Positions 1 through 64,000 of a stretch of DNA of 64,000 bases are shown here, one piece after another. Positions within the stretch are counted from its first letter, which is position 1, and each line of letters starts with the position of its first letter. The DNA is taken from the NCBI GenBank assembly GCA_028712175.1, contig JAQTQQ010000004.1, forward strand, positions 2,180-66,179, in the 5' to 3' direction. The position numbers and the translations under genes were made by a program. The stretch is from Candidatus Omnitrophota bacterium (lineage in GTDB: Bacteria; Omnitrophota; Gorgyraeia; Gygaellales; Profunditerraquicolaceae). The notes beneath the pieces were generated by a model, which did no database searches, was not told the DNA's origin, and saw only the letters and a list, made by a program, of their open reading frames with translations.

Positions 1-796
1 ATTTCTCCACTAATTCAAACGGTATTTTAACCATGCCTAATTTTATTTCCGGTTTCGCTTGGCCGTGAAAATCCGAACCTCCGGTAATCAAAAGATTAAG
101 CCGCCTGGCTAAATCCAGATAAAAATTAACCATGGATTGCGAATGTTCGGGGTAATATACCTCTAATCCCTCCAGCCCATCATTTACAAATTCAGCGACC
201 AAAGCATCATCATGCAATATATAGGGGTGTGCCAAAACAGCTACCCCTCCTGCGTCATTAATTATTTTTATTGCTTCGCGGGGCGAAAGCCGAAAGCCTA
301 AAACATAAGCTGGAGAGCTATCACCGATATATTTAAAGAAGGCTTCAGAAACGGAATTTACATGCCCGTCTTTGACCAGCGCCCGGGCAATATGCATTCT
401 GCCAACTGTGGCAGTTCCGGAAATATTAAATACGGTTTCCGGATTAAGCTTTATCCCCAACCCCTCTAAATTATGTATTATTTTATAGGCCCGGCTGATG
501 CGATTTTGCTGCAATAATTTTAATGTTTCAAGCAAGGCATTATTCTTATAATCCAAGAAATACCCCAATATATGGACTTCTCGGTTTTCATGCTGGGCAG
601 TTAATTCGATGCCGGGAATAATTTCTAAATCCGTGCCTTGAGCCGATTCATTCGCCTGAGCAATAGCCTCAACGGTATCATGGTCAACTATGGCAATTGC
701 GGAAAGCTTGCGCTTAACTCCTTCTTTGACCAGTTCTTTAGGCGTACATGTGCCGTCGCTGGCCAAAGAATGCACGTGCAAATCAGCGTATCTCAC
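1..796 (-). CDS. PHP-domain phosphoesterase (TrpH/YciV-like), 3' end outside the window. GTG start overlaps the nusB stop in a GTGA arrangement.
   Basis: The reverse translation reads VRYADLHVHSLASDGT...IVDHDT...HPY, the typical PHP metal-binding His/Asp motifs. The start is coupled to the nusB stop. Confidence 0.7.
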   Translation of the reverse strand, partial: MRYADLHVHSLASDGTCTPKELVKEGVKRKLSAIAIVDHDTVEAIAQANESAQGTDLEIIPGIELTAQHENREVHILGYFLDYKNNALLETLKLLQQNRISRAYKIIHNLEGLGIKLNPETVFNISGTATVGRMHIARALVKDGHVNSVSEAFFKYIGDSSPAYVLGFRLSPREAIKIINDAGGVAVLAHPYILHDDALVAEFVNDGLEGLEVYYPEHSQSMVNFYLDLARRLNLLITGGSDFHGQAKPEIKLGMVKIPFELVEK

Positions 797-1209
797 TTTT
801 CTTTCTCAATCTTTATCTGATCCAATATGGCATTGACAAATTTACCGGATTCCAATCCGGAATATTTTTTTGCCAATTCAACTGCCTCATTAATCGCTAC
901 TTTGGGCGGAATATCCTGACGAAATAAAAGTTCAAAACAACCCAAACGCATGATATTGCGATCCACAAAAGCCATACGGTCAAGCTGCCAATTCGCAGCG
1001 TATTTGCTGATTTTTTTATCAATCTCCTCTATATGCTCCACCACCCCTTGAAGAAGCTGCGCAGAAAAATCCTTAAGCTCTTCGGAATCAGCCTGTCTTT
1101 CGCTATTATCCCAGAAACTTTTCAAGACCTCCTGATGGCAGAGGCGGGTAATGTCCACTTGATAGAGCATCTGCAATACATATTCTCTTGCCTTAGTCCT
1201 TTTTCTCAT
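793..1209 (-). CDS. nusB: Transcription antitermination factor NusB
   Basis: 138 aa. MRKRTKAREYVLQMLYQVD... is a characteristic NusB N-terminus, and the gene sits downstream of ribH as in many bacteria. Confidence 0.9.
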   Translation of the reverse strand: MRKRTKAREYVLQMLYQVDITRLCHQEVLKSFWDNSERQADSEELKDFSAQLLQGVVEHIEEIDKKISKYAANWQLDRMAFVDRNIMRLGCFELLFRQDIPPKVAINEAVELAKKYSGLESGKFVNAILDQIKIEKEK

Positions 1210-1216
1210 AAAATTA

Positions 1217-1684
1217 TTATTTTAACTGGCCTGATAAATTGACCATTTCAATTGCAGAAAGTGCCGCATCCCTGCCTTTATTACCGTCTTTTGAACCTGC
1301 CCGTTCTACAGCCTGTTCAATGCTATCAGCCGTAATTATGCCAAATATAACCGGCACACCGCTATCCAAAGAAACTTTGGCTACGCCCTTAGCGGCTTCC
1401 GATGCGATATAATCAAAATGCGGAGTGGCGCCGCGAATAACCGTGCCCAAACAGATTACTGCATCAAATGTTTTAGATTTGGCCATTTTCTGAGCCGCCA
1501 ATGGAATTTCAAATGCGCCGGGAACCCAGGCTACCGTAATATTCTTATCCTCTGCACCATGCCTTAGCAAGGTATCAATACAGCCGCTCACTAATTCTTT
1601 GGTCATCATATCATTAAAACGCGAAGCCACCAAGCCAAAGCTTTGGCCTTTTACTAAGAGTTTACCTTCGAGCACTTTTACCAT
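1217..1684 (-). CDS. ribH: 6,7-dimethyl-8-ribityllumazine synthase
   Basis: 155 aa matching the lumazine synthase fold, with the GAFEIP-like motif. A strong SD (aaggagg) precedes the ATG. Confidence 0.92.
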
Positions 1685-1698
1685 AACTTCCTCCTTGT

Positions 1699-2907
1699 TT
1701 AAAGTTTGAGATGATGCCCCATTTTTTCTTTTTTTGTTTTTAAGTACCTGTAATTCTCGCTGTTTGGCTGAATCTCCAAAGGCAGGCGCTCTAAAACCTT
1801 AAGGCCATAGCCCTCTAAGCCAATAATCTTACGCGGATTATTAGTCAATAGCCTTATCCCCTTAACCCCTAAGTCTACAAGAATCTGGGCACCGATACCA
1901 TAATCACGCAAATCAACCTTATGGCCTAATGCCTCGTTAGCTTCTACCGTATCCATACCTTTATCCTGAAGTTTATATGCGCGGATCTTTTCAACTAAAC
2001 CAATTCCGCGCCCTTCTTGTTTCATATAAAGGATAACCCCTTTCTTTTCTGCGGCGATTATCTGCATGGCTTTCTCCAGTTGCCTGCCGCAATCACAACG
2101 CAATGAACCGAAGACATCTCCGGTTAAGCATTCAGAATGTACGCGCACCAATACCGATTCATCTTTCCAGCTGCCCATACACAAAACTATATGCGTCTGA
2201 TCAGAAGTCGTATCCCTATAGATGACTAATTTAAATTCTCCGAATTTTGTCGGCAGCTTAGTTTCAACTACTGCCTCAACTAATTTTTCGCTTCTGCGGC
2301 GGTATTCTATAAGGCTGGCAATACTGCAAATCTTTAATGAGTGTTTCTTTGCAAATTCAAGAAGATTCGCAAGGCGGGCCATACTGCCATCATCATTCAT
2401 AATCTCACAAATTACCCCCGCCGGATAACATCCTGCAAGACGCATTAAATCAAGACTTGCTTCAGTATGTCCTGCCCTAACCAAAACTCCGCCGCGCCGG
2501 CAGCGCAAAGGAAAAATATGCCCTGGGCGCAGGAGGTCTTCTGGTTTAGTATCTTGGCTAATTAAAATTTCAATTGTTCTAGCCCTATCGGCAGCAGAGA
2601 TACCCGTACTTATTCCGCGCGCCGCATCAACTGAAATCATCCATGCAGTCTTAAAAGGATCTTCTTTATGGGGCTGCAGGGTATTTTTAAGCATAGGATC
2701 AAGTTCCAGAAAACGCAAGCGCTCTTCTTCCATAGGAACACAAATAAGCCCGCGTCCAAATTTAGCCATAAAATTTATATCTTCGGGCCTGACGCCTGAA
2801 GCCGCCATAACCAGATCACCTTCATTCTCACGGTCCTCATCGTCAACGACAATTACCATTTTGCCGTTTTTTAAGTCTTCTACAATTTCTGGAATTGTGT
2901 TAAACAT
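1699..2907 (-). CDS. ribBA: Bifunctional 3,4-dihydroxy-2-butanone-4-phosphate synthase / GTP cyclohydrolase II
   Basis: DHBP synthase and GTP cyclohydrolase II motifs are present (CxxGxxxC ... [10 protein letters not shown]). The start was placed at the internal ATG (MFNTIPE), which has a GGAGAG SD. The longer ORF call would run into the riboswitch terminator. Confidence 0.9.
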
Positions 2908-2961
2908 GGCTCTCCTATACCCTCCGGGTGCATCCGCGCAGATCCCTAAAACGCAGGGTAT

Positions 2962-2993
2962 TAAAAAATAAGCCCGAAATAAACTCTTCGGGC
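2962..2993 (-). terminator. Intrinsic terminator hairpin of the FMN riboswitch expression platform
   Basis: On the minus strand the sequence gcccgaagagtttatttcgggc forms a 7-bp GC-rich stem. It is followed by TTATTTTTT, and lies between the aptamer and the ribBA start. Confidence 0.6.
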
Positions 2994-3039
2994 AATTTGC
3001 TATTTTCACCAGGAATCACCGGCGAATCCGCGGCTATTT

Positions 3040-3165
3040 ACAGCGGTAATCTTCTTCCATCTGGACTTTACACCCTAACCAACTTTAAAATGGGTGCCCG
3101 TTTTATTACGGAACCATCGGCCCTGGAATTTCACCAGATCTGTCCGCCATTGAATCAGTGGCGGA
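3040..3165 (-). ncRNA. FMN riboswitch (RFN element) aptamer
   Basis: The minus strand contains GGUGAAAUUCCAGGGCCGAUGGU ... AAAGUCCAGAUGGAAGAAG. This matches the conserved RFN cores (GGUGAAAUUCC; CCGxCGGU; AAAGUCUGGAUGGGAGAAGG) and has P1 pairing AUCUGG/CCAGAU. It lies upstream of ribBA. Confidence 0.75.
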
Positions 3166-3279
3166 CTCGCGGGCTTTTACAACTTAACCATATTTTTGGT
3201 TTATTGTGCTCTACCGCCGGTAAGGATTTACACCTTGCCCTGAAGATTAACTGAAATTATTTTACCAGAGAAACTAAAC

Positions 3280-3308
3280 TTGTCAATACAATTAAAATGG
3301 GCTATAAT
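3280..3308 (+). promoter_or_regulatory. Sigma70-type promoter, TTGTCA-17nt-TATAAT
   Basis: -35 TTGTCA at 3280-3285, a 17-nt spacer, and -10 TATAAT at 3303-3308. It is divergent from the riboswitch/rib operon. Confidence 0.5.
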
Positions 3309-3315
3309 ATTTTAC

Positions 3316-3792
3316 GTGGTTACAAAAATTCTAAAACAAATCCATCGCACGCTTCTAACCCGTCAAAAAACCGTATCTCTTGCTGAATCCTGCACCGGAG
3401 GCATAATTAGCAGCCTATTAACCAGTCAATCAGGCTCCTCCGGATACTTTCTTTCAGGGGTAGTTGCCTATAGCAACAAATCAAAAGAGCTGCTTTTAGG
3501 CATCCCGGAAAAAACAATTGTCAAATATGGCGCAGTATCAGAAAAAATCGCCAAATTAATGGCAGAAAACATCCGCAAGAAAACAAATGCCGACTTCGGC
3601 TTAAGCGTTACAGGGCTGGCAGGACCATCAGGAGCTAATAAAAATAAACCCGTAGGAACTGTTTTTATCAGCCTTTCCGATGAAAACAGGAATATCTGCC
3701 GAAAATTCTCTTTTTCGGGTAGCCGCCAGAGTATTCGCAAGAAATCTGCCCAAGAAGCCTTAAAACTACTATGCGCGCATTTATCGCGATAA
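3316..3792 (+). CDS. pncC: CinA C-terminal domain protein (NMN amidohydrolase PncC-like)
   Basis: Carries the ...SLAESCTGG... motif typical of CinA-C. The ORF track begins at TTG 3280, which coincides with the -35 hexamer, so the start was set at the in-frame GTG 3316 just downstream of the predicted TSS. That start is uncertain. Confidence 0.7.
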   Translation: MVTKILKQIHRTLLTRQKTVSLAESCTGGIISSLLTSQSGSSGYFLSGVVAYSNKSKELLLGIPEKTIVKYGAVSEKIAKLMAENIRKKTNADFGLSVTGLAGPSGANKNKPVGTVFISLSDENRNICRKFSFSGSRQSIRKKSAQEALKLLCAHLSR

Positions 3793-4343
3793 CCCTACCG
3801 GCAGAGATCCAAAAAGCTGTTGCCATATTACAGGATGAATTAAAAACCGGACTGCCTAAAATCAGCTGGATTGAACCGGGCAACTTGCATATCACCTTAA
3901 AATTCCTTGGTGAAATATCAGACGGACAGCTAAACAATATTAAGCAGATAATCGCAGAAATCTCAAAGAAAACTACCCAATTTCAAATAAAACTTGATAA
4001 ATTCGGCGTTTTCCCTGACATATCTGGGCCGCGGATAATTTGGATAGGCACAAATAATACGTTTACGGAAATAAAAAAAATTGCTGAACAATTAGAACTA
4101 AAAATTGAGAAATTAGGAGCCGCTAAAGAAACCCGCGCATTTTCTATTCATCTAACTATTGGCCGGATAAAAACCGATGTTAAACTCGAAAATCTGGAAA
4201 AAATACTTAATAAAGCAGGCAAAAATTTGATTAATAAAAACCTTGAATTTGTTGCCCAGGGGATCACCTTATTTAAAAGCAGGCTTGATAAGGCGGGTGC
4301 GGTTTATACTGTTTTAAAACAAGCTAATTTTAAAACTACCTGA
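3771..4343 (+). CDS. thpR: RNA 2',3'-cyclic phosphodiesterase (2'-5' RNA ligase family, ThpR/LigT)
   Basis: 190 aa. Two H-x-T/S-x motifs are present (HITLKF and HLTIGR). Confidence 0.8.
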   Translation: MRAFIAITLPAEIQKAVAILQDELKTGLPKISWIEPGNLHITLKFLGEISDGQLNNIKQIIAEISKKTTQFQIKLDKFGVFPDISGPRIIWIGTNNTFTEIKKIAEQLELKIEKLGAAKETRAFSIHLTIGRIKTDVKLENLEKILNKAGKNLINKNLEFVAQGITLFKSRLDKAGAVYTVLKQANFKTT

Positions 4344-4783
4344 AGGACAATATTCGTGTAGATCCCTGCGATTAAATCATCTCCCATTATACCGGCTGCT
4401 CCGCGCATATGCTGCAATCTCTCTGCGGGAAAAGGTTTAAGTGTATCAAGTATACGAAAAATAATAAAACCCAGGATAACAACCTTTAAATCGAGCGGCA
4501 TAAAACTGTAGGCAACAAGCATTCCCATAACTTCGTCAATAACCACCCGGCTGGGATCTTTTTTATTCAAAAGCCTCTCCATCCTTCCGCTGGTTAATAA
4601 CCCTAAGAGAATTATACAAAGAATGCTTAAAAAGTAAACCGCAGAATCAGCTCTCTTAATTAAATAAAATAAACCGGCTCCCACCATGCTCCCGAATGTC
4701 CCGGGTACAAACGGTAAATAACCGATAAAAAAAACAGAGGATATTATTTTGCTCAAAAAATCAAGAAAAGCTCCGGACTTCAT
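4304..4783 (-). CDS. pgpA: Phosphatidylglycerophosphatase A
   Basis: 159 aa membrane protein with PgpA motifs (FGSxxG, DEVxG, GIMxDDxxAG). Confidence 0.8.
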   Translation of the reverse strand: MKSGAFLDFLSKIISSVFFIGYLPFVPGTFGSMVGAGLFYLIKRADSAVYFLSILCIILLGLLTSGRMERLLNKKDPSRVVIDEVMGMLVAYSFMPLDLKVVILGFIIFRILDTLKPFPAERLQHMRGAAGIMGDDLIAGIYTNIVLQVVLKLACFKTV

Positions 4784-5358
4784 AAGCGGGTAATGACTTT
4801 ACGATTCTCCCATAGGTATGATAAACCGGAATAAAGCGTTAAGCCTACGGTCGTAAGCATGAGAAAGAATATTCCCTGCCTGAAAACTTTTTCCCACGCA
4901 GGATTCCAGGTATAATATTTAAGTATAATCTCTTTAAGCACGATAAAACCTAAGATAGTAAATATCACGGTCATCTGCAAAGCTGTCTTATGCTTTCCGG
5001 CCCGAGCGGCAGACAATACTTTACCTTTATTTAAGGCAAACAGGCGCAAAGATGTGATTAAAATCTCCCGTGAAACAATTATTACAAACATCCAGGCATC
5101 GATCAACTGCAGCTGGACAAATGCCGCAAAAGCCGCCAAAACCAGTATCTTATCGGCAATGGGATCCATAAGCCTGCCGAAATCCGTAACCATATTTCTG
5201 CGCTGGGCTACTATTCCGTCGAATAAATCCGATAAAGCCGCAAGGACAAAAACCACTAAACTAATTACCTTGGGCCAAAGCCCATGGCAAAATAAAAAGA
5301 ACATAAAAACAAAGGTCAATAATATACGCGACATTGTCAGGCGATTAGCAAGATTCAT
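4780..5358 (-). CDS. pgsA: CDP-diacylglycerol--glycerol-3-phosphate 3-phosphatidyltransferase
   Basis: CDP-alcohol phosphatidyltransferase motif DxxDGxxAR...G...DPxxDK, as in LSDLFDGIVAQRRN...DPIADK. Confidence 0.85.
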   Translation of the reverse strand: MNLANRLTMSRILLTFVFMFFLFCHGLWPKVISLVVFVLAALSDLFDGIVAQRRNMVTDFGRLMDPIADKILVLAAFAAFVQLQLIDAWMFVIIVSREILITSLRLFALNKGKVLSAARAGKHKTALQMTVIFTILGFIVLKEIILKYYTWNPAWEKVFRQGIFFLMLTTVGLTLYSGLSYLWENRKVITRL

Positions 5359-6602
5359 AGGACTGGCTCCCCCACTAAGTCATACTCTAAAGTATCCGTA
5401 ATTTTTACCCGGGCAAATTTACCTATTTTTAGCGCTTTTCTTGTATTTATAAAAACACTGCCGTCTACTTCCGGGGCATCTGCCTGAAGCCGCCCGGCAT
5501 ATCCGCTGCCATGTTTTTCCTCAACCAAAACAGGAATAATTGTTCCGAGAAAATTAGAGTTCAATTCCGCGGCAATTTTCTGCTGCGCAGACATAATAAT
5601 GTCGAACCTTTCTTGTTTTATTTTTTCAGGTACTTGGCCTTTAAAGTTATAGGCGGGAGTATCCTCTTCCCTTGAATAAATAAAGGCGCCCAACCTATCA
5701 AACTTTATTTGCTTTACAAACTCAAGCAGTTCGTTAAATTCTTTATCTGTTTCCGAAGGAAAACCTACGATGATTGAAGTCCGCAAAGTAATTTCCGGTA
5801 TAATCTTTTTGATTTTATTAATTAACGCAAAAATTTCATCTTTATTTACCCGCCTATTCATAAGCTTTAGTATACGGTTATTTATATGCTGCATGGGTAA
5901 ATCGATATATTTACATATCTGTTTCTCTGCTGCGATTAAATCAAGCAGTTCAGTATTGACCCTCTCGGGATTCAAGTATAAAAGCCGAATCCATGCAATA
6001 TCAGGCGCGTTACTGATTATTTTCTTTAAGATTCCAGCTAACCCGCTTTTACCTGAGAAATCCATCCCAAAACCAGTAATATCCTGTCCGATTATATTTA
6101 ATTCTGAGATTTTCTCTTTATTGAAACGCCTGACTTTAGCAATTATCGTTTTCTCATCAAGGCTTTTAAGCGTGCCTTTAATTTTAGGGATTACGCAATA
6201 ACTGCAATTATTAACACAACCCTCGCATATTTTTAAATAAGCATAATGTCCAGGGGTAAGCGCAAACCTTTTTAACTCATGGTTTAATTCCGGCGAACCT
6301 ACAAACGCATCGACCTCAGGCAGCTGTTTTCTCAGGTTTTTATAACGCTGAGCCAAACAGCCATAAACGATCAATTTCTTAAGCCTGCCCTGTTTTTTTA
6401 ATTCAATTAAATCAAGGATGGCATCAATAGACTCGCGTTTGGCTTCCTGGATAAAAGCACAGGTATTTATTAACGCAATATCAGCTTCCTCCATGTTTTC
6501 AACAATAGAATAACCTTTGAAATTAAGGCGGCCTGCTAACGCCTCACTATCAACCAGATTTCTTGGGCACCCTAAAGTCAGTATCCCTAATTTTTGTTTC
6601 AT
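5355..6602 (-). CDS. rimO: Ribosomal protein S12 methylthiotransferase RimO (radical SAM MTTase)
   Basis: Has the MTTase N-terminal domain (GCPRNLVDSE), a radical SAM CxxxCxxC (CSYCVIP), and a C-terminal TRAM domain ending EYDLVGEPV like RimO. Confidence 0.8.
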   Translation of the reverse strand: MKQKLGILTLGCPRNLVDSEALAGRLNFKGYSIVENMEEADIALINTCAFIQEAKRESIDAILDLIELKKQGRLKKLIVYGCLAQRYKNLRKQLPEVDAFVGSPELNHELKRFALTPGHYAYLKICEGCVNNCSYCVIPKIKGTLKSLDEKTIIAKVRRFNKEKISELNIIGQDITGFGMDFSGKSGLAGILKKIISNAPDIAWIRLLYLNPERVNTELLDLIAAEKQICKYIDLPMQHINNRILKLMNRRVNKDEIFALINKIKKIIPEITLRTSIIVGFPSETDKEFNELLEFVKQIKFDRLGAFIYSREEDTPAYNFKGQVPEKIKQERFDIIMSAQQKIAAELNSNFLGTIIPVLVEEKHGSGYAGRLQADAPEVDGSVFINTRKALKIGKFARVKITDTLEYDLVGEPVL

Positions 6603-7408
6603 CGGGATATCTTTAAGCCATCTTTATTGATAATAATATTCTTTAGAGGCTTACCGCGCCGGCCGAGATTATCAAAACGCTGGTCATTAACCTGAAGCTC
6701 TACCGCGCCGGCATCACCCAAAGATAATTCAACTTTTTCACGGGCATGCCAGGTTTCGCTCCTTCCGCGGGCGAGCACGCCGTGAAAAATAACCTTACCA
6801 TCAACCTTAGCAGATATCCAGGATTTGCTACGAGCAAATATCCCCAAGGTAAAACCTTCTGTCAGGTCTTTTTTAATATTAGCTTGCTTAGCCTTGGGCT
6901 GCTGCTTTAAAGCAACCTTTGGCGCAAGAGAAGCGGCAGGTATCAGCGCCTTAACTTTTTCTATATGGGCCCTACGCCTGGAAGAAATAAATTTAATCAG
7001 ATTCACTCCCAAGAATATAATAATTACGGCAAAAACCGCAAAAACAATTATCTTTTTAAAATTAGCCGAAGGCCTTAACGAAACCAACTTTACCGAAGCA
7101 TCTTTTATAAATGATGCTTTTTTTTCAACCCTCTCCCCTATAGGCCTGCCGACAGTAGCATTTAATACCGGCTTATGCGCCACCTCAGAGCAGGCGCCAA
7201 TGAACTCTTTAGCATCAAGCCCTAAAGCGGCACAATAAATCTTAATAAAACCTTTAAGATAGATCGGGCTTAAATCCGAAATACTATCACCTTCAATCGC
7301 ACGTAAAACATTAAGGTGGATTTTGGTTTTTTTCTGAATATCCTCTAAACTCAACCCTCTTTCCTGACGGGTCTTCTTTAGCCTGGATCCTGCTGTCTCA
7401 ATACTCAC
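6599..7408 (-). CDS. rodZ: RodZ-like cytoskeleton protein (HTH_XRE N-terminus, TM, DUF4115 C-terminus)
   Basis: An N-terminal HTH (GLSLEDIQKKTKIHLNVLRAIE), a single TM segment, and a C-terminal beta-rich domain. Confidence 0.65.
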   Translation of the reverse strand: MSIETAGSRLKKTRQERGLSLEDIQKKTKIHLNVLRAIEGDSISDLSPIYLKGFIKIYCAALGLDAKEFIGACSEVAHKPVLNATVGRPIGERVEKKASFIKDASVKLVSLRPSANFKKIIVFAVFAVIIIFLGVNLIKFISSRRRAHIEKVKALIPAASLAPKVALKQQPKAKQANIKKDLTEGFTLGIFARSKSWISAKVDGKVIFHGVLARGRSETWHAREKVELSLGDAGAVELQVNDQRFDNLGRRGKPLKNIIINKDGLKISR

Positions 7409-9588
7409 GGTTTCTCCATCTTTCCACCTGTAGTTAAATCCTTAAGCCAAGCCTGACGATCAACTAAAATTTTACGCGGTTTACTGCCCTCAAACTGTCC
7501 GACAAGGCCTTCTGTTTCCATGGTATCAATAATCCTCGCAGCCCGGGTATAACCTAAGCGCATCCGCCTTTGTAATATAGAAACCGAAGCTTGGTTGCTT
7601 TCCATAATTACACGTACCGCTTCATCATAAAGCTCATCTTTCTCGCCGCCGCCAGACAAACTATTCTTTTGCTGCTCTTTAAGAATCTGGTCATCATAAA
7701 TGGGTTCACCTTGAGCTTTAATAAACTCTACCACTTTTTCGATCTCTGAATCCTTGACCAAAGCTCCCTGGATACGGATAAGATCCTCTTTACCGGGCTG
7801 CAAAAATAACATGTCGCCTTTACCCAATAAAGTCTCTGCACCATTCATATCCAATACGGTACGCGAATCAACCTTAGAGGCTACCTTAAAAGATACTCGG
7901 GCAGGCAAATTTGCTTTTATTACTCCGGTAATTACGTCCACGCTTGGCCGTTGCGTAGCCAGAATCAAATGTATGCCTACGGCGCGTGACAACTGTGCAA
8001 GGCGCGTAATTGCATTTTCAATCTGGTCGCGTGCGACACTCATTAAATCCGCAAATTCATCCACGATAACTATAATATAGGGAATTTTCTCCTGCTTCTC
8101 GTTATAAGCCTCAATATTCCTTGCCCCTGCCTTAGATAAAAGCACATAACGTGACTCCATTTCTGAAACTACCCAATTAAGGGCAACTGCCGCTTTCTTG
8201 GCATCCGTGACTACCGGGCACAATAAATGCGGTAAACCGTTAAAAGGCATAAGCTCGACCATTTTGGGGTCAATCATCAGGAATTTTAAATCATTGGGTG
8301 ACTCTCTAAAAAGCAAAGATAGTATACAGGTATTAACGCACACGGTCTTACCTGATCCGGTAGTTCCGGCAATTAATAAATGCGGCATATCGTCCAAATC
8401 TCCAAACACGGAGCGGCCGGTTATATCTTTGCCTAGAGCTATTGTCAAAGCTGACTTCTGCTTATGATACTCCGGAGATACGAGCAGATCCCTGATACAC
8501 ACTAAAGAACTCTGTAAATTAGGCACCTCAACCCCTACCCTGCCTTTACCCGGAATAGGAGCAATAATCCTTATTGACTGGGCTTTAATTGCTAAAGCAA
8601 TATCGTCACTTAAAGCCTCGATACGGTTAATTTTAACCCCCGGAGCAGGTTCAAGTTCATAACGGGTAATTACGGGACCGCGGATGATATCTGTAACCTT
8701 GGCCGAAATACCAAAATCCTCCAGGGTATCTTCTAATGTCCGGGCGCAAGCCTCAAGGTCCTCTTTCATCTGCCTAGTATCGGAGGCAGGCGGCTCATCT
8801 AACAGATCTATAGAGGGCAGATGATAATCTCCGATTTTTAACTCGCCGGTTTTCAACTTAATCTCTTGCGCAACCGGTTTCGTTTTAATCTGAATCTTCG
8901 GCTTGGAAAGAACCGGCTGCGGCATAAATATTTTAGGTTTTGACAGGCCTGGCTCGCTTTCCTGTTTCTTGGCAAGAGAATTATTAATAAGGCTCGGTTT
9001 AACCCTTACCGGCGTAGACTTTCTTGCACTATGAAAGTTTGATAAGCCGAAAAACACGGATTTCATTTTTTCGATCGTTTTAAGAAAAAGCGAAGAAATG
9101 AGGATTTCCGTAACTAACGCAAGAGAAAGGATTGCAAAGGTAATAAAAATAATAAACCCGCCCAACCGGCTAAAATATGTAGTTATAAAGTTAGAGGTAA
9201 GCGCCCCTAAAAACCCGGAGGTTTGAAACCTTAAAGGCTCATTGCTTAGATTAAACATACCAATAAACGAGCTTATTGAGGCAAGCAGGACAAACATCCC
9301 CAGAATACGAGGGATACTCAAATAAGGCTTATCCTGGCGAAAATATTTTACACCAAGCGCAATAACTAGGAACGGAATGATAAAACTAGAGATATTACCG
9401 AAAAGAAAAATAAGAAACCCGGCTAGATAAGCACCGAAAACTCCGAGCAGATTTTTTGGGGGAAAATTTGGGTGAGAAGTATAGAAAACTAAGTCAAGAC
9501 GGTCAAAACGGATAAGGCTGGCCAAAACCATCAGCCCTAACGCTACTAGAATAACGCCTTTAACCTCATTTATTCTTCTTTCTCTCAC
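7405..9588 (-). CDS. ftsK: DNA translocase FtsK/SpoIIIE
   Basis: 727 aa with N-terminal TM segments, a Walker A motif (GTTGSGKT), and a C-terminal gamma wHTH domain. Confidence 0.9.
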   Translation of the reverse strand: MRERRINEVKGVILVALGLMVLASLIRFDRLDLVFYTSHPNFPPKNLLGVFGAYLAGFLIFLFGNISSFIIPFLVIALGVKYFRQDKPYLSIPRILGMFVLLASISSFIGMFNLSNEPLRFQTSGFLGALTSNFITTYFSRLGGFIIFITFAILSLALVTEILISSLFLKTIEKMKSVFFGLSNFHSARKSTPVRVKPSLINNSLAKKQESEPGLSKPKIFMPQPVLSKPKIQIKTKPVAQEIKLKTGELKIGDYHLPSIDLLDEPPASDTRQMKEDLEACARTLEDTLEDFGISAKVTDIIRGPVITRYELEPAPGVKINRIEALSDDIALAIKAQSIRIIAPIPGKGRVGVEVPNLQSSLVCIRDLLVSPEYHKQKSALTIALGKDITGRSVFGDLDDMPHLLIAGTTGSGKTVCVNTCILSLLFRESPNDLKFLMIDPKMVELMPFNGLPHLLCPVVTDAKKAAVALNWVVSEMESRYVLLSKAGARNIEAYNEKQEKIPYIIVIVDEFADLMSVARDQIENAITRLAQLSRAVGIHLILATQRPSVDVITGVIKANLPARVSFKVASKVDSRTVLDMNGAETLLGKGDMLFLQPGKEDLIRIQGALVKDSEIEKVVEFIKAQGEPIYDDQILKEQQKNSLSGGGEKDELYDEAVRVIMESNQASVSILQRRMRLGYTRAARIIDTMETEGLVGQFEGSKPRKILVDRQAWLKDLTTGGKMEKP

Positions 9589-9608
9589 TTCTAGAATGGA
9601 CTTATTTT

Positions 9609-11687
9609 TTAAGCTGCTTCAGCCTGTTTCTTGCTTAAATTAATTCTTCCTAACTCATCTATGCCAATAACTTTAACCTTGAATTCGTCTCCGACTTTAA
9701 CAAGATCATCAATCTTCTTAACAAAAGTACTGGACAATTCAGAAACATGCACTAACCCTTCTTTACGCGGAGCTATCTCAACAAAAGCGCCAAATTGCAT
9801 AATCCGCTTAACTTTGCCGAAGTAAATTCTGCCTACCTCTACATCCTCAGTGATTGCCTTGATCATTTTAATGGCAGCAACTGATTTCTCAGCATCGATT
9901 GAGCCGACCAAGACCGTACCGTCGTCCTTTATATCTATACTCGCTCCGGTAGCGGCGATTATAGCTTTAATCGTTTTCCCTCCGGGGCCGATAAGCTCCC
10001 CGATTTTTTCAGTATTGATTTTTAAAACATCAATGCGCGGAGCAAAACTAGAAAGTTCCTCTCGCGGGGTGCCTAAAGCCATGCTCATTTTATCTAAAAT
10101 AAACAGCCTGCCTTCCTTAGATTGAGCAAGGCATTCCTTAAGCAACTCCAGGGAAATACCGTCGATCTTAAGGTCTAGCTGAACCGCGGTAACCCCTGTA
10201 CGCGTTCCGGCAACTTTAAAATCCATATCTCCAAAGTGGTCTTCCAGCCCGGCAATATCCGTAAGGATCACCGTTTTATTGCCTTCTTTAACCAAACCTA
10301 AAGCAACCCCGCCAACAGCATCCCTGATAGGAACACCAGCATCCATCAATGAAAGGGTCGCCGCACAAACCGATGCCATAGAGCTGGATCCATTAGATTC
10401 TAAAATTTCAGAAACTACCCTAATTGTATAAGGAAACTTTTCTTTTGTCGGCATCACCGCAAGCAAAGCCTTCTCTGCTAGGGCCCCATGGCCAATTTCA
10501 CGCCTACCGGGTGAACGCACAGGCCGGGTTTCACCGACGCTAAAAGAAGGAAAATTATAATGCAACATGAACGATTTCTTCTTTTCTCCGTCCAAAGCCT
10601 CTATTAGCTGTTCATCTTCACCGGTACCTAAAGTGGTTATAGCCATGCTCTGAGTTTGTCCTCGAGTAAAAAGGCTTGAGCCATGGGTACGCGGAAGCAC
10701 AGAAACTTCACATGCAATTGGGCGGATTTCTTTAAAAGAACGCCCGTCAATACGGATATTATCATCAAGGATCATTTTACGAACCTGCTTCTTTTCAACT
10801 TCATGCAACCCGGTACAAATATCAGGCGCCAAGAACCCTTCACTAGTAAGCTGCACTTCCAATTCTTTTGTCAATAAAGCCACTGCCTCTTCACGCTCTT
10901 CTTTTTTGCTTAATTTATATACTTCAGCCAATTTTTCGCGGGAAAGCAACTCAATCTTCTGCATTAGGTCTAAATCAATCAACTTAAGCTCGACATTTGC
11001 TTTAGGCTTACCATAAAGGCGGGCAAATTCATTCTGCATTTCAAGAATAGGCCTTAAGCTGTCCGCTCCGAACTGGACCGCTTCAAGGTAAATTTCTTCG
11101 GAAACTTCCTTAGCTTTTGATTCAAGCATAACTACGCCATTTTTATTACAGGCAACCACAACTTCTAAATCTGAACTTTCAATCTCGGCATAAGTAGGAT
11201 TAAGGACAAACTCATTATTTATCCTGGCTACCCGGCAGCTAACTAAGGGGCCGTTAAAAGGGATATCCGATATGGACAGGGCAGCGCTGGCGCCGATTAA
11301 TGCCAAAACATTCGGATCATTCTCTCCGTCGCTTGACAAAACGATAGCCATCACTTGGACTTCATGTAAGAATCCCTCCGGGAACAAAGGCCTTATCGGA
11401 CGATCAATAAGGCGTGAACCCAGTATTTCATTCTCAGAAGGCCTGCCTTCGCGCTTAAAGAAACCCCCGGGGATCCTTCCGGCCGCATATGTTTTCTCCT
11501 GATATTCAACAGTTAAAGGAAAAAAATCCTGCCCCTCCCTTATTTCGCGGGACATGCAAGCAGTAACTAAAATAACGGTTGATCCGTAGGTAACCGTAAC
11601 CGAACCGTTAGCCTGCTTTGCAATTTTACCTGTTTCTATGATAAGGTCATTTTTCCCAAATTTAATTTTTAAACTTTTATTCTGCAT
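9609..11687 (-). CDS. pnp: Polyribonucleotide nucleotidyltransferase (PNPase)
   Basis: 692 aa with two RNase PH domains, KH and S1 domains. Sits downstream of rpsO. Confidence 0.95.
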   Translation of the reverse strand: MQNKSLKIKFGKNDLIIETGKIAKQANGSVTVTYGSTVILVTACMSREIREGQDFFPLTVEYQEKTYAAGRIPGGFFKREGRPSENEILGSRLIDRPIRPLFPEGFLHEVQVMAIVLSSDGENDPNVLALIGASAALSISDIPFNGPLVSCRVARINNEFVLNPTYAEIESSDLEVVVACNKNGVVMLESKAKEVSEEIYLEAVQFGADSLRPILEMQNEFARLYGKPKANVELKLIDLDLMQKIELLSREKLAEVYKLSKKEEREEAVALLTKELEVQLTSEGFLAPDICTGLHEVEKKQVRKMILDDNIRIDGRSFKEIRPIACEVSVLPRTHGSSLFTRGQTQSMAITTLGTGEDEQLIEALDGEKKKSFMLHYNFPSFSVGETRPVRSPGRREIGHGALAEKALLAVMPTKEKFPYTIRVVSEILESNGSSSMASVCAATLSLMDAGVPIRDAVGGVALGLVKEGNKTVILTDIAGLEDHFGDMDFKVAGTRTGVTAVQLDLKIDGISLELLKECLAQSKEGRLFILDKMSMALGTPREELSSFAPRIDVLKINTEKIGELIGPGGKTIKAIIAATGASIDIKDDGTVLVGSIDAEKSVAAIKMIKAITEDVEVGRIYFGKVKRIMQFGAFVEIAPRKEGLVHVSELSSTFVKKIDDLVKVGDEFKVKVIGIDELGRINLSKKQAEAA

Positions 11688-11728
11688 GAAGTCACTCTTT
11701 CCTTTTCTGAATTTAACCTTGCGGAGTA

Positions 11729-11998
11729 TTACTTCCTCAAGCTAAGTTTTCCAAGAATCTTTTCGTACTTCTTCATATCCTTATCCTTGAGGTATTTGAG
11801 GAGTCTGCGGCGCCTACTTACTAAAAGAAGCAACCCGCGGCGAGAATGAAGATCTTTCTTATGTGATTTAAAGTGCTCCCCTAGATCGTTGATCCTCTCG
11901 GTTAAAATTGCTATCTGGACCTCGGCAGACCCAGTATCCCTGGAATGCACTTTAAAATCATCGATTAATTTTGCCTTTTGTTCCTTTGCCAAAACCAA
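11729..11998 (-). CDS. rpsO: 30S ribosomal protein S15
   Basis: 89 aa S15 sequence with a TTG start and a GGAGG SD. Confidence 0.92.
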
Positions 11999-12023
11999 AT
12001 CTCTACCTCCTTTTTTCTTAACG

Positions 12024-12052
12024 ATTATACGGTAATTAATTTAACAAGTCAA
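12024..12052 (-). promoter_or_regulatory. Sigma70-type promoter TTGACT-17nt-TATAAT for rpsO-pnp
   Basis: On the minus strand, TTGACT (12052-12047), a 17-nt spacer, then TATAAT (12029-12024). It is upstream of the rpsO SD and start. Confidence 0.6.
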
Positions 12053-12091
12053 TAATTTCTTTACCATTAATATGTTACCACAAGAAAATAT

Positions 12092-12505
12092 TTATGCAAC
12101 TTCAATTTCGCGGATTTTCCTGCGCACAAATTTCTTTTCTGCATGCCTGCGCTTTTCTTCAAGTATCCTTTTTTTCAGCCCTTTAGGCTTGAGGCGATTC
12201 CTGCGCATAACCTTGGCCTTAAATGACTGATTGGCCAAATTATCCTGCTGGATTTTATTAGCAATTTTACTTAAAAGGATATGCCGGGCTAAAGACCGGT
12301 TTAGGAGCTGGGAACGCTGGCGCTGGCATTTTACCTCTATTCCGGTAGGCAGGTGTTTTAGATATACGCAAGTAGAAGTTTTATTAACATTCTGGCCTCC
12401 CGGGCCGCTTGAACGTATAAAACTCTCTACAATGTCCTCTTCACGCACGCCTAAAAGAGCCATCCTATTTTCTAAGGTTACTGTTTTTACCGGTAGAGGC
12501 AACAT
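12092..12505 (-). CDS. arfB: Alternative ribosome-rescue factor ArfB (peptidyl-tRNA hydrolase, GGQ protein)
   Basis: 137 aa with a GGQ motif (SSGPGGQNVNKT) and a basic C-terminal tail. Confidence 0.85.
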   Translation of the reverse strand: MLPLPVKTVTLENRMALLGVREEDIVESFIRSSGPGGQNVNKTSTCVYLKHLPTGIEVKCQRQRSQLLNRSLARHILLSKIANKIQQDNLANQSFKAKVMRRNRLKPKGLKKRILEEKRRHAEKKFVRRKIREIEVA

Positions 12506-12506
12506 A

Positions 12507-13169
12507 TCAGGATTTTTCCTCCATCTCTAAATCGATATTTCTGATCAAATTGTCCAGATCTTTAATTAAAGACACAGAAAGTATCTTTAACGTGCTAACC
12601 TCTGTTTTAAGCGAACGCAGCTGGCCGAGAAGTCTTTTTAATGCCGAAAACCTCTTTTTTTCCTGTATCTGGTCGCTATCCAGCTCCTGCCTCTGCCGGA
12701 TGATCACCCCTAAATTTTTCTTAACTTCAGCGGCGTCTTTTCCTTTTTCAAATATTTCTTTTTTTAAATTTCGGTAGTCTTCTTCATCCAGACCTTTTTT
12801 ATTCTTTGCCTGGCGCAGGATATCAACCGACTCATAACTGGGAATACTGGCCGGTTTTGCCGCATCGGCATAATCATCTTTTAAATATTGCGGCTCTTCC
12901 TTTTCCAGAAAATAATATGATTTAAGCAGCTTCATTGCAGTTTGTTTGCGTATGCCTATCTCGCGGCTGACATAAACATCAAAATTGAGATAACCCCATT
13001 CTTTATACATTTTGTCTTTATAAACCGAGTACAAAGAACGCCCTAATTCAATCCAAGAGCACTTAAAGTTTTTTGCGCTTTCAAGGACATGATAACGTAA
13101 AGATTTTATATCTAAGGCTTCCATTTTCTCTTCAATACTTCTTAATGATTTAGGCCTGGTTTCCTGCAT
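12507..13169 (-). CDS. Hypothetical protein with a charged, lysine/glutamate-rich C-terminus and a possible N-terminal HTH
   Basis: 220 aa with no recognised family. The segment YLNFDVYVSREIGIRKQTAMKLL looks HTH-like. It is tightly coupled upstream of arfB. Confidence 0.5.
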   Translation of the reverse strand: MQETRPKSLRSIEEKMEALDIKSLRYHVLESAKNFKCSWIELGRSLYSVYKDKMYKEWGYLNFDVYVSREIGIRKQTAMKLLKSYYFLEKEEPQYLKDDYADAAKPASIPSYESVDILRQAKNKKGLDEEDYRNLKKEIFEKGKDAAEVKKNLGVIIRQRQELDSDQIQEKKRFSALKRLLGQLRSLKTEVSTLKILSVSLIKDLDNLIRNIDLEMEEKS

Positions 13170-13181
13170 CTGCTTATTCTC

Positions 13182-14246
13182 CTATTTACCGAAGATTTTC
13201 TTTAATTCCTTGCCCATCTCTTTATACTTATCGATGGCAGTTGTCACTTTATCAACCAACTGTTCCGGGGATTGATTTACCAAATTTTTCATAGCCGCTT
13301 TTAATATCACAGGCTTTATTTTCTCAAGGCTTAAATCCGGGTTATTAAGCTTGGTGTCAATTTTAAACTCAAGGCGCAAATTTCCGTTTTCGTCCGTAAA
13401 CAGGTCCAAGGCATTATCCGCCAGATTAAGAGAAGCAGGCTCAGGGCCTTCGGCTTTTTCATAAATCAGATTGGAAAGAGTAAAGTCGGTAACAATCTGC
13501 AAATCATTTTTCTTTGCCTTAAAAACAGAACTTAGATTAAGCAAGCCCGAGGCAAGTTTTTTATTTGATATAAAATCTCCGTAGTAAGGGGCAAAATTAA
13601 CCACATTCAGGTTTTTAACCTTAAAATCTGCATCCATATCCTGCGCCGGATAATCCAGCTGTCCGTCAAATACAATGCTACCAAAAGGCAAAAGGCGCGA
13701 ATTAACAAGCTCTGCTCTTAAACTAAAATTCGCAGCCAAGGAGGCAATGGGCAGGGTAACTTTGGATATTTTTATATTCAGTTTATCTAAAATTATCTGG
13801 AGGCCTTCGGGCGCAATTTTTTTATCCGTAAAAATTATCTTTCCGTTCTGCACCCTAAGGCTGGTTAAATAAACCGCGGGGCTCTTGCCTTTTTGTTCTA
13901 AAGACGGGAGGTTTAATTTTCCATCGGCTAACTGCACGAGATTAATTACCGGATCGACAACAGTCAAGCCGTGAATAACTATTTTGCCAAATAACAAACC
14001 TATTAAATTAGGGGATAAAGATACCCTCTTAATACTGGCAAAGTCCCCTATCTCTAATCTTTCAAGGTTAATTGTAAAAGGAAGAGTCAGGCTTACCTTG
14101 CTAAGGCTGGCTTTAAGCTTTAGATTCTGCTCGATCTGGGTTTCGATGATCCGGGGAGCAAATATTGCGAACAAAATATTGGCTGCAAGAAATACCGTTA
14201 AAAAAAAGACAAGGATCCAAGTTATTACTTTAAATTTTTTCTTCAT
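13182..14246 (-). CDS. AsmA-family / DUF748-like membrane-anchored protein
   Basis: An N-terminal TM anchor followed by a repetitive beta-rich domain resembling AsmA-like proteins. No closer assignment was possible. Confidence 0.5.
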   Translation of the reverse strand: MKKKFKVITWILVFFLTVFLAANILFAIFAPRIIETQIEQNLKLKASLSKVSLTLPFTINLERLEIGDFASIKRVSLSPNLIGLLFGKIVIHGLTVVDPVINLVQLADGKLNLPSLEQKGKSPAVYLTSLRVQNGKIIFTDKKIAPEGLQIILDKLNIKISKVTLPIASLAANFSLRAELVNSRLLPFGSIVFDGQLDYPAQDMDADFKVKNLNVVNFAPYYGDFISNKKLASGLLNLSSVFKAKKNDLQIVTDFTLSNLIYEKAEGPEPASLNLADNALDLFTDENGNLRLEFKIDTKLNNPDLSLEKIKPVILKAAMKNLVNQSPEQLVDKVTTAIDKYKEMGKELKKIFGK

Positions 14247-14251
14247 TAATT

Positions 14252-14974
14252 TTAGAGGAGTAACGCTTCTTCTATTTTTGAACGGACAGTGTCTCTAAGC
14301 AGGGCAAAATCTCCAGGGCTAAACCCATCCGTTGCTACCTCCGGCAGTACTCTTACCGAAGCCGCAACCGTCGTTTTAAAAACCCAGCTACCCTTAGGAA
14401 TTGCTTCCTGCGTTCCCTTGATACAAATCGGAAGGATTGGTTTTTTCTCCTTAATTGCAAGTTTAAATGCCCCGTTCTGGTATTCGCCCATCTGATCATT
14501 GCTGCTGCGGGTGCCTTCAGGAAAAAATAATACCGACATATCTTTGTGCAGCCAATCGCTTGCCTCTTGGTAAATTTTTTTAATACTGGTAAAATCACCG
14601 CGGGTAAGCTTTATGTGTTTAATCAGGCTTAAACACCAGCCGATAAAAGGTACCTTGAATAAACTCGCTTTAGCTACCCATTTAAACTGCGCCTTAATCT
14701 GATAAAGCACCACAATATCGGCCATACTCTGATGGTTAGCGATAATAACGTAGGTTTTCTTATGATCAATATTCTTCAGGCCTTCTACTTTTACGCGCCA
14801 GAAAGGATTTAAACCGATTACGGCATCTGACCACCAAAAACACTGCCTATGGGTAACCTTCTTTTTCTTATCGAAAGGAAAAAGCAGAATGGTTAAAACC
14901 AAAACCGCAAAAAATAAGAGAATCGTCAGTAAAACACTGCCAATCCATATAAATATAGAAATAATTGCCTTCAT
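14252..14974 (-). CDS. plsC: 1-acyl-sn-glycerol-3-phosphate acyltransferase
   Basis: HxxxxD motif (NHQSMAD) and an FPEGTRS motif, with an N-terminal TM segment. Confidence 0.8.
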   Translation of the reverse strand: MKAIISIFIWIGSVLLTILLFFAVLVLTILLFPFDKKKKVTHRQCFWWSDAVIGLNPFWRVKVEGLKNIDHKKTYVIIANHQSMADIVVLYQIKAQFKWVAKASLFKVPFIGWCLSLIKHIKLTRGDFTSIKKIYQEASDWLHKDMSVLFFPEGTRSSNDQMGEYQNGAFKLAIKEKKPILPICIKGTQEAIPKGSWVFKTTVAASVRVLPEVATDGFSPGDFALLRDTVRSKIEEALLL

Positions 14975-14985
14975 ACTCTACTTTA

Positions 14986-15014
14986 ACTTTAATCCAAATA
15001 ACAGGGGTTGTCAA
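14986..15014 (-). promoter_or_regulatory. Sigma70-type promoter TTGACA-17nt-TAAAGT, short leader
   Basis: On the minus strand, TTGACA (15014-15009), a 17-nt spacer, then TAAAGT (14991-14986). The ATG is only about 11 nt downstream of the -10. Confidence 0.45.
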
Positions 15015-15020
15015 CTTTTA

Positions 15021-17933
15021 TTAACGGATTACGGCAAAAGGGCAAATCTGATTATAGGCGCAATAAGTGCAGGCCTTATATTCGGGCTTAGCAGGATAAT
15101 CCTGCTTGCGGATACCTCCAGAAACAATAAGAATATCTTCTTTTACTTCATCCAGATTATCCTCGGTAAGCTTGTGGCTGCCGATAATCCCTGATTCCAA
15201 AAAATACAGCTCCACTGCAACAGGTAAAACTCCAAATATATACTGATAAGCCAAGGCATAAAGCCGAAGCTGTTTATTTTCCTTAACCCGCTTATCCGCA
15301 TCCTTCTGCGTTTTAATTTCGGAGGTTTTAAAATCCATGATTACTGCCCCATCATCACGCATATCTATACGGTCAAACCTACCGGTAATTTTATTATTAC
15401 CGATTACAAAAGAAAAATCTTTTTCAATGAATTTTGGTTTGAAAGCACGCCTTTCTTCGTCCCTATAAAATCTGGATAGCGCCTGACTTCCTATGCGAAA
15501 ACGCTCTTCCTGATGATTAGCATCTAAAAACCCCTGCGGGTCAAAGTTAGCTTCAAAACAATCCAAGAGCTCATCCTCGGCCACTTTATCCCCATTAAGC
15601 TTGCGCAACAAATACCGGCTAACGGCTTCATGCATTGCCCGGCCATAAATAACCGTATGATGCTCCATAATTGGCACGCGCAGGATATTCACATATCTAT
15701 ATTTTAAAGGACAGGTCAAATAATCATCGATTTGATAATAACTTAAAGTGACGAGCTTGTCCGCAGGAATCTCCTGAAGGGCCGGCTTAGGCAATTCTTT
15801 AACCGGCGCAAAACGCCGAATGCTTTCAATCGCGGCGGTTTTCTTCTTTTCAATCTCTTCCATGGATTTAGTGCCTAAAGCTTCCAAAATAAATTGGCTG
15901 GGCTTGCGCAGGCGCTTTCCGCCATAATCTTCGGCGCTGGTCAAATACAGCTCTGACTTGGCGCGCGTTAAACCGACATAAAAAAGGCGGCGTTCCTCCT
16001 GTAAATGAAAATCCCCGCTGGGAAGAACCTCCTTGATCAAAATATCAGGAAGTTCGATTTGCTGTGAACGCCTGGGAACCGGAAACTTCCCCTGCACAAG
16101 GCTGACTAAAAATACTACCCTGAATTCAAGGCCTTTAGCCTTATGTATGGTTAAAATATTTACCGCGTCCTGATCCATATCTGCCTCAACCGTAGGAGGA
16201 TCGTCTCCCGAATCAATCAATAGGTTAAGATGCCTGATAAAACTGATCACCCGGTCCTCTTTAGCAATAAGCTCAAAATCGCGCACCTGGTTAAAAAACT
16301 TAGCGATATTCTGGATCTTATTTTCTTTCTCAAGGCTTGGGTCATGCGTCAGATATCTAAGGTAACCCGTATCAGTCAGAAAACTATAAAGCAGCCTGCC
16401 GGTTGTTTCATCGCGGGAAACCTGCAGAAATTTCTCAATATCTAAAACCAACTGTTCTATTTTTTTCTTAGTCTCATCTTTTATCTGGCTTAGCTCCGGA
16501 ATATTTTCTAAATCTCCAAACACGGAATAAAGTGAGCGATTTCTACGCCGGGCAAAATGGCTGCACAGCGACAGGTCAACCAGGTCTACTTTATAAATTT
16601 CGGAACTTACCAAATAATATAAACTTAATGAATCTGAAGGATTGGCAATTACACGTAAAAAGTTAATACACAACTTAACCTCGCCTCTGCCATACAGCCC
16701 CTGATTACCGCTAAATTGCCACGGAATACTCAACATATTTAATGACTGAATAAAACTCATAGCGTCGGAATTAGAACGCACAAGAATAGCAAAATCCCTA
16801 TACTTATACTTACCTAAACTTACTTTATCTTGTATAATCTTACTTACATTATCAGCTTCGGCAGAATGCGTATCAAAGTGCAAATGAACGGGATTTGGGC
16901 CTCCACCGGTCAGGCCGATAAGATGCTTATTGATCTTTGCTTTTATCTCAAAACGTTCAGGGTTATTGTGCTGGATTAGCTGATAGCTGCTATCCAGTAT
17001 CGGTTGGGTGGAACGGTAGTTTTTAATTAAAGTAATCTTCTCCGCCTTAGGGTACTCCTCGATAAAGTTTAAGACATTACTATAAGCAGCCCCTCGCCAG
17101 CGGTAAATACACTGGTCATCATCGGCAACTACGGTAATATTTTTAATCGAACCAGCAAGAAGTTTTACAATTTGGAATTGCGCAAAATTCGTATCCTGAA
17201 ATTCATCTACTAAAATGTATTTAAATTGTTTTTGATAATTCTTCAGGACCAACGGATGCTGGCGCAAGAGCTGCAGGCTTAAATAAAATTGATTGCCGAA
17301 ATCAATCAACCCTTCTTTGGCTAAAAGCTCCTGATATTTAAGATAAGCAGCCGCTACCTCCATCTGCTGCAATGCCAGCTCCTCATTAGCCTTATCAAAC
17401 GGCTTATTTTTCGCTTCAACCATAAAATCCTGTGCGTATCTTAAATATTCTTTGGCTGAAATATCCTCATCTTTAGCGCGGCTAAAAAATGAGATAAGCG
17501 CTTCGATAAAACGCGTGGGTTCTGCTAAGGGGCGGTAATAGGTAAGTGAAAATTCGAACAGATGCTCGCGGAAGAATACTGCGGCTTCGGCTTGAGTGAG
17601 TACTTTAAAATCAGGATTAAGCCCGGCGACTAAGGCATTCTCGCGCAAAAGGCGGTCTCCAAAAGCATGAAATGTAGAGATCCAGATATCGGTATAACCA
17701 TAAGGCATCAGGATATCCACTCTCTCCTGCATTTCTTTAGCTGCCTTATCGGTAAAAGTAAGCGCCAAGATTTCATCGGTTTTAGCTAAATCCTGATTAA
17801 TCAGCCAGGCAATACGCTGGGTAATTACCCGGGTCTTACCGGTTCCGGCTCCGGCAATAATTAAAAGAGGCCCATCGCCGAAAGTGACCGCGTTAATTTG
17901 CTCTTTGTTTAAACCTTCTAATACTTTATTCAT
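15021..17933 (-). CDS. UvrD/PcrA-family SF1 helicase fused to a C-terminal PD-(D/E)XK Cas4/AddB-like Fe-S nuclease domain
   Basis: 970 aa with Walker A GAGTGKT and a DEFQDTN motif. The C-terminal nuclease domain has a four-Cys signature (CPLKY ... CTYCAYNQICPF). Confidence 0.8.
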   Translation of the reverse strand: MNKVLEGLNKEQINAVTFGDGPLLIIAGAGTGKTRVITQRIAWLINQDLAKTDEILALTFTDKAAKEMQERVDILMPYGYTDIWISTFHAFGDRLLRENALVAGLNPDFKVLTQAEAAVFFREHLFEFSLTYYRPLAEPTRFIEALISFFSRAKDEDISAKEYLRYAQDFMVEAKNKPFDKANEELALQQMEVAAAYLKYQELLAKEGLIDFGNQFYLSLQLLRQHPLVLKNYQKQFKYILVDEFQDTNFAQFQIVKLLAGSIKNITVVADDDQCIYRWRGAAYSNVLNFIEEYPKAEKITLIKNYRSTQPILDSSYQLIQHNNPERFEIKAKINKHLIGLTGGGPNPVHLHFDTHSAEADNVSKIIQDKVSLGKYKYRDFAILVRSNSDAMSFIQSLNMLSIPWQFSGNQGLYGRGEVKLCINFLRVIANPSDSLSLYYLVSSEIYKVDLVDLSLCSHFARRRNRSLYSVFGDLENIPELSQIKDETKKKIEQLVLDIEKFLQVSRDETTGRLLYSFLTDTGYLRYLTHDPSLEKENKIQNIAKFFNQVRDFELIAKEDRVISFIRHLNLLIDSGDDPPTVEADMDQDAVNILTIHKAKGLEFRVVFLVSLVQGKFPVPRRSQQIELPDILIKEVLPSGDFHLQEERRLFYVGLTRAKSELYLTSAEDYGGKRLRKPSQFILEALGTKSMEEIEKKKTAAIESIRRFAPVKELPKPALQEIPADKLVTLSYYQIDDYLTCPLKYRYVNILRVPIMEHHTVIYGRAMHEAVSRYLLRKLNGDKVAEDELLDCFEANFDPQGFLDANHQEERFRIGSQALSRFYRDEERRAFKPKFIEKDFSFVIGNNKITGRFDRIDMRDDGAVIMDFKTSEIKTQKDADKRVKENKQLRLYALAYQYIFGVLPVAVELYFLESGIIGSHKLTEDNLDEVKEDILIVSGGIRKQDYPAKPEYKACTYCAYNQICPFAVIR

Positions 17934-17957
17934 AGTTTAATTCTTAAAAATCGGTTT

Positions 17958-18074
17958 TAGCTATTAGCTCGTAGCTATTAGCTCTTAGAAAAACATTGTT
18001 TACAGCAAAATAAGGTTAAAAGGCTAAACAGAAAACACTTGGTTTCTAGCTCTTAGCTCATAGCTAAGAGCTAA
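17958..18074. repeat. Modular intergenic palindromic repeat, copy A (heptad arm, core1, core2, inverted heptad arm)
   Basis: Left arm TAGCTAT/TAGCTCG/TAGCTAT/TAGCTCT heptads, then core1 aaaaacattgtttacagcaaaataagg, core2 aaggctaaacagaaaacacttggtttc, and a palindromic right arm agctcttagctcatagctaagagct. Copy B at 18265-18430 has a near-identical layout. Confidence 0.7.
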
Positions 18075-18264
18075 ATCCCATCAACAGTACAAACGCTGCT
18101 AATATTGCTAATATTGCAATAATGAATACAATCTTATGCTTCGGGTATCGCAACCTGCCCATGAAACCAACACTACGATTTAAGCTCTCTCCGCAGAAAA
18201 TGCAAAACAACGCCTCATCATCATATATCGGCTGTTTGCAATGGGGACATGTGTATGCGCTCAT
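18064..18264 (-). CDS. Small zinc-ribbon membrane protein (CPHC...CIFC plus C-terminal TM helix)
   Basis: 66 aa with two CxxC pairs and a hydrophobic C-terminus. There is no clear SD. The stop and last codons lie inside repeat arm R1, and the start abuts repeat copy B. Confidence 0.45.
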   Translation of the reverse strand: MSAYTCPHCKQPIYDDEALFCIFCGESLNRSVGFMGRLRYPKHKIVFIIAILAILAAFVLLMGFSS

Positions 18265-18430
18265 ATTAGCTCTTAGCTCTTAGAAAAACATTGTTTACAG
18301 CAAAATAAGGGTCGCTAGACTATAGTCGATGGTCGATAAAATCTGGCCTCCATAAATTCATGCACAAAAGGCTAAGGCAGAAAACACTCGGTTTCTAGCT
18401 TTTAGCTCATAGCTACGAGCTAAGAGCTAA
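18265..18430. repeat. Modular intergenic palindromic repeat, copy B (as copy A, plus an inserted GACTATAGTC palindrome module)
   Basis: core1 is identical to copy A (27/27) and core2 is about 90% identical. The insert is gtcgctagactatagtcgatggtcgataaaatc, carrying the perfect 10-bp palindrome GACTATAGTC. The right arm is agcttttagctcatagctacgagctaagagct. Confidence 0.7.
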
Positions 18431-18442
18431 TTATATTCTATC

Positions 18443-18470
18443 TTGACAATGCCTGAATTTCAAGTATACT
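18443..18470 (+). promoter_or_regulatory. Sigma70-type promoter TTGACA-16nt-TATACT for rpmB
   Basis: -35 TTGACA at 18443-18448 and -10 TATACT at 18465-18470. It is followed by the SD GAAGGAG and the ATG at 18499. Confidence 0.6.
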
Positions 18471-18498
18471 TATTAAACTTAAATGAAGGAGAAATCAA

Positions 18499-18753
18499 AT
18501 GTTAAAAGAATGCGTAATCTGCAAAAAAGGTGCACTTCAAGGGAAAGTATTATCCAGAAAGGGCCAATATAAAGCTAAAGGCGGTACAGGTTCAAAGATT
18601 GCCCGCTGGAGCAAGCGTAAATTTCTGCCTAATCTACAAAAGGTAAATATGGTGGTCGAGGGAACTTCCAAGAGGGTCTTTATCTGCGCCAAATGCATTA
18701 AAAAAGGCGATTTCAAAAAAGCAGTCCCCAGAAAACCTAGACCCACTACTTAA
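18499..18753 (+). CDS. rpmB: 50S ribosomal protein L28 (Zn-ribbon C+ form)
   Basis: 84 aa matching the L28 pattern CxICxKG ... RxFxPNLQ ... CAKCxKxG. Has a strong SD. Confidence 0.85.
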   Translation: MLKECVICKKGALQGKVLSRKGQYKAKGGTGSKIARWSKRKFLPNLQKVNMVVEGTSKRVFICAKCIKKGDFKKAVPRKPRPTT

Positions 18754-20434
18754 AAAATATATCTTTGGCCTCAAGGATTATTGATTCTTCCCTGCGCCAG
18801 CTGTCTATTTTTGGCGTATAAATAAGATCAAAAAATTCTGCCTGCAGCAGGCTCTCTCTTAAACCACTCATACCAAAAGCAATAACCTGCCAAGTAGTAG
18901 CTCCATCGGTTGCCCAAAACTTTAGTGTCCCGCGATTTAAAAGCTGTATTTCTCCTTTTAGCTTTAAAGAACGCGTATAAAATAAAGGTTCGGGATTTTC
19001 CATGCCAAACGGTTCTAAAAGCTCTAATTCTTTAACCAAACCTTCATTTAATTCGGCAAAACTAATTTCCAAATCAATATCCTTACTGGGGAGCAAATCC
19101 TCCAAAGTTAATCTGTCGCTGGCCAGCCTGTTGATACTCTTCCTAAAATCATCAATATTATCTTTGGTAATTAATAAACCTGCGGCATGAGCGTGGCCTC
19201 CAAAACTGTTTAAGAGCTCCTTACAATCGAGAAGTGCATTAAAAAGATGGAAATTCTTAATTGAACGCGCCGAACCCTTGCATAACTCTTCACTTAAAGA
19301 GATCACTATTGCCGGACGGTAAAATCTGTCGGCAAGTTTAGAGGCAACAATGCCTAAAACACCCTGATGCCAATCTTCTTTGGCAATTACAATTACTTTA
19401 TGGTCTTTAAAATTAACCTGTGCGTTAATCAATTGTTCCGCTTCTTCTAAAATCTTGCCTTCGATCTTCTGGCGCTGGCGATTTAGCTGTTCTAATTCTC
19501 TGGATAAATTTTGCGCCTCTGCCTCACTCCGGCTCATCAATAATTTTAATGACACCTCAGCGCTAGAGATCCTGCCGGCTGCATTCAAGCGGGGGGCAAT
19601 AATAAAACTTACATAAGTAGAATTAAACTTCTTATTTTCAATGCCTGCATTTTCAATTATAGCGCGCAGACCCCATCTTTTGGTTTCCGGCAGCCTCAAC
19701 AAACCTTCTTTGGCGATAATCCGGTTTTCACCGGTTAAAGGCACACTATCTGCGATTGTACCTAAAGTTACCAAATCCAGATCATCGGGCAACAAAGAAC
19801 CTGACAGGCCTTGAGCAAATTTATAAGCCACCCCCACCCCGGCTAACTCCCTGTAAGGATAAGTTGAATGTTTTACTTTTGGATTAATAATACAGGATGC
19901 CCCTGGCAAATTTGAATTCTGCGGCTCATGATGATCCGTAATAATCACGTCAATATTTGCCCGTCTTAAAGCCTCTATCTCTTTATGGTTGGTTATACCG
20001 CAGTCAGCAGTAACCATAAGCTTAACATGGTTTTTCACAGCAAAATCAACAATATCTTGATTTAACCCGTAACCTTCGGTAATCCTATGGGGGATATGGT
20101 GTAGAACAACTAAACCTATCGCCTCAAGCCTATTTTTAAGCAAAACTGTACTAGTAATCCCATCCACATCATAGTCTCCAAAAACCATTACTTTTTCATT
20201 ATTAGCCTCTGCCTTTTTAACCAAGCTGATTGCCTTAGGCATATCCGTGAATAGGTGCGGGCTAAATAAATCTGCGATTGAAGGTTTTAGAAACTTTTCT
20301 GCTTGAGCTGCGGTAATTATCTTGCGGTTAATCAAGATCTGGGCCAGTATTTTTGAAATACCTAATTCTTTTGCAAATTGATTCTGCAGGGAAACATGCG
20401 GGGCGGCTATTCGTAAGATTGTGTGACTGGACAT
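18746..20434 (-). CDS. recJ: Single-stranded-DNA-specific exonuclease RecJ
   Basis: 562 aa with DHH motifs (DYDVDGITS, ITDHHEP) and a DHHA1 domain. Confidence 0.9.
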   Translation of the reverse strand: MSSHTILRIAAPHVSLQNQFAKELGISKILAQILINRKIITAAQAEKFLKPSIADLFSPHLFTDMPKAISLVKKAEANNEKVMVFGDYDVDGITSTVLLKNRLEAIGLVVLHHIPHRITEGYGLNQDIVDFAVKNHVKLMVTADCGITNHKEIEALRRANIDVIITDHHEPQNSNLPGASCIINPKVKHSTYPYRELAGVGVAYKFAQGLSGSLLPDDLDLVTLGTIADSVPLTGENRIIAKEGLLRLPETKRWGLRAIIENAGIENKKFNSTYVSFIIAPRLNAAGRISSAEVSLKLLMSRSEAEAQNLSRELEQLNRQRQKIEGKILEEAEQLINAQVNFKDHKVIVIAKEDWHQGVLGIVASKLADRFYRPAIVISLSEELCKGSARSIKNFHLFNALLDCKELLNSFGGHAHAAGLLITKDNIDDFRKSINRLASDRLTLEDLLPSKDIDLEISFAELNEGLVKELELLEPFGMENPEPLFYTRSLKLKGEIQLLNRGTLKFWATDGATTWQVIAFGMSGLRESLLQAEFFDLIYTPKIDSWRREESIILEAKDIFFK

Positions 20435-22075
20435 TTACATCTTCTCAGGTTGGGCTATCCCTAACAACTCTAATCCGCAGGATAAAACAATTTTTGTACC
20501 TGTAATCAAGGCAACCCGGGCGCAAGTTAAAACATCACTCTGACCCAAAACACGGTGCAGATCATAAAACTTATGGAAACTTTCTGAAAGTTCCTGTAGA
20601 TATACCGTAAGCATGTAGGGATCGCAAGTAACCAAGCAAATATTAAGGACTGCCTCAAATTCAAGCATTTTCTTAATAAGGCCCAGCTCTTCTTTTTCTT
20701 TAAGCACAGAAAGGTCTAAACCTTCCATGCCTGCGGCAGGCGGACTGCTGCGTAATATACTGCAAATACGCGCATGCGCATACTGCACATAATATACGGG
20801 ATTTTCGGCACTCTGTTTTTTGGCTACTTCAAGGTCAAAATCCAAGTGGCTTGAAGTGCGGCGCATCAAAAAGAAAAACCTTGCGGCATCTTTTCCCACC
20901 TCATCTAAAACTTCCCGTAAAGTTATATACTGGCCGCGCCGGGTAGACATTTGCACTTCTTGGCCGTAGCGAAAAATAGTAGCTAATTGGACAATAACTA
21001 CGGACAAATCATCCTTATTATGCCCAAATGCCTCAATCGAAGCTTTAATACGGTTAATATACCCATGATGATCCGGGCCCCAAAGATTAATCAGCCAGCT
21101 GTAACCACGATCAAACTTGTCCTGATGATAAGCAATATCCGGAGCCAGGTATGTCTGACTTCCATCGCTCTTAATAATCACCCGGTCTTTATCGTCGCCA
21201 AATACGGTTGATTTAAACCAAAGCGCCCCATCCTGTTCATATAAGAATTCTTTTTGCTTTAATTGCTCAAATGCTTTCTCAACCTTGCCACTTTTAGCCA
21301 GCGCTTTTTGTGAATACCAACAATCAAATTTAACCCCAAAATCATCCAGCTCCTGTTTAATAATTTTAAGGATGTACCCGGAAGCAAAATCACCCAAATC
21401 TTCTTCTTTGATTCCCTTAGCTTGCGCTTCCTGGGCAATGTCTTTGATATAATCGCCCTGATAATAGTTCTCAGGAAACTCTGTCGTTTCACCTTGTAAT
21501 TCTTTAAGCCTAAGCTGGACTGACTTACCTAAAATATTTATCTGGTTACCCTCATCGTTTAAATAATATTCGCGCGAAACCTGAAAATTTAGAAAATCCA
21601 AGATACTGGCAAGACAATCACCAACCGCTGCCTGACGGGCATGGGCAACCGACAAAGAACCGGTAGGGTTAGCGCTGACAAATTCAATTAGAACCTTCCT
21701 GGTACCTCCTAAATCCGCCTTTAATGCCTCTTTGCCTACTGCAATTATCTTACGCAGTTTCTCATAAAAATAATCCTCTTTAAGATAAAAATTTATAAAA
21801 CCTGCCCCCTCTACTTTTACTTTAGTAACCAATTCTTTTAATCCTGTCTTAGCTATTTCCTTCTGGATAAACTCAACTAACCGGCTAGCAATGACCCTAG
21901 GCTGCTGTTTTAACTCTTTACTTAATTTTAAGGCAATATTAGTGGTAAAATCACCAAAACGCTTATCCGTAGGAAGATCCATTAAAATCGCTTCTTGGCC
22001 ATCCTTAAGGTAGCCTAAGTGCCTAAGAGCTGCGCCCACTAAATCAATAAGCTCTTTTGTAATATCGTTCGTCAT
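20435..22075 (-). CDS. argS: Arginyl-tRNA synthetase
   Basis: 546 aa with a class I ArgRS catalytic core and a DALR anticodon-binding domain. Confidence 0.92.
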   Translation of the reverse strand: MTNDITKELIDLVGAALRHLGYLKDGQEAILMDLPTDKRFGDFTTNIALKLSKELKQQPRVIASRLVEFIQKEIAKTGLKELVTKVKVEGAGFINFYLKEDYFYEKLRKIIAVGKEALKADLGGTRKVLIEFVSANPTGSLSVAHARQAAVGDCLASILDFLNFQVSREYYLNDEGNQINILGKSVQLRLKELQGETTEFPENYYQGDYIKDIAQEAQAKGIKEEDLGDFASGYILKIIKQELDDFGVKFDCWYSQKALAKSGKVEKAFEQLKQKEFLYEQDGALWFKSTVFGDDKDRVIIKSDGSQTYLAPDIAYHQDKFDRGYSWLINLWGPDHHGYINRIKASIEAFGHNKDDLSVVIVQLATIFRYGQEVQMSTRRGQYITLREVLDEVGKDAARFFFLMRRTSSHLDFDLEVAKKQSAENPVYYVQYAHARICSILRSSPPAAGMEGLDLSVLKEKEELGLIKKMLEFEAVLNICLVTCDPYMLTVYLQELSESFHKFYDLHRVLGQSDVLTCARVALITGTKIVLSCGLELLGIAQPEKM

Positions 22076-22114
22076 TTTAAAGTTTTAAGAAACGGTTGGT
22101 GCAGATTGGGTAAG

Positions 22115-22471
22115 CTATTTTTTAGGAGTTCCCACTCTTACTCTTTTAGCATCGGACCAGAGCCCCTCTAAAGAATAAAACTCTCTCACAGGTTTATAAA
22201 ACGAATGGGCTATCACAGAAACATAATCAAGGGCTATCCACCCTGATTCGTCGTTCGGAGAAACCTTAGAGAGAGATTTTATTTTTTTTATTTCAAGGTC
22301 ATCCTTGATCGCCTGAGCTATCGCAGTAGCCTGCCTTAAAGAATTACCGCTTGCAATAACAAAATAATCGCAAAACCCGGCAACCTTGGAAACATCGAGA
22401 ATAACAACCTGCTCGGCTTTTTTAGACTTAGCAACCCAAGCAATGCGTTGCGCTAAAGTTTTCGAGTCTAT
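22115..22471 (-). CDS. rsfS: Ribosomal silencing factor RsfS (Iojap family). Has no ATG/GTG/TTG start, so an AUA start is proposed.
   Basis: The reverse translation reads IDSKTLAQRIAWVAKSKKAEQVVILDV...SGWIALDY...SLEGLW, a full-length RsfS with no Met anywhere. AGGAG sits 6 nt upstream of ATA, and an in-frame stop lies immediately upstream. Confidence 0.7.
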   Translation of the reverse strand: MDSKTLAQRIAWVAKSKKAEQVVILDVSKVAGFCDYFVIASGNSLRQATAIAQAIKDDLEIKKIKSLSKVSPNDESGWIALDYVSVIAHSFYKPVREFYSLEGLWSDAKRVRVGTPKK

Positions 22472-22498
22472 TTTCTACTCCTATCTAAAGAAGACCGT

Positions 22499-22648
22499 TT
22501 ATTTCTTTCCTAAGATCTTATACATTCCGGTTCCGCATTCCGGACACTTGCCTTTCATTGCCGCGCGGCCATTTTTCATAGTAACTTTCTGTTCATCCTT
22601 CATAGATTTCTTACCTTTACATTTTACGCAATATCCTGTTTCTGCCAT
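22499..22648 (-). CDS. 49-aa zinc-ribbon microprotein (CxxC...CxxC), conserved-hypothetical type
   Basis: MAETGYCVKCKGKKSMKDEQKVTMKNGRAAMKGKCPECGTGMYKILGKK. GGAGG lies 6 nt upstream of the ATG. It is missing from the ORF track because it is under 60 aa. Confidence 0.6.
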   Translation of the reverse strand: MAETGYCVKCKGKKSMKDEQKVTMKNGRAAMKGKCPECGTGMYKILGKK

Positions 22649-22723
22649 TTGATTCCTCCTTTTTATACCACAAGATCGTTCTGATTATAAATAATTTTAA
22701 CACAGGTTAATTTCGATGTCAAT

Positions 22724-23728
22724 TTATTTGCTCATGCATTTTCTCGCAGAGTATTTTTCTTCTATCTCCCCGACAATTTCTTCAATCAGGTCCTCCAGTG
22801 TCACCAGGCCCAAGGCCTTTCTGTCTCTGTCTACGACAATAGCTATCTGCATTTTCTCCGCCTGGAATCTTTTTAGAAGGTCATTTACCCGCGTTGAGCT
22901 AGAAACAAAACAGGCATCATGAAGAAGGTCCTGCAACAAAAACAGGCTTTTTTCGCGTAATATGTAAAGCAGGTCCTGGGCATAGACTATCCCTACAATA
23001 TTATCCTTATTGCCCTTATAAACCGGAAGACGGGCATGGCCCTCCTCAACAAATATATTTAAAAGATTATCCGAATTAGTATTTATATCAACGGCAACGA
23101 TCTTTTCCTTAGGCACCATTATCTCCAATAGCTGGGTATCGCCAAATTCAAAGATGCGGTGGAGCATCATGCGCTGGTCCTCGCTTAAAAACCCCTCCTG
23201 CTGGCCAAGCTCAATCATTATTTTTAATTCTTCTTCTGTAATTAAGGGCGACTTCTTAGAAACGCTTAAACCAAAAATTCTTAAAATAAAATTGCTAATC
23301 CCGATAAGAAATATATTCAAAGGTTTAAAAATCACAAGGGCCAACCGCATCAGCGGAGCGGTAATAAGGACCATCTTTTCCGTATGCTTAGAGGCGAGTA
23401 TCTTGGGGGTTATTTCGCAGAAAATAAGCAAAACCATTGTAATTACAAACGTAGAGATAATAACCCCCCATTTATAACCGTAAATCTGGACGAAAATACC
23501 GGTTACAATCGATGAGATGGCTATATTCGTAAGATTGTTTCCGATCAATATGGCAGCGATTACTTTATCCAGCTTAGTTACCAATCGCTGTACGCCGTGG
23601 GCGCCCTTGACCCCTTTTTGCAGCATATGGTGCAACCGAACCTTGCTCAAACCGATTATCGATGTCTCTGAGGCTGAGAAAAGGAAAGACAAGACCAGAA
23701 GAATCAGTAAAATCAACAATAATAACAT
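22724..23728 (-). CDS. DUF21-CBS pair membrane protein (CNNM/TlyC/CorC hemolysin-like family)
   Basis: An N-terminal 4-TM DUF21 domain followed by a tandem CBS pair. Confidence 0.75.
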   Translation of the reverse strand: MLLLLILLILLVLSFLFSASETSIIGLSKVRLHHMLQKGVKGAHGVQRLVTKLDKVIAAILIGNNLTNIAISSIVTGIFVQIYGYKWGVIISTFVITMVLLIFCEITPKILASKHTEKMVLITAPLMRLALVIFKPLNIFLIGISNFILRIFGLSVSKKSPLITEEELKIMIELGQQEGFLSEDQRMMLHRIFEFGDTQLLEIMVPKEKIVAVDINTNSDNLLNIFVEEGHARLPVYKGNKDNIVGIVYAQDLLYILREKSLFLLQDLLHDACFVSSSTRVNDLLKRFQAEKMQIAIVVDRDRKALGLVTLEDLIEEIVGEIEEKYSARKCMSK

Positions 23729-23730
23729 TT

Positions 23731-24999
23731 TTATCCTAAATTAAGTTTCTCATAGATACTTCCTTCAAGCTTACCAAGCGGGCCGATTAAAGCCAGATTA
23801 ATCGCTTTATTATTAAATAATCCGGCGGCAACCTGACGTATATCCTCCAAACTTACCTTGTTAACTTCTTTAATAACCTGCTGAAGAGTATATACTTTAT
23901 CTAAGCAGGCAACGCTCTCGCCCATCCAAAGCATATACTCCATGGTATCCTCTAAAGCTAAAGCCAGTTGGCCCAGATAAAATTCTTTTGCGCGCCTGAA
24001 TTCATCAATGGGCAGGAGAGCTTTTTTAGTCTTACCCAATTCCCTAAATATCAAACTTAAAGCATCTTCTACTTTAGAATTATCGATCCCCGCGTGCACA
24101 AGAAAAGCCCCGGTATCGGTAAAACGCTTAAGAGCGGAACCAATCTCATAAGCTAAGCCTCTTTTCTCCCTGACTTCATTAAAAAGCCTGCTGGACATAT
24201 TTGCGCCCAAGATTATATGCAATATTGACTGCGCATGCCTTAAAGGGTGATCCCGCTTTAAGGCATGAAAACCCAAAGCCATATGCGTCTGTTCGGTTTC
24301 CTTATGGAAGATTTTTAACTGCGGCCTATCTTGGTTTTCCCTTACCGGGGTAAATTCATTAAATTTAGCTTCTTTCTGTAATGAAAAAATGGAGGAAGCA
24401 TTTTTAACCAAGAGATCATGGTCAACCAAGCCTGCTGCGCTAATTACGATATTAGGGGCGGTGTAATGCCTGGACTGGTAATTTTTCAAACTTTGGCGGT
24501 TAATCTTCGTTACCGAATCAACCGTGCCGATTATCGGAGCACCCAGGGCCTGTTTTGGCCAAAGCAGTTCATCCAGCAGCTCATAAACATAGCTCTGCGG
24601 GAGATCTCTATACATCTTAAGCTCTTCTAAGATAACCGTTCTTTCTTTATCAATATCCGCCTGCTTGAGACATGGATACGCTACTATATCGGACAAAATA
24701 TCCAAAGAAGATGCTAAATACCGTTTGGGGATTTTAACCAGGTAACAGGTCAGTTCTTCGGAAGTAAAACCATTTAATGAGCCTCCGACCCCTTCAATTA
24801 ATTCCTTTATAGCACGGCAGGAATATTTCGCACTGCCCTTAAAAAGAAGATGCTCTAAAAAATGCGAGATCCCCTTCTGGTCAGCTGTTTCGTAACGTCC
24901 GCCAATCTTAATCCATATCCCCAAAGATGCTGATTGCACGCCGCTATTACGTTTTGAAACTATTCTTAAGCCGTTACTTAATTTGGTCTTTTTATACAT
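23731..24999 (-). CDS. M16-family zinc peptidase (pitrilysin-like)
   Basis: Inverted zincin motif HxxEH (SHFLEHLLFKGS). The start was set at the internal ATG (MYKKTKL), which has an AGGAG SD, and it overlaps the trpA stop by 8 nt. Confidence 0.8.
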   Translation of the reverse strand: MYKKTKLSNGLRIVSKRNSGVQSASLGIWIKIGGRYETADQKGISHFLEHLLFKGSAKYSCRAIKELIEGVGGSLNGFTSEELTCYLVKIPKRYLASSLDILSDIVAYPCLKQADIDKERTVILEELKMYRDLPQSYVYELLDELLWPKQALGAPIIGTVDSVTKINRQSLKNYQSRHYTAPNIVISAAGLVDHDLLVKNASSIFSLQKEAKFNEFTPVRENQDRPQLKIFHKETEQTHMALGFHALKRDHPLRHAQSILHIILGANMSSRLFNEVREKRGLAYEIGSALKRFTDTGAFLVHAGIDNSKVEDALSLIFRELGKTKKALLPIDEFRRAKEFYLGQLALALEDTMEYMLWMGESVACLDKVYTLQQVIKEVNKVSLEDIRQVAAGLFNNKAINLALIGPLGKLEGSIYEKLNLG

Positions 25000-25777
25000 T
25001 AAGGCTCCTGACAAACTTAGCCACCCTTTCAACCATACTGCGGCTGCCGAGATTCTTCCTAATTTTATCAACAATTGCACTGCCGATAATTACTCCGTCT
25101 GAAAATTTAGAGGCCTCTTGAGCCTGTTGCGCTCCAGAAATACCAAAACCAACACAAACAGGCAAAGAGGTAAACTTTTTAATCTTAGCAAGGTTGGTTT
25201 TTAAATCAGCGCTTAGATTATTACGCTTACCGGTTACCCCGGTTAATGAAACATAGTAAATAAAACCTTTTGCTTTTTTTGATATTGCTTTAATCCGCTC
25301 GCCTGAGCTAGTCGGCGCAATAAAACAAATGTTAATAAGCCCTGATTTATCCGCATAACGGATAAACTCCCTTGCCTCTTCCGGCGGCAAGTCCGGAACA
25401 ATAATCCCGTCAACTCCTGAAATTACAGCTTGATCAACAAATTCTTTCTCTCCAAAACGAAAAATAGGATTATAATAAGTCATCAGGCATATCGGGATAC
25501 CGGTACTCTTACGCAATTTCTTTACTAAATTTAGGATCTTCTGCAGATTAACCCCTTTTTTAAGGGAATATGCCGAGGCTTCCTGAATAACCGGGCCATC
25601 AGCTAATGGATCAGAAAAAGGCACGCCTAATTCAATTATATCTACCCCGCTCTTTTCAAAGCTTAAGACAAGCCTGGCTGTCGCAGGTAAATCCGGAAAA
25701 CCCGCGGTTATAAAAGCTATAAGGGCTTTTTTATTCCGTTTCTTCAATAGTACAAATTTTTCCTTAATACGATTCAT
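24992..25777 (-). CDS. trpA: Tryptophan synthase alpha chain
   Basis: 261 aa TrpA TIM barrel. Confidence 0.9.
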
Positions 25778-26936
25778 GTAAATCCTTATCCCCTCTTCCG
25801 GAAAGACAAACTATAACTACCGCTTTCTTAAAATATTTAGCTGACTTTTTTAAATAAGCAATGGCATGTGCGGATTCTAATGCAGGAATAATTCCTTCAA
25901 CTTGTGATAACAGCCTAAACCCATCCATAGCCTCTTTATCGGTAATTGCCACATAATCAGCCCTTTTTATTTCTTTGTAATAAGCATGCTCCGGTCCCAC
26001 CCCCGGATAATCAAGGCCCGCGGCAACTGAATGGGCATTTTTGATCTGGCCGAATTTATCCTCCAAAATCTTTGATTTAGAACCATGCAGTACCCCGACC
26101 GAACCTGCCTCAAGGCTTGCCGAATGTTTCCCGCTTGATAACCCCAAGCCTGCGGCTTCAACTCCGATCATCTTTACCGTTGAATCATTAAAAAAAGGAT
26201 GGAATAAACCTATGGCATTGCTTCCGCCTCCGACACAAGCCACTAAATAATCAGGAAGACGGTTTTCCTTATTTAAAATCTGCCCCCTTGCCTCGCGGCC
26301 AATCACAGATTGAAAATTACGCACCATCTCAGGATAAGGATGCGGCCCGGCCACCGTTCCGATAACATAATAAGTGCTGCGCACGTTAGTAACCCAATCA
26401 CGCAAAGCTTCGGTCATCGCATCTTTTAGAGTCTGCGTTCCGCTTTTTACGCTGATGACTCTTGCGCCCAATAACCTCATGCGCATAACATTCAAGGCCT
26501 GGCGGCCAATATCTTCCTGGCCCATATATATGTCACATTTTAAACCGAATAAAGCTGCAACAGTTGCAGTAGCAACTCCATGCTGGCCTGCCCCAGTTTC
26601 CGCAATTAACCTTTTTTTGCCCATTTTAACCGCCAAAAGCACCTGACCTAAGGTATTATTGATTTTATGAGAACCGGTATGCAGCAAGTCTTCCCGTTTT
26701 AAATAAATCTTCATTATCCCTAAATGGCGGCTTAAGTTTTTAGCCAGATATAATGCCGTAGGCCTGCCTGCGTATTCACGCAACAAAAAGGAAAACTCTT
26801 TAGCAAACTCCTTGTTCTCTTTTGCCTCTAAATATTCTTTTTCCAATTCATCAAGGGCATAAATTAACGTCTCGGGGACGAACCTGCCGCCAAATTCCCC
26901 AAAATGCCCTGTTCTATCCGGCACCCTGTTATTCAT
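25764..26936 (-). CDS. trpB: Tryptophan synthase beta chain
   Basis: 390 aa PLP enzyme with the HTGSHKINN motif. Confidence 0.95.
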
Positions 26937-27547
26937 CTAGAAACCTCTTTCATGAATTCCTTTATTTTTTTATGATTTTTTTTACCGGGCTCATCTTCCA
27001 AACTGCTTGATACATCTACCCAGCCGGGTTTTAATAATTTGACTGCCCTTGCTACATTAGAAGAAGTTAAACCTCCCGATAAAAACATAATAGGAGTTAT
27101 TTTACCTAGATACGCAAGCATTTTCCAGTTAAATCTTTTCCCCGTACCGCCTAATTGATTATTCGAGAAGCTATCAAATAAATAGGCAAAGGTATTATAC
27201 TTGGATACCCCGTGGAGATCTTCTTTTCTGCTTATTCTAAAAGCCTTAATTACCTTATATCCTTTAAATTTGCGGCAATATGCTGGGGACTCCTGGCCGT
27301 GAAACTGCAGCATATCTAAATTACACTGGCTGGCAATTTTTTTTACTCTCGAAACGGGTTCATCAGCAAAAACTCCTACCCGCTTGATTTTCTTCGGTAA
27401 AATCAGGGATATCTTTCTTGCCGCGCTCGGGCTTATATAGCGCGGGCTTTTTTTATAAAAAACAAATCCTAATGCATCTGCGCCTTCAAAATAACATACA
27501 AGGGCATCTTCTAAATTAGTTACTCCGCATATTTTAACTTTTATCAT
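26933..27547 (-). CDS. trpF: Phosphoribosylanthranilate isomerase
   Basis: 204 aa beginning [10 protein letters not shown]. Confidence 0.85.
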
Positions 27548-27550
27548 CTT

Positions 27551-27680
27551 TGGCCAAAGGTCGAAAGACTAAAGTCTAAAAATTCATCTCTAGCCTAGGC
27601 TTTGTGCGCCCTTTTAGGCTTGCAACTTTAGTCTTTAAATTATACATGGTTTTCTACGATTCACGAACTAAGAACTAATT
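27551..27680. repeat. Modular intergenic palindromic repeat, copy D (long imperfect hairpin plus CGAACTA heptads abutting the trpC stop)
   Basis: Contains ggtcgaaagactaaagtc. The 11-bp inverted repeat aagactaaagt (27565-27575) / actttagtctt (27625-27635) flanks the ctagcctagg palindrome. The heptads cgattca/cgaacta/agaacta end exactly at the trpC stop codon. Confidence 0.65.
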
Positions 27681-28467
27681 ACCACCCCATAACCTGGCTT
27701 ACTTTACTTTTTATATCGTCAGACTGCATAAAAACCGTCCCGATCAAAACCGCGCTTGCCCCAAGAATCTTTAAGAATAAAACATCCTGAGAATTTTTAA
27801 TCCCGCTTTCTACAACCACTATTTTATCTTTAGGGATTAATGTAAATAATTTTTCGGTAGTCTTGAAATCAACCTCCAGTGTTTTTAAATTACGGTTATT
27901 TATCCCGATCACGGGGATTTTCAGGCTAAGTGCCTTCTTTAATTCTTTTTCATCGTGCACCTCAACCAGATAATCAAGGCCCAAACTATCGGCAATCTGC
28001 ATAAATTCCGCTAACTTTTCTTTGGTTAGGAGGCCGGCAATTAATAAAATTGCATCAGCGCCTAAGTAACGCGACTCATAAACCTGGTAGCTCTCTAAAA
28101 TAAAATCTTTCCTTAATACCGGTCCGCTAAATACATTTTTTACCTCACTTAGATAAGCGGGATTACCTGCGAAGAAATCTTCTTCGGTTAGCACAGAAAC
28201 TGCCTGAGCGCCAGCTTCCTGATAGGCCATGGCGACTTCTCTTAAATTTAAATTCTGGCGGATCACTCCCGCTGAAGGCGAAGACTGCTTAATTTCAGCA
28301 ATCAGAGCGATTTGACGCGGCTTACCGATTATTTCCCTAAACGGGCGCGTTGGCGGCAGATCTTTTAATTTCGCTTTCAGGCCATCCTCGTTTAGCTGCT
28401 GTTTGGCTAAAATAATTCTTTCCTTCTTTTTTGCGACAATCTTCTTTAAAATATCGGTTTTTACCAT
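27679..28467 (-). CDS. trpC: Indole-3-glycerol phosphate synthase
   Basis: 262 aa IGPS. Confidence 0.9.
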   Translation of the reverse strand: MVKTDILKKIVAKKKERIILAKQQLNEDGLKAKLKDLPPTRPFREIIGKPRQIALIAEIKQSSPSAGVIRQNLNLREVAMAYQEAGAQAVSVLTEEDFFAGNPAYLSEVKNVFSGPVLRKDFILESYQVYESRYLGADAILLIAGLLTKEKLAEFMQIADSLGLDYLVEVHDEKELKKALSLKIPVIGINNRNLKTLEVDFKTTEKLFTLIPKDKIVVVESGIKNSQDVLFLKILGASAVLIGTVFMQSDDIKSKVSQVMGW

Positions 28468-28473
28468 TTTTTC

Positions 28474-29478
28474 TTAAGAATACTCCTTTAATAACTGAAG
28501 TTTTTTCAATGCCTGGGCTGAATCAATTGATTCTTTTGCAAGGATTAATCCTTCGCTGATTGTTTTAGCTTTATCTGCTGCATAAATTGCACCGGCAGCG
28601 TTGAATAAAACGATATCCCGTCTCGGGCCGCTTTTTCCTGCGAGCACCTCTTGAGCTATATTGACATTGTCGGCTACCGAACCTCCTAATAAATCCTCCG
28701 GTGAGGATGTCTTTAAACCAAACTCCTGCGGAGAAATATCATATTCTTTCAATACCCCATTATTCATCTCAACAACATATGTTTTGCCGGTAGTCGTTAT
28801 CTCATCAAGGCCATCTGAACCATGAACTACTAAAATATGTTTTGAACCTAAATTATATAATACTTGCGCAAGAGGCAAAGCCCATTCCTTAGAATACACG
28901 CCGATTAATTGATTAGTTGCCCGCGCAGGATTAATCAAGGGGCCCAAAATATTAAATATGGTCTTCTGGGCAATTTGCTTCCGGGCGGGCAGCACAAAAC
29001 GCATTGCCGGATGCAGGTTTGGAGCGAACAAAAAAGCAATCCCTATCTCCTGAAGGCATTTCTTAATTTTCTCCCTATCCATATTAATATTAACGCCCAA
29101 AGCCTCTAAGATATCAGCGCTGCCGCATTTACTCGATACTGAACGGTTACCGTGTTTGGCCACCGTAACCCCGGCACCGCTTGCTACAAAAGCGGTAATT
29201 GTCGAAATATTAAAGGAACCTTTCTTGTCCCCGCCGGTTCCGCAGGTATCTAAAATGTTTGGCCGGTCGACGACAATCGGCTCAACGTATTTAAGCATTA
29301 CGTTCACGGCCGCAGTTAATTCGGCGACAGTCTGCCCCTTATCGTTTAAAGAAGTTAAAAAAGCAACAATATCCGCGGTATCAACATGCCCGCTTAAAAT
29401 CTCCCGCATTACCTGCTGCATTTGAAGATCAGTTAAATCTTTTTTATTAGCCAACTGGGCGATTAGGTCCTTGATCAT
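28474..29478 (-). CDS. trpD: Anthranilate phosphoribosyltransferase
   Basis: 334 aa with the GTGGD motif. Confidence 0.9.
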   Translation of the reverse strand: MIKDLIAQLANKKDLTDLQMQQVMREILSGHVDTADIVAFLTSLNDKGQTVAELTAAVNVMLKYVEPIVVDRPNILDTCGTGGDKKGSFNISTITAFVASGAGVTVAKHGNRSVSSKCGSADILEALGVNINMDREKIKKCLQEIGIAFLFAPNLHPAMRFVLPARKQIAQKTIFNILGPLINPARATNQLIGVYSKEWALPLAQVLYNLGSKHILVVHGSDGLDEITTTGKTYVVEMNNGVLKEYDISPQEFGLKTSSPEDLLGGSVADNVNIAQEVLAGKSGPRRDIVLFNAAGAIYAADKAKTISEGLILAKESIDSAQALKKLQLLKEYS

Positions 29479-30041
29479 TTTATTTGAATGAAATTATCTA
29501 AAATCTGTTTCCCGCTTTTAGTAAGTATTGATTCAGGATGAAACTGCACTCCCCAAATAGGATACTCTTTATGTTTTAACCCCATAATTTCATTTTCATC
29601 AGTGTAGGCGGTTATCTCAAGAGATGAAGGCAGGCTTTTTTTGTCCACTAATAACGAGTGGTAACGCGTAGCCAGAAATGGACTCGGAATATTTTTAAAG
29701 ATGTCTTTCTTATTATGATAAATCTTGGAGGTTTTTCCATGCATTAGCTTTTTTGCCTGAATGATTTTGGCTCCGAAATAATAACCTATTGCCTGATGCC
29801 CCAAACAAACCCCTAAAATAGGGATTTTCCCGAGAAAGCTGCCTATGACTTCACATGAGATACCGGCGTCTTCCGGCCTACCCGGGCCCGGAGATATAAC
29901 AATTTTTTCCGGATCAAGTTTTTTAATATCCCCGACAGTCAACGCATCATTGCGGTAGACCAGAATCTTCTCCCCTAATTCTCCCAAATACTGCACAAGG
30001 TTATAGGTGAATGAGTCGTAGTTATCAATCATTAATATCAT
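29475..30041 (-). CDS. trpG: Anthranilate synthase component II / glutamine amidotransferase (TrpG/PabA type)
   Basis: 188 aa class I GATase with catalytic Cys (GVCLGHQ) and His. Confidence 0.85.
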   Translation of the reverse strand: MILMIDNYDSFTYNLVQYLGELGEKILVYRNDALTVGDIKKLDPEKIVISPGPGRPEDAGISCEVIGSFLGKIPILGVCLGHQAIGYYFGAKIIQAKKLMHGKTSKIYHNKKDIFKNIPSPFLATRYHSLLVDKKSLPSSLEITAYTDENEIMGLKHKEYPIWGVQFHPESILTKSGKQILDNFIQIK

Positions 30042-30060
30042 TTAAATCTCCCCAAAGAAT

Positions 30061-30150
30061 GGCCGATAGACTATGGACCATAGTCGATAAAACCAGTTCC
30101 TAACTCTTGACTCGCAGCCCGTAGGAAAACCTACGAACTAAGAACTTATT
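30061..30150. repeat. Modular intergenic palindromic repeat, copy C (GACTATGG-a-CCATAGTC module, hairpin, and CGAACTA heptads abutting the murA stop)
   Basis: ggccgatagactatggaccatagtcgataaaacc is a homolog of the copy B insert. It is followed by the cgtaggaaaacctacg hairpin and the heptads acgaact/aagaact, which end at the murA stop codon. Confidence 0.65.
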
Positions 30151-31408
30151 CTTTTTCTCTCCACACCTTCGCGCCTAAGTTAATTAATTTATCCTCGATA
30201 AACTCATAACCGCGCTCTAAATGATAAATCCTTGAAATAGAAGTTTTGCCGCGTGCGGCTAGGCCGGCTAAAACTAAACCTGCTGAGGCACGCAAATCGC
30301 TTGCCATAACCGGAGCACCGCTTAAATTCCTCACCCCTTCTACTATTGCATGCGGCCCCTCTCTTTGAATATGGGCCCCCATACGGTTAAGCTCGGACAC
30401 ATGCATAAACCTGTCGGGATAGATTTTCTCGGTGATCACACTTATGCCTTCGGCAACCGACATCAGGCTCATTATCTGCGCCTGCATATCCGTAGGGAAT
30501 CCCGGATAGGGAAGCGTAGTAATATTAATCGCCTTTAGCCTTTTATTACCCTTAACACGCAAAGATCCCTCGCTGCGCTTAATGTGGGCGCCGGCTTCAT
30601 CTAATTTGTCAAGTAAAGCACCCAAATGTTGATATTGGATATTTTTAATTAAGACATCCCCCGCGGTGATTAGCGCGGCTAAAATCAATGTGCCTGCTTC
30701 AATGCGGTCAGAAATTATCGAATGCATTGCGCCGTGCAAATGCTTCACGCCTTCGATTTCAATTACCGGAGTGCCATGACCTTTAATCTTAGCGCCCATC
30801 TTAATCAAAAATTCCGCTAAATCCACCACTTCCGGCTCACAAGCCGCAGACTCTATTACGGTCTTGCCGTTAGCTAAAACCGCAGCCATCATGACATTAT
30901 CAGTAGCTAAGACCGAAGAACCATAAACCCCGCCTAAATAGATATAGGCGCCGCGCAATTTATTAGCTTTAGCCACCACATAACCCGAATCAATGCTAAT
31001 ATCGGCACCCAAGGCCTTGATGCCTTTTAAATGCAGGTCAACGGGGCGCACTCCGATGATGCATCCTCCTGGGAGAGAAACTTTTGCTTTTTTTAATTTA
31101 CCTAAAAGCGGCCCCAAAACACAGAATGAAGCGCGCATAGTAGAAACCAGTTTGTATTCGGCAATGTAATTTTCCGCTTTGCCCGAACAAATACTAACCC
31201 TGCCTTTGTCAAACTCGGCAATTTTACCCAATGAGCGCAAAATTTTAAGCATACTATTAGTATCCCGCAGGCATGGCACGCCCTTAATAACGCATGGCTC
31301 ATTAGTAAGCAGGGTTGCTGCCAGTATCGGTAACACTGCATTCTTTGCCCCGGAGGCCGTAACCTCTCCCTGTAATCTTGCCCCGCCTTCAATAATTAAT
31401 TTATCCAT
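30146..31408 (-). CDS. murA: UDP-N-acetylglucosamine 1-carboxyvinyltransferase
   Basis: 420 aa EPT fold with a conserved active-site Cys region. Confidence 0.95.
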   Translation of the reverse strand: MDKLIIEGGARLQGEVTASGAKNAVLPILAATLLTNEPCVIKGVPCLRDTNSMLKILRSLGKIAEFDKGRVSICSGKAENYIAEYKLVSTMRASFCVLGPLLGKLKKAKVSLPGGCIIGVRPVDLHLKGIKALGADISIDSGYVVAKANKLRGAYIYLGGVYGSSVLATDNVMMAAVLANGKTVIESAACEPEVVDLAEFLIKMGAKIKGHGTPVIEIEGVKHLHGAMHSIISDRIEAGTLILAALITAGDVLIKNIQYQHLGALLDKLDEAGAHIKRSEGSLRVKGNKRLKAINITTLPYPGFPTDMQAQIMSLMSVAEGISVITEKIYPDRFMHVSELNRMGAHIQREGPHAIVEGVRNLSGAPVMASDLRASAGLVLAGLAARGKTSISRIYHLERGYEFIEDKLINLGAKVWREKE

Positions 31409-31409
31409 A

Positions 31410-32198
31410 TCAAGAAATCCTTTTTTTACCTGTTACGACCCGCTCAATATTATTATAATCATTAATTACCCTTATATCATGAAAATTCTCCTTTAAAAGC
31501 ATGGAGCTAACCGGGCCAGACTGCATAATCCCCACCTCAAAGGCTAAAAGCCCGTTATCATGCAAATAAACCGGAGCCTCAATAACTATTCGGCGGTAAA
31601 AATCCAATCCATCGATTCCCGCTTCTAAGGCCTGAACCGGTTCAAAGGATATTTCTTTGGCTAAAGCACTAAGTTGATTAACTGGAATATAAGGCGGATT
31701 ACTGATGATTAAATCAAATTTCTCTTCCGAACCCTTTAAAACACTGAAAATATCCGTATTCAAAAATTTAATATCCACATTATTAAAGCGGGCATTTTCT
31801 CTGGCTAGCTGCAAAGCTTGTTTCGATATGTCAGTCGCCCATACGATTGATTGCGGTAATGCTTTAGCTATTGCCACAGCAATACAACCTGAACCTGTTC
31901 CCAGGTCAAGGACCTTCGGGCAAGCAGTATTCATTGTTTTTAATTCCTCTATCGCTGCTTGAACCAGGATTTCCGTTTCCGCACGGGGGATCAACGCGCG
32001 CCTGTCAACCTTAAACTCATAACCCATAAAATTACTCGAGCCCAGGATATATTGCAGCGGCTCACCGGCAATCCTGCGCTTTAATATTTTAGAGATTAAA
32101 ACAGACCGATATTTGCCTAAAGTGGAATCTTTATTTATATACAGAGACAATCTGTCGCAATTTAAAACATGAGTCAATACTAATTCGGCCTCATTCAT
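31410..32198 (-). CDS. prmC: Release factor glutamine N5-methyltransferase PrmC (HemK)
   Basis: Has an NPPY motif and an SAM-binding LDLGTGSG motif, and sits downstream of prfA. Confidence 0.88.
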
Positions 32199-33258
32199 TC
32201 ATTTGGCCCCTCTTATCTGATTCTGCCTTTAACAGGGCCTCGAAAAGCTCCTCCATCTGCCCCTCAAGAATTGCCTCTAACTGATGCGAAGTAAAATTAA
32301 TCCTATGGTCAGTAACCCTGCGGTCAGGAAAATTATAAGTACGGATTTTTTCGCTCCTGTCGCCGGTACCGATCTGGATCTTTCTGGCGCTGGATTGTTT
32401 TCTTACCTCTGCCTCGATTTTTGCTTCTAAAATACGCGCGCGCAAAACCCTCATTGCCTTGGCCCTATTCTTGATCTGCGAACGTTCATCCTGGCAGGCA
32501 ACCACTGTTCCGGTTGGTATATGCGTTATCCTGACCGCTGAATCGGTTTTCTGCATATGCTGCCCTCCGGGCCCGCTTGAACGGTAAGTATCAATCCTCA
32601 AATCCTTCGGTTCAATAATCAAATCGACCTCTTCCGGCTCTACCAATACCGCAACCGTCGCCGTAGAAGTATGGATTCTTCCCTGCGCTTCAGTTGCCGG
32701 AACCCTTTGCACGCGGTGTACTCCGCTTTCAAATTTAAGCAAGCGGAAGGAATCTTTGCCTTTTACGCCAAAAACAATTTCTTTAATACCCCCGGCTTCA
32801 TTGACGCTGCTTGACATAGGTTCAATCACCCAACCCTTTGCCGCTGCAAATTTTGAATACATCCGGTAAAGATCGGCCGCGAATAGGCCTGCCTCATCTC
32901 CACCCGTACCTTGCCTGATTTCGATAATACAATTACGGCCGGCATCCTTATCCTCGCCAGCCATTATTTTTCTCAACTTTAGTTCAATCTCTGTCTTTTT
33001 TGCTTCCAGATCCTTAAATTCCTCTTCTGCTAACTCGAGGAACTCCTTGTCATCTTTTTCGCCTGGCGCTATCTCAAGATCCTTTGCCTGCTTAACCAAG
33101 TTCTTATACTCAGCCAACAGCATAACGGTCTCTTTAATATCAGAAAGCTCCTTAGCCAGCTTATTATACTGATCCCTATCGGCAATCTGTTCATGGCTGG
33201 CCAAAAGATGCTCAAGCTCTGCATAACGCGCAACTAGTTTCTCTAATTGTTCAAACAT
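32191..33258 (-). CDS. prfA: Peptide chain release factor 1
   Basis: 355 aa with GGQ and PxT-type motifs. Confidence 0.95.
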
Positions 33259-33303
33259 ATCAGTTAGTTTGATTCAACCTTATCCTAAATCTTAAAATTG
33301 GCT

Positions 33304-33507
33304 TTACTTATTTTTCCCATATTTCTTCATGAACTTATCCACGCGTCCGGCAGAATCTACCAACTTCTGCTTTCCGGTAAAAAACGGATGGCATTTCGAA
33401 CAAATTTCAACGCGGATACTTGGCTTAGTCGACCGGGTATGCACTGTCTCACCGCAAGCGCAGACAATCGTGCTCTCTTTGTAATTAGGATGAACTTTGT
33501 CTTTCAT
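33304..33507 (-). CDS. rpmE: 50S ribosomal protein L31 (Zn-ribbon C+ form)
   Basis: MKDKVHPNY...CxCG...CSKCHPF. The start was set at the ATG that has AAGGAG 8 nt upstream. The ORF track's GTG at 33516 would add only 3 aa. Confidence 0.85.
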
Positions 33508-33525
33508 TTTACTCACTCCTTTTTA

Positions 33526-34785
33526 TTATTTCTGGTTCATACTGTTTAAGAATTCTTCGTTATTCTTGGTTTTACTTAATTTTTCGATCAATAGCTCCAT
33601 CGCCTCTACGTTATTTAATTCGTTCAATACTTTCCTTAAGATCCATGTCTTCTGCAGCACATCCGGTTTAACTAAAAGTTCTTCGTGGCGGGTATTAGAA
33701 CGCTTAATATCTATTGCCGGATATATTCTGCGTTGGAAGAGATTGCGGTCAAGCTGAGTTTCCATATTTCCCGTACCCTTAAACTCTTCGAAGATAACTT
33801 CATCCATGCGGCTTCCGGTATCGACTAACGCCGTTGCGATGATTGTCAGGCTTCCGCCTTCATCTACGGCGCGCGCCGCGCCAAAAAACCTTTTTGGTTT
33901 CTGGAGGGCGTTAGAATCAATGCCGCCCGAAAGTACTTTGCCGCTATGGGGCACGACCGAGTTATAGGCGCGGGCAAGGCGGGTTATACTATCCAAAAGA
34001 ACAACTACATCGCGTTTATGCTCAACCAGGCGCTTTGCTTTTTCTAAAACTATCTCAGCAACCTGAACATGGCGTTCCGGCGGCTCATCAAAAGTAGAGG
34101 AGATTACCTCTCCCTTAACATTGCGCTGCATATCCGTAACTTCCTCCGGGCGCTCATCAATAAGCAAAACGATAAGAATTACATCCGGATTATTGGTAGT
34201 AATGGCGTTAGCAATCTTCTGCAATAGAACTGTTTTTCCACTATAGGGCTGAGCAACAATTAAACCGCGCTGCCCCCGGCCGATAGGAGTTAACAAGCTC
34301 ATAATGCGCATAGATATCTCATCGGGCTTTGTTTCCATATTAAACGCCGCGCGGGGATAAACCGGAGTAAGGTTATCAAAAAGGACTTTTTCTTTTACCT
34401 CCTCGGGATTTTCAAAGTTCACCGCCTCAACCTTAAGCAAAGCAAAATATTTTTCACCCTCTTTGGGCGGACGGATCTGCCCGCTCACTGTATCTCCCGT
34501 ACGCAATTCAAACTTTCTAATCTGCGAGGGTGAAATATAAATATCATCAGGGCAAGGTAAATAATTATAATTCGGGCTTCTTAGAAAACCAAAACCTTCG
34601 GGGAGTATTTCAAGCACACCTTCACCGAACATCAGCCCTTCTTTTTCTGCCTGAGCCTGAAGTATTTTAAAAATCAGGTCCTGTTTCTTTAAGCCGCTTG
34701 TACCGTTTGCATTTAACTCTCTGGCAAGCTTGTTTAATTCGCTGATCTTCATGTCTTTAAGATTCTTAATATCTAACTTTTCCAC
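33526..34785 (-). CDS. rho: Transcription termination factor Rho
   Basis: 419 aa with an N-terminal OB/RNA-binding domain and a RecA-like ATPase domain containing a Walker A motif. Confidence 0.95.
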
Positions 34786-35381
34786 AACTTCCTCCTTATT
34801 TCGGAAACCTGTTTTTCGGTTTTTCTGATTTGTCCGCTATTATCTATAATAAAATCCGCAAAACGTAATTTTTCCTTTTGCGAAATCTGGGATTTCATCC
34901 TCATCACAATATCTTCCTTTCTAAACACCCCTCTCTGCATGAGGCGCTGGATCTGCTGTTGCCTTTGGGTTGTAACTACAACTAATTTATCGACTATTTT
35001 TCTTAAACCCGCCTCAATAATTAAGGCCGCGTCTAAAACTATTATTTTCTTATCTGATTTCTTAATAAGCCGTTTAATTTCCTTGATTAACGCAGGATGG
35101 ATTATTTTATTAAGCCTGTTTAACGCTGAACTGTCGGCAAAAACTATTCTTCCCAATTTCTTCCGATCTATACGTTTATCAGGCTTAAGAATTCCCTCTC
35201 CAAAAGCCGCTTTGACCTTTTCATAAATTCTCCTGTTTTTCGCCAAAAACATGCGGGCAATTACATCAGCATCGATTAAAAGGGAATCCCTTGTTTTAAA
35301 CATCTTAGAGACCGTACTTTTACCGCAGGCAATATTGCCGGTAATCCCCAAAACAAATTTAGCGCGCCCTTGCTTTTGCAT
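34773..35381 (-). CDS. coaE: Dephospho-CoA kinase
   Basis: Walker A motif [12 protein letters not shown]. Confidence 0.85.
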
Positions 35382-36747
35382 ATAGTTTAATATATTTACC
35401 GGCAGAAATACTCCAGGAGAAATTACAATTCATGGCATTGGTCATAAGGCAAGCCCATTTGGCCTTATTTTTAAAAACTAACAGGGCATGGTCAAGGGCC
35501 CTCAATAGCCCATCTTTGGAATAATCGGAGAAAAGAAAACCGTTTTTCGCATTTATAGTATCATTCAGGCCTCCGGTCTTAAAAACCAGAGGTATAGTGC
35601 CGTAACGCAAACTTATTAATTGCCCGAGCCCGCAAGGCTCATATTTGGACGGCATAAGAAAAATATCGCTTCCGGCATAGATCTTGTGCGCCAGAGGATC
35701 GTCAAACTTTAAATTTAAAGAAATAACCCCGGGGTATTTCTCGGATGCGTTTTTTAGAATCTGATGGTATTTTAAATCTCCAGTCCCTAAAATGACCAAC
35801 TGCAATCCCATCTTGCAAAGCTTGCTTAGGGCTTCAGCAAGAACATCAAAACCCTTCTGCTCGGCTAAGCGCGAAACGATACCTAAAACAGGGATATCTT
35901 TATTCAACGGCAACCCGCACCTTTTTTGTAAATCCTCTTTATTAAAAACCTTGCTTTCTAAAGTCTCCGCGGAAAAATTCTGAATAATAAATTTATCCAC
36001 CATAGGATCCCAAACAGAATAATCCAGCCCGTTTAGTATTCCACTTAAAACCTCTTTTCGCTCCCTTAAAAGGCCGTCTAAACCAAAACCAAAATCCTTG
36101 GTCTGTATCTCTTTGGCATAAGTAGGGCTTACGGTGTTAATAAAATCTGAAAAGATTATCCCGCCTTTAAGCAGATTAACCTTACCGTAGAATTCAAGAC
36201 CGTTAATACCGAATAAATCCCAGCTAAGACCAAGCTTGGCAAATTTTTCCTTCTCAAAAATACCCTGGTATCCGGTATTATGGATAGTCAAAACACATTT
36301 CATTCTGCTGTAAAAACCTTTAGCCGCATAGATGTTCTTTAAATAAACGGGAATGAGGCTTGCCTGCCAGTCATGCAGGTGCAGAATATCGGCAGGATAA
36401 TTGATTTCTTTCAATAGGTCAAGGGCCCTGCGGCAAAAAAATGAAAATCGTTCCAAGTTATCTTTGTAATCTCCATTCTTATCCCCGTATAAACCATCAC
36501 GGGCAAAATATGAGCTGTTTTCTATAAAATAGACCTTGAGATCCTTTCCGATAACTGAAAACGATATATCTTCAGAAACCCTGTTAATCTTAAATTTGGA
36601 ATCCGTGACACATTTATAGCGCGGCATAATAACAATTACCTCTTGGCCGCAATATTGAAGCGCTAAAGGCAGAGCGCCAACCACATCCGCAAGCCCTCCT
36701 GTTTTTGCAAAAGGCAAGACTTCAGAAGCCAGCACAGCTATCTTCAT
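35359..36747 (-). CDS. glgA: Glycogen synthase (ADP-glucose type, GT5)
   Basis: MKIAVLASEVLPFAKTGGLADVV..., the KTGGL motif typical of GlgA. Confidence 0.9.
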   Translation of the reverse strand: MKIAVLASEVLPFAKTGGLADVVGALPLALQYCGQEVIVIMPRYKCVTDSKFKINRVSEDISFSVIGKDLKVYFIENSSYFARDGLYGDKNGDYKDNLERFSFFCRRALDLLKEINYPADILHLHDWQASLIPVYLKNIYAAKGFYSRMKCVLTIHNTGYQGIFEKEKFAKLGLSWDLFGINGLEFYGKVNLLKGGIIFSDFINTVSPTYAKEIQTKDFGFGLDGLLRERKEVLSGILNGLDYSVWDPMVDKFIIQNFSAETLESKVFNKEDLQKRCGLPLNKDIPVLGIVSRLAEQKGFDVLAEALSKLCKMGLQLVILGTGDLKYHQILKNASEKYPGVISLNLKFDDPLAHKIYAGSDIFLMPSKYEPCGLGQLISLRYGTIPLVFKTGGLNDTINAKNGFLFSDYSKDGLLRALDHALLVFKNKAKWACLMTNAMNCNFSWSISAGKYIKLYAKARAR

Positions 36748-39302
36748 TGTCCAACCTCCTTAGGAGTTAAACTTGACATCTTAAGCCAATTAGGGCCTTT
36801 TTTTATATCTATCTTTATCGGGACATCAAACTTTACAACATTCTCCATTCTGTCTTTTACCAAAGAACAGAGCACATTCAATTCATCCGATGGTAAATCA
36901 AAAACCAGCTCATCATGGATCTGTAAAATCATTTTAGCTTTTAAGCCTTTTATCTTAATCCCTGCGGATATATTAATCATCGCCAATTTAATCAAATCGC
37001 TGGCTGTGCCCTGAATGGGAGTATTTACCGCCTGACGCTCGGCAAATTGCCTAATTCCAATATTTTTATTATTAATCTCCGGGATATACCTTCTCCTTCC
37101 CAGGAGAGTAGTAACAAAACCTTGCTCTTGGGCCTTTTTAATCTGCGAATCGATATATTCTTTTACCTTGGGGTAACGCAGGAAATATGCATCGATAAAA
37201 TCCTGGGCTTGATTTACAGAAATACCCAAATCTTTGCTTAAACCGTATGCGCTCTGGCCGTAAATAATCCCGAAATTTACCCTTTTAGCTACTTCGCGCA
37301 TATCATCATTAACCTCTCTCTCGGTAATATTATAAATTAAAGAAGCGGTCAAGCGGTGCACATCCTGATCAAGGCTAAACGCTTTAACCAGCGTATTATC
37401 CCCTGATAAATGCGCAAGCACCCTTAATTCTATTTGAGAATAATCGCAGGACAATAGACAGCTATCCTTGTCCGATGCAATAATCGCCTGCCTAATTTTA
37501 CTGCCGATATCGGTTTTAACGGGAATATTCTGCAGATTAGGATTACTTGAGCTAAGCCGGCCTGTTTCGGTTCCCGTCTGGTTGAAAGATGTATGCACTC
37601 TTTGGGTCTTCTGGTCCGCTAATTTAGGCAAAGCATCGACATAAGTATTCTTTAATTTGGTCAGCTGCCTGTATTCCAATAAAAAAGCGGGGAGCGCATG
37701 CCTATCCTGCAGGCGCTTTAATACTTCTTCATCCGTAGATGGGCCGGTCTTAGTCTTCTTAATTACAGGCAACTTAAGCTTTTCGAATAAAACACTCCCT
37801 AGCTGTTTCGGAGAATTGATATTAAACTGCGTATCGGCTGCTTCATAAATATCCGAAACTAATTTTATTAACCTCTTTTCTATCTCGCCCGAAAGCTCTT
37901 TAAGAAAAACCAAATCCAGTTTTATTCCGTCGATCTCCATCTGAGCCAATATGCTAACCAAAGGCATCTCAAGCTCGGTAAATAATTTAATTAGCCCCTT
38001 TTCCAGCAAGGCTGCATTTAATACGGGTTTTAATTTAAGCACAAGGGCCAAGGTATCCAAGGTGTTCAATGAACCTTCCCGGATAAAATCGCCTAAGTTC
38101 TCCAATGCCAGATCCACAGGCGAATAACTTGCCCGCGATGGATTTAATAAATAGGCTGCGATCATAGTATCAAAATCCGCACCATTTAATTCCAGGCCTT
38201 CCTTAAAAAGCAAAACCTTTAATTTCTTAAGGTCGTGTCCGGTTTTCTTTATTTTTTCATCAGCGATAACAGTTTTTATGCATTCTTTGGCGGATTGAGC
38301 ATTAAAGATTTTACCTTCGATCGCAAAATAAAGTTCATTAACACCCGAACCGAAAATAGCGATCTCTTCAGCATGATTCATTAAATTTTTCAACTCCGTT
38401 TGGCTGCAATAAAACAAATTGGCCTTAATATCTTTATCATCTGAAGTACCAAGATCGCCTAATAGCTTTTTAAATTCTAACCTTTTAAATATCTTTGATA
38501 ACCCCGCTATATCCGGCGTGCCAACCTTAGCCTCTTTCAAATTAAGCTCTATCCCTACTTCTTGATTTAGGCTGATAAGCTCTTTGTTCAATCTTATCCG
38601 CTCAAGATTATCGGATATCGACTCTCTTATTCTCTCAGGTACAACCTTTGCGATATTTTCCATTAATTTTTCCAAAGAGCCGAATTCAATGATAAGCTTT
38701 TTCGCTGTTTTATCTCCTATGCCGGGCACTCCCGGAATATTATCCGCATCATCACCCATAAGAGCAATAATGTCCGGCACCCTTTCAGGAGAAACCCCAA
38801 AATACTCCCTAACTTTATCTAAATCGTAAAGCGTGCCCTCGTCCTTATAGGGATTAAAAACCGAGACATATTTATCCACTAATTGCAGAATATCTTTATC
38901 GCTGCTTACTATTGTCACGGGGATCTTTTTTTTAGCGCCAGACCTGGAAAGCTGGGCGATTATATCATCAGCCTCAAAACCGGGCTTCTCGAAAATAGGT
39001 ATACCGTAGGCAGAAATAATCTCCTTAATTATAGGAATCTGGCTAACCAGACCGTCGGGCATGGCGCGCCTTTGCATCTTATATTGCGCAAGCTTTTCCT
39101 GCCGGAACGTCTTTCGCGAAACATCAAAACAACAGGCCAGATAATCCGGTTTTTTCTCTTTTAATATCTTATTAAGGATGTTGACAAACCCGTAGACCGC
39201 GTTTGTCTCCTGCCCACGGGATGTCCTTAAATCCTTTAAAGCATAGTAAGCCCGATAGCAAAATGCATTCGCGTCAATAAGGAATAAACTTTTCTCAGCC
39301 AT
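36744..39302 (-). CDS. polA: DNA polymerase I
   Basis: 852 aa with a 5'-3' exonuclease domain, an exonuclease-like middle domain, and a family A polymerase domain. Confidence 0.95.
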   Translation of the reverse strand: MAEKSLFLIDANAFCYRAYYALKDLRTSRGQETNAVYGFVNILNKILKEKKPDYLACCFDVSRKTFRQEKLAQYKMQRRAMPDGLVSQIPIIKEIISAYGIPIFEKPGFEADDIIAQLSRSGAKKKIPVTIVSSDKDILQLVDKYVSVFNPYKDEGTLYDLDKVREYFGVSPERVPDIIALMGDDADNIPGVPGIGDKTAKKLIIEFGSLEKLMENIAKVVPERIRESISDNLERIRLNKELISLNQEVGIELNLKEAKVGTPDIAGLSKIFKRLEFKKLLGDLGTSDDKDIKANLFYCSQTELKNLMNHAEEIAIFGSGVNELYFAIEGKIFNAQSAKECIKTVIADEKIKKTGHDLKKLKVLLFKEGLELNGADFDTMIAAYLLNPSRASYSPVDLALENLGDFIREGSLNTLDTLALVLKLKPVLNAALLEKGLIKLFTELEMPLVSILAQMEIDGIKLDLVFLKELSGEIEKRLIKLVSDIYEAADTQFNINSPKQLGSVLFEKLKLPVIKKTKTGPSTDEEVLKRLQDRHALPAFLLEYRQLTKLKNTYVDALPKLADQKTQRVHTSFNQTGTETGRLSSSNPNLQNIPVKTDIGSKIRQAIIASDKDSCLLSCDYSQIELRVLAHLSGDNTLVKAFSLDQDVHRLTASLIYNITEREVNDDMREVAKRVNFGIIYGQSAYGLSKDLGISVNQAQDFIDAYFLRYPKVKEYIDSQIKKAQEQGFVTTLLGRRRYIPEINNKNIGIRQFAERQAVNTPIQGTASDLIKLAMINISAGIKIKGLKAKMILQIHDELVFDLPSDELNVLCSLVKDRMENVVKFDVPIKIDIKKGPNWLKMSSLTPKEVGQ

Positions 39303-39355
39303 TAATCAACTATAAAAGGAATTCAATATAAGGAAAGATATTTTGCGGTACGCTT

Positions 39356-40114
39356 CTATCGCGACAAAGCTCTCAACCCTGCCTTTTCAATGAATGCTTC
39401 GATCTCTTCATTGTCTGGCTCCAGCTGCTGTGCATCCAGAGCCAGCTTAATTGCCAAAGCAAGATCCCCATCATTAAAACTTTGCCTGGCTTTCTTGAAA
39501 TAATCGCGGGCCTGCTCCTTATCTTCTTTGAACGTGGATTTTCTTACTGTAACATCTTCCATAAGATCGAGGACTTCTTCTTCTCGCTGATCAGCAAATA
39601 CGCTATCGCTTAGGACTGAACGGATATCTTTCAGCCGATTAGCTGCCTTCAGCGCCCAAGGATCATCCGGAGAACCTAAAGCTGACCTTTTAGCCCAATA
39701 AAACTCTGCTTTCTTTAAATTACGCTTATTTTCATAAAAAAATGCCAGGTTAGTATAGGCACTTAAATAAGCGGGGTCTATTTTTATCGCCCTTAAATAA
39801 TTCTCTTCAGCCTTATCAAGATCTCCTTGGGCTTCGTAAATAACCCCCAAATCATTATAAGCAACGGCATAATTAGGGTCTAAAGCAACTGCCTTCTGAT
39901 ACCACCCCTTGGCTTCGGATAAATTACCAATAGCTTGATGCCTAGCCCCTTCTTCTCTGTATTTATGGGCTTGCGATTCTAAAGTATAGGGATGGTCTTC
40001 AGCCGCTTTAGGCTTAACAGGAGCCCCTTTGGCAAAGAGCGAATCCGCAAAACAGAAAACGCATAATATTGTAGCTATGATAATTAAGTATTTGGGCAGG
40101 ATATCTCTATTCAT
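39356..40114 (-). CDS. Secreted TPR-repeat protein
   Basis: A signal peptide / N-terminal TM segment followed by multiple TPR units. Confidence 0.7.
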   Translation of the reverse strand: MNRDILPKYLIIIATILCVFCFADSLFAKGAPVKPKAAEDHPYTLESQAHKYREEGARHQAIGNLSEAKGWYQKAVALDPNYAVAYNDLGVIYEAQGDLDKAEENYLRAIKIDPAYLSAYTNLAFFYENKRNLKKAEFYWAKRSALGSPDDPWALKAANRLKDIRSVLSDSVFADQREEEVLDLMEDVTVRKSTFKEDKEQARDYFKKARQSFNDGDLALAIKLALDAQQLEPDNEEIEAFIEKAGLRALSR

Positions 40115-40124
40115 TTATGAAAAT

Positions 40125-40153
40125 ATTATACACATTTAAAACATAGACGTCAA
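40125..40153 (-). promoter_or_regulatory. Sigma70-type promoter TTGACG-17nt-TATAAT, near-leaderless
   Basis: On the minus strand, TTGACG (40153-40148), a 17-nt spacer, then TATAAT (40130-40125). The ATG is 10 nt after the -10. Confidence 0.55.
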
Positions 40154-40159
40154 GAAAAA

Positions 40160-42721
40160 TTAAATAATCGGATCCATGGTCAATGCCGGATGGGCCACTT
40201 TATGCAAAAAGACTAAAAGCTCTTCGGAGCTTGTCGCAACCGCCTCATCGGCAATCTTATCCAATAAGTCCGGCTGATTAATTTCGTTTGCCCTTTCCTT
40301 TAGCTTATCGCCTAAAATGTTTTTTAATTCTTTAGGCATCCAGACGACCCTGGCCAACCCGCCTTCAGCTGAAATAAATTTCCTGCTTAAAATATATAAT
40401 TTGCCCACCCCTAAAAATCCGGGCGTCTGCACGCCCCCCCCGACTGAACCGGCTAAAGTAGTAAAGCTCATTCCTGAAGGAGTCATGCCGGAATAATCCC
40501 GATGCACTATCATTACCCCGTTAGCTTCAGGGATAATCGCCACTATGCATTCAAAGCATCCGCAGGAAGACTGCGGCCCGTCCATCATCGAATAGATACT
40601 GACTGCCTCAATAGTATGATTGGATTTCTGCTCAACAAACTCGTTTACATTATCCCATTGGCCGAGCCTTGCATCCAAAAGATTTCCTTTGAGAACAGGC
40701 TGATTCGGCCCGGTAGGCGTAATTTCAAAAGAAGCCTTGGCGTCAAGCCAGGAATATGCACCACATAACCCTAAACGCTCCGGAGTAACAATACAAACAT
40801 GATTCGGCGCAAAAGACTGACAGAGCAGGCAAGAATAAAAAGTATCCACGCTTTCATCAGTCATTCCGGCAATCCTCTCATCACGCTCATTATATGCTTT
40901 TTGCGCAGCCAGCGAAAGCTTCTGGACATCCTCTTGGTTCGTATAAAGCTTAACCTGAATTTTATCCACAATAGCGCTATATTCCTGATGCAACATAGCA
41001 TGCAAAATTACCCCTAGATGCCTAAGCCGAAAACCTTTATTAAAAGCATCTTTTGAAATCCGAATCCAAACCATATCGCGTTGCCCCATATGCATAAGCC
41101 CCATTGCATAATTTATAAAACGATGGATCTGGCGCTCTAATATCGGTTCAAAATCTCTTTGCATTTTGCGCCCAAAAACACTGACCATAATTGCCAAAGG
41201 CAGTGATTTAGCATCTTGGCTTAATTGATCTATATCACGGCCGATTAATTCCACTCTTCCGTCGCTAACATTTGCCTCATCCTCAATGGACAAAAGTTCG
41301 ACAGCCGCGCTTGCCTTGCCTCCGAACTCAACAGCCAGCTGCTCCTTACGCACACGCTCACCTTCAAATGCTGCGGCATAAGGCACAGGGACTGCAACTT
41401 CAGAGATCTTAGCTTTAATTCCCCGCGTCAGGATACACTTAGAAGGAAGCTTCTCGTAATCTTTTTCCGTAACCAAAGCTTCAAATAATGTGGTATCTAT
41501 TTTAGCTAACTGCGGAAGATCTAAATCGGAGATTATTGGCAGTCCAAAAGCAAGGGCGCCTAAACCGGTCGCTACCAAAAGCTCATCAACATGGCTAAGC
41601 AGGAGCACAAACGCAGGCACCCGGTCGCGGACATAATCCGCAGCCTTTTCCCATTGACCCGGCTTAATCCCTCCGTAAATCAATGGCGCGCGTACTGCAA
41701 AATTTATGGCGTAAATAGCAGAAAGATAATCATCGCCTAAAGGAACAATATAATTTTCTAACCCTATCCCTATACCCTTATTTTCAAGTTGCTGCCTAAA
41801 ACTTCTGTCACCCGCACTTCCTGCCAGCAGACTGACAATGCCCTTAGACTGAAAACTACGGATGAGATACAGGGCCGTTTTTTCATCTTTAGCCGGGCCC
41901 AAAATTACAGCAATCCCGGATATCCTGCCGTCAACTAATTGCAGGCCGAGTGAACGCAGAATTTTATCCGGAAGAAAACCCAGCCCTTCTTTAGGGTGCT
42001 GGTGATTTAATACCGCTAACGCGGCTAAGATCTCCTCGCAAATCAAAGTGCCAATACCTTTATTTAGCATGCCGGCTAAAGAATTAACCGTAAGCCCGCC
42101 GGAAGCTGCCTTATTATTAACTAAACCTTCAGCTTGATAAAAAACATCCGAGCAATCTTTAAGTGTTTTTACTTCAACATTCAGAAGCGCATTAATTAAA
42201 GGCAGGTAATAATTTGTTTCGCCAAATTCAATCTTGGCACTTTCGCCATTTTGGGCTATTGCGCTATCCAAAGCTTGCCGCGTAAAGAGCAATGCGCTAT
42301 CGGCGCCCTTTGTCCCAAGCTCTATTAATAATTTATCCAAACCTTCGCTCACAGTTTTCTTTTTAAGGTTACCGGCTATTTCTTTATCAATAAAAATAAC
42401 CAGGCAGGCGCCGATGGCCTTACCATCCTTTAATTTAACCGCCTCTGCCCTGCCTTCGCCGACAATCTCCTTGATCTGACTATTGATAACTTCAATATCT
42501 TCGGGCAATTCTGCGGTAATTTGGTCTTTGATTAAAAGCTTAAGGCCGACTTTGTATTTTTCATGAATTAATCTAGCTAAGTCAATTGCTGACTCCGCCG
42601 GACCCTCAATACAAACAGTATCATTGATAAGATAATCCTCTAACTTTTTAAAATCATCATCGGAACTTATTAAAATTACCCCTTTTTTCCTGGCCCCGGG
42701 TATCTGCGGTAAATTCCCCAT
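40160..42721 (-). CDS. acsB: Acetyl-CoA synthase (CODH/ACS A-cluster subunit AcsB/CdhC-type) with a roughly 110-aa N-terminal extension
   Basis: A-cluster ligand pattern CxxCx8Cx9C followed by the bridging C-G-C (SSCGCFE). Similarity to Moorella-type AcsB runs along the full length. Confidence 0.85.
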   Translation of the reverse strand: MGNLPQIPGARKKGVILISSDDDFKKLEDYLINDTVCIEGPAESAIDLARLIHEKYKVGLKLLIKDQITAELPEDIEVINSQIKEIVGEGRAEAVKLKDGKAIGACLVIFIDKEIAGNLKKKTVSEGLDKLLIELGTKGADSALLFTRQALDSAIAQNGESAKIEFGETNYYLPLINALLNVEVKTLKDCSDVFYQAEGLVNNKAASGGLTVNSLAGMLNKGIGTLICEEILAALAVLNHQHPKEGLGFLPDKILRSLGLQLVDGRISGIAVILGPAKDEKTALYLIRSFQSKGIVSLLAGSAGDRSFRQQLENKGIGIGLENYIVPLGDDYLSAIYAINFAVRAPLIYGGIKPGQWEKAADYVRDRVPAFVLLLSHVDELLVATGLGALAFGLPIISDLDLPQLAKIDTTLFEALVTEKDYEKLPSKCILTRGIKAKISEVAVPVPYAAAFEGERVRKEQLAVEFGGKASAAVELLSIEDEANVSDGRVELIGRDIDQLSQDAKSLPLAIMVSVFGRKMQRDFEPILERQIHRFINYAMGLMHMGQRDMVWIRISKDAFNKGFRLRHLGVILHAMLHQEYSAIVDKIQVKLYTNQEDVQKLSLAAQKAYNERDERIAGMTDESVDTFYSCLLCQSFAPNHVCIVTPERLGLCGAYSWLDAKASFEITPTGPNQPVLKGNLLDARLGQWDNVNEFVEQKSNHTIEAVSIYSMMDGPQSSCGCFECIVAIIPEANGVMIVHRDYSGMTPSGMSFTTLAGSVGGGVQTPGFLGVGKLYILSRKFISAEGGLARVVWMPKELKNILGDKLKERANEINQPDLLDKIADEAVATSSEELLVFLHKVAHPALTMDPII

Positions 42722-43591
42722 TTATAACCCGCTTGCCTCTAGAACCGCAGGCACCAGTTTATTCCAGCCGATTGGCATAATATGAACCCCTTGGCAATAA
42801 GGTTTTAATTTCTTAATCAAAGAGCTGGCAATTTCTATAGAAGTAGCTGCCTTATCCTTACTCTCCTGCATTTCTTTAATTAAATTATCCGGGACAAAAA
42901 TTCCTGCTACATTTTTATTCATAAAATTAGCCATAGCCGAAGATTTTAATAAAACAATACCTGCTATAACCGGAATTTTAATATGCTTAATCTTAGAAAT
43001 AAAATTATCAAAAATTTTTTCGTCAAAAATAGCCTGTGTTTGAAAAAATTCAGCCCCTGCGGCTATTTTTTTCTCCATTTTCATAATCTGAGGTTCCAGC
43101 GGCTCTGAATTAGGATTGACTACTGCGCCAAGGCAGAATTTAGGGAATATGCCCGCCAATTTATTTCCGTTCATGTCCTGGCCGGTTTCTAGTTTTCTGG
43201 CAACTTGGAGTAACTGAACCGAGTCCAAATCGAAAACCGGTTTTGCCTGCGGATGGTCTCCTTTAATCGGATGGTCGCCGGTAGTAATCAATATATTTTC
43301 CAATCCTAATGCGGCGGCAGAAAGCAAATCTGACTGCAGGGCAAGCCGGTTGCGGTCACGGCAGGTAAGCTGATAAATCGATTCAAAACCTTTTTGCTTA
43401 AGCAGATAACTCACCGCCAAAGACCCTAAACGCATTACTGAACTTTGTAAATCCGTAACGTTAATCGCATCTACTTTTGCGCGAATAAGCTCAGCCTCAT
43501 CCAGTAATTTCTTTACTTCGATCCCCTTATCCGGGCCGCTCTCCGAAGTAATTATAAATTTCCCTGACTGTATTTTTTCTTTAAATATCAT
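42722..43591 (-). CDS. metF: 5,10-methylenetetrahydrofolate reductase
   Basis: 289 aa MTHFR TIM barrel, adjacent to acsB. Confidence 0.8.
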   Translation of the reverse strand: MIFKEKIQSGKFIITSESGPDKGIEVKKLLDEAELIRAKVDAINVTDLQSSVMRLGSLAVSYLLKQKGFESIYQLTCRDRNRLALQSDLLSAAALGLENILITTGDHPIKGDHPQAKPVFDLDSVQLLQVARKLETGQDMNGNKLAGIFPKFCLGAVVNPNSEPLEPQIMKMEKKIAAGAEFFQTQAIFDEKIFDNFISKIKHIKIPVIAGIVLLKSSAMANFMNKNVAGIFVPDNLIKEMQESKDKAATSIEIASSLIKKLKPYCQGVHIMPIGWNKLVPAVLEASGL

Positions 43592-43605
43592 GTTTTCTTA
43601 GATTA

Positions 43606-43690
43606 AGGGTTGATAACCTATGGGCGATGGCCGAGAAAACCGAAGGTTTTATGAACTTTGCCTATAGTCTTTCGACCAATAAATTATTCC
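43606..43690. repeat. Modular intergenic palindromic repeat, copy E (inverted orientation)
   Basis: The reverse complement ggtcgaaagactatagg matches the copy B/C/D modules. There is also an aaaacc-gaa-ggtttt hairpin at 43636-43650. Confidence 0.55.
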
Positions 43691-43777
43691 AGAATTCCGG
43701 TTTCTATAGCAAACTTTGCGCTAACATCTAACAACCTAAATAACTATAAACAATCTTATTGACTCGAAACGTAAAGC

Positions 43778-44620
43778 TTATTGTTGAAGTTTAGCTGCCT
43801 CGACTAGGTTACGCATCAAGATAACTACCGTAAGCGGACCCACCCCTCCCGGAACAGGAGTGATATAGCTAGCGCGTTTTTCTGCTGCTTGAAACCCCAC
43901 ATCACCGACAATTTTACCGTTAGCACGATTTATTCCCACATCCACTACAATAGCGCCTTTCTTAATCCATTCACCATTAATTATACCGGCCTGTCCTACG
44001 GCCGAAATAAGCAAATCTGCTTTGCGCACATGCTCTTTCAGTTTTCCTGCTTTGCTTGTCCCGATATGACAAATAGTAACGGTGGCCAGTCTTTCCAATA
44101 AAAGCAAGGCAAGAGGCTTACCCACAATCTCGCTAGAACCAACCACTACCGTTTCTTTGCCGCACAAGTCTATGCCTGTTGAATTCAATAACTCCATTAC
44201 CGCGCTGGCCGTACAAGTAGCGGCCCGGTTATTGCCGAAAATCACATGCCCCATATTTAAAGGATGCATCCCTTCCGCATCCTTTTGCGCAGAAATTACT
44301 TCGCTTATTTTTCTATAATCCATCTGGGGACCAAGCGGCGTTTGCACAATAATTCCGTTAACAGTTTTATCTGCATTAAGCTTGTTGATGAGATCTATTA
44401 ATACATTCTCGGTAATATTGTCGTTTAACTTATACAGCCTATAGGCTATGCCGAGGCTTGCTGCGGTTTTTTCCTGAGAAGATACATAGCTGGCTGCGCC
44501 AAGATTATTCCCGACTAATATGCTGGCAAGCACCGGGGCCTGTTTTAAATTTTGTACGCTAAGCCTGATCGCTTCTTTTATTTTTTCAGCTACGGGTTTA
44601 CCTTCTAGTAATTTTGCCAA
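43778..44620 (-). CDS. folD: Bifunctional methylene-THF dehydrogenase / methenyl-THF cyclohydrolase
   Basis: 280 aa FolD. Confidence 0.92.
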   Translation of the reverse strand: MAKLLEGKPVAEKIKEAIRLSVQNLKQAPVLASILVGNNLGAASYVSSQEKTAASLGIAYRLYKLNDNITENVLIDLINKLNADKTVNGIIVQTPLGPQMDYRKISEVISAQKDAEGMHPLNMGHVIFGNNRAATCTASAVMELLNSTGIDLCGKETVVVGSSEIVGKPLALLLLERLATVTICHIGTSKAGKLKEHVRKADLLISAVGQAGIINGEWIKKGAIVVDVGINRANGKIVGDVGFQAAEKRASYITPVPGGVGPLTVVILMRNLVEAAKLQQ

Positions 44621-45161
44621 AGCCGTCCTCCGTATTTTTACGGATCCTTTTAATAATCTTATCCATCTGATTCAATTCTTTTTTTACACCTTGAGCTAAT
44701 TTTTTATCTCCCAGGCTCTGCAAATTTACCTCTACATTAAAACGTGCACAAACAAAAGCCGATTCCAACAAAACTGCTGCTGCCGCGACATCGCTTAACA
44801 AAGCCACATTACCCTTCTTAAGCAAAGGCGGGCATAATTTAGCTGCCCGGGCACAAAGGCGGCTAAGCATAAATGGCACATCCATTGCCTTTCTGATATC
44901 CCTGCTCTGATAGGCCTCTACATCCAAATCCACCAAATCAAGGAAATCATTCTTTAATTGCTCGGATTCAACCAAAACATCTTTTAACTCGGCTTCAAAC
45001 ACAGCATACTTGAGCTTACCTAAGGTAAAGTTGACAACCATGCTGATAAGGCTTGCGGCCATTGCCGCGTTTAAAGCTGCGGCAGAACCGCCTCCGGGAG
45101 CAGGAAGCCTTGCAGAAAGATCATCCAGGTATTTAGCCAGACTTTGAGTTTTATATTTCAT
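44598..45161 (-). CDS. fchA: Methenyltetrahydrofolate cyclohydrolase / formiminotransferase-cyclodeaminase domain protein
   Basis: PAPGGGSAAAL motif of the cyclodeaminase/FchA family. Confidence 0.75.
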   Translation of the reverse strand: MKYKTQSLAKYLDDLSARLPAPGGGSAAALNAAMAASLISMVVNFTLGKLKYAVFEAELKDVLVESEQLKNDFLDLVDLDVEAYQSRDIRKAMDVPFMLSRLCARAAKLCPPLLKKGNVALLSDVAAAAVLLESAFVCARFNVEVNLQSLGDKKLAQGVKKELNQMDKIIKRIRKNTEDGFGKITRR

Positions 45162-45165
45162 GGTT

Positions 45166-45546
45166 TTAAATTGTAAGATTTTCGTTTAATTCAAAGGCAT
45201 TTTTTATTAAGGATACCTCGGCTTTATTATTCCTATATAAAATTGATAATACATCAAAACGAGCCGGATGCTTCAAAAGATTATTAAGCTTCAAATAACA
45301 AACAGCTGCTTTTGCAATATTGCTCTGCTTCTTAAATGAAACGGCCTCAGATGGTTCACCTAGACAAAGAGAATGCCTGCCTTTGACCTCCACAAAACAG
45401 ATTGACTCTTTATCCCTTGCAATTATATCAATTTCCCCAAACCTGGTCCTATAATTTATTTGGAGGATTTTATAGCCTTGTGATCTTAAAAATTCTGCCG
45501 CTTCTTTCTCGCTGGCCTTTCCGAATTCTATGTGTTCTCCAGGCAC
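45166..45546 (-). CDS. yraN: YraN-family (UPF0102) endonuclease
   Basis: 126 aa with a PD-(D/E)XK-like core (GEIDIIA...VEVK). Confidence 0.75.
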   Translation of the reverse strand: MPGEHIEFGKASEKEAAEFLRSQGYKILQINYRTRFGEIDIIARDKESICFVEVKGRHSLCLGEPSEAVSFKKQSNIAKAAVCYLKLNNLLKHPARFDVLSILYRNNKAEVSLIKNAFELNENLTI

Positions 45547-46142
45547 CTTAAAAAGCTCTTTCTATGAATTCCCAAAGCCCCCATTTCTTTTAAAGCATTG
45601 CGATGCTCTTCTGTCGGGTATCCCTTGTGCCTGATAAAACCGTATTGCGGATAGATTTTATCATAAGCATCCATAATTTTATCCCTGTGTACTTTGGCGA
45701 CTATGGAAGCTGCGGCAATACTCAAAGACTTGCCGTCTCCCCTGATAATACTCTGGTAAGGAAAATTCAACTTTAGGCGTAAATTACCGTCAATAAGCAC
45801 AAATACACGTTTTAACTCAGCAGGCTTCAGCTGTTTAGCAAGTTTAGCTACTGACTTTTGCATGGCTAAAATTGTAGCCTGCAGGATATTGATCCGGTCA
45901 ATCTGTTTATGGCTAACTTGAGTTACCGCGTATATGGATTTGTTTCTTATCTCGGAAAAAGCGTTTTTTCTTCTTAAAGGGGTTAATTTCTTGGAATCAT
46001 CAATACGATTATAAAAACTAAAACTATTCAGGAGTACCGCTGCGGCTACTACCGGCCCGGCTAACGGTCCTCTGCCGGCTTCATCTACTCCGATAACCAA
46101 ATCAAAACCTTTAATTTTTAGTTTTCTTTCGTATGCCAGCAC
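45528..46142 (-). CDS. rnhB: Ribonuclease HII
   Basis: 204 aa with the GVDEAGRGP motif. Confidence 0.9.
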   Translation of the reverse strand: MLAYERKLKIKGFDLVIGVDEAGRGPLAGPVVAAAVLLNSFSFYNRIDDSKKLTPLRRKNAFSEIRNKSIYAVTQVSHKQIDRINILQATILAMQKSVAKLAKQLKPAELKRVFVLIDGNLRLKLNFPYQSIIRGDGKSLSIAAASIVAKVHRDKIMDAYDKIYPQYGFIRHKGYPTEEHRNALKEMGALGIHRKSFLRCLENT

Positions 46143-46498
46143 TAACTTGATTGCTCTTCTCTGCTTTCTATCTTGGTTGCATGTTTTCCGACTTTGCTGC
46201 GCAAGTAATAAAGCTTAGACCGCTTGACCTTGCCGGAACGGATAAGTTCAATACGCTCGATAACCGGTGAATAAAGCGGGAATACACGCTCAATACCTTC
46301 GCCGAAGGAAACTTTTCTCACTGTAAAATTTATTTTGGTACCCGAGCCTTTTCTGGCAATCACTACACCCTCAAAAGGATGCAGGCGGAATTTATCTGGA
46401 CCTTCCGGGATCCTGGTGAGAACCTTTACGGTATCTCCGACATTAAAAGCAGGCATCTCTTTCTTGGTAAATCCTGCCTCGATTGATTTTATGTCCAT
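46142..46498 (-). CDS. rplS: 50S ribosomal protein L19
   Basis: 118 aa L19. Confidence 0.92.
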   Translation of the reverse strand: MDIKSIEAGFTKKEMPAFNVGDTVKVLTRIPEGPDKFRLHPFEGVVIARKGSGTKINFTVRKVSFGEGIERVFPLYSPVIERIELIRSGKVKRSKLYYLRSKVGKHATKIESREEQSS

Positions 46499-46562
46499 TG
46501 TTACTGCTCCTTTCTGTTGCTTTTACTTTTTGATTAATCCTAATCTTAAAACGATAAAATCT

Positions 46563-49344
<2,782 letters not shown>

Positions 49345-49360
49345 TTTTATAATTAAGACA

Positions 49361-49420
49361 TAGGAAAAAGAGGACGTTTCTATTTATTTTAAGTATCGGC
49401 TACGATAAATAGAAACGTCC
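49361..49420 (-). terminator. Rho-independent terminator (16-bp perfect inverted repeat plus T-run)
   Basis: ggacgtttctatttat (49372-49387) and ataaatagaaacgtcc (49405-49420) with a 17-nt loop. On the minus strand it is followed by TCTTTTTCC, and it sits between the GHL10 gene stop and the queA start. Confidence 0.6.
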
Positions 49421-49440
49421 CGATTTTACCTTTTCTAATT

Positions 49441-50628
49441 TTAATTTAGGTAGCCGATTATCTGATCGGTCAAATCATCAATAGAAAAGAATACCACTCC
49501 ATCGGCCAACAAATCAGTAACCATGCGGTATTGATTAAAAAACAGGTCAGGTTTATTTTTCATCAAAAATAATCCTATACCGATATAAACCTTGCCCTTA
49601 CCTCTGTGCCCAAGAGCAGATTTAACTATTCTCTTGGCAAATTGGTTATCTTTGGTGTATGCCATCAATACAACATAATCAATAAGACCGTCCTCAAGCC
49701 ACGCCGACCAATCTTGGAATGCATTAGCATATGCACGCTCAATTAAAGAGATGACTGCGCAAGAAACTAAAAGGTTCGGGGATTTTACCTTAACTAAACT
49801 TGCAATCTTACGCACCAATTCCGTAAGCTGCTGGCGCTTCCAATTATCCCAAGCTAAGTATTCATCTTCATTATTCAAGGTATCTAAACTATTTAACCCG
49901 GTCTTATCTTTAAAACGTTCCACGTTTTTTACCCCGTAACCATAAGTTAAGCCAAATTTATTAAATCTTGTCCCCGGGACAAACGGGACAGGCGAAGGGT
50001 AACGCAGGTAATCCAGGTGAATCCCGCTGATTAGCGGATAACGGTTAATAATTTCATTGATGATCGTCAGGATATATTCCTCTACCCTGGGATCTCCAGG
50101 CTCTAAAAATATCATATCCTCTCTTAAATAATATTTGTCTATTTCCATATTTGATGCAACTTTTGAAGGCCTTTGGTATTGATCGCGGGTTAAAATGGAA
50201 TTGCCGTATTTAGTTAAAATACTGGCCTTATCATTATTGCCCAAGCTTAAAACATTTACCCATGCAAAAACATTTATATTATTTTCCTGAGCCTCCCTCA
50301 ACAATAGGTCCAGCGTGTCTAAACCGGCGGCTTTAACCATCTGGTCATATTTGGACCTATCACAAATCTTAGAATCATAATAAGCATTACCTGATTGAAA
50401 AATTTGCAGATAAATCTCATTTATTTTCGCCTTCTTGCATGTTGCTATCAAGTTATGCACCCCTTCTTTTGAATAAAGCGTCTTTTTAGCAGAAAATACT
50501 GATACCCAAACACCGCGCCTGGGTTCGTTTTTTAAAGATGGGGTTTTATCTTCGGCCGACAAAGAATCAAACCCGAGCGAGCAAAGCAAAAATAAAACCA
50601 GTATTTTAAAAATAAACTTACTTTTCAT
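49441..50628 (-). CDS. Glycoside-hydrolase-like GHL10 (DUF187) family lipoprotein
   Basis: A signal peptide / lipobox-like N-terminus and a TIM-barrel-like DUF187 core (GVWV...EIYLQIF...). Confidence 0.6.
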   Translation of the reverse strand: MKSKFIFKILVLFLLCSLGFDSLSAEDKTPSLKNEPRRGVWVSVFSAKKTLYSKEGVHNLIATCKKAKINEIYLQIFQSGNAYYDSKICDRSKYDQMVKAAGLDTLDLLLREAQENNINVFAWVNVLSLGNNDKASILTKYGNSILTRDQYQRPSKVASNMEIDKYYLREDMIFLEPGDPRVEEYILTIINEIINRYPLISGIHLDYLRYPSPVPFVPGTRFNKFGLTYGYGVKNVERFKDKTGLNSLDTLNNEDEYLAWDNWKRQQLTELVRKIASLVKVKSPNLLVSCAVISLIERAYANAFQDWSAWLEDGLIDYVVLMAYTKDNQFAKRIVKSALGHRGKGKVYIGIGLFLMKNKPDLFFNQYRMVTDLLADGVVFFSIDDLTDQIIGYLN

Positions 50629-51143
50629 TTTTTAATGGAATATTTACAACCGCAATATTTCTGCCGATAAATTTTTAGCTCCTTGGCTTCTATTTGTGCC
50701 TGATTAAAACCAACGCGAAAATCCTCATAATAGAAATCCACGCCTGCTTCTCTGGCAACCTGGCCACCACAATCCTTAAGAAGCTCATGATCCTGATAAG
50801 GGCTGACTAATAAAGTGGTACTAAATGCTTTAAACCCGTTAGTTTTGGCAAACTCAGCTGTTTTCTTAAGGCGCAGCATAAAACAAATTGCGCAGCGTGC
50901 ATGCGGCCCCTGATTACAGGTGATTGCATGAAAATAATCCGCAGGCTCATAATCGGGGTATTCCACATCAATCTTTAAATGTTTGCCAACTACGCCTAAG
51001 GCCGATTTACGACGAATATATTCCTCTGACGGATAAATATTAGGGTTATAATAAAAACCCTTAATTCTAAATTTTTTCTTATTTAAACTGCTAAACGGAT
51101 AAATTAAGCAGGGTGCGCAACATATATGTAGTAGGATATCCAT
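50625..51143 (-). CDS. queH: Epoxyqueuosine reductase QueH (DUF208)
   Basis: CCAPC motif plus additional Cys/His ligands. It is near tgt and queA. Confidence 0.8.
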   Translation of the reverse strand: MDILLHICCAPCLIYPFSSLNKKKFRIKGFYYNPNIYPSEEYIRRKSALGVVGKHLKIDVEYPDYEPADYFHAITCNQGPHARCAICFMLRLKKTAEFAKTNGFKAFSTTLLVSPYQDHELLKDCGGQVAREAGVDFYYEDFRVGFNQAQIEAKELKIYRQKYCGCKYSIKK

Positions 51144-51155
51144 AAATTTAGAGGC

Positions 51156-52208
51156 CTAAAAGATCTCTTCCTGCTGCTCTTTATTGAATTTCAAACCAAA
51201 ATGTTCAAAGGCCTTTTTGGTGACAATCCTGCCGCGTGAGGTGCGTTTTAAATAACCGGCCTTTAAAAGATACGGTTCTACGGTATCTGCAATAGTATCT
51301 ACTTCTTCATTGAGGCTGGCAGCCAAAGATTCTATGCCCACCGGCCCACCGCCAAAAGATTCAAGAATTAACTTTAGGACTTTACGGTCCAAGTCGTCAA
51401 AACCCGCCTGGTCTATCCCCAGGTCGTTAAGAATCTTGGAAGCCAAAAGAGAATCAACTTTCTCTATTTTTAATACTTGAGCATGATCCCGCACCCTCCG
51501 CAGGAGGCGGTTAGCAACCCGCGGGGTGCCTCTTGAACGCTTGGCAATCTCTAAAGCAGCATCATCATTAATCTGTATCGAAAGCAACTTGCTTGAGTTA
51601 TTTATTATTTTAGCCAACTCTTCGATTTTATAAAAATCCAGGTTATAAAATATCCCGAATCTTGCCCGAAGCGGCGCTGCCAGTAGGCCTGTACGCGTAG
51701 TCGCTCCGATTAAAGTAAAAGGCTTAAGGTTAAACTTAATAGTTTTAGCGTAAGGCCCTTTGTCAATTACAAAATCAATTTGGAAGCTTTCCATTGCAGG
51801 ATACAAAAATTCTTCCACTACCTTAGACATCCTATGTATTTCATCGATAAAAAGAATGTCCCCTTTTTCCAAATTAGTAAGTATCCCGATTAAATCCCCG
51901 GCCCGCTCAATCGCCGGCCCGCTGGTTGCGGTAATCTTTGCCGACATCTCATGCGAAATAATATGAGATAATGAAGTTTTACCTAACCCCGGAGGCCCGC
52001 TTAAAAGAACATGCTCCAGCGGCTCTTTTCTCTGCTTAGTTGCCTGAATAGCTATTTTTAAATTGTCGATAATATCCCTATGCCCGACAAATTCGCTGAA
52101 TTTTTTCGGCCTCAAGGATATATTTAAGACAACATCTTCCTCGGACTCCTTTATGTCGGAAATAACCGGATTAGCCTTCAGCAGGGTGCGCCTGGTCTCT
52201 TCGCTCAT
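51156..52208 (-). CDS. ruvB: Holliday junction branch-migration ATPase RuvB
   Basis: 350 aa AAA+ protein with GPPGLGKT. Confidence 0.95.
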   Translation of the reverse strand: MSEETRRTLLKANPVISDIKESEEDVVLNISLRPKKFSEFVGHRDIIDNLKIAIQATKQRKEPLEHVLLSGPPGLGKTSLSHIISHEMSAKITATSGPAIERAGDLIGILTNLEKGDILFIDEIHRMSKVVEEFLYPAMESFQIDFVIDKGPYAKTIKFNLKPFTLIGATTRTGLLAAPLRARFGIFYNLDFYKIEELAKIINNSSKLLSIQINDDAALEIAKRSRGTPRVANRLLRRVRDHAQVLKIEKVDSLLASKILNDLGIDQAGFDDLDRKVLKLILESFGGGPVGIESLAASLNEEVDTIADTVEPYLLKAGYLKRTSRGRIVTKKAFEHFGLKFNKEQQEEIF

Positions 52209-52941
52209 AGGGTATGATATTATCCTTATTCCTTACTATAATTATATCCTCAAATGCTGCGTCCTGACGGGCAATAATCTCCTTCATTTTCGCCAGCTCT
52301 AAAATCGCAAGAAAAATTACAATTATTTCTGTCTTGCTCTTTGATTTTACAAATAAAGCCGAAAGCTTGATCTCTGACTCAACTAACAACAGATGTAAAA
52401 TATCATGCACCTTCTGCTCAACCGTAAACTGATCCTTAACCACTTCATAAAAAACCTCCCGAGGCACATCTTTTAACGCCCGGGAGAATGCACTAATTAA
52501 ATCAAAAATGCTTGCCTCAAAATAAACCTCCTCTTTATCCTGGCTATCCGGGATTCCTTGAGGGGATTCGGCTTTAGGGCGTTTAAAAACCTCTTGCTGA
52601 CTAGTTTCTCTTTCTTTCAAGCTTTCTGCAATCTGCTTAAATTTCTCATACTCAAGCAGCTTCTTAACCAATTCCGCCCGCGGGTCCTCTTCTTCCTGCG
52701 CAGCCAGCTCTTCTGCCGGCAAAAGCATTTTGGATTTTATTTGCATAAGCGTAGCCGCCATTACTAAAAAATCTCCCACGATGTTTAAATCCAAAAGCTG
52801 CATAAAATTGATATATTCTAAATACTGTTGAGTAACTTTGGCAATCGGAATATCATAAATATTAAGGTGGTCTTTTTTTACCAAATACAATAGCAGGTCT
52901 AAAGGCCCCTCAAACATATCTAAGCGTATTTTATAATTCAT
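52171..52941 (-). CDS. scpA: Segregation and condensation protein A
   Basis: 256 aa kleisin beginning FEGPLDLLLYLVKK. Confidence 0.85.
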   Translation of the reverse strand: MNYKIRLDMFEGPLDLLLYLVKKDHLNIYDIPIAKVTQQYLEYINFMQLLDLNIVGDFLVMAATLMQIKSKMLLPAEELAAQEEEDPRAELVKKLLEYEKFKQIAESLKERETSQQEVFKRPKAESPQGIPDSQDKEEVYFEASIFDLISAFSRALKDVPREVFYEVVKDQFTVEQKVHDILHLLLVESEIKLSALFVKSKSKTEIIVIFLAILELAKMKEIIARQDAAFEDIIIVRNKDNIIPYERRDQAHPAEG

Positions 52942-53926
52942 ACCAGACCTTAAGTATCCCCTTTACCTGAGCAATTGTTTTTTTAGCCAATTCAGAAGCG
53001 CCCGAGTTTCCTTTAAATAATATCTCCTGAATATACTTTTTGTCTTTTAACAGCTCCTGTCTTTTTTCCTGAATAGGAGCCAGCAGACTAACTAACTTAT
53101 CAGCTAATTCTTTTTTGCATTCCGTGCAGCCAATCTTAGATTTAGAACAACGCTCATACACCTCTTTCTCCATATTGGGGAAAAATACCATATAATAGCA
53201 GCAAACATTGCATTTATGCGGATGGCCAGAGTCGGTTATGCGGATACGTTTGGGATCCGTAATCATACTCTGCACTTTTTTCCGGATGACCTGCGGCTCT
53301 TCGGATAAAGCTATATAATTATTATAGCTTTTACTCATCTTTCTTCCGTCTAAGCCCAAAAGGCGGTTTGTTTTAGTAAGCAGGGCCTTTGGCTCAAGCA
53401 AGCAATCCGTCTTATAAAGATTATTAAATTTACGCACAATCTGGCGCGCCAGTTCTAAATGCGGCAATTGATCCTCTCCTACAGGCACAGTATCCGCTTT
53501 ATAAAGCAGGATATCGGCGGCTTGTAAAACCGGATAACCCAAAAAGGCATAAGTGCTTAAATCGCGGTTTAATACTTCGCGCAACTGTTCTTTATAAGTA
53601 GGGCAACGCTCAAGAAGCCCTAGCGGCGTAATCAAAGAAAGAATAAAGTAAAGCTCCAGATGTTCGGGTATTTGCGACTGGATAAAAATATTAGATTTAT
53701 TAGGATCGACCCCGCAGGCAAGCCAATCAATAACATTATCTAAAATGTTTTCTTTGATGTTGCCCGGATTTTCATATTCCGACATAAGCGCATGCCAATC
53801 CGCAACCATAAAAAAACAATCGTATTCATCTTGGAGGCTTGTCCAATTAGATAAAGCACCGACTAAATGGCCCAAATGCAATTTCCCCGTGGGGCGCATT
53901 CCGCTTAATATACGTTTTTTAGTCAT
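52931..53926 (-). CDS. trpS: Tryptophanyl-tRNA synthetase
   Basis: HIGH-like (GKLHLGH) and KMSKS motifs. Confidence 0.92.
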   Translation of the reverse strand: MTKKRILSGMRPTGKLHLGHLVGALSNWTSLQDEYDCFFMVADWHALMSEYENPGNIKENILDNVIDWLACGVDPNKSNIFIQSQIPEHLELYFILSLITPLGLLERCPTYKEQLREVLNRDLSTYAFLGYPVLQAADILLYKADTVPVGEDQLPHLELARQIVRKFNNLYKTDCLLEPKALLTKTNRLLGLDGRKMSKSYNNYIALSEEPQVIRKKVQSMITDPKRIRITDSGHPHKCNVCCYYMVFFPNMEKEVYERCSKSKIGCTECKKELADKLVSLLAPIQEKRQELLKDKKYIQEILFKGNSGASELAKKTIAQVKGILKVWYEL

Positions 53927-53936
53927 ATTTTACCTA

Positions 53937-56123
53937 TTAAAGTTTTCTGGCTATCTTTTCTATATCGTAAGCCTCGACAACATCGCCTTCCATTAGCTGG
54001 TCAAAACCGCCTATAGCTATACCGCATTCAAACCCTTCGCCAACCTCACGCACATCATCTTTAAAGCGTTTTAAGCTTGAAAGCTTGCCTTCAAAGGCTA
54101 CCGCGCCGTTACGCATTACCGTGACCATACAATTACGGTTGATCTTGCCTTTAATTACCATGCAGCCGGCGATTATGCCGGATCGGGAGAGCTTGAACAT
54201 TTTTCTTACTTCTGCTTTTCCTAAAAATACTTTTTTTAATCTGGGGCTGAGCATACCTTCTACAGCCGCCCTTATGTCATTAGCCAGCTCATAAATGATG
54301 CTATATGTTTTCACTTCTACGCCTTCTTTAGAAATTAACTCCTTGGCAGGCTCATCGGCAGAAACATTAAATCCTAAAATCAAAGCGTCCGAAGCCATTG
54401 CCAAAACAACATCAGAAGTATTAATGTTTCCTGCGCCCATATGGATTACACTTACCTTTATCTCGGAAACATTCAATTTATCCAAAGTATCCTTGATTGC
54501 CTCAAGCGAACCCTGCACATCAGCCTTAATAATTAATTTTATCTCTTTAATCTGCCCTTCGGCAATCTGCGTGTGCAAATCTTCAAGGCTGACTCTTTTT
54601 ACCTCTTTTACCTGCCGCTGCTTCTCTTTCTCTATGCGCGCTTCTATTAAGCTTTTAGCCTGTTTTTCATCCTCAATCACAAAGAATTGTTCTCCTACAT
54701 TAGGAATACCGCTTATCCCCAAAACCTCAACAGGGGTAGCAGGACCAACGGCCGTCACCCCCTGCAAACGGTCATTAAGCATTGCGCGGATCTTACCGTA
54801 TAAATTACCCACGATTATATTTTGATTAAGGCGCAATGTACCATTTTGCACAAGAAGGGTAGATACCGGGCCTCTCCCCTTAGCCATCCTTGCTTCTATA
54901 ACTACACCGCTTGCTAGACGGTCGGGATTTGCTTTTAACTCCATAATCTCCGCCTGAAGCAAAATCATTTCAAGTAAGTTGTCTATACCCTGTCCTGTCT
55001 TAGCAGAAACCGGGACGGTAATAGTTTTTCCGCCCCAGTCTTCAGAGGTCAAGCCCGCTTCTTGTAATTGTTTTTTTACCATATCAATGTTTACCTGCGG
55101 CTTATCTATTTTATTTATCGCAACAATAAGTGCAACACCGGCAGCGCGCGCATGGTCAATTGCCTCTTTAGTCTGCGGCATAATCCCATCATCAGCAGCT
55201 ACAACTAAAACCACGATATCTGTTATACGTGCACCTCTTGCGCGCATCGCCGTAAACGCCTCATGGCCCGGAGTATCTAAAAAGGTGATCTCTCCCTGGG
55301 GGAGGCTGACACGATAAGCGCCGATATGCTGAGTGATCCCGCCATGTTCGGCTTCGGTAACTTTCGTTTTACGTATAGCATCAAGCAAGGAAGTTTTACC
55401 ATGGTCAACATGCCCCATAAAAGTAACTATGGGCGAGCGTTTTTTAAGTCTCGCCGGCGAGTCTATTTTCTTATGCTCCTCTAAAGCTATCTCTTCTGCA
55501 TCAGGGGCTTTTCTAATCCTAAAATTATATTTTAAACACAGTTTATTTAAAGTAGGCTCATCCAAAGTTTGATTGATACCGATCATCACCCCCATACCCA
55601 TAAGATGCTTAATAAGAACCGATGACTTCTCTTGTAATTTTATTGCCAAGTCTTTTACCGTAATAGGAAGCTCGAGCTCAATTTCCTTATGCACAGACAC
55701 AACAGCGGCAACCTCAGGTTTTTTCTCAAACAACGGCTCAGGCGACTTCAGGATATCCCTGCTTTTGTCCGTCTCATGCGGCTTAGCTATAGATACATGC
55801 GCCTGTTTAGAAGAAACCTCCGGCCTATGAACAGGCTTAATTACAGGCGCAGGTTTAACTACAGGCTTTAGTTCATGCTTGACTTCTATTTTAACTTCGA
55901 CCTTCGGTTCACGTTTTATTATTACAGGTTTTACCTCTCTCTTTATTTTCTTTACCGCATCAGCCTTTGGCTTAAGCGGAGGTTTAGATTTTATAACTCG
56001 TGCCCTAACAGCAACCTTTTTGGGTTTTTGTTCGGACTGAGCAGCCGGCGCGCGTTTGGCCGAAGCTGCTTTGGGTTTAGTTATTTTCTTTACGGCTATT
56101 TTCTCTTTTTTTACCTTAGGCAT
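53937..56123 (-). CDS. infB: Translation initiation factor IF-2
   Basis: 728 aa with a K/P-rich N-terminus and a GTPase domain (GHVDHGKT). Confidence 0.95.
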   Translation of the reverse strand: MPKVKKEKIAVKKITKPKAASAKRAPAAQSEQKPKKVAVRARVIKSKPPLKPKADAVKKIKREVKPVIIKREPKVEVKIEVKHELKPVVKPAPVIKPVHRPEVSSKQAHVSIAKPHETDKSRDILKSPEPLFEKKPEVAAVVSVHKEIELELPITVKDLAIKLQEKSSVLIKHLMGMGVMIGINQTLDEPTLNKLCLKYNFRIRKAPDAEEIALEEHKKIDSPARLKKRSPIVTFMGHVDHGKTSLLDAIRKTKVTEAEHGGITQHIGAYRVSLPQGEITFLDTPGHEAFTAMRARGARITDIVVLVVAADDGIMPQTKEAIDHARAAGVALIVAINKIDKPQVNIDMVKKQLQEAGLTSEDWGGKTITVPVSAKTGQGIDNLLEMILLQAEIMELKANPDRLASGVVIEARMAKGRGPVSTLLVQNGTLRLNQNIIVGNLYGKIRAMLNDRLQGVTAVGPATPVEVLGISGIPNVGEQFFVIEDEKQAKSLIEARIEKEKQRQVKEVKRVSLEDLHTQIAEGQIKEIKLIIKADVQGSLEAIKDTLDKLNVSEIKVSVIHMGAGNINTSDVVLAMASDALILGFNVSADEPAKELISKEGVEVKTYSIIYELANDIRAAVEGMLSPRLKKVFLGKAEVRKMFKLSRSGIIAGCMVIKGKINRNCMVTVMRNGAVAFEGKLSSLKRFKDDVREVGEGFECGIAIGGFDQLMEGDVVEAYDIEKIARKL

Positions 56124-56150
56124 AAATTCTCCGTCTTATATTAGAAAAGA

Positions 56151-57413
56151 TTATAATAGTTTCTTTGCTTCGGCAATGATATTGGCTGCCTTCTTTTCTC
56201 CAATACCCTTAATCTTTATAAGCCCTTCGACTTTGGCTTTAATTATATCATCAATGCACTTAATCCCCTCTGCATTTAAACTTTCAATAATCTTTGCGCC
56301 GACCCCTGAAAGAAGTTCTAAAGAAAGCTCTTCCTTTTTCGCTGCTTTTTTGCTTTCTTTTTTAACAGCCTTTTTTGTTTTCTTTGCCTTAGGTTTTTCT
56401 TCGGCCTCGCCTTCTTTTCCTTCGCCAAGAGGGGATTTTTCTTCTGCCTTTCCGCCTAAAGCCTCAGCGGCAATCATACTCTTAGTCCGAATATCCAATT
56501 CCCAGCCAACAAGCCTAGAAGCCAAGCGTACATTCTGGCCGTGCTTCCCTATACTTAAAGAAAGCTGATCATCATCAACAACCACCTCAGCCTTATTTTT
56601 CTCCCTGTCTAGTTTTATCTCTGAAATCTTAGCCGGGGAAAGAGCGGCTTTTATATATTCACGCAAATCATCATTGAAACGCACAATATCGATTTTCTCC
56701 CCCTGCAATTCATTGACAATATTTCTCACACGATTTCCCCGCATACCAACGCAGGCGCCCACAGCGTCTACTTTTTCATTCTTTGAATAAACTGAAATCT
56801 TGGTGCGCTCGCCGGCTTGACGAGTTATGCCTTTAATCTCGACTATCCCTTCATAAATCTCAGGGACCTCTAGTTCAAATAGCTCTTTAACCAGATTAGG
56901 ATGCGCGCGCGATAAAATAATCTGCGGCCCCTTAGTATCCTTCTTTACCTCCACGACATATGCACGGATACGCTGCCCCTGCTTAAATTCTTCCTTCGGG
57001 GACTGTTCACGCTTAAGTAAAATTCCTTCTGCTTTACCCAGCAAGTCAACGATGACATTCCCTTTTTCGAAACGGTAAACCGTACCGCTGACAATTTCTC
57101 CCACGCGGCTTTGGAACTCTCCAAAGACCACATCCTTTTCCGCCTCGCGCATCTTCTGGATAATCACCTGTCTGGCGGTAGATGCGGCAATACGGCCAAA
57201 ATCTATGTTGGTAAACGGCTCATTGTTACGAAAAGCCCGAATTTCTCCGGTTACACGGTCAATCTTAACGCTAAATTCCTCATCAGGCTTTAAATCTATC
57301 ACTCTTTTGGCAGCGCTAAGCATGGCGCTTTCTACCGCCTCAAGCATAATTTCTTTTTTAATTCCTTTTTCACGTTCAATCTGCTCAATAATCGCTAATA
57401 ATTCCTGACTCAT
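56151..57413 (-). CDS. nusA: Transcription termination/antitermination factor NusA (with a K/E-rich linker before the C-terminal HhH)
   Basis: 420 aa with NusA N-terminal, S1 and KH domains and a C-terminal HhH. Confidence 0.92.
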   Translation of the reverse strand: MSQELLAIIEQIEREKGIKKEIMLEAVESAMLSAAKRVIDLKPDEEFSVKIDRVTGEIRAFRNNEPFTNIDFGRIAASTARQVIIQKMREAEKDVVFGEFQSRVGEIVSGTVYRFEKGNVIVDLLGKAEGILLKREQSPKEEFKQGQRIRAYVVEVKKDTKGPQIILSRAHPNLVKELFELEVPEIYEGIVEIKGITRQAGERTKISVYSKNEKVDAVGACVGMRGNRVRNIVNELQGEKIDIVRFNDDLREYIKAALSPAKISEIKLDREKNKAEVVVDDDQLSLSIGKHGQNVRLASRLVGWELDIRTKSMIAAEALGGKAEEKSPLGEGKEGEAEEKPKAKKTKKAVKKESKKAAKKEELSLELLSGVGAKIIESLNAEGIKCIDDIIKAKVEGLIKIKGIGEKKAANIIAEAKKLL

Positions 57414-57428
57414 TTTTTTATTCTCCGG

Positions 57429-57893
57429 TTATTTGTTTATTACTAATTGTGCTTTGTTTATCTTTGTTAACGGGATTTCTATAATTTTCTCGGCGCTTTG
57501 AATAAATACGCATGCCTCATCGGCTTTAGCGACTACCCCCTGCCATTGGCATTTACCGTCTATAAAATCATTAAGAAAAAATACTACTTCCCTGTTTAAA
57601 CACCTTAAAAAATCTTTTTTCCTCTTAAGAGAGCGATCTAACCCCGGAGACGAAACTTCAAGGATATATTCGCAAGGAATTATATTTTTTTCATCTAACA
57701 ATTCCCCAAGCCGGCGGTTAAGCATGGCGCATTCATCCAATGTTATGCCATCCTGCGGATAATCTGCCAAAATTCTTATAATTAATTTTCTTCCTTCCTG
57801 CCGGCAAATTAAATCAATAAGCTCAACATTGGCAGAAGCAAAACATGGAAGAATAAGATACTCCAATTCCTTGATCAAGCTTTCTTTAATCAA
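57429..57893 (-). CDS. rimP: Ribosome maturation factor RimP
   Basis: 154 aa in the conserved position upstream of nusA. Confidence 0.85.
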   Translation of the reverse strand: MIKESLIKELEYLILPCFASANVELIDLICRQEGRKLIIRILADYPQDGITLDECAMLNRRLGELLDEKNIIPCEYILEVSSPGLDRSLKRKKDFLRCLNREVVFFLNDFIDGKCQWQGVVAKADEACVFIQSAEKIIEIPLTKINKAQLVINK

Positions 57894-57906
57894 AAAATCA
57901 CCTTCT

Positions 57907-59136
57907 TTAAAAATCTTGGCTTCTATAACCGGATACCTTGTTCAGTTTATTATAAAAATTCGGCTTTACCTTTGCGGGTTTAAGGGCCCCGGACTCTTCA
58001 TCAAAAACGAAAATATCCTGCATAGAATATTCTTTTGATTTTAAGACCTCGCTAATCTGAGTGACCCGGCGCCTGCCATCCGGAAACCGGGTTAAATAAA
58101 CAACCAGGTCTACTGCCCCGATAATCTGCCTTCTTGCAACTTCACCGGACATATTACTGCTTCCCATCAAGGCCAGTATTTCAAGACGATCCAGGGCTTC
58201 CGAAGGAGAGCTGGCATGAAGAGTAGTCATTGATCCTTCATGGCCCGTGCTCATCGCCTGAATCATGTCTAAAACTTCCCCTCCTCTTACCTCGCCGGCA
58301 ATAATCCTGTCTGGACGCATATGCAAGGCATTTTTAAACAAATCTCTTATACTTATTTCACCCTTGCCCTCAATATTAAAAGGCCGCGTTTCCATTGGCA
58401 CAGTATGTTTTCTTGAAATGATTAACTCACGGGTATCCTCAATGGTAATCAATCTTTCATTCTCGGGAATAAAATCAATTAAGGCATTCAAAAATGTTGT
58501 TTTACCAGTGCCCGCGCCTCCGGAAATCAATATATTCATCCGGGAAATTACACATGCCTTCAAGAATTCGGCGGCGGAAGAATTAAGGCTGCCCAACTTA
58601 ATAAGGTCGTCCATACGCAAAACATTATAGGAAAATTTCCTGATAGTCAATAACGGGCCTATCCTCGAAACCGGACTCCTGACTATATTAACACGCGAAC
58701 CGTCATTAAGCCGGGCGTCTACAAAAGGCTCAAATTCCGAGATCCTTCTGCCTACGGGCGAAATTATCTTTTCGATAAGATAGGAGACCTGGGCTTCATC
58801 ATTAAAAGTAATATCAGTGAGTTCTAGATTACCTTTGCGCTCAACATAAACCTGATGCGGGCCATTAATCATAATCTCGGTAACCCCATCGTCTTTAAGC
58901 AATTTCTCAATCGGACCAAAACCAAGAAAATAAGTTATTACTTCGCTTAGCAGTTCTTCCTGCTCATGGCGGTTAAGACTAATTTTATTCTCCCTAATAA
59001 CCGACCTAAAGGCAGCCTCTATTGTACGTTGAAATAGCGAGCGGTCCTCTTTGCCATAATTGGCTCTAAGCTCATCCTCGCGGAATCTCAATTTATCCAA
59101 TATGTCTTCTTTTACAGCCTGCAGGTGTTCGTTCAT
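57907..59136 (-). CDS. CpaF/TadA-family (VirB11-like) secretion ATPase, paralog 1
   Basis: 409 aa with Walker A GGAGTGKTT and Asp/His boxes typical of type II/IV secretion ATPases. Confidence 0.8.
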   Translation of the reverse strand: MNEHLQAVKEDILDKLRFREDELRANYGKEDRSLFQRTIEAAFRSVIRENKISLNRHEQEELLSEVITYFLGFGPIEKLLKDDGVTEIMINGPHQVYVERKGNLELTDITFNDEAQVSYLIEKIISPVGRRISEFEPFVDARLNDGSRVNIVRSPVSRIGPLLTIRKFSYNVLRMDDLIKLGSLNSSAAEFLKACVISRMNILISGGAGTGKTTFLNALIDFIPENERLITIEDTRELIISRKHTVPMETRPFNIEGKGEISIRDLFKNALHMRPDRIIAGEVRGGEVLDMIQAMSTGHEGSMTTLHASSPSEALDRLEILALMGSSNMSGEVARRQIIGAVDLVVYLTRFPDGRRRVTQISEVLKSKEYSMQDIFVFDEESGALKPAKVKPNFYNKLNKVSGYRSQDF

Positions 59137-59152
59137 AGCCCTTCTTTCTGCC

Positions 59153-60400
59153 TTATACCTTAAAAGCTAATTGCGTAATTGATTTCAATACCTCATCCTT
59201 TGATAAGAGAAGGGTTTCTCTGGACTTACGAACCCTTAATTCTATCTTTTTTTCTTCAATACTTTTTTTACCAATTATAATACTAAGCGGTATACCGGTC
59301 AAATCGGCATCTTTGAATTTTACCCCGGCACGCTCATCCCTGTCATCCAGCAGCACTGAAAACCCCGCGGAACTAATCTGTTTATAAAAATCCTGCGCCT
59401 CTTGCATAACCGCATGGTTAGTTACATCTAAGGGCAGGATTATAATCTGGAAAGGGGCGATTTCCCTAGGCCAGATCATTCCGTCAGCATCGTTATTCTG
59501 CTCAATTACCGCAGAGATCAAACGCGAAACACCAATACCATAACAACCCATAACTACCGGCCTAAGCGCGCCGGTAACATCGGCAAAATTTGCCTGCATT
59601 GCCTGGCTGTATTTTAAACCCAGTTTAAATATATGGCCTACTTCAATAGTATTGACTTTATCCATCTTAGCCTGACATTTAGGGCAGGAATTTTCTTCCT
59701 TAAAAGCCAGGGCCAAATTGCATTTTGGGCAACACAACACCACATCTTCACCAAGCAGAGCAGAAACCATAAACTCATGAGAGAGTTTACCGCCCATCAC
59801 ACCGGAATCGGCTTCGGTAATCAAAGTTTCCAAACCGCATCTGGAAAATATCCTCTTATACGCTTCATACATTAATTGATAATTTTTATCCAAACCCGCT
59901 TCATCCTGATCAAAGCTGTATGCGTCCTTCATAATAAATTCACAAGCGCGGATCAGGCCAAAACGCGGACGGATCTCATCGCGAAACTTTGTCTGTATCT
60001 GGTATAGAATTAAAGGCAGCTGCCTGTAGCTTGATATATTATTTTTCACTAAATCCGTAATTATCTCTTCATGCGTAGGCCCAAGGGCAATCTCCCTTCC
60101 GCGGCGGTCTTTAAGCCTTAGCATTACTTCACCCAGGTCTTTGTCGCGCCCTGTTTTCTGCCAAAGTTCGAGCGGATGCAAAGCCGGTAAGAGTAATTCG
60201 CTTGCACCGCAGGCATTCATCTCCTGGCGGATGATCACCTGAATTCTTTCTAAAACCCTGAGACCTAAAGGAAGATAAGTATAAGCCCCTGCCATAAGCA
60301 TGCGGATAAATCCCGCACGCAGCAACAATTGATGGCTTTTCGACTCTGCCTCTTTAGGTATCTCTTTCAGTGTTGGAATAAACGCTTTTGACCAAAACAT
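59153..60400 (-). CDS. proS: Prolyl-tRNA synthetase, bacterial-type core without the INS editing domain and with a Cys4 mini-insertion
   Basis: 415 aa with class II motifs and a C-terminal anticodon-binding domain. Where INS would be there is CCPKC...CPKC. Confidence 0.85.
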   Translation of the reverse strand: MFWSKAFIPTLKEIPKEAESKSHQLLLRAGFIRMLMAGAYTYLPLGLRVLERIQVIIRQEMNACGASELLLPALHPLELWQKTGRDKDLGEVMLRLKDRRGREIALGPTHEEIITDLVKNNISSYRQLPLILYQIQTKFRDEIRPRFGLIRACEFIMKDAYSFDQDEAGLDKNYQLMYEAYKRIFSRCGLETLITEADSGVMGGKLSHEFMVSALLGEDVVLCCPKCNLALAFKEENSCPKCQAKMDKVNTIEVGHIFKLGLKYSQAMQANFADVTGALRPVVMGCYGIGVSRLISAVIEQNNDADGMIWPREIAPFQIIILPLDVTNHAVMQEAQDFYKQISSAGFSVLLDDRDERAGVKFKDADLTGIPLSIIIGKKSIEEKKIELRVRKSRETLLLSKDEVLKSITQLAFKV

Positions 60401-60401
60401 A

Positions 60402-61664
60402 TTAATCCTTTTTAAAAATTTCTTTAGATAAACTCACTCCTCTTTTTGCAAATAACGGATAGAATGCCGGCTCCACACCGGTAGTCTTAAAAACACCATA
60501 AACCTTGCCGTCTTCAACAACATTACTAATCTCGTAGTAGAAAATATCCTCCAGATTCACCCATCCGTTTTTTAACCCGTTGACCTGGGTAATGCGGGTA
60601 ATCTTACGCGATCCGTCAGCAAGCTGGTCCTGCTGGATAATTAAATGAAGGCTTGCCGCAATCTGGCGGTGTATTGCCTCTAAGGTTATCGGTATACCGG
60701 ACATAAGGATCATTGTCTCCAGGCGATGCAAAACCTCCGAAGGAGTATTTGCATGAATAACTGAAAGTGCCCCGTTGTGGCCCGAACACATTGCCTGAAG
60801 CATATCCAAGGCTTCTGCCCCTCTGATCTCCCCCAAAATAATCCTTTGAGGCCGCATACGCAGGGTATTGCGAAAAATATCCCTGATAGTAATTTCGCCT
60901 TTCCCTTCAATATTAGCCGGTTTTGTTTCAAGCCTGACGACATGGTCCTGGGCCAGGTGCAATTCAGCCGTATCTTCAATAGTAATCGTACGTTCGTCAT
61001 TACCGATATACCCGGAAAGTACCCCTACGGTAGTAGTTTTGCCGCTTCCGGTAGCGCCCGCAAAAACCATATTTACTTTGCCCTTAATGCATGCTATCAG
61101 AAAATCCGCCATCCTTCTGTCAAAAGTGCCTAATTCAATAAGGTCCTCGGCCTTTACGATTTTCTTAAGGAATTTACGTATGGTTATTGTCGGCCCGTCT
61201 AAAGCAAGCGGCGGGATAATGATGTTTACACGCGAACCATCCTGAAGGCAGACATCCGTATAGGGAGATAGCTCGTCAACCCTTCTCCTTGTAGGAGCCA
61301 AAATCTTCTGTACGATATACATCAGCTGCTGGTCGCTATCGAACTTAATATTTGTCAGTATTTTCTTTCCGTGCTTCTCTACATATACGTTCTGCGTACC
61401 ATTAATCATGATTTCCGTGATATCAGGGTCCATCATCAGCTTTTCAATGGGGCCGAACCCTGAAAATTCATCAACTAACTCGTTAATGATGTTATCTCTC
61501 TCTTCCTGCTTGAGCGGGCCGCGCGGCTGGCTTAAGATCCCCTCGAGGATATTCCTAACTACTGAAGCCACCTCAACTTTATCCCCGGAACTCTTTTGTA
61601 AAATATAGCTGTATTTTGCAATAAAATCTTCGCGTACCCTGCTTTTTAATGTCTGATGGCCCAT
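60402..61664 (-). CDS. CpaF/TadA-family (VirB11-like) secretion ATPase, paralog 2
   Basis: 420 aa with Walker A GATGSGKTT. It is clearly homologous to paralog 1 but divergent. Confidence 0.8.
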   Translation of the reverse strand: MGHQTLKSRVREDFIAKYSYILQKSSGDKVEVASVVRNILEGILSQPRGPLKQEERDNIINELVDEFSGFGPIEKLMMDPDITEIMINGTQNVYVEKHGKKILTNIKFDSDQQLMYIVQKILAPTRRRVDELSPYTDVCLQDGSRVNIIIPPLALDGPTITIRKFLKKIVKAEDLIELGTFDRRMADFLIACIKGKVNMVFAGATGSGKTTTVGVLSGYIGNDERTITIEDTAELHLAQDHVVRLETKPANIEGKGEITIRDIFRNTLRMRPQRIILGEIRGAEALDMLQAMCSGHNGALSVIHANTPSEVLHRLETMILMSGIPITLEAIHRQIAASLHLIIQQDQLADGSRKITRITQVNGLKNGWVNLEDIFYYEISNVVEDGKVYGVFKTTGVEPAFYPLFAKRGVSLSKEIFKKD

Positions 61665-61665
61665 A

Positions 61666-62745
61666 TCATCTCCTTAATTTAACCTCACGCAATAAAATAC
61701 GCACACAATCTTTTGCTAATACTTTCTTAACAATCTTGCCGCGCGAAAATAGCATTCCTTCGTTTTTACCGAAAGCAACTCCTAAATCTGCGCCTTTTGC
61801 TTCTTGCGGGCCGTTAACCACGCAACCCATTACCGCTATTTTCAAAGGATCTTGAGATCTTTTGCGTTTCCAGCCGGCCAACTCATTTTCTAATTCTTTA
61901 ACTATTTTTATCAGGTCTACTTCGCAGCGTCCGCAAGTAGGACAACTGATTATCTGAACGCCACAACTGTAGAAACCCAATGATTCCAATATGCATTTGG
62001 CTGCTTTTACCTCTTCTACCGGGTTATCCGTAAGGGACACCCTTATTGTATCACCAATACCCTCCAGTAGTAAAGCGCCTATTGCGACGCTAGACTTAAT
62101 AATACCGCTATAAGGGGAACCGGTGGCTGTAACCCCCAAGTGCAGCGGGTATTCGCAGAGGGATGCTATCTTACGATAGCTCTCAACTGTGTCCAAAACA
62201 TTGTTAGCTTTAAGCGAAATTACTATATTATTAAACTTTTGCTTCTCAATAAACTTCACATAACCTAAACAGGCAGCCACAAGCTTATCAGTCATTGAAG
62301 ATCTCTTCGGCCCTGTGTCTTTTACCGAACCGCTATTTAGCCCGATACGTAAAGGGATCTTGGCTGTTTTTAAGGCAGAGATTACCGCACTAATCTCTGC
62401 AGGCTTATCGATATTCCCCGGGTTCAGCCTAATCTTATCAACCCCGTTTTCGATAGCAGTAAGTGCCAAACGATAAGAAAAATGGATATCCGCAACCAAC
62501 GGAATTTTGGCATGAGCCTTAATTTTCTTTAAAGCCGCGCCGTCGGACGGGTCTTTAATCGCAAGGCGCACAATTTGACAACCTGCCTCTTCTAATTGTT
62601 TAATCTGCCTGAGAGTACCTTCAATATCCGAGGTTTTAGTCTTAGTCATTGATTGGATGGCAACCGGATTACCCGCTCCGATTAAGAGATTGCCTATTTT
62701 GATACCTCTGGATTTCCTTCTCTTTATTTCCATATTATTTGACAA
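61666..62745 (-). CDS. ispG: 4-hydroxy-3-methylbut-2-enyl diphosphate synthase
   Basis: 359 aa GcpE with C-terminal Fe-S cysteines (CPTCGRC). Confidence 0.92.
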   Translation of the reverse strand: MSNNMEIKRRKSRGIKIGNLLIGAGNPVAIQSMTKTKTSDIEGTLRQIKQLEEAGCQIVRLAIKDPSDGAALKKIKAHAKIPLVADIHFSYRLALTAIENGVDKIRLNPGNIDKPAEISAVISALKTAKIPLRIGLNSGSVKDTGPKRSSMTDKLVAACLGYVKFIEKQKFNNIVISLKANNVLDTVESYRKIASLCEYPLHLGVTATGSPYSGIIKSSVAIGALLLEGIGDTIRVSLTDNPVEEVKAAKCILESLGFYSCGVQIISCPTCGRCEVDLIKIVKELENELAGWKRKRSQDPLKIAVMGCVVNGPQEAKGADLGVAFGKNEGMLFSRGKIVKKVLAKDCVRILLREVKLRR

Positions 62746-63817
62746 ACAACTTACTAAGCTTATCTCCGTATAGCCTCAATATATCATTGTAAGTAACGAA
62801 TACTGCCAAGGAGATCATCAGCGTAAAACCGATATTATTAACTACCGCTTCCGTTTTAATTCCCAGGGCTTTCTTCCTCAGCTTCTCTAGGCCCAATAAA
62901 AACAGGTGCCCGCCATCCAAAATAGGCAAAGGCAGAAGATTAAATATCGCAAGGCTGACGCTTAATACTGCAATCAGGTGCAATACCGCAATTAATCCTA
63001 ACTTTGCCGCTTTAGAAGTAATAAAAAATATTCCCAGCGGCCCGGTCATCGATTCGCGCATTGACATCCTGCCGCTGACTAAACCCCAGAGCCCTTCATA
63101 GGTCATAATAGTTAAATTAACGGTTTTCTTGACCGCCAGATACGCTGACTCAAAGAAACCATGCCTTACCTCAACTATTTCATCAAAAGGAGAAATACCA
63201 ATGATCCCTAAAGCGCGCTTTTTGCCTAGCTGATCATCAAAAACCTTGTCTTTAATCAAAACGTCGAATTTCAATTCTTTATTGTTCCGCAAAACCGTTA
63301 AGGCAACGCTTGGCTTTGTTTTGCTCTCCTGAATCTTACGCTGAAGCTCCTCCCAAAAATCTACCTTTTTTCCGTCAACCAAAATAATTTTATCTCCAAC
63401 TGTAAGCCCCGCTTCCTTGGCGCCATAACCATCAATCAATCCGCCGACTTTTGAAGTAAGGCTGGGATAACCTATAAAAAGAATAAACCAGAAAAATAAA
63501 AACCCCAGGAGATAATTTAACAACGGGCCAAAGAAAATAATCTGGAATCTTCTTCCCGGGGCTTTTGAAAAATATTCATAATCAGCCCCCTTATATTCCG
63601 ACTGGCTGTCACCTGCCATTTTAACATATCCGCCTAAAGGGATAAGGCTTATACTATATTCGGTATCTCCCACTTTCTTTTTAAAAATCTGGGGGCCAAA
63701 CCCCAAAGAAAACTGCTCAACGCGCACCCCATTCCTGCGCGCGGCAATAAAATGTCCGAATTCATGCACAATAATAAGCAGGCTTAAAATTAATATAAAA
63801 ATAAATATCGGGATCAT
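62735..63817 (-). CDS. rseP: RIP metalloprotease RseP (site-2 protease)
   Basis: HEFGHF motif, a PDZ domain and multiple TM segments. Confidence 0.85.
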   Translation of the reverse strand: MIPIFIFILILSLLIIVHEFGHFIAARRNGVRVEQFSLGFGPQIFKKKVGDTEYSISLIPLGGYVKMAGDSQSEYKGADYEYFSKAPGRRFQIIFFGPLLNYLLGFLFFWFILFIGYPSLTSKVGGLIDGYGAKEAGLTVGDKIILVDGKKVDFWEELQRKIQESKTKPSVALTVLRNNKELKFDVLIKDKVFDDQLGKKRALGIIGISPFDEIVEVRHGFFESAYLAVKKTVNLTIMTYEGLWGLVSGRMSMRESMTGPLGIFFITSKAAKLGLIAVLHLIAVLSVSLAIFNLLPLPILDGGHLFLLGLEKLRKKALGIKTEAVVNNIGFTLMISLAVFVTYNDILRLYGDKLSKLFVK

Positions 63818-63831
63818 TTTCTAACTTAAGG

Positions 63832-64000
63832 TTAATGTACCAAGCGCATAGCTTCTTCTCTGGCCCAAGCATCGGCAAAAATTATATCCCTCAGGCTGGG
63901 GTTAACTTTATTTTCATGGCGCCGCATTACCTTCTCCACTATTTTAGGTATGGTTAAGAAATTTATTTTTCTGTTTAAGAAACTGTTAACACTCTCCTCA
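63832..64000 (-). CDS. dxr: 1-deoxy-D-xylulose 5-phosphate reductoisomerase, C-terminal fragment (5' end outside the window)
   Basis: The reverse translation ends ...PSLRDIIFADAWAREEAMRLVH*, which matches the Dxr C-terminus. The order dxr-rseP-ispG is conserved synteny. Confidence 0.7.
   Translation of the reverse strand, partial: EESVNSFLNRKINFLTIPKIVEKVMRRHENKVNPSLRDIIFADAWAREEAMRLVH

What the first reader, a model, noticed from the sequence alone, without database searches (positions are those of the whole stretch)
27551..27680. Repeat copy D inserted inside the trp operon, with a long imperfect hairpin and heptads that end exactly at the trpC stop codon
The 131-bp trpC-trpF spacer is an imperfect palindrome. 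It has aagactaaagt / actttagtctt arms and a central ctagcctagg, sharing the ggtcgaaagactaNagtc module with copies B, C and E. At its 3' end the 7-nt periodic array cgattca/cgaacta/agaacta runs straight into the trpC TAA. The same CGAACTA-AGAACT-TA junction recurs at the murA stop in copy C. This suggests either a stop-codon-adjacent insertion preference or a conserved post-stop RNA structure.
Basis: seen in the sequence. Interest (0 to 1): 0.6.

Follow-up and report, generated by a model that had tools for sequence, protein, structure and literature searches.

The report
Seven-base-repeat filler inside trp operon
The 131-base gap between trpC and trpF in this Omnitrophota genome is a recent insertion built from degenerate 7-base repeats, and it touches the stop codon because it fills a gap between genes that overlap in relatives; it belongs to a known kind of bacterial intergenic repeat.

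Summary
The spacer is 131 bp (27548-27678). It holds a perfect 12-nt inverted repeat, two short palindromes and a heptad run next to the trpC TAA. It shares 14 identical bases with the spacer at the murA stop.

Three things change the picture:
- The 7-nt periodicity runs through the whole spacer (lag-7 identity 0.44, z +4.7) and through four other spacers in the window.
- In the closest relatives trpC/trpF and murA/trpG overlap, so both spacers are derived insertions. One relative (L194) carries homologous inserts at both junctions; its nearer relative L192 has neither.
- Heptad-periodic spacers, usually an array plus its inverted copy, make up about 11% of 183 intergenic regions in 1 Mb of related genomes. 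AGTTCnn arrays also occur in metagenome contigs of 31-64% GC.

The spacer also carries a roughly 35-nt dispersed module with four copies in this window.

Its predicted RNA fold is no better than shuffled sequence. It matches no Rfam family and has no terminator-like site. The flush contact with the stop codon follows from geometry and from TAG-bearing units that close all three frames within 13 nt.

Verdict: a new member of the known intergenic heptanucleotide-repeat class. Function is unproven and interest is moderate to low.

The parts
27548..27678 (-). It is heptad-periodic throughout. On the gene strand it reads TAA tt AGTTCtt AGTTCgt GAATCgt AGAAAac CATGTat AATTTaa AGACTaa AGTTGca AGCCTaa ... 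TAGACTT TAGTCTT TCGACCT TTGGCCA AAG ATG.
   Evidence: Lag-7 identity 0.44 (z +4.7), lag-14 z +3.8. Absent from L190, L191 and L192, where the genes overlap. Identical in three other assemblies of the same population.
27657..27678 (-). It carries TAG in two phases.
   Evidence: Stop codons close all three frames at offsets 0, 4 and 11 from the TAA. Homologous to the start of the L194 trpC-trpF spacer.
27679..27681 (-). trpC stop codon TAA. This is the ancestral stop: the TrpC C-terminus ..VMGW* is the same as in relatives.
27558..27586 (+). Copy D of dispersed module M (GGTCGAAAGACT-AAAGTCTAAAAATTC). It is the weakest of the four copies and lacks exactly 7 nt relative to B, C and E. It lies antisense to the genes, and its GGTCG end is 10 nt from the trpF ATG.
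   Evidence: nhmmer E 0.019 for D, against 2e-7 to 3e-7 for B, C and E. Alignment; pattern search.
27564..27575 (.). Left arm of the perfect 12-nt inverted repeat (aaagactaaagt), inside module M.
   Evidence: An inverted repeat of 12 nt or more arose in 1 of 2000 shuffles.
27625..27636 (.). Right arm of the 12-nt inverted repeat (actttagtcttt). It reads as a partial second M copy in inverted orientation.
   Evidence: The + strand fold pairs the two arms; the mRNA-strand MFE does not.
27592..27601 (.). 10-nt perfect palindrome AGCCTAGGCT between the arms.
27548..27559 (.). 12-nt perfect palindrome CTTTGGCCAAAG directly upstream of the trpF ATG. No Shine-Dalgarno-like GGAG lies here, unlike upstream of trpG and the L28-like gene.
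   Evidence: The missing SD is read directly from the sequence.
27639..27646 (-). TGTATAAT on the gene strand: a consensus -10 hexamer with an adjacent TG but no credible -35. Possibly an internal promoter; untested.
   Evidence: Read. The promoter scan did not call it.
30042..30145 (-). murA-trpG spacer (copy C). It has the heptad-phased stop TAAGTTC TTAGTTC GTAGG, the hairpin CGTAGG-TTTT-CCTACG, and module M at 30060-30095 (+).
   Evidence: (lag-7 z +3.4). The ancestral state is an ATGA overlap.
17934..18440 (.). Copies A and B: TTAGCTC-type heptad arrays and their inverted copies. They flank a 66-codon ORF (18064-18264, - strand). B (18269-18440) differs from A mainly by a 54-nt indel that contains module M (18309-18344).
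   Evidence: (z +4.5 and +3.7).
43592..43777 (-). folD-metF spacer (copy E). Module M (43644-43678) lies in the opposite orientation relative to the genes. Heptad periodicity is weaker.
   Evidence: (z +2.9).

Best explanation
What it is. The spacer is a lineage-specific insertion made of degenerate heptanucleotide tandem repeats. It belongs to the same kind of sequence as the intergenic heptamer repeats of cyanobacteria, Xanthomonas and Beggiatoaceae. It has three parts:
- a TTAGTTC-type run next to trpC;
- an inverted pair, one full and one partial, of a roughly 35-nt dispersed module M, which is itself about five RGWCSAT heptads;
- a short palindrome next to the trpF start.

How it arose (shown for the ancestral state, inferred for the process). 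It sits where trpC and trpF overlapped and were presumably translationally coupled in the ancestor. I infer that such fillers arise and change by insertion or duplication, followed by slipped-strand gain and loss of 7-nt units, with template switching creating the inverted copies.

Why it touches the stop codon. The ancestral gap was zero, so any insert has to start at the stop. The units also carry TAG, so every reading frame closes within 13 nt.

What it does (inferred). In the mRNA it is an untranslated spacer between cistrons with only local, unremarkable hairpins. Its most likely effect is to uncouple trpF translation from trpC. It is not a conserved regulatory structure.
For: Derived insertion. 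The junctions overlap in most relatives and in the nearest ones. The TrpC (..VMGW*) and MurA (..REKE*) C-termini are unchanged by the inserts.

Heptad nature.
- Lag-7 z is +2.9 to +4.7 in all five spacers.
- TRF on 1.02 Mb finds 45 period-7 arrays, plus 16 of period 14, in the 8.3% called non-coding. Every other period from 5 to 13 gives 2-11.
- 21 of 183 intergenic regions have lag-7 z of 3 or more; one of these is an artefact of a run of Ns. Other lags give 2-6, and matched coding controls give 2 of 183.

Independent inserts in other lineages. At the same junctions they are heptad arrays plus inverted arrays: TAGTAAC, AGCTCAT, GGACGTA, AATAACC, AGTCTAT.

Change in whole units. Copy D of M lacks exactly 7 nt. 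By eye, the M-like sequence in L194 lacks 14 nt.

No sign of a dedicated RNA. MFE z is -1.0. There is no Rfam match and no terminator-like site.

Stop closure in all three frames.

Precedent in the literature.
- TAACTGA repeats give stops in all three frames and so necessarily sit at ORF ends (PMC4679880).
- Inverted heptamer arrays occur in Xanthomonas (PMC4692102).
Against: - No copy-number difference appears among four assemblies of this population. The spacer is identical in all, so there is no direct sign of ongoing slippage.
- Homologous inserts at both junctions in the window genome and L194, but in neither L192 nor L004, need either four exact gains or four exact losses. Plain slippage does not explain that.
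- Two perfect 12-nt inverted repeats and a perfect -10 hexamer could reflect function.
- One compensatory pair in the copy-C hairpin between the window genome and L194 hints at selection on that small stem, but only two sequences are compared.
- The genome-wide census of the source genome could not be done. It is not among the GTDB representatives searched.
Confidence: 0.6

Rival explanations
1. It is a small non-autonomous mobile element, like a REP/BIME or a MITE, that is inserted and precisely excised by an enzyme encoded elsewhere, with a preference for stop/start overlaps of tightly packed operons.
For: - Module M has four copies in 64 kb, all intergenic and in both orientations. No convincing copy exists in 1.76 Mb from other genomes.
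- Spacer B equals spacer A plus a 54-nt segment that contains M.
- D holds an inverted M pair, as BIMEs do.
- The window genome and L194 share inserts at both junctions, while L192 (closer to L194: 88.5% against 85.4%) has intact overlaps.
- L030 has a related AGTCTAT palindrome at murA-trpG.
- Short direct repeats flank the inserts: TAA, AAT, TGATA and GTAA (read by eye).
Against: - There are no fixed termini and no uniform length. The inverted repeat is internal, not terminal.
- The copies share only about 35 nt at 65-80% identity.
- The flanking direct repeats are also what function demands when an overlap is split, so they are not independent evidence.
- One genome carries several unrelated heptad units, for example AAGTCAA and AATAACC in L055. 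That fits a generating process better than one element.
- No transposase was looked for or seen.
- Arrays in metagenomes lie in every kind of intergenic context.
Confidence: 0.22
2. It is a functional cis-regulatory insert for the distal trp genes: an internal promoter or operator (TGTATAAT plus palindromes), or an RNA hairpin that sets trpC versus trpFBA expression through mRNA stability, processing or translational control.
For: - There is a consensus -10 hexamer with an adjacent TG.
- There are three perfect palindromes or inverted repeats.
- trpF has no Shine-Dalgarno sequence and a palindrome abuts its ATG.
- Heptad hairpins of other lineages at murA-trpG are very stable (z -4 to -10).
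- The spacer is kept unchanged in four assemblies.
Against: - There is no -35 element and the scan calls no promoter. No terminator-like site is found.
- The fold energy is ordinary.
- There is no Rfam match.
- The nearest relatives lack the spacer and manage with overlapping genes.
- The only homologue (L194) shares just the first ~40 nt.
Confidence: 0.12
3. The heptads are binding sites, one per 7 nt, for a single-strand nucleic-acid-binding protein (Csp, S1 or CsrA type) that acts on the mRNA. This was proposed for TAACTGA repeats.
For: - A 5-nt core with 2 variable positions (AGTTCnn) is kept across contigs of 31-64% GC.
- CspB is reported to bind heptamer direct repeats, one protein per heptamer (PMC4679880).
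Against: - Unit sequences differ widely between and within genomes.
- Arrays occur in both orientations relative to genes.
- Most are paired with an inverted copy, which would hide single strands.
- No experiment bears on it.
Confidence: 0.06

Closest known systems
Intergenic heptanucleotide simple-sequence repeats: the Calothrix/Nostoc tandem heptanucleotides (called STRR; that name is from my own memory), the heptamer 'long simple sequence repeats' of Mrazek 2007, Xanthomonas GGGAATC and Nostoc GGGGAYT repeats (PMC4692102)
   Same: - Tandem 7-nt units with a conserved core and variable positions.
- Confined to intergenic DNA, including gaps inside operons (pecE-pecF in Nostoc).
- Length and sequence differ between close relatives at the same junction.
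- Some occur as inverted pairs able to form stem-loops.
   Different: - The units here are AT-rich (TTAGTTC, TTAGCTC, AGACTAT), not G-rich, so no quadruplex is expected.
- Arrays are short and degenerate: 2-5 recognisable units.
- The usual form in this clade is an array plus its inverted copy filling a junction that was formerly an overlap.
- The phylum (Omnitrophota) has no report that I could find.
TAACTGA heptamer direct repeats of marine Beggiatoaceae, Cyanobacteria and Bacteroidetes (MacGregor 2015, PMC4679880)
   Same: - Intergenic heptamers carrying stop triplets, so that stops fall in all three frames and the arrays sit flush with, or overlap, the upstream stop codon.
- Patchy distribution across distant phyla with no known vehicle.
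   Different: - The unit sequence is different.
- TAACTGA arrays are mostly direct repeats just upstream of start codons and rarely inverted. Here inverted pairs dominate, and the array abuts the stop rather than the start.
REP/BIME elements of enterobacteria and pseudomonads (from my own knowledge)
   Same: - A roughly 35-nt imperfectly palindromic module dispersed in intergenic and intercistronic DNA.
- Both orientations occur, and inverted pairs are found within operons.
- Known REPs act as mRNA-stabilising hairpins.
   Different: - No RAYT transposase has been identified.
- The module is heptad-phased.
- Only four copies have been seen.
- The hairpin in copy D is not unusually stable.

Membership tests
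Intergenic heptanucleotide tandem repeats (STRR / heptamer LSSR class) | Head-to-tail units of 7 nt | tested here: met
   Lag-7 and lag-14 autocorrelation in D (z +4.7 and +3.8; 0 of 1000 shuffles) and in spacers A, B, C and E. TRF finds period-7 arrays in A and B. In D only 2-3 units are near-identical; the rest are degenerate.
Intergenic heptanucleotide tandem repeats (STRR / heptamer LSSR class) | Restricted to, or strongly enriched in, non-coding DNA, at many loci | tested here: met
   45 period-7 arrays lie in the 8.3% non-coding fraction of 1.02 Mb, against 2-11 for other periods. 21 of 183 intergenic regions have z of 3 or more, against 2 of 183 coding controls. The whole source genome could not be searched.
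Intergenic heptanucleotide tandem repeats (STRR / heptamer LSSR class) | Unit-number variation between strains or relatives (slippage) | tested here: inconclusive
   Module M in D lacks exactly 7 nt, and the L194 M-like copy lacks 14 nt by eye. Four assemblies of the same population show no length difference.
REP/BIME | Short imperfect palindrome, dispersed in intergenic DNA, in both orientations, often as inverted pairs | tested here: met
   M has four copies, three on the + strand and one on the - strand, all intergenic. D holds one full and one partial inverted copy.
REP/BIME | Cognate RAYT (Y1 transposase) gene in the genome | not tested
   Only 64 kb of the genome is available. 26 of about 57 ORFs were scanned against Pfam and none is a transposase.
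MITE | Terminal inverted repeats at the ends of the inserted unit, and copies of uniform length | tested here: not met
   The 12-nt inverted repeat is internal (27564-27636), not at the spacer ends. Spacers sharing M are 104-186 bp long and align only over about 35 nt.
MITE | Target-site duplication | tested here: inconclusive
   TAA (D), AAT (C), and TGATA and GTAA (L194) occur at both ends of the inserts when compared with the empty sites of L191 and L192. Splitting an overlap requires such duplication anyway.
Intrinsic terminator / attenuator | GC-rich stem followed by a U tract; for an attenuator, a leader peptide with Trp codons | tested here: not met
   There is no terminator-like site in 26800-30400 apart from one inside trpD. 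The only ORF in the spacer (23 codons) has no Trp codon.
Any curated RNA family (Rfam 15) | Covariance-model match | tested here: not met
   At the gathering threshold the window yields only an FMN riboswitch. At E up to 10, only chance-level hits lie in 27400-27800. Nothing matched on the arrays in 20 metagenome loci.
TAACTGA repeat family (PMC4679880) | Unit TAACTGA as direct repeats, mostly just upstream of start codons | tested here: not met
   The units are TTAGTTC, TTAGCTC and AGACTAT. The array abuts the stop, and inverted copies are common.

The most novel reading that the evidence does not exclude
Heptad-phased hairpin elements (an array of NNAGYTC-type units, a loop, then the inverted array) may be a distinct, actively generated class, rather than passive slippage products. 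Some 7-nt-register mechanism would insert and excise them exactly at stop/start overlaps of packed operons. That would account for three observations:
- homologous inserts at the same two junctions in the window genome and L194, while the intervening lineages L192 and L004 lack them;
- the recurrence of such inserts at murA-trpG in several separate lineages;
- the presence of AGTTCnn arrays in contigs from 31 to 64% GC, including a MAG labelled Acidobacteria (L069).
Probability: 0.15. Interest if true: 0.7.

Novelty: new member of a known kind. Interest (0 to 1): 0.35.

Why it matters
On its own the trpC-trpF spacer is an ordinary, probably neutral, piece of repeat-derived filler.

The wider pattern has some value:
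- In this little-studied phylum, about one intergenic region in ten is heptad-periodic.
- These fillers repeatedly split gene pairs that overlap, and are presumably translationally coupled, in relatives.
- One unit family (AGTTCnn) is spread across very different genomes.

Nobody has explained why 7 nt is the favoured unit of bacterial intergenic repeats, or why such arrays so often come with their own inverted copy. The trp junctions here offer matched filled and empty sites in close relatives. That makes the origin question testable: insertion, duplication or slippage. It also lets the cost of losing translational coupling be measured.

For genome annotation, the practical point is that these spacers should not be mistaken for riboswitches or attenuators.

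Tried and rejected
- Rfam at gathering and permissive thresholds: nothing relevant in the spacer or on the arrays.
- Promoter and terminator scan: no call in the spacer.
- tRNA/tmRNA scan: none in the window.
- RNA folding of both strands of D: ordinary energies. This rules out 'one long imperfect hairpin' as a significant structure.
- A sliding lag-7 scan also flagged 236-330 and 418-487. These lie in a PHP-domain-like ORF that runs off the window end, so I treat them as chance.
- The source genome is not among the GTDB representatives.
Many hits are chance matches: 79 of 125 carry only the two units of the pattern itself.
- Viral contigs: the 14-mer lies in arrays in only 7 of 120 hits. Hits to the M pattern are chance matches with profile E of 0.018 or worse, so there is no sign of a phage vehicle.
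- Recombination as the reason the window genome and L194 share inserts: rejected. trpG, trpD and trpC, which lie between the two inserts, are no more similar between the window genome and L194 than between the window genome and L192.
- Literature search for heptad repeats in Omnitrophota or Acidobacteria: nothing found.
- P0011 contigs had no DNA on file.

Full report
**Setting.** The window is 41% GC and almost every gene lies on the - strand. TrpC homologues name the organism as a Candidatus Omnitrophota MAG.

On the gene strand the local order is:
- prfA (32191-33258)
- prmC (31410-32198)
- murA (30146-31408)
- a 104-bp spacer
- trpG (29475-30041)
- trpD (28474-29478)
- trpC (27679-28467)
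- the 131-bp spacer in question
- trpF (26933-27547)
- trpB, trpA and an M16 peptidase.

- The spacer is 27548-27678.
- It has a perfect 12-nt inverted repeat (27564-27575 and 27625-27636).
- It has a 10-nt palindrome, AGCCTAGGCT (27592-27601).
- It has a further 12-nt palindrome, CTTTGGCCAAAG (27548-27559), touching the trpF ATG.
- A perfect inverted repeat of 12 nt or more arose in 1 of 2000 dinucleotide shuffles.
- On the gene strand the sequence after the stop reads TAA TTAGTTC TTAGTTC GTGAATC.
- The string AGTTCTTAGTTCGT (14 nt) also lies against the murA TAA.
- The module GGTCGAAAGACTANAGTC recurs at 18310 and at 43660 on the - strand, with 0.05 matches expected by chance.

The 7-nt period is not confined to the last 21 bases.
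- Lag-7 identity over all 131 nt is 0.44 (z +4.7; 0 of 1000 shuffles), with a lag-14 echo (z +3.8).
- Spacers A, B, C and E behave the same way, with z from +2.9 to +4.5.
- Read in one register, the first nine units after the stop are AGTTCtt, AGTTCgt, GAATCgt, AGAAAac, CATGTat, AATTTaa, AGACTaa, AGTTGca and AGCCTaa.
- The 'module' itself reads as heptads: GTCGAAA GACTAAA GTCTAAA.

**The spacer is not one significant hairpin.** The mRNA-strand MFE (-27.5 kcal/mol) has z -1.0 and does not use the long arms. The + strand gives z -1.5. Rfam finds nothing there. The consensus scan finds no promoter or terminator in it.

**It is an insertion.** Sixty-six loci from GTDB genomes carry trpC relatives, and the Omnitrophota among them (about 60 of the 66) keep the same gene order.
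- murA and trpG overlap by ATGA in 38 of 55 loci.
- trpC and trpF overlap by 7 nt (GTGGTAA and variants) in 28 of 65 loci.
- Every MurA ends ..REKE* and every TrpC ends ..MGW*, whether or not an insert follows.
- Among the nearest relatives found by protein look-up, L190, L191 (TrpC 84%) and L192 (82%) have both overlaps intact.
- So both spacers in the window are derived.

**One relative shares them.** L194 has a 124-bp murA-trpG insert and a 51-bp trpC-trpF insert.
- Its murA-trpG insert aligns with copy C. Both share the hairpin TTAGTTCRTAGG-TTTT-CCTAYG, with one compensatory G-C to A-U change.
- Its trpC-trpF insert aligns with the first ~40 nt of D (TAA TTTAGTT TTTAGCC ... CGTAGAA). It lacks the part of D that carries the inverted module pair.
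- Over seven concatenated proteins the window genome is the outgroup to L194, L192 and L004. Identities to the window are 85.4, 84.5 and 84.0%, and L194-L192 is 88.5% (neighbour-joining tree without support values).
- The inserts were therefore either gained twice at each junction or lost exactly, restoring the overlap, at least twice at each junction.
- The genes between the two inserts are no more similar between the window genome and L194 than between the window genome and L192. Recombination does not explain the pattern.

**A clade-wide class.** Other lineages have unrelated inserts at the same junctions, and these share one design: a heptad array, a loop, then the inverted array.
- Units seen are TAGTAAC/GTTACTA (L040, L043, L053), AGCTCAT/ATGAGCT (L051), GGACGTA (L045), AATAACC/GGTTATT (L055) and AGTCTAT (L030).
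- Short direct arrays also occur at trpC-trpF: CTCGTAA three times in L043, GTTAAGG four times in L047, and ATCAAAA in L038 and L040.
- Those hairpins are strongly stable (z -4 to -10), unlike D at -0.8, C at -2.7 and A at -3.0.
- In 1.02 Mb (the window plus the GTDB loci), the 8.3% called non-coding holds 45 period-7 and 16 period-14 TRF arrays. Every other period from 5 to 13 gives 2-11.
- 21 of 183 intergenic regions of 40-400 nt have lag-7 z of 3 or more. One of these is an artefact of a run of Ns. Other lags give 2-6, and length-matched coding controls give 2 of 183.

**Beyond the phylum.** I scanned JGI metagenomes for the 14-mer AGTTCTTAGTTCGT.
- 46 of 125 hits sit in arrays of three or more AGTTCnn units, and 32 in arrays of four or more.
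- The contigs carrying arrays of four or more units range from 31 to 64% GC.
- 14 of those 32 are followed within 150 nt by two or more GAACT, the inverted motif. For a palindrome the downstream position is a geometric necessity.
- In viral contigs only 7 of 120 hits are in arrays.
- L069, a MAG labelled Acidobacteria, has AGCTCTT and AGTTCTT arrays with an inverted partner.
- These arrays lie beside gene starts, beside gene ends, in divergent spacers and, in ten cases, inside called ORFs. There is no general tie to stop codons.

**The dispersed module.** Aligning B, C, D and E gives a roughly 35-nt module M, GGYCGnwAGACTATrGnc..AwrGTysATAAAAyc.
- A profile built from it finds the four window copies. 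B, C and E score E of 2e-7 to 3e-7, and D scores 0.019.
- Only one marginal hit (L030) appears in a further 1.76 Mb. The profile was built from these same four copies, so their scores are partly circular. The informative result is the absence elsewhere.
- D's copy lacks exactly one heptad.
- Spacer B equals spacer A plus a 54-nt segment containing M.
- In B, C and D, M lies antisense to the genes, with its GGTCG end 10-46 nt from the next start codon. In E it is flipped.
- The right arm of D's 12-nt inverted repeat reads as a partial second M in inverted orientation.

**Why the heptads meet the stop.**
- The ancestral gap was negative, so any insert that keeps both genes must begin at the upstream stop.
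- Because 7 is not a multiple of 3, a unit carrying TAG presents it in all three frames over three units. After the trpC TAA the other two frames close at offsets 4 and 11.
- In copy C the ancestral TGA, part of the ATGA overlap, is replaced by a TAA that sits in heptad phase (TAAGTTC, then TTAGTTC).
- Arms that lack stop triplets would extend the upstream protein, and no extension is seen in any of the 12 spacers of 53-169 nt at murA-trpG.
- MacGregor made the same argument for TAACTGA repeats (PMC4679880).

**Comparison with what is known.**
- Heptanucleotide repeats were reported as the most abundant class of long simple repeats in most prokaryotic genomes, with polymerase slippage offered as the reason. 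This is Mrazek 2007, as summarised in PMC4679880 and PMC4692102.
- Specific families are described in Calothrix, Nostoc (GGGGAYT, including one between pecE and pecF), Xanthomonas (GGGAATC, some as inverted pairs) and Beggiatoaceae (TAACTGA).
- I found no report for Omnitrophota or Acidobacteria.
- The present case fits that class by period, location and variability. It differs in unit sequence, in its degeneracy, and in the usual array-plus-inverted-array form that fills former overlaps.

**Mechanism.**
- Shown: the heptad composition, the derived status, the exact boundaries, stop closure in three frames, and the lack of a significant or conserved fold.
- Inferred: origin by insertion or duplication followed by unit slippage and template switching; loss of trpC-trpF translational coupling; and weak, SD-less initiation at trpF.
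- Open: whether M and the heptad hairpins are moved by an enzyme, and whether TGTATAAT (27639-27646, - strand) acts as a promoter.

Noticed in passing
window 3045-3251 (-): FMN riboswitch (RF00050, 90.7 bits) upstream of a ribBA-type gene (1699-3009; DHBP_synthase plus GTP_cyclohydro2 domains). It is the only Rfam match in the window.
   Followed up: partly
window 18064-18264 (-): A 66-codon ORF with a CxxC...CxxC zinc-ribbon-like start and a hydrophobic tail, and no Pfam match. It is flanked on both sides by duplicated spacer segments (44 nt at 98% and 46 nt at 93% identity). Its TAG stop lies inside a TTAGCTC heptad.
   Followed up: partly
L008, L011, L016, L019, L022, L023, L026, L031 and others, between trpF and trpB: In roughly twenty loci (spacers of about 300-390 bp) a small gene of up to about 124 codons sits between trpF and trpB. 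It encodes a zinc-ribbon plus transmembrane protein (MKKCPFC..CGEFL..); some copies look truncated. The window genome, L190-L192 and L194 lack it, and there trpF and trpB overlap or abut.
   Followed up: partly
window 29475-31408 and related loci: The trp cluster has trpG, D, C, F, B and A but no trpE. trpG follows murA directly, overlapping it in most relatives. The ten further ORFs of the window that I scanned (nine large ones and the 66-codon ORF) gave no chorismate-binding hit.
   Followed up: partly
L016 10790-10858, L022 3786-3879, L026 10790-10896, L031 10790-10849: A different GC-rich repeat family (TAG GnGCTYGGGGTCCC..GCCACT..) fills the trpC-trpF junction in several relatives. L004 has a hairpin ATTCTGAGCCCCGAAGGGGCGAAGAAT there instead. 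The junction is a hotspot for several unrelated small elements.
   Followed up: no
L007 10790-11366; L027 between murA and trpG (859 bp): Larger inserts at the same two junctions, apparently carrying an extra open reading frame (read by eye from the printed sequence).
   Followed up: no
L016 7098-7212 (prmC-murA spacer): About nine units of TTTAGGG/TTTAGGA, the same unit as the plant telomere repeat, paired with an upstream inverted AAACTCG/AAACCTT array. I take the resemblance to be coincidental.
   Followed up: no
junction statistics over L004-L069: No spacer longer than 14 nt occurs at trpG-trpD in any of 55 loci. By contrast murA-trpG has spacers of 53 nt or more in 12 of 55 loci, and trpC-trpF has spacers of 19 nt or more in 26 of 65. 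Tolerance of, or targeting by, inserts differs sharply between junctions of the same operon.
   Followed up: no
L069 13597-13629 and 14761-14847: A MAG labelled Acidobacteria (TrpC 41% identical) carries AGCTCTT and AGTTCTT heptad arrays with an inverted partner. These are the same unit types as in the window.
   Followed up: partly
window 33526-34785 and 56151-57413: rho and nusA are present in the window. This matters if untranslated intercistronic spacers expose the transcript to Rho.
   Followed up: no

What the first reader, a model, noticed from the sequence alone, without database searches (positions are those of the whole stretch)
30042..30150. Repeat copy C in the murA-trpG spacer, which is the trp operon leader region
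It contains ggccgatagACTATGGaCCATAGTcgataaaacc, a near-perfect 17-bp palindrome homologous to the copy B insert. A cgtagg-aaaa-cctacg hairpin and the heptads acgaact/aagaact follow, abutting the murA stop. It occupies the position where a trp regulatory leader would normally be. The symmetric GACTATRG module could be a protein-binding operator that the element has spread to several operons.
Basis: partly seen in the sequence, partly recalled or inferred. Interest (0 to 1): 0.55.

Follow-up and report, generated by a model that had tools for sequence, protein, structure and literature searches.

The report
Orphan heptad-repeat insertion, not a trp leader
The 104-base spacer between murA and trpG is a recent insertion of a small repeated element built from 7-base units. 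It is not a tryptophan regulatory leader, but the same 7-base units bracket genes for "23S rRNA intervening-sequence" proteins, which hints at what this poorly understood class of repeats belongs to.

Summary
The sequence features are all real: the palindrome GACTATGG-a-CCATAGTC (30069-30085), the cgtagg-aaaa-cctacg hairpin and the heptads next to the murA stop. The interpretation as a trp leader or operator fails. Five relatives with MurA 86-93% identical keep the gene order prfA-prmC-murA-trpG-trpD-trpC-trpF, but murA and trpG overlap by 4 nt (ATGA) and there is no spacer. The spacer is therefore a lineage-specific insertion. A second insertion with the same 5' end (GTTCTTAGTTCGT) and the same 3' block splits trpC/trpF.

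The palindrome is a by-product of a 32-nt block of four 7-nt units (consensus TTTTATCGAC-TATCGAC-TATAGTC-TATCGACC). At least 9 copies of this block occur in about 78 kb sampled from this genome. They lie in both orientations and only between genes (hisD/hisB, upstream of a GH57 glycoside-hydrolase gene, folD/metF). It also occurs between tRNA genes and upstream of dnaE in two other contigs, at least one from another Omnitrophota genome.

In this clade the same heptads bracket PF05635 (23S-rRNA-IVS, four-helix-bundle) genes. In 10 of 17 unrelated viral-contig loci such genes sit between inverted heptad arrays, against 6 of 93 neighbouring ORFs. Copy C is an ORF-less orphan of that repeat class. 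Its function is probably nil, or limited to effects on the mRNA.

The parts
30042..30145 (-). Whole murA-trpG spacer, called element C here. It is a lineage-specific insertion of about 105 nt.
   Evidence: It is absent in relatives L018-L025 and in the P0003 contig, where murA and trpG overlap by 4 nt. It is identical apart from 1 SNP in 4 assemblies of this strain.
30146..30148 (-). murA stop codon TAA. The T is ancestral (from ..gaATGA..) and the AA comes from the insertion.
   Evidence: Junction comparison with relatives.
30133..30145 (-). 5' end of the element, GTTCTTAGTTCGT (heptads AGTTCTT/AGTTCGT). The identical 13-mer starts element D.
   Evidence: The only two exact matches in the window are 30133-30145 and 27663-27675, both directly after a stop codon.
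30095..30146 (-). 5' stem-loop domain. The outer stem is AGUUCU/AGGAACU and the inner hairpin has 11 bp with a UUUU loop. There is no U-tract after it.
   Evidence: RNA fold gives -18.9 kcal/mol, z -3.45, with 0 of 200 shuffles as stable. It is not a terminator by the consensus scan.
30120..30135 (.).
   Evidence: Read directly from the sequence. It is part of the fold.
30061..30094 (-). Heptad block: GG-TTTTATCGAC-TATGGTC-CATAGTC-TATCGGCC, four 7-nt units.
   Evidence: nhmmer profile E 6e-9; alignment of 13 copies; matches the (YRTNGDC)x3 test.
30069..30085 (.). 17-bp palindrome GACTATGG-N-CCATAGTC, formed by the junction of oppositely oriented heptads. In this copy three substitutions relative to the consensus extend it.
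   Evidence: The RNA hairpin folds at -10.1 kcal/mol, z -2.58.
30048..30053 (-). Shine-Dalgarno GGGGAG, 6 nt before the trpG ATG. It is supplied by the insertion.
   Evidence: Sequence. Relatives have no separate SD because the genes overlap.
27548..27678 (-). Element D, a sister insertion between trpC and trpF. It has the same 5' 13-mer and a truncated heptad block (27559-27582), and it supplies a new ATG for trpF.
   Evidence: Relatives have a 7-nt overlap, a 2-nt gap or an unrelated 73-nt spacer at this junction. Motif hits come, and a weak profile hit (E 0.33).
18310..18341 (-). Heptad block inside copy B. It lies within an insert of about 53 nt relative to copy A.
43605..43677 (.). Element E, two diverged heptad blocks in inverted orientation 7 nt apart (3 nt if each block's flanking GG is counted), between folD and metF.
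   Evidence: nhmmer hits at 43647-43677(+) and 43605-43639(-). The pair folds only partially, z -1.75.

Best explanation
The murA-trpG spacer is a recent, lineage-specific insertion of an ORF-less composite member of a dispersed intergenic repeat family built from tandem 7-nt units.

It has two parts. The first is a 5' stem-loop bounded by AGTTCKT heptads. The second is a 3' block of four heptads (TTTTATCGAC-TATGGTC-CATAGTC-TATCGGCC). The 17-bp palindrome is not a designed operator. It arises where a GAC-TAT unit meets an ATA-GTC unit, and three substitutions have lengthened it in this copy.

In this Omnitrophota clade the same heptads bracket genes for PF05635 (23S rRNA intervening-sequence / four-helix-bundle) proteins. 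Copy C is an orphan of that repeat class.

Shown: the insertion landed on the ATGA stop/start overlap. It broke murA-trpG translational coupling, completed a TAA stop for murA and brought a GGGGAG ribosome-binding site for trpG.

Inferred: the element is selfish or neutral DNA spread by an unidentified mechanism. Its only likely activity is on the polycistronic mRNA, where its two hairpins could act as stability or processing determinants.
For: 1. Presence/absence. Four DNA-level relatives (MurA 86-91% identical) and the gene coordinates of a 93% relative all show a murA/trpG ATGA overlap with otherwise conserved synteny.
2. A second insertion at trpC/trpF shares the exact 13-mer 5' end and the 3' block.
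3. Possible 3-nt duplications flank both insertions: AAT for C and TAA for D.
4. The family is dispersed. There are 5 block copies at 4 sites in the window, plus 5 more in L015 and L017. Shared NCBI accession series place those two loci in the same organism. Further copies lie in an Omnitrophota MAG (L010) and in the taxonomically unassigned contigs L014/L016. The copies are in both orientations and every one is intergenic, although only about 5% of the window is intergenic.
5. No copy appears in about 85 kb of non-redundant syntenic DNA from relatives.
6. Heptad substructure.
7. The same heptads flank PF05635 genes in L015, L037-L043, L027-L036 and L044-L047.
8. No Rfam family, promoter or terminator is found in the spacer.
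9. The window holds only housekeeping genes, no transposase and no PF05635 gene.
Against: The mobility mechanism is unknown. Element C has no terminal inverted repeats, and the 3-nt duplications are short enough to be chance. No transposase or RAYT was found, though only about 64 kb of the genome could be examined.

Genome-wide copy number could not be measured because the source genome is not in the two scannable collections.

Three substitutions that lengthen the palindrome in copy C, and the significantly stable 5' hairpin (z -3.45), could reflect selection for a structure, that is, some domesticated function.
Confidence: 0.75

Rival explanations
1. The block, or the whole element, has been domesticated as a cis-acting RNA element. 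In the murA-trpG transcript its hairpins would serve as an RNase III/E processing site, a 3' stabiliser of the murA segment, or a translation-initiation context for trpG. This would uncouple expression of the trp genes from murA.
For: - The 5' domain folds at z -3.45 and the block hairpin at z -2.58.
- G-U pairs in the outer stem work only on the sense strand.
- Heptad blocks often abut start codons that lack an SD: L015, L037 and L044. TAACTGA repeats in Beggiatoaceae behave the same way (PMC4679880).
- IVS stems built of heptads are RNase III substrates in Coxiella (PMC4990558).
Against: Copies occur antisense to the flanking genes, for example both copies in L017 (hisD/hisB). Weaker copies do not fold better than shuffles. 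Close relatives manage without the spacer. No covariation test was possible with so few copies.
Confidence: 0.12
2. The palindrome would be an operator for a dimeric DNA-binding regulator that the element has carried to several operons, including trp.
For: The 8+1+8 palindrome is perfect. A GACTATAGTC or longer centre is present in about 7 of 13 copies. Most strong copies lie upstream of a gene and point the same way.
Against: - No promoter-like site is present for an operator to control.
- The site lies between genes that are translationally coupled in relatives.
- Copies occur in both orientations and beside functionally unrelated genes such as tRNAs, dnaE, a GH57 glycoside-hydrolase gene, hisD/hisB and folD/metF.
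- The palindrome is absent in copies E2, L017b, L014b and D.
- The invariant features are direct 7-nt repeats, not dyad symmetry.
Confidence: 0.06
3. The insertion carries an outward-facing promoter that now drives trpGDC independently of murA, and element D does the same for trpFBA.
For: Element D contains TGTATAAT (sequence). In L014, L015, L017 and L010 a -10-like hexamer lies 4-10 nt upstream of the block. Copy B starts right after a TTGAAA-17-TAGAAT site.
Against: Element C itself has no hexamer pair that passes even the relaxed scan. The -10-like hexamers of the other copies lie outside the conserved block. Omnitrophota promoter rules are unknown.
Confidence: 0.05

Closest known systems
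23S rRNA intervening sequences carrying an S23p / PF05635 ORF (Coxiella burnetii, Leptospira, Salmonella-type IVS)
   Same: The termini are built of tandem heptamers that form a stem of about 28 bp; in Coxiella this is GACAGAT x3-4 plus a 28-bp stem cut by RNase III (PMC4990558). In the source genome a PF05635 gene (L015) lies between inverted copies of the very block found in copy C. They are regarded as selfish elements with an unknown means of movement.
   Different: Copy C has no ORF and no inverted partner, and it lies in an mRNA spacer rather than in rRNA. RNase III cleavage is untested.
Intergenic heptamer repeat families: Xanthomonas GGGAATC, Nostoc/Anabaena STRR (GGGGA(C/T)T), Beggiatoaceae TAACTGA
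   Same: They have 7-nt units in 2-6 copies and a strong intergenic bias. They occur as single arrays or as convergent pairs, often right at start codons, and their function is unknown (PMC4692102, PMC4679880).
   Different: The unit here is YATMGAC/TATAGTC and it is degenerate. The block has fixed ends (TTTTATCGAC...TATCGRCC). The phylum is new, and the link to PF05635 genes is not mentioned in those papers.
REP / BIME / REPIN elements
   Same: They are imperfect palindromes of about 35 nt, extragenic, lying inside operons just after stop codons, as singles and as inverted pairs. Their hairpins can stabilise upstream mRNA (own knowledge of the family).
   Different: The heptad substructure differs. 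No RAYT transposase was found in the DNA examined, and a copy number in the hundreds has not been shown.
MITEs such as Correia (Neisseria) and ERIC
   Same: They are ORF-less insertions of about 100-135 nt, polymorphic between relatives, co-transcribed with flanking genes, and able to donate expression signals. Short A/T-rich flanking duplications are possible.
   Different: Elements C and D lack terminal inverted repeats, and no cognate transposase is known.
trp leaders: attenuator peptide, T-box, TRAP site, TrpR operator
   Same: The only shared feature is the position immediately upstream of the first trp gene in the cluster.
   Different: There are no tandem Trp codons, no terminator/antiterminator, no T-box and no regular (G/U)AG array. 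The spacer is absent from relatives, and the same element occurs at non-trp loci.

Membership tests
Ribosome-mediated trp attenuator | A short leader ORF with an SD and consecutive Trp codons. | tested here: not met
   The only ATG-initiated ORF seen in the spacer is MVHSLSAILWGDLNDIND. It has one Trp, no SD and overlaps the trpG start out of frame.
Ribosome-mediated trp attenuator | Alternative terminator/antiterminator hairpins with a U-tract. | tested here: not met
   No terminator-like site lies in 30042-30145. Neither hairpin is followed by a U run.
Any trp leader | Conserved upstream of the first trp gene in related genomes. | tested here: not met
   murA/trpG overlap ATGA in L018-L025 and in the P0003 contig.
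T-box riboswitch | A match to the Rfam T-box covariance model. | tested here: not met
   There are no Rfam hits at the gathering threshold in the window apart from FMN, and none at E<=5 in 27400-30300.
TRAP binding site | 9-11 (G/U)AG triplets separated by 2-3 nt. | tested here: not met
   By reading the sequence, there are 7 irregularly spaced UAG/GAG triplets. The only regular spacing is 4 nt, over 2-3 triplets.
TrpR-type operator | A palindrome that overlaps the promoter of a trp transcription unit. | tested here: not met
   No promoter-like site is present. The palindrome family also occurs at non-trp loci.
REP / REPIN | A short imperfect palindrome, strictly extragenic, occurring as singles and inverted pairs. 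| tested here: met
   All copies are intergenic. Inverted pairs are seen in element E and in L014. Hairpins are predicted for 6-7 of 12 copies.
REP / REPIN | A cognate RAYT (Y1 transposase) gene flanked by REPs, with tens to hundreds of copies per genome. | not testable with these tools
   The source genome is absent from the scannable collections. No transposase was found in the window.
MITE | Terminal inverted repeats. | tested here: not met
   The ends of C (AAGTTCTTAG... / ...GGGGAGATTTA) and of D are not complementary (sequence). Copies A and B do have inverted heptad-array ends.
MITE | Target-site duplication and insertion polymorphism. | tested here: inconclusive
   The polymorphism is clear. 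The flanking AAT (C) and TAA (D) repeats are only 3 nt long.
Intergenic heptamer tandem repeats (STRR-like) | At least 3 tandem 7-nt units of one consensus, intergenic, single or as convergent pairs. | tested here: met
   (YRTNGDC)x3 matches 30062-30089 and 18318-18338, and only intergenic sites in the same-genome and other repeat-bearing loci. It matches none in 85 kb of relatives.
IVS-type PF05635 cassette | A PF05635 ORF enclosed by inverted repeat arms that form a stem of about 25-35 bp. | tested here: not met
   There is no PF05635 ORF in the window, and copy C has a single arm. The feature is met elsewhere in the same genome at L015.
IVS-type PF05635 cassette | Excision or cleavage of the stem by RNase III. 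| not testable with these tools
   This requires an RNA end-mapping or in vitro assay.

The most novel reading that the evidence does not exclude
Tandem-heptamer arrays would be the cis-acting ends of a widespread cassette built around PF05635 (S23p / Avd-like four-helix-bundle, pentameric) proteins. ORF-less orphans such as copy C would be its dispersed footprints or copies mobilised in trans.

On this reading the protein recognises or propagates the heptads. That would tie together 23S rRNA intervening sequences, cyanobacterial STRR repeats, Xanthomonas GGGAATC repeats and these Omnitrophota blocks.

Evidence so far:
- 10 of 17 distinct viral-contig PF05635 genes lie between mutually reverse-complementary period-7 arrays whose sequence differs from locus to locus, against 6 of 93 neighbouring ORFs (Fisher p 2e-6).
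- 3 Omnitrophota loci show the same arrangement.
- The Coxiella IVS has GACAGAT heptads before the S23p ATG (PMC4990558).
- Xanthomonas XCC0516, the PDB 2GSC protein that matches the PF05635 profile at E 3e-30, has a 4-unit GGGAATC array overlapping its start codon (supplement of PMC4692102).
Probability: 0.35. Interest if true: 0.75.

Novelty: new member of a known kind. Interest (0 to 1): 0.42.

Why it matters
For the trp genes it matters little. Annotators should not call this spacer a leader, and the operon here is simply interrupted by two selfish insertions that happen to supply a stop codon, an SD and a start codon.

The wider value is as an entry point. Intergenic heptamer repeats (STRR, GGGAATC, TAACTGA) and the PF05635 "23S IVS protein" family have both lacked a function for decades. 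The physical association seen here across several phyla gives a concrete, testable hypothesis: the protein binds or propagates the heptads, and paired arrays are RNase III-type stems. It also gives a clean natural before/after pair, because relatives preserve the empty murA|trpG site.

Tried and rejected
- Collection scans. The genome contigs and metagenome-contig scans with TTTTAT-N(8-11)-CYWTAGTCTWNCGRCC returned only 9 and 4 stretches. The source genome is in neither collection, so genome-wide enrichment could not be measured. The strict pattern has no hit in viral contigs.
- Extending the source contig. Exact-protein look-ups failed or gave a 2-kb contig. The closest relative, P0003, had no DNA on file and only gene coordinates.
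- Rfam. Only the FMN riboswitch was found, and nothing in the trp spacers even at E<=5.
- Promoter and terminator scan. Nothing was found in either trp spacer.
- Whole-spacer fold. It is not significant (z -1.47); only the two sub-domains are.
- Element E as a perfect hairpin. Rejected, because the arms have diverged and pair only partly.
- DnaA-box, ECF-sigma, SARP and HutP/TRAP resemblances. Considered by eye and dropped because spacing or consensus does not fit.
- TATCGAC arrays in viral contigs. They are common (45 stretches) but none is next to a PF05635 gene in the DNA held. Heptad arrays therefore also exist without that gene.
- Literature. No description of Omnitrophota repeats was found, nor of a general link between PF05635 and heptamers.

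Full report
**What is there.**
The window comes from an Omnitrophota MAG (GCA_028718085.1, contig JAQUMO010000004.1). Nearly all genes are on the minus strand. Around the finding the order is prfA, prmC, murA (30146-31408), a 104-nt spacer (30042-30145), trpG (29475-30041), trpD, trpC (27679-28467), a 131-nt spacer (27548-27678), trpF, trpB, trpA. No trpE lies next to trpG.

- the palindrome GACTATGG-a-CCATAGTC at 30069-30085 (none in 100 shuffles);
- the hairpin cgtagg-aaaa-cctacg at 30120-30135;
- the heptads acgaact/aagaact touching the murA stop.

The similarity to the insert in copy B is also real.

**The spacer is an insertion, not a leader.**
MurA homologues 86-93% identical are abundant in Omnitrophota metagenomes. 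I fetched four distinct relatives as DNA (L018/L019, L020/L021, L022/L023, L024/L025). All keep the order prfA-prmC-murA-trpG-trpD-trpC-trpF-(ORF)-trpB-trpA. In all of them murA and trpG overlap by 4 nt...GAAAAAGAATGATCTTAATGAT.... The closest relative (93%) had no DNA on file, but its gene coordinates show the same 4-nt overlap.

In the window the same junction reads ...GAAAAAGAAT-AAGTTCTT...GAGATTTA-AATGATATTAATGAT... Roughly 105 nt have been inserted into the ATGA overlap. The insertion completes a TAA stop for murA and supplies GGGGAG 6 nt before the trpG ATG. An AAT trinucleotide is present on both sides.

The trpC/trpF junction tells the same story. Relatives have a 7-nt overlap, a 2-nt gap or an unrelated 73-nt spacer. 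The window has a 131-nt spacer flanked by TAA...TAA, and trpF now starts at an ATG supplied by the insert.

The two insertions begin with the same 13-mer, GTTCTTAGTTCGT. Its only two exact occurrences in the window are these, each directly after a stop codon. Both insertions end with the same block.

Four independent assemblies of the strain carry the murA-trpG spacer with one SNP. Precise loss restoring ATGA in every relative is far less likely than a single gain.

**Tests for a trp leader are negative.**
- There is no Rfam match in the trp spacers even at E<=5. The only family in the window is an FMN riboswitch at 3045-3251.
- There is no promoter-like or terminator-like site in either trp spacer.
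- The only ATG-initiated ORF seen in the spacer has 18 codons, one Trp and no SD.

**What the palindrome really is.**
Aligning all copies gives a 32-nt block with the consensus TTTTATCGAC-TATCGAC-TATAGTC-TATCGACC. It consists of four tandem 7-nt units of the form Y-A-T-M-G-A/T-C with fixed ends. A palindrome appears wherever a ...GAC TAT unit is followed by ATA GTC.
- Most copies have GACTATAGTC.
- L014 has a perfect 16-mer.
- Copy C has three substitutions (TATGGTC, CATAGTC) that give 8+1+8.
- Four copies (E2, L017b, L014b, D) have no usable palindrome and fold no better than shuffles.

The 5' half of the spacer is a separate sub-module. It forms a stem-loop bounded by AGTTCKT heptads at -18.9 kcal/mol, z -3.45. 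The block hairpin gives z -2.58. The whole spacer is not significant (z -1.47).

**Distribution.**
Five block copies lie at four sites in the window, all intergenic:
- copy B at 18310-18341;
- D at 27559-27582;
- C at 30061-30092;
- E, an inverted pair at 43605-43677 between folD and metF.

These rest.

The public-collection scans missed the source genome but returned relatives.
- L015 and L017 belong to a 321-kb contig of the same organism, as shown by shared NCBI accession series. They add five copies. One lies between hisD and hisB, antisense to both genes. Two lie in tandem after a terminator. One abuts the ATG of a GH57 gene.
- L010, another Omnitrophota MAG, has one copy upstream of dnaE.
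- L014/L016 has an inverted pair between tRNA genes.

A three-heptad regular expression hits only intergenic DNA in the same-genome and other repeat-bearing loci. It hits nothing in 85 kb of syntenic DNA from relatives.

Orientation relative to neighbouring genes is mixed, which argues against a sense-strand RNA signal or a promoter as the primary identity. The window contains only housekeeping genes and no transposase.

**Link to 23S-rRNA-IVS proteins.**
In L015 the two reversed blocks and the forward block enclose a 118-aa ORF that matches PF05635 (23S_rRNA_IVP, E 2.8e-38). Close homologues are common in Omnitrophota.
- At the orthologous locus in relatives (L037-L043), the gene is preceded by a long array of the same heptads (CATAGAC TATCGAC CATCGAC TATAGGC...). 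The copy number differs between assemblies. The gene is followed by two tandem blocks.
- A paralogue in a mobile/defence island (L027-L036) has the heptads on both sides.
- A more distant Omnitrophota genome (L044-L047) has a related heptad set and a 97-nt unit that varies in copy number.

The Coxiella 23S IVS also carries an S23p ORF. It has a 28-bp terminal stem cut by RNase III and 3-4 tandem GACAGAT heptads before the ATG (PMC4990558).

I then fetched 23 PF05635 loci from viral contigs.
- Tandem Repeats Finder shows that the gene is usually preceded by a 4-5-copy period-7 array and followed by its reverse complement. The heptad differs from locus to locus, for example TTGGGAA/TTCCCAA, AGAAGGC/CCTTCTG, ACGTTAC/TGTAACG and AGAGTGG/CACTCTC.
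- Of 17 distinct loci, 10 are flanked in this way, against 6 of 93 other ORFs in the same DNA (Fisher p 2e-6). Fifteen of the 17 have at least one adjacent array.
- Duplex energies are far below shuffled controls, for example -76 vs -34 and -64 vs -21.5 kcal/mol.
- The same loci also hold ORF-less inverted array pairs.
- The PF05635 profile matches PDB 2GSC (Xanthomonas XCC0516) at E 3e-30. In the published table of Xanthomonas GGGAATC heptamer repeats, a 4-unit array overlaps the XCC0516 start codon (PMC4692102 supplement).

Heptad arrays also exist without such genes: TATCGAC arrays occur in 45 viral stretches with no PF05635 ORF in the DNA held.

**Mechanism, with the status of each step.**
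- Shown: copies C and D are insertions. They belong to a dispersed, strictly intergenic, heptad-built repeat family. That family's units bracket PF05635 genes. The insertion supplied a stop codon, an SD (C) and a start codon (D).
- Inferred: the family spreads as selfish DNA by an unknown route. Paired arrays form RNase III-type stems in transcripts, as in rRNA IVSs. A solo arm such as C has at most a modest effect on the murA-trpG mRNA through its two hairpins.
- Not supported: any role in sensing tryptophan.

**Comparison and novelty.**
The element works most like REP/MITE-type extragenic repeats. It also resembles the intergenic heptamer repeats of Xanthomonas, Nostoc and Beggiatoaceae (PMC4692102, PMC4679880). 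Its nearest structural relatives are the heptamer-stemmed 23S IVS cassettes.

It fails membership of every trp-leader class. It also fails the MITE criterion of terminal inverted repeats, and its REP/RAYT membership cannot be tested here.

I file it as a new member of a known kind, namely bacterial interspersed heptamer repeats, here in Omnitrophota.

The general PF05635-heptad association did not turn up in the literature searches. It is the most novel reading left open.

**Verdict.**
Taken alone, the finding is an ordinary selfish insertion. Its interest comes from the wider pattern it exposes.

Noticed in passing
window 27548-27678 (-): A second insertion, element D, lies between trpC and trpF. 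It has the same 5' 13-mer, contains TGTATAAT and an inverted pair AAAGACTAAAGT/ACTTTAGTCTTT, and provides a new ATG for trpF. Relatives have overlapping genes at this junction.
   Followed up: partly
window 17950-18440: Copies A and B are elements bounded by inverted arrays of TAGCTCT-type heptads; the ends of copy B form a 15-bp stem (z -2.13). They flank a 66-aa Zn-ribbon/TM ORF (18064-18264) with no Pfam hit. Divergent promoter-like sites at 18443-18470(+) for rpmB and 18463-18435(-) start right at the array.
   Followed up: partly
window 43605-43677: An inverted pair of diverged heptad blocks lies between folD and metF, just upstream of the CODH/ACS gene. It folds only partially.
   Followed up: partly
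L093-L115 (viral contigs): PF05635 four-helix-bundle genes are typically enclosed by mutually reverse-complementary arrays of 4-5 heptamers, and the heptamer sequence differs at every locus. Two loci use period 8 or 11 instead. ORF-less inverted array pairs occur nearby.
   Followed up: yes
L037, L038, L042 upstream of the PF05635 gene; L044 vs L045 at 10360-10690: Heptad copy number varies between assemblies of the same locus. A 97-nt unit made of forward and reverse blocks, next to a tRNA gene, is present twice in L044 and once in L045.
   Followed up: no
L048-L092 (viral contigs): Many phage-like contigs carry (TATCGAC)n or (CATCGAC)n arrays. These are often followed by TATGAAAC and a GC-rich hairpin, or by a second heptad array (GAGCGGT). 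None is next to a PF05635 gene in the DNA held.
   Followed up: partly
L020, L022, L024 about 14250-14655 vs the window: Several relatives have a 117-aa ORF (weak Zn_ribbon_3 hit) between trpF and trpB. It is absent from the window and from L018. The trp cluster has no trpE next to trpG in any of these genomes.
   Followed up: no
window 3045-3251 (-): An FMN riboswitch (RF00050, 90.7 bits) lies upstream of ribBA (1699-3009) and ribH.
   Followed up: no
L017 4822-4941: The hisD-hisB spacer of the same genome starts, like C and D, with TAA-GCTCGTAG. It also shares CAGCCCGTAG(G)AAAACC with copy C, but on the opposite strand and in a different order. The elements are therefore mosaics of sub-modules.
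   Followed up: partly
PMC4692102 supplement, Xanthomonas campestris 622956-622983: Published GGGAATC heptamer repeat #15 (4 units) overlaps the start codon of XCC0516, the PF05635-family protein crystallised as PDB 2GSC. The paper does not comment on this.
   Followed up: partly

What the first reader, a model, noticed from the sequence alone, without database searches (positions are those of the whole stretch)
40160..45161. Partial Wood-Ljungdahl cluster: acsB with an N-terminal extension, plus metF, folD and fchA, but no CODH, corrinoid protein or methyltransferase nearby
The A-cluster ligands (CxxCx8Cx9C plus CGC) unambiguously identify acetyl-CoA synthase. As far as I can recall, Moorella AcsB aligns from about residue 110 onward, which leaves a unique N-terminal segment of about 110 aa. 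Flanking genes are polA and a TPR protein on one side and yraN/rnhB on the other, so acsA, acsCDE and fhs must be elsewhere or absent. A stand-alone ACS next to methyl-branch genes is an unusual arrangement.
Basis: partly seen in the sequence, partly recalled or inferred. Interest (0 to 1): 0.6.

Follow-up and report, generated by a model that had tools for sequence, protein, structure and literature searches.

The report
Acetyl-CoA synthase carrying a flavoprotein relic
An uncultured Omnitrophota bacterium keeps only a stump of its carbon-fixing Wood-Ljungdahl operon, and the odd extra head on its acetyl-CoA synthase is the conserved leftover of a neighbouring flavoprotein gene that fused to it after the CO dehydrogenase genes were lost.

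Summary
Window 40160-45161 (minus strand) encodes fchA, folD, metF and an 853-aa AcsB with intact A-cluster ligands. No cooS, cooF, cooC, acsC, acsD, acsE, RACo or fhs lies anywhere in the 64 kb.

The extra N-terminus (residues 1-112 plus a variable linker to 135) is not a mis-called start. It is present in all 120 closest homologues, all from Omnitrophota. It evolves under dN/dS 0.07-0.14 and folds confidently as a Rossmann domain.

Its origin can be traced. In sister Omnitrophota the same chromosomal slot (rnhB-yraN…TPR-polA) holds fhs-fchA-folD-metF-cooS-cooF-FNOR-acsB. Other lineages have lost cooS/cooF and keep a shrunken 290-300-aa FNOR. Two proteins show that short FNOR fused to AcsB (1024-1027 aa). 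The window's clade keeps only the NAD-binding subdomain. This subdomain has no FAD domain and a degenerate GxGxxG, so it is probably not redox-active.

A truncated, CODH-less pathway in Omnitrophota is already published. The FNOR-relic fusion did not turn up in my literature searches.

Unresolved: whether these genomes keep a corrinoid protein and methyltransferase. The acsC-RACo-cooC-acsD-acsE cluster that relatives carry between trpF and trpB is missing at that site in the window and in two related genomes.

The parts
44598..45161 (-). fchA, methenyl-THF cyclohydrolase (187 aa)
   Evidence: Pfam FTCD_C 144.5 bits. NCBIfam FchA 132.8 bits, below its 275 cut-off.
43778..44620 (-). folD, bifunctional methylene-THF dehydrogenase/cyclohydrolase (280 aa, TTG start)
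   Evidence: Pfam THF_DHG_CYH and THF_DHG_CYH_C.
43592..43777 (-). 186-bp non-coding gap. Several relatives carry a 109-aa DMT_6/DUF486 membrane-protein gene in this slot.
   Evidence: relatives. No tblastn remnant. No Rfam match.
42722..43591 (-). metF, methylene-THF reductase (289 aa). Its TAA stop abuts the acsB ATG.
   Evidence: Pfam MTHFR 123.9 bits. Sequence.
42386..42721 (-). AcsB residues 1-112: relic NAD(P)-binding Rossmann subdomain of a FNOR-type flavoprotein. It has no FAD domain and a degenerate GxGxxG (G40-P-A42-x-x-A45).
   Evidence: AF2 pLDDT 87.8. Foldseek matches to TodA reductase, FFTR, CoADR and BphA4 at E 3e-6 to 1e-4, TMq about 0.7. Profile search hits residues about 111-222 of 290-300-aa Pyr_redox_2 proteins at E down to 7e-29. 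Alignment. dN/dS 0.07-0.14. Position 42 is variable.
42317..42385 (-). AcsB residues 113-135: poorly conserved linker
   Evidence: 27% mean identity against 69-84% elsewhere. dN/dS 0.36-0.40. pLDDT below 50.
40160..42316 (-). AcsB residues 136-853: canonical three-domain acetyl-CoA synthase core
   Evidence: NF040764 965.5 bits. PDB 1RU3, 1OAO and 6YTT at E about 1e-200.
40763..40831 (-). A-cluster [4Fe-4S] ligands C631, C634, C643, C653
   Evidence: Motif found. Invariant in 62 homologues.
40556..40564 (-). Ni-Ni site ligands C720-G721-C722
39356..40114 (-). TPR protein, the conserved downstream neighbour that marks the end of the syntenic slot
   Evidence: Pfam TPR families. Conserved next to acsB in relatives.
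45166..46142 (-). yraN and rnhB, the conserved upstream boundary of the slot. Relatives have fhs between yraN and fchA.
25764..27547 (-). trpF (26933-27547) and trpB (25764-26936), overlapping by 4 nt. This is the empty site where relatives L095, L129 and L103 carry acsC-RACo-cooC-acsD-acsE.
   Evidence: relatives. The site also lacks the cluster in two other genomes of the 853-aa AcsB clade.

Best explanation
The region is the stump of a formerly complete Wood-Ljungdahl operon in an Omnitrophota bacterium. Shown: fchA, folD and metF are followed by a canonical A-cluster acetyl-CoA synthase. Its extra 112-residue N-terminal domain is translated, conserved, and homologous to the NAD(P)H-binding subdomain of the FAD/NAD(P) oxidoreductase (FNOR) that sister lineages encode between cooS-cooF and acsB at the same locus. 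Inferred history: cooS and cooF were deleted. FNOR lost its C-terminal domain and its cofactor motifs. It then fused to acsB and lost both halves of its FAD domain, and fhs left the locus. Inferred function: the relic has no flavin domain and no usable dinucleotide-binding loop, so it is not a redox module. It most likely persists as a structural or partner-binding appendage of ACS. That would suggest FNOR once bound ACS directly. The ACS itself most likely works without its own CODH. It would either join methyl-THF-derived methyl groups with external CO, or cleave acetyl-CoA into methyl-THF plus CO. Both need a corrinoid Fe-S protein and methyltransferase encoded elsewhere, and I could not verify that these exist.
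For: All 120 best homologues are 789-882 aa (all but one at least 839 aa). They cover 92-100% of the query (117 of 120 cover 100%) at 70-100% identity, and those with names are Omnitrophota. The extension is 69% conserved, against 74% for ACS domain A1. Its dN/dS is 0.07-0.14, against 0.03-0.09 for the core and 0.36-0.40 for the linker. AF2 gives a confident fold (pLDDT 87.8, pTM 0.83) that matches NAD domains of two-dinucleotide flavoproteins. A profile search of 1.84 billion representatives finds 290-300-aa Pyr_redox_2 proteins with the domain at residues about 111-222, and a 1024-aa full fusion, P0136. Gene maps of 80 GTDB loci show four forms at the slot rnhB-yraN…TPR-polA: cooS-cooF-FNOR(~420)-acsB(726); FNOR(~290-300)-acsB; FNOR::AcsB (L013, 1027 aa); and the 845-865-aa form. 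The forms that lack cooS and carry short or fused FNOR make one clade in an AcsB-core tree. The alignment shows that the window's extension starts at the FAD-to-NAD crossover (LPxIPGxxKxGV) and ends just before the chain would return to the FAD domain. The second glycine of GxGxxG is A, V, L, S, I, F or Y across the clade. CODH-less Wood-Ljungdahl pathways in 24 Omnitrophota species are reported in PMC10066038. The CooS-CooF-FNOR cluster is a described unit (PMC6344411).
Against: No experiment or structural model shows what the relic contacts, because the full-length AF2 model failed (pTM 0.35). A second CODH-less Omnitrophota lineage (L048, L051, L053, L055) has a plain 727-741-aa AcsB, so loss of CODH alone does not require the relic. 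The neighbour-joining tree is crude. The truncated-fusion forms are not strictly monophyletic in it, since L010 and L012 are misplaced or reflect repeated events. The assumed corrinoid protein and methyltransferase were not found. They are absent from the window and from the trpF-trpB site where relatives keep them.
Confidence: 0.72

Rival explanations
1. Orphan ACS. The clade with the 853-aa AcsB has lost CODH, the corrinoid Fe-S protein (AcsCD), its activator RACo, the methyltransferase AcsE, CooC and Fhs. AcsB, with its relic domain, survives for a different job, such as CO or acetyl-group handling with a non-canonical or host-derived methyl donor.
For: None of these genes is in 64 kb. The acsC-RACo-cooC-acsD-acsE cluster that relatives hold between trpF and trpB (L095, L129, L103) is missing there in the window and in the 922-kb and 612-kb contigs of two related genomes. 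None of the 120 best AcsC relatives lies on any long contig that carries an 853-type AcsB. fhs has also gone from the locus.
Against: The contig-matching test had little power. The trp-site AcsC is only about 52% identical to the query, below the cut of the list. All A-cluster ligands and all three ACS domains are under strong purifying selection, which fits normal catalysis, and normal catalysis needs a corrinoid partner. PMC10066038 describes the CODH-less species as having AcsB-E. No whole genome could be searched.
Confidence: 0.2
2. The relic is still a ligand-binding regulatory domain. It would bind NAD(P)H, CoA or another ADP-containing ligand and so tune ACS activity.
For: The Rossmann fold is kept. 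G40 and A45 of the loop are conserved, and many residues are invariant. Structural neighbours include CoA-disulfide reductases. Purifying selection is strong.
Against: The position of the second glycine, which must be small for pyrophosphate contact, is A, V, L, S, I, F or Y. The short FNOR ancestors already carry a roughly 15-aa deletion in this subdomain and a degenerate motif. Pfam, NCBIfam and PDB sequence searches with the domain alone found nothing significant.
Confidence: 0.15
3. The pathway is ordinary and complete but scattered. cooS/acsA, acsCDE, cooC and fhs all exist elsewhere in this genome, and the ACS works in a normal CODH/ACS complex.
For: Only 64 kb of a genome probably larger than 1 Mb was seen. 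In related lineages the corrinoid genes already sit about 10 kb away from acsB, so scattering does occur.
Against: At this locus cooS-cooF were specifically deleted in the whole clade, while sister clades keep them. Published surveys report Omnitrophota species with no AcsA or CooS at all. The trp-site corrinoid cluster is absent.
Confidence: 0.12
4. The extension is an annotation artefact. Translation really starts at an internal GTG or TTG near codon 124-128 and gives a normal-length AcsB.
For: GTG at codon 124 and TTG at codons 128 and 144 would give a protein of 710-730 aa.
Against: No convincing Shine-Dalgarno sequence precedes them. The upstream 112 codons have dN/dS 0.07-0.14. The start (M-x-NLPQIPGARKKGV) is conserved in 120 homologues, and the fold is confident. 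In L002 the gene has its own 19-nt spacer after metF.
Confidence: 0.03

Closest known systems
Bacterial acetyl-CoA synthase AcsB (Moorella thermoacetica 1OAO/1MJG, Carboxydothermus hydrogenoformans 1RU3, Clostridium autoethanogenum 6YTT)
   Same: Residues 136-853 align end to end at E about 1e-200. The three domains, the CxxCx8Cx9C ligands and the CGC ligands are all present.
   Different: It carries an extra 112-aa Rossmann domain plus a 23-aa linker at the N-terminus. No CODH gene lies beside it.
CooS-CooF-FNOR gene cluster (Ni-CODH with a ferredoxin-like protein and a FAD-dependent NAD(P) oxidoreductase; PMC6344411, which cites Whitham 2015 and Geelhoed 2016)
   Same: The extension is homologous to the NAD subdomain of this FNOR. 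Sister Omnitrophota and a Clostridia MAG have cooS-cooF-FNOR directly upstream of acsB.
   Different: Here cooS and cooF are gone. Only one subdomain of FNOR survives, fused to AcsB, with no FAD domain, no C-terminal Rubredoxin_C domain and no intact GxGxxG.
Truncated Wood-Ljungdahl pathway of Velamenicoccus archaeovorus-type Omnitrophota (PMC10066038)
   Same: Same phylum. The methyl-branch genes and AcsB are present, and AcsA/CooS/CooF are absent.
   Different: That work scores KEGG presence or absence and describes AcsB-E as present. The parts I read (main text and supplementary note) do not mention the AcsB extension, the FNOR fusion or the locus-level reduction series. Here AcsC-E were not found, and fhs is missing from the locus.
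Incomplete Wood-Ljungdahl pathway of Dehalococcoides mccartyi (Zhuang et al. 2014, as cited in PMC9324843; details from my own knowledge)
   Same: ACS is kept without CODH. This gives a precedent for running ACS in the cleavage direction to supply methyl-THF, with CO as by-product.
   Different: Dehalococcoides keeps AcsC/AcsD beside AcsB and lacks MetF. Here MetF is present, AcsC/AcsD are not nearby, and AcsB carries the relic domain.
PadH / NirB-N-terminal / rubredoxin-reductase type two-dinucleotide-binding flavoproteins (structures 3EF6, BphA4, CoADR, FFTR 6GNC)
   Same: The full-length FNOR of relatives scores best against PadH (314 bits) and the NirB N-terminus. The relic superposes on their NAD domains at TMq 0.6-0.74.
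   Different: The relic is a single subdomain and cannot bind FAD. It matches no curated family on its own.

Membership tests
Acetyl-CoA synthase (bacterial AcsB, alpha/beta type) | Three-domain architecture (CODH_A_N, CdhC, ACS_CODH_B_C) scoring above the curated family cut-off | tested here: met
   All three Pfam domains match. NF040764 scores 965.5 bits against a cut-off of 800.
Acetyl-CoA synthase (bacterial AcsB, alpha/beta type) | A-cluster ligands: four Cys for the [4Fe-4S] cluster plus Cys-Gly-Cys for the Ni-Ni site | tested here: met
   C631, C634, C643, C653 and C720-G-C722 are present and invariant in 62 homologues.
Acetyl-CoA synthase (bacterial AcsB, alpha/beta type) | Partner CODH (AcsA/CooS) encoded with it | tested here: not met
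   No CooS in the 64 kb. cooS is present at the same slot in sister lineages. The rest of the genome was not testable.
Acetyl-CoA synthase (bacterial AcsB, alpha/beta type) | Corrinoid Fe-S protein AcsC/AcsD and methyltransferase AcsE available as methyl donor | tested here: inconclusive
   Absent from the window and from the syntenic trpF-trpB site in three genomes of the clade. The whole genome could not be searched.
Acetyl-CoA synthase (bacterial AcsB, alpha/beta type) | Catalytic activity (acetyl-CoA synthesis or CO/acetyl-CoA exchange) | not testable with these tools
   Needs purified enzyme.
FNOR (CooS-associated FAD-dependent NAD(P) oxidoreductase, Pyr_redox_2 family) | N-terminal and C-terminal halves of the FAD-binding domain (GxGxxG-type motif and GD motif) | tested here: not met
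   The extension starts after the first half of the FAD domain and ends before the second.
FNOR (CooS-associated FAD-dependent NAD(P) oxidoreductase, Pyr_redox_2 family) | Intact GxGxxG in the NAD(P)H subdomain | tested here: not met
   The motif reads G40-P-A42-E-S-A45. Position 42 is A, V, L, S, I, F or Y in the clade.
FNOR (CooS-associated FAD-dependent NAD(P) oxidoreductase, Pyr_redox_2 family) | C-terminal Rubredoxin_C (dimerisation) domain | tested here: not met
   Present in the 420-aa FNOR of L021 and absent here.
FNOR (CooS-associated FAD-dependent NAD(P) oxidoreductase, Pyr_redox_2 family) | Homology of the NAD subdomain (sequence and fold) | tested here: met
   Profile hits at E down to 7e-29 to residues about 111-222 of short FNORs. 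Foldseek E 3e-6. 43-49% identity to P0125 for extensions of close relatives. Conclusion: derived from FNOR, but not a member.
Complete Wood-Ljungdahl gene cluster | fhs, fchA/folD, metF, cooS/acsA, acsB, acsC, acsD, acsE, cooC together | tested here: not met
   Only fchA, folD, metF and acsB are present. Full clusters exist in other Omnitrophota.
Methylene-THF reductase MetF | MTHFR domain over the full length | tested here: met
   PF02219 at 123.9 bits over residues 4-288. It scores below all NCBIfam equivalog cut-offs. No MetV-like partner was seen nearby.

The most novel reading that the evidence does not exclude
A large clade of ultra-small Omnitrophota has discarded CODH, corrinoid protein, methyltransferase, nickel chaperone and formyl-THF synthetase, yet keeps an acetyl-CoA synthase under strong purifying selection. 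That enzyme is permanently fused to a cofactor-less relic of its former electron-transfer neighbour. On this reading ACS would act outside any Wood-Ljungdahl pathway, for instance using CO or methyl-corrinoid taken from a host or prey cell. The relic domain would be the docking site for a new partner.
Probability: 0.18. Interest if true: 0.75.

Novelty: new variant of a known kind. Interest (0 to 1): 0.45.

Why it matters
Three things follow. First, the locus gives a stepwise, locus-resolved record of how a Wood-Ljungdahl operon is dismantled in a streamlined and possibly host-dependent phylum. Second, FNOR stays beside acsB after CODH is lost and then fuses with it. This is the first hint I know of that the biochemically uncharacterised CooS-associated FNOR contacts ACS directly, and it gives a concrete construct to test. 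Third, it flags a common annotation trap. These proteins are named as ordinary 'acetyl-CoA decarbonylase/synthase alpha/beta' and would count towards carbon fixation in metagenome surveys, although the genomes may be unable to reduce CO2 to CO or even to methylate the enzyme.

Tried and rejected
1. The full-length AF2 model (62-sequence alignment) gave pLDDT 60 and pTM 0.35, too poor to say where the relic docks.
2. Sequence searches with the extension alone found nothing significant in PDB, Pfam or NCBIfam. Only fold search and a self-built profile worked.
3. I tried to find AcsC in genomes of the clade by matching 'longest contig' lengths between the AcsB and AcsC hit lists. There were no true matches: the one shared value I checked, 5941, turned out to be a different contig, and the other, 5994, comes from different sources. 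The test lacks power, because only 120 hits are listed and genomes that do have CODH were not recovered either.
It did, however, yield L095 and L129 with the corrinoid cluster at trpF-trpB.
5. The small ORFs at the trpF-trpB site of L171 and L095 are unrelated, so they do not show whether the cluster was inserted or deleted there.
6. No riboswitch or other Rfam family lies in 39000-46600. Promoter and terminator matches are at chance level.
7. metF-acsB readthrough was considered because the two genes are in frame and adjacent. It was rejected because relatives have a spacer or a different frame.
8. The look-up of the window's own NCBI contig through TrpB (P0336) found nothing on record. The Kizina 2022 paper on the V. 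archaeovorus genome is not held.

Full report
**Observation.** Pfam and NCBIfam confirm each. AcsB has the three ACS domains and passes the NCBIfam equivalog NF040764 (965.5 bits, cut-off 800) over residues 138-853. The A-cluster ligands are C631/C634/C643/C653 and C720-G-C722. Solved ACS structures (1RU3, 1OAO, 6YTT) align at E about 1e-200, but only from residue 136-139 onward. I read all ORFs of the 64-kb window and ran tblastn with CooS, CooF, CooC, AcsC, AcsD, AcsE, RACo and Fhs seeds taken from related loci. None of these genes is present. What little could be seen beyond the window ends (nusB-PHP-ribD-ribE on one side, a dxr-like gene on the other) holds no acs genes either.

**The extension is real.** The 120 best homologues among 5.8 billion proteins are 789-882 aa long, all but one at least 839 aa. 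All but three cover 100% of the query (the others 92-98%), at 70-100% identity, and those with names come from Candidatus Omnitrophota. They share the start M-x-NLPQIPGARKKGV. Residues 1-112 are 69% conserved on average, against 74% for ACS domain A1. Residues 113-135 form a variable linker at 27%. In two pairs with unsaturated synonymous sites, dN/dS of the extension is 0.07 and 0.14. The core gives 0.03-0.09 and the linker 0.36-0.40. Possible internal starts (GTG at codon 124, TTG at codon 128) lack a convincing Shine-Dalgarno sequence. In the relative L002 the gene follows metF after a 19-nt spacer, so the in-frame TAA-ATG junction in the window is incidental.

**What the extension is.** Curated libraries and PDB sequence searches give nothing significant for the extension. 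AlphaFold2 on a 19-sequence alignment gives a confident Rossmann-type domain (pLDDT 87.8, pTM 0.83). Foldseek places it on the NAD(P)H-binding domains of two-dinucleotide flavoproteins: toluene dioxygenase reductase 3EF6 at E 2.6e-6, then FFTR 6GNC, CoA-disulfide reductases, NADH peroxidase and BphA4, with TMq about 0.6-0.74. A profile of the extension searched against 1.84 billion representatives finds, besides AcsB-fused forms and fragments, some 30 clusters with E below 1e-10 (best 7e-29). Nearly all are 284-320-aa proteins that carry the domain at residues about 111-222. One is a 1024-aa protein, P0136. The 290-300-aa proteins are Pyr_redox_2 flavoproteins. P0136 is such a flavoprotein fused to a complete AcsB.

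**Where it came from.** I scanned one genome per GTDB species with the AcsB alignment and mapped the neighbours of 80 loci, with Pfam and NCBIfam checks. In Omnitrophota the Wood-Ljungdahl genes occupy one conserved slot, rplS-rnhB-yraN-[…]-TPR-polA-glgA. That slot shows a graded series:
- **Form 0.** fhs-fchA-folD-metF-cooC-cooS-cooF-FNOR(~430 aa)-acsB(725)-acsC-RACo-cooC-acsD-acsE (L052, L054).
- **Form 1.** The same up to acsB, which is then followed by TPR-polA (L021, L022, L025, L026, L030, L033, L035, L039, L042). In L021 the CooS passes TIGR01702 (675 bits). The FNOR is Pyr_redox_2 + Rubredoxin_C and scores best against PadH.
- **Form 2.** cooS and cooF are gone and FNOR is shortened to 286-304 aa (L012, L015-L018, L020, L031, L036, L037, L040, L068).
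- **Form 3.** Short FNOR is fused to AcsB (L013, 1027 aa; P0136).
- **Form 4.** Only the NAD subdomain is fused, giving 845-865 aa for complete genes (the window, L002-L011; also L014, whose gene is cut by its contig end). fhs is also gone from the locus.

In a neighbour-joining tree of AcsB cores, forms 2-4 make one clade beside the clades of forms 0 and 1. The tree is crude. L010 and L012 break strict monophyly of form 4, so either the tree is wrong in detail or truncation happened more than once. An alignment of long, short, fused and relic forms shows three things. The short FNORs have lost the C-terminal domain, have a roughly 15-aa deletion in the NAD subdomain, and have lost the canonical GGGxxG; most have also lost the Asp of the FAD 'GD' motif. 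The window's extension begins exactly at the FAD-to-NAD crossover strand (LPxIPGxxKxGV). It ends (…LVIFID) just before the chain would return to the FAD domain. In the 120 homologues the position of the second glycine of GxGxxG is A, V, L, S, I, G, F or Y. Canonical dinucleotide binding is therefore unlikely.

**The corrinoid genes.** In forms 1-4 acsB is followed by TPR-polA, so acsC/D/E must lie elsewhere or be absent. It did return contigs L095, L129 and L103. In L095 the order is glgA-coaE-rho-rpmE-prfA-prmC-murA-trpG-trpD-trpC-trpF-(PsbP-like)-acsC-RACo-cooC-acsD-acsE-trpB-trpA, the same gene order as window 22-36 kb apart from the inserted genes. L129 shows the same order as far as it was compared. 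L103 shows trpD-trpC-trpF, a 210-aa ORF and then acsC at its contig end. On a few housekeeping proteins these contigs group near a form-2 genome.

In the window trpF and trpB overlap by 4 nt with nothing between them. In two other genomes of the 853-aa clade (a 922-kb and a 612-kb contig) the site holds only a 117-125-aa ORF, which is zinc-ribbon-like in the one that could be read. So the corrinoid/methyltransferase cluster is missing from its known position in all three genomes of the clade that I could examine. Whether it moved or was lost I could not determine. No whole genome could be searched, and the contig-length matching of AcsC hits had little power.

**Mechanism.** Shown: a canonical, selected ACS; a selected N-terminal Rossmann relic derived from FNOR; no CODH, corrinoid, methyltransferase, CooC or Fhs genes in 64 kb. 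Inferred: the relic is not a redox module and most likely serves as a structural or partner-binding piece. Its retention and fusion after CODH loss suggest that FNOR contacted ACS in the ancestral CooS-CooF-FNOR-ACS system. The literature notes that no FNOR of this type has been studied biochemically (PMC6344411).

A caution applies. Another CODH-less Omnitrophota lineage (L048, L051, L053, L055) has a plain AcsB, so the relic is not simply a replacement for CODH. The ACS probably works as in the published CODH-less Omnitrophota pathway, using CO as substrate (PMC10066038). Alternatively it may work in the Dehalococcoides-style cleavage direction, which yields methyl-THF and CO (Zhuang 2014, as cited in PMC9324843). 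Both need a corrinoid protein that remains to be found.

**Comparison and novelty.** The enzyme is a member of the bacterial AcsB family, and all sequence-level defining features are met. The extension is derived from FNOR but is not a member of that family: FAD domain, GxGxxG and C-terminal domain were all tested and not met. A partial Wood-Ljungdahl pathway in Omnitrophota is known. The fusion, its origin and the locus-level reduction series were not found in my literature searches. I rate this a new variant of a known kind, of moderate interest. The interest would rise considerably if complete genomes of the clade prove to lack the corrinoid protein and methyltransferase altogether.

Noticed in passing
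L085 6164-9991 (CP070780.1, complete 1.43-Mb Omnitrophota genome): AcsB is 1275 aa and carries an intein (Pfam Intein_splicing plus LAGLIDADG_3) inside the C-terminal ACS domain. L116 has a 1305-aa AcsB that may be similar.
   Followed up: no
L078 670-4074 (Armatimonadota MAG DASXVN01): A single ORF of 1134 aa matches both AcsB and AcsD, a possible AcsB-AcsD fusion. The ORF runs to the contig end.
   Followed up: no
window 43592-43777; L010 8796-9125: Relatives carry a 109-aa DMT_6/DUF486 membrane-protein gene between folD and metF. The window has a 186-bp non-coding gap there, with no detectable remnant and no Rfam match.
   Followed up: partly
window 26933-26936 (trpF/trpB overlap); L095 9395-15919; L171 9651-10004: The trpF-trpB junction is a variable insertion spot. 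It is empty in the window. Two relatives have a 117-125-aa ORF there (zinc-ribbon-like in L171). L095 and L129 have a PsbP-like gene plus acsC-RACo-cooC-acsD-acsE.
   Followed up: yes
window 42719-42724: The metF stop codon TAA is followed directly, in the same frame, by the acsB ATG. This is also so in L011, but not in L002 (19-nt gap) or L010 (1-nt gap).
   Followed up: yes
window 40125-40153 (minus strand): An 11-of-12 match to the sigma-70 consensus (TTGACG, 17 nt, TATAAT) lies in the 45-bp spacer between acsB and the TPR gene. Promoter-like matches overall are at chance level.
   Followed up: no
window 57907-59136 and 60402-61664: Two paralogous CpaF/VirB11-like secretion ATPase genes flank proS. 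They may relate to the Tad pili reported for Omnitrophota.
   Followed up: no
L032 and L029: In L032 only CooF and FNOR are seen between a partial metF at the contig edge and acsB, with no cooS. L029 keeps a 448-aa FNOR but neither cooS nor cooF. Both lie inside the clade that otherwise has cooS, which suggests repeated independent loss of CODH.
   Followed up: partly
window 1-64000: Nearly every gene is on the minus strand, and GC skew is negative throughout (-0.08 to -0.24). No replication origin or terminus lies in the window.
   Followed up: no
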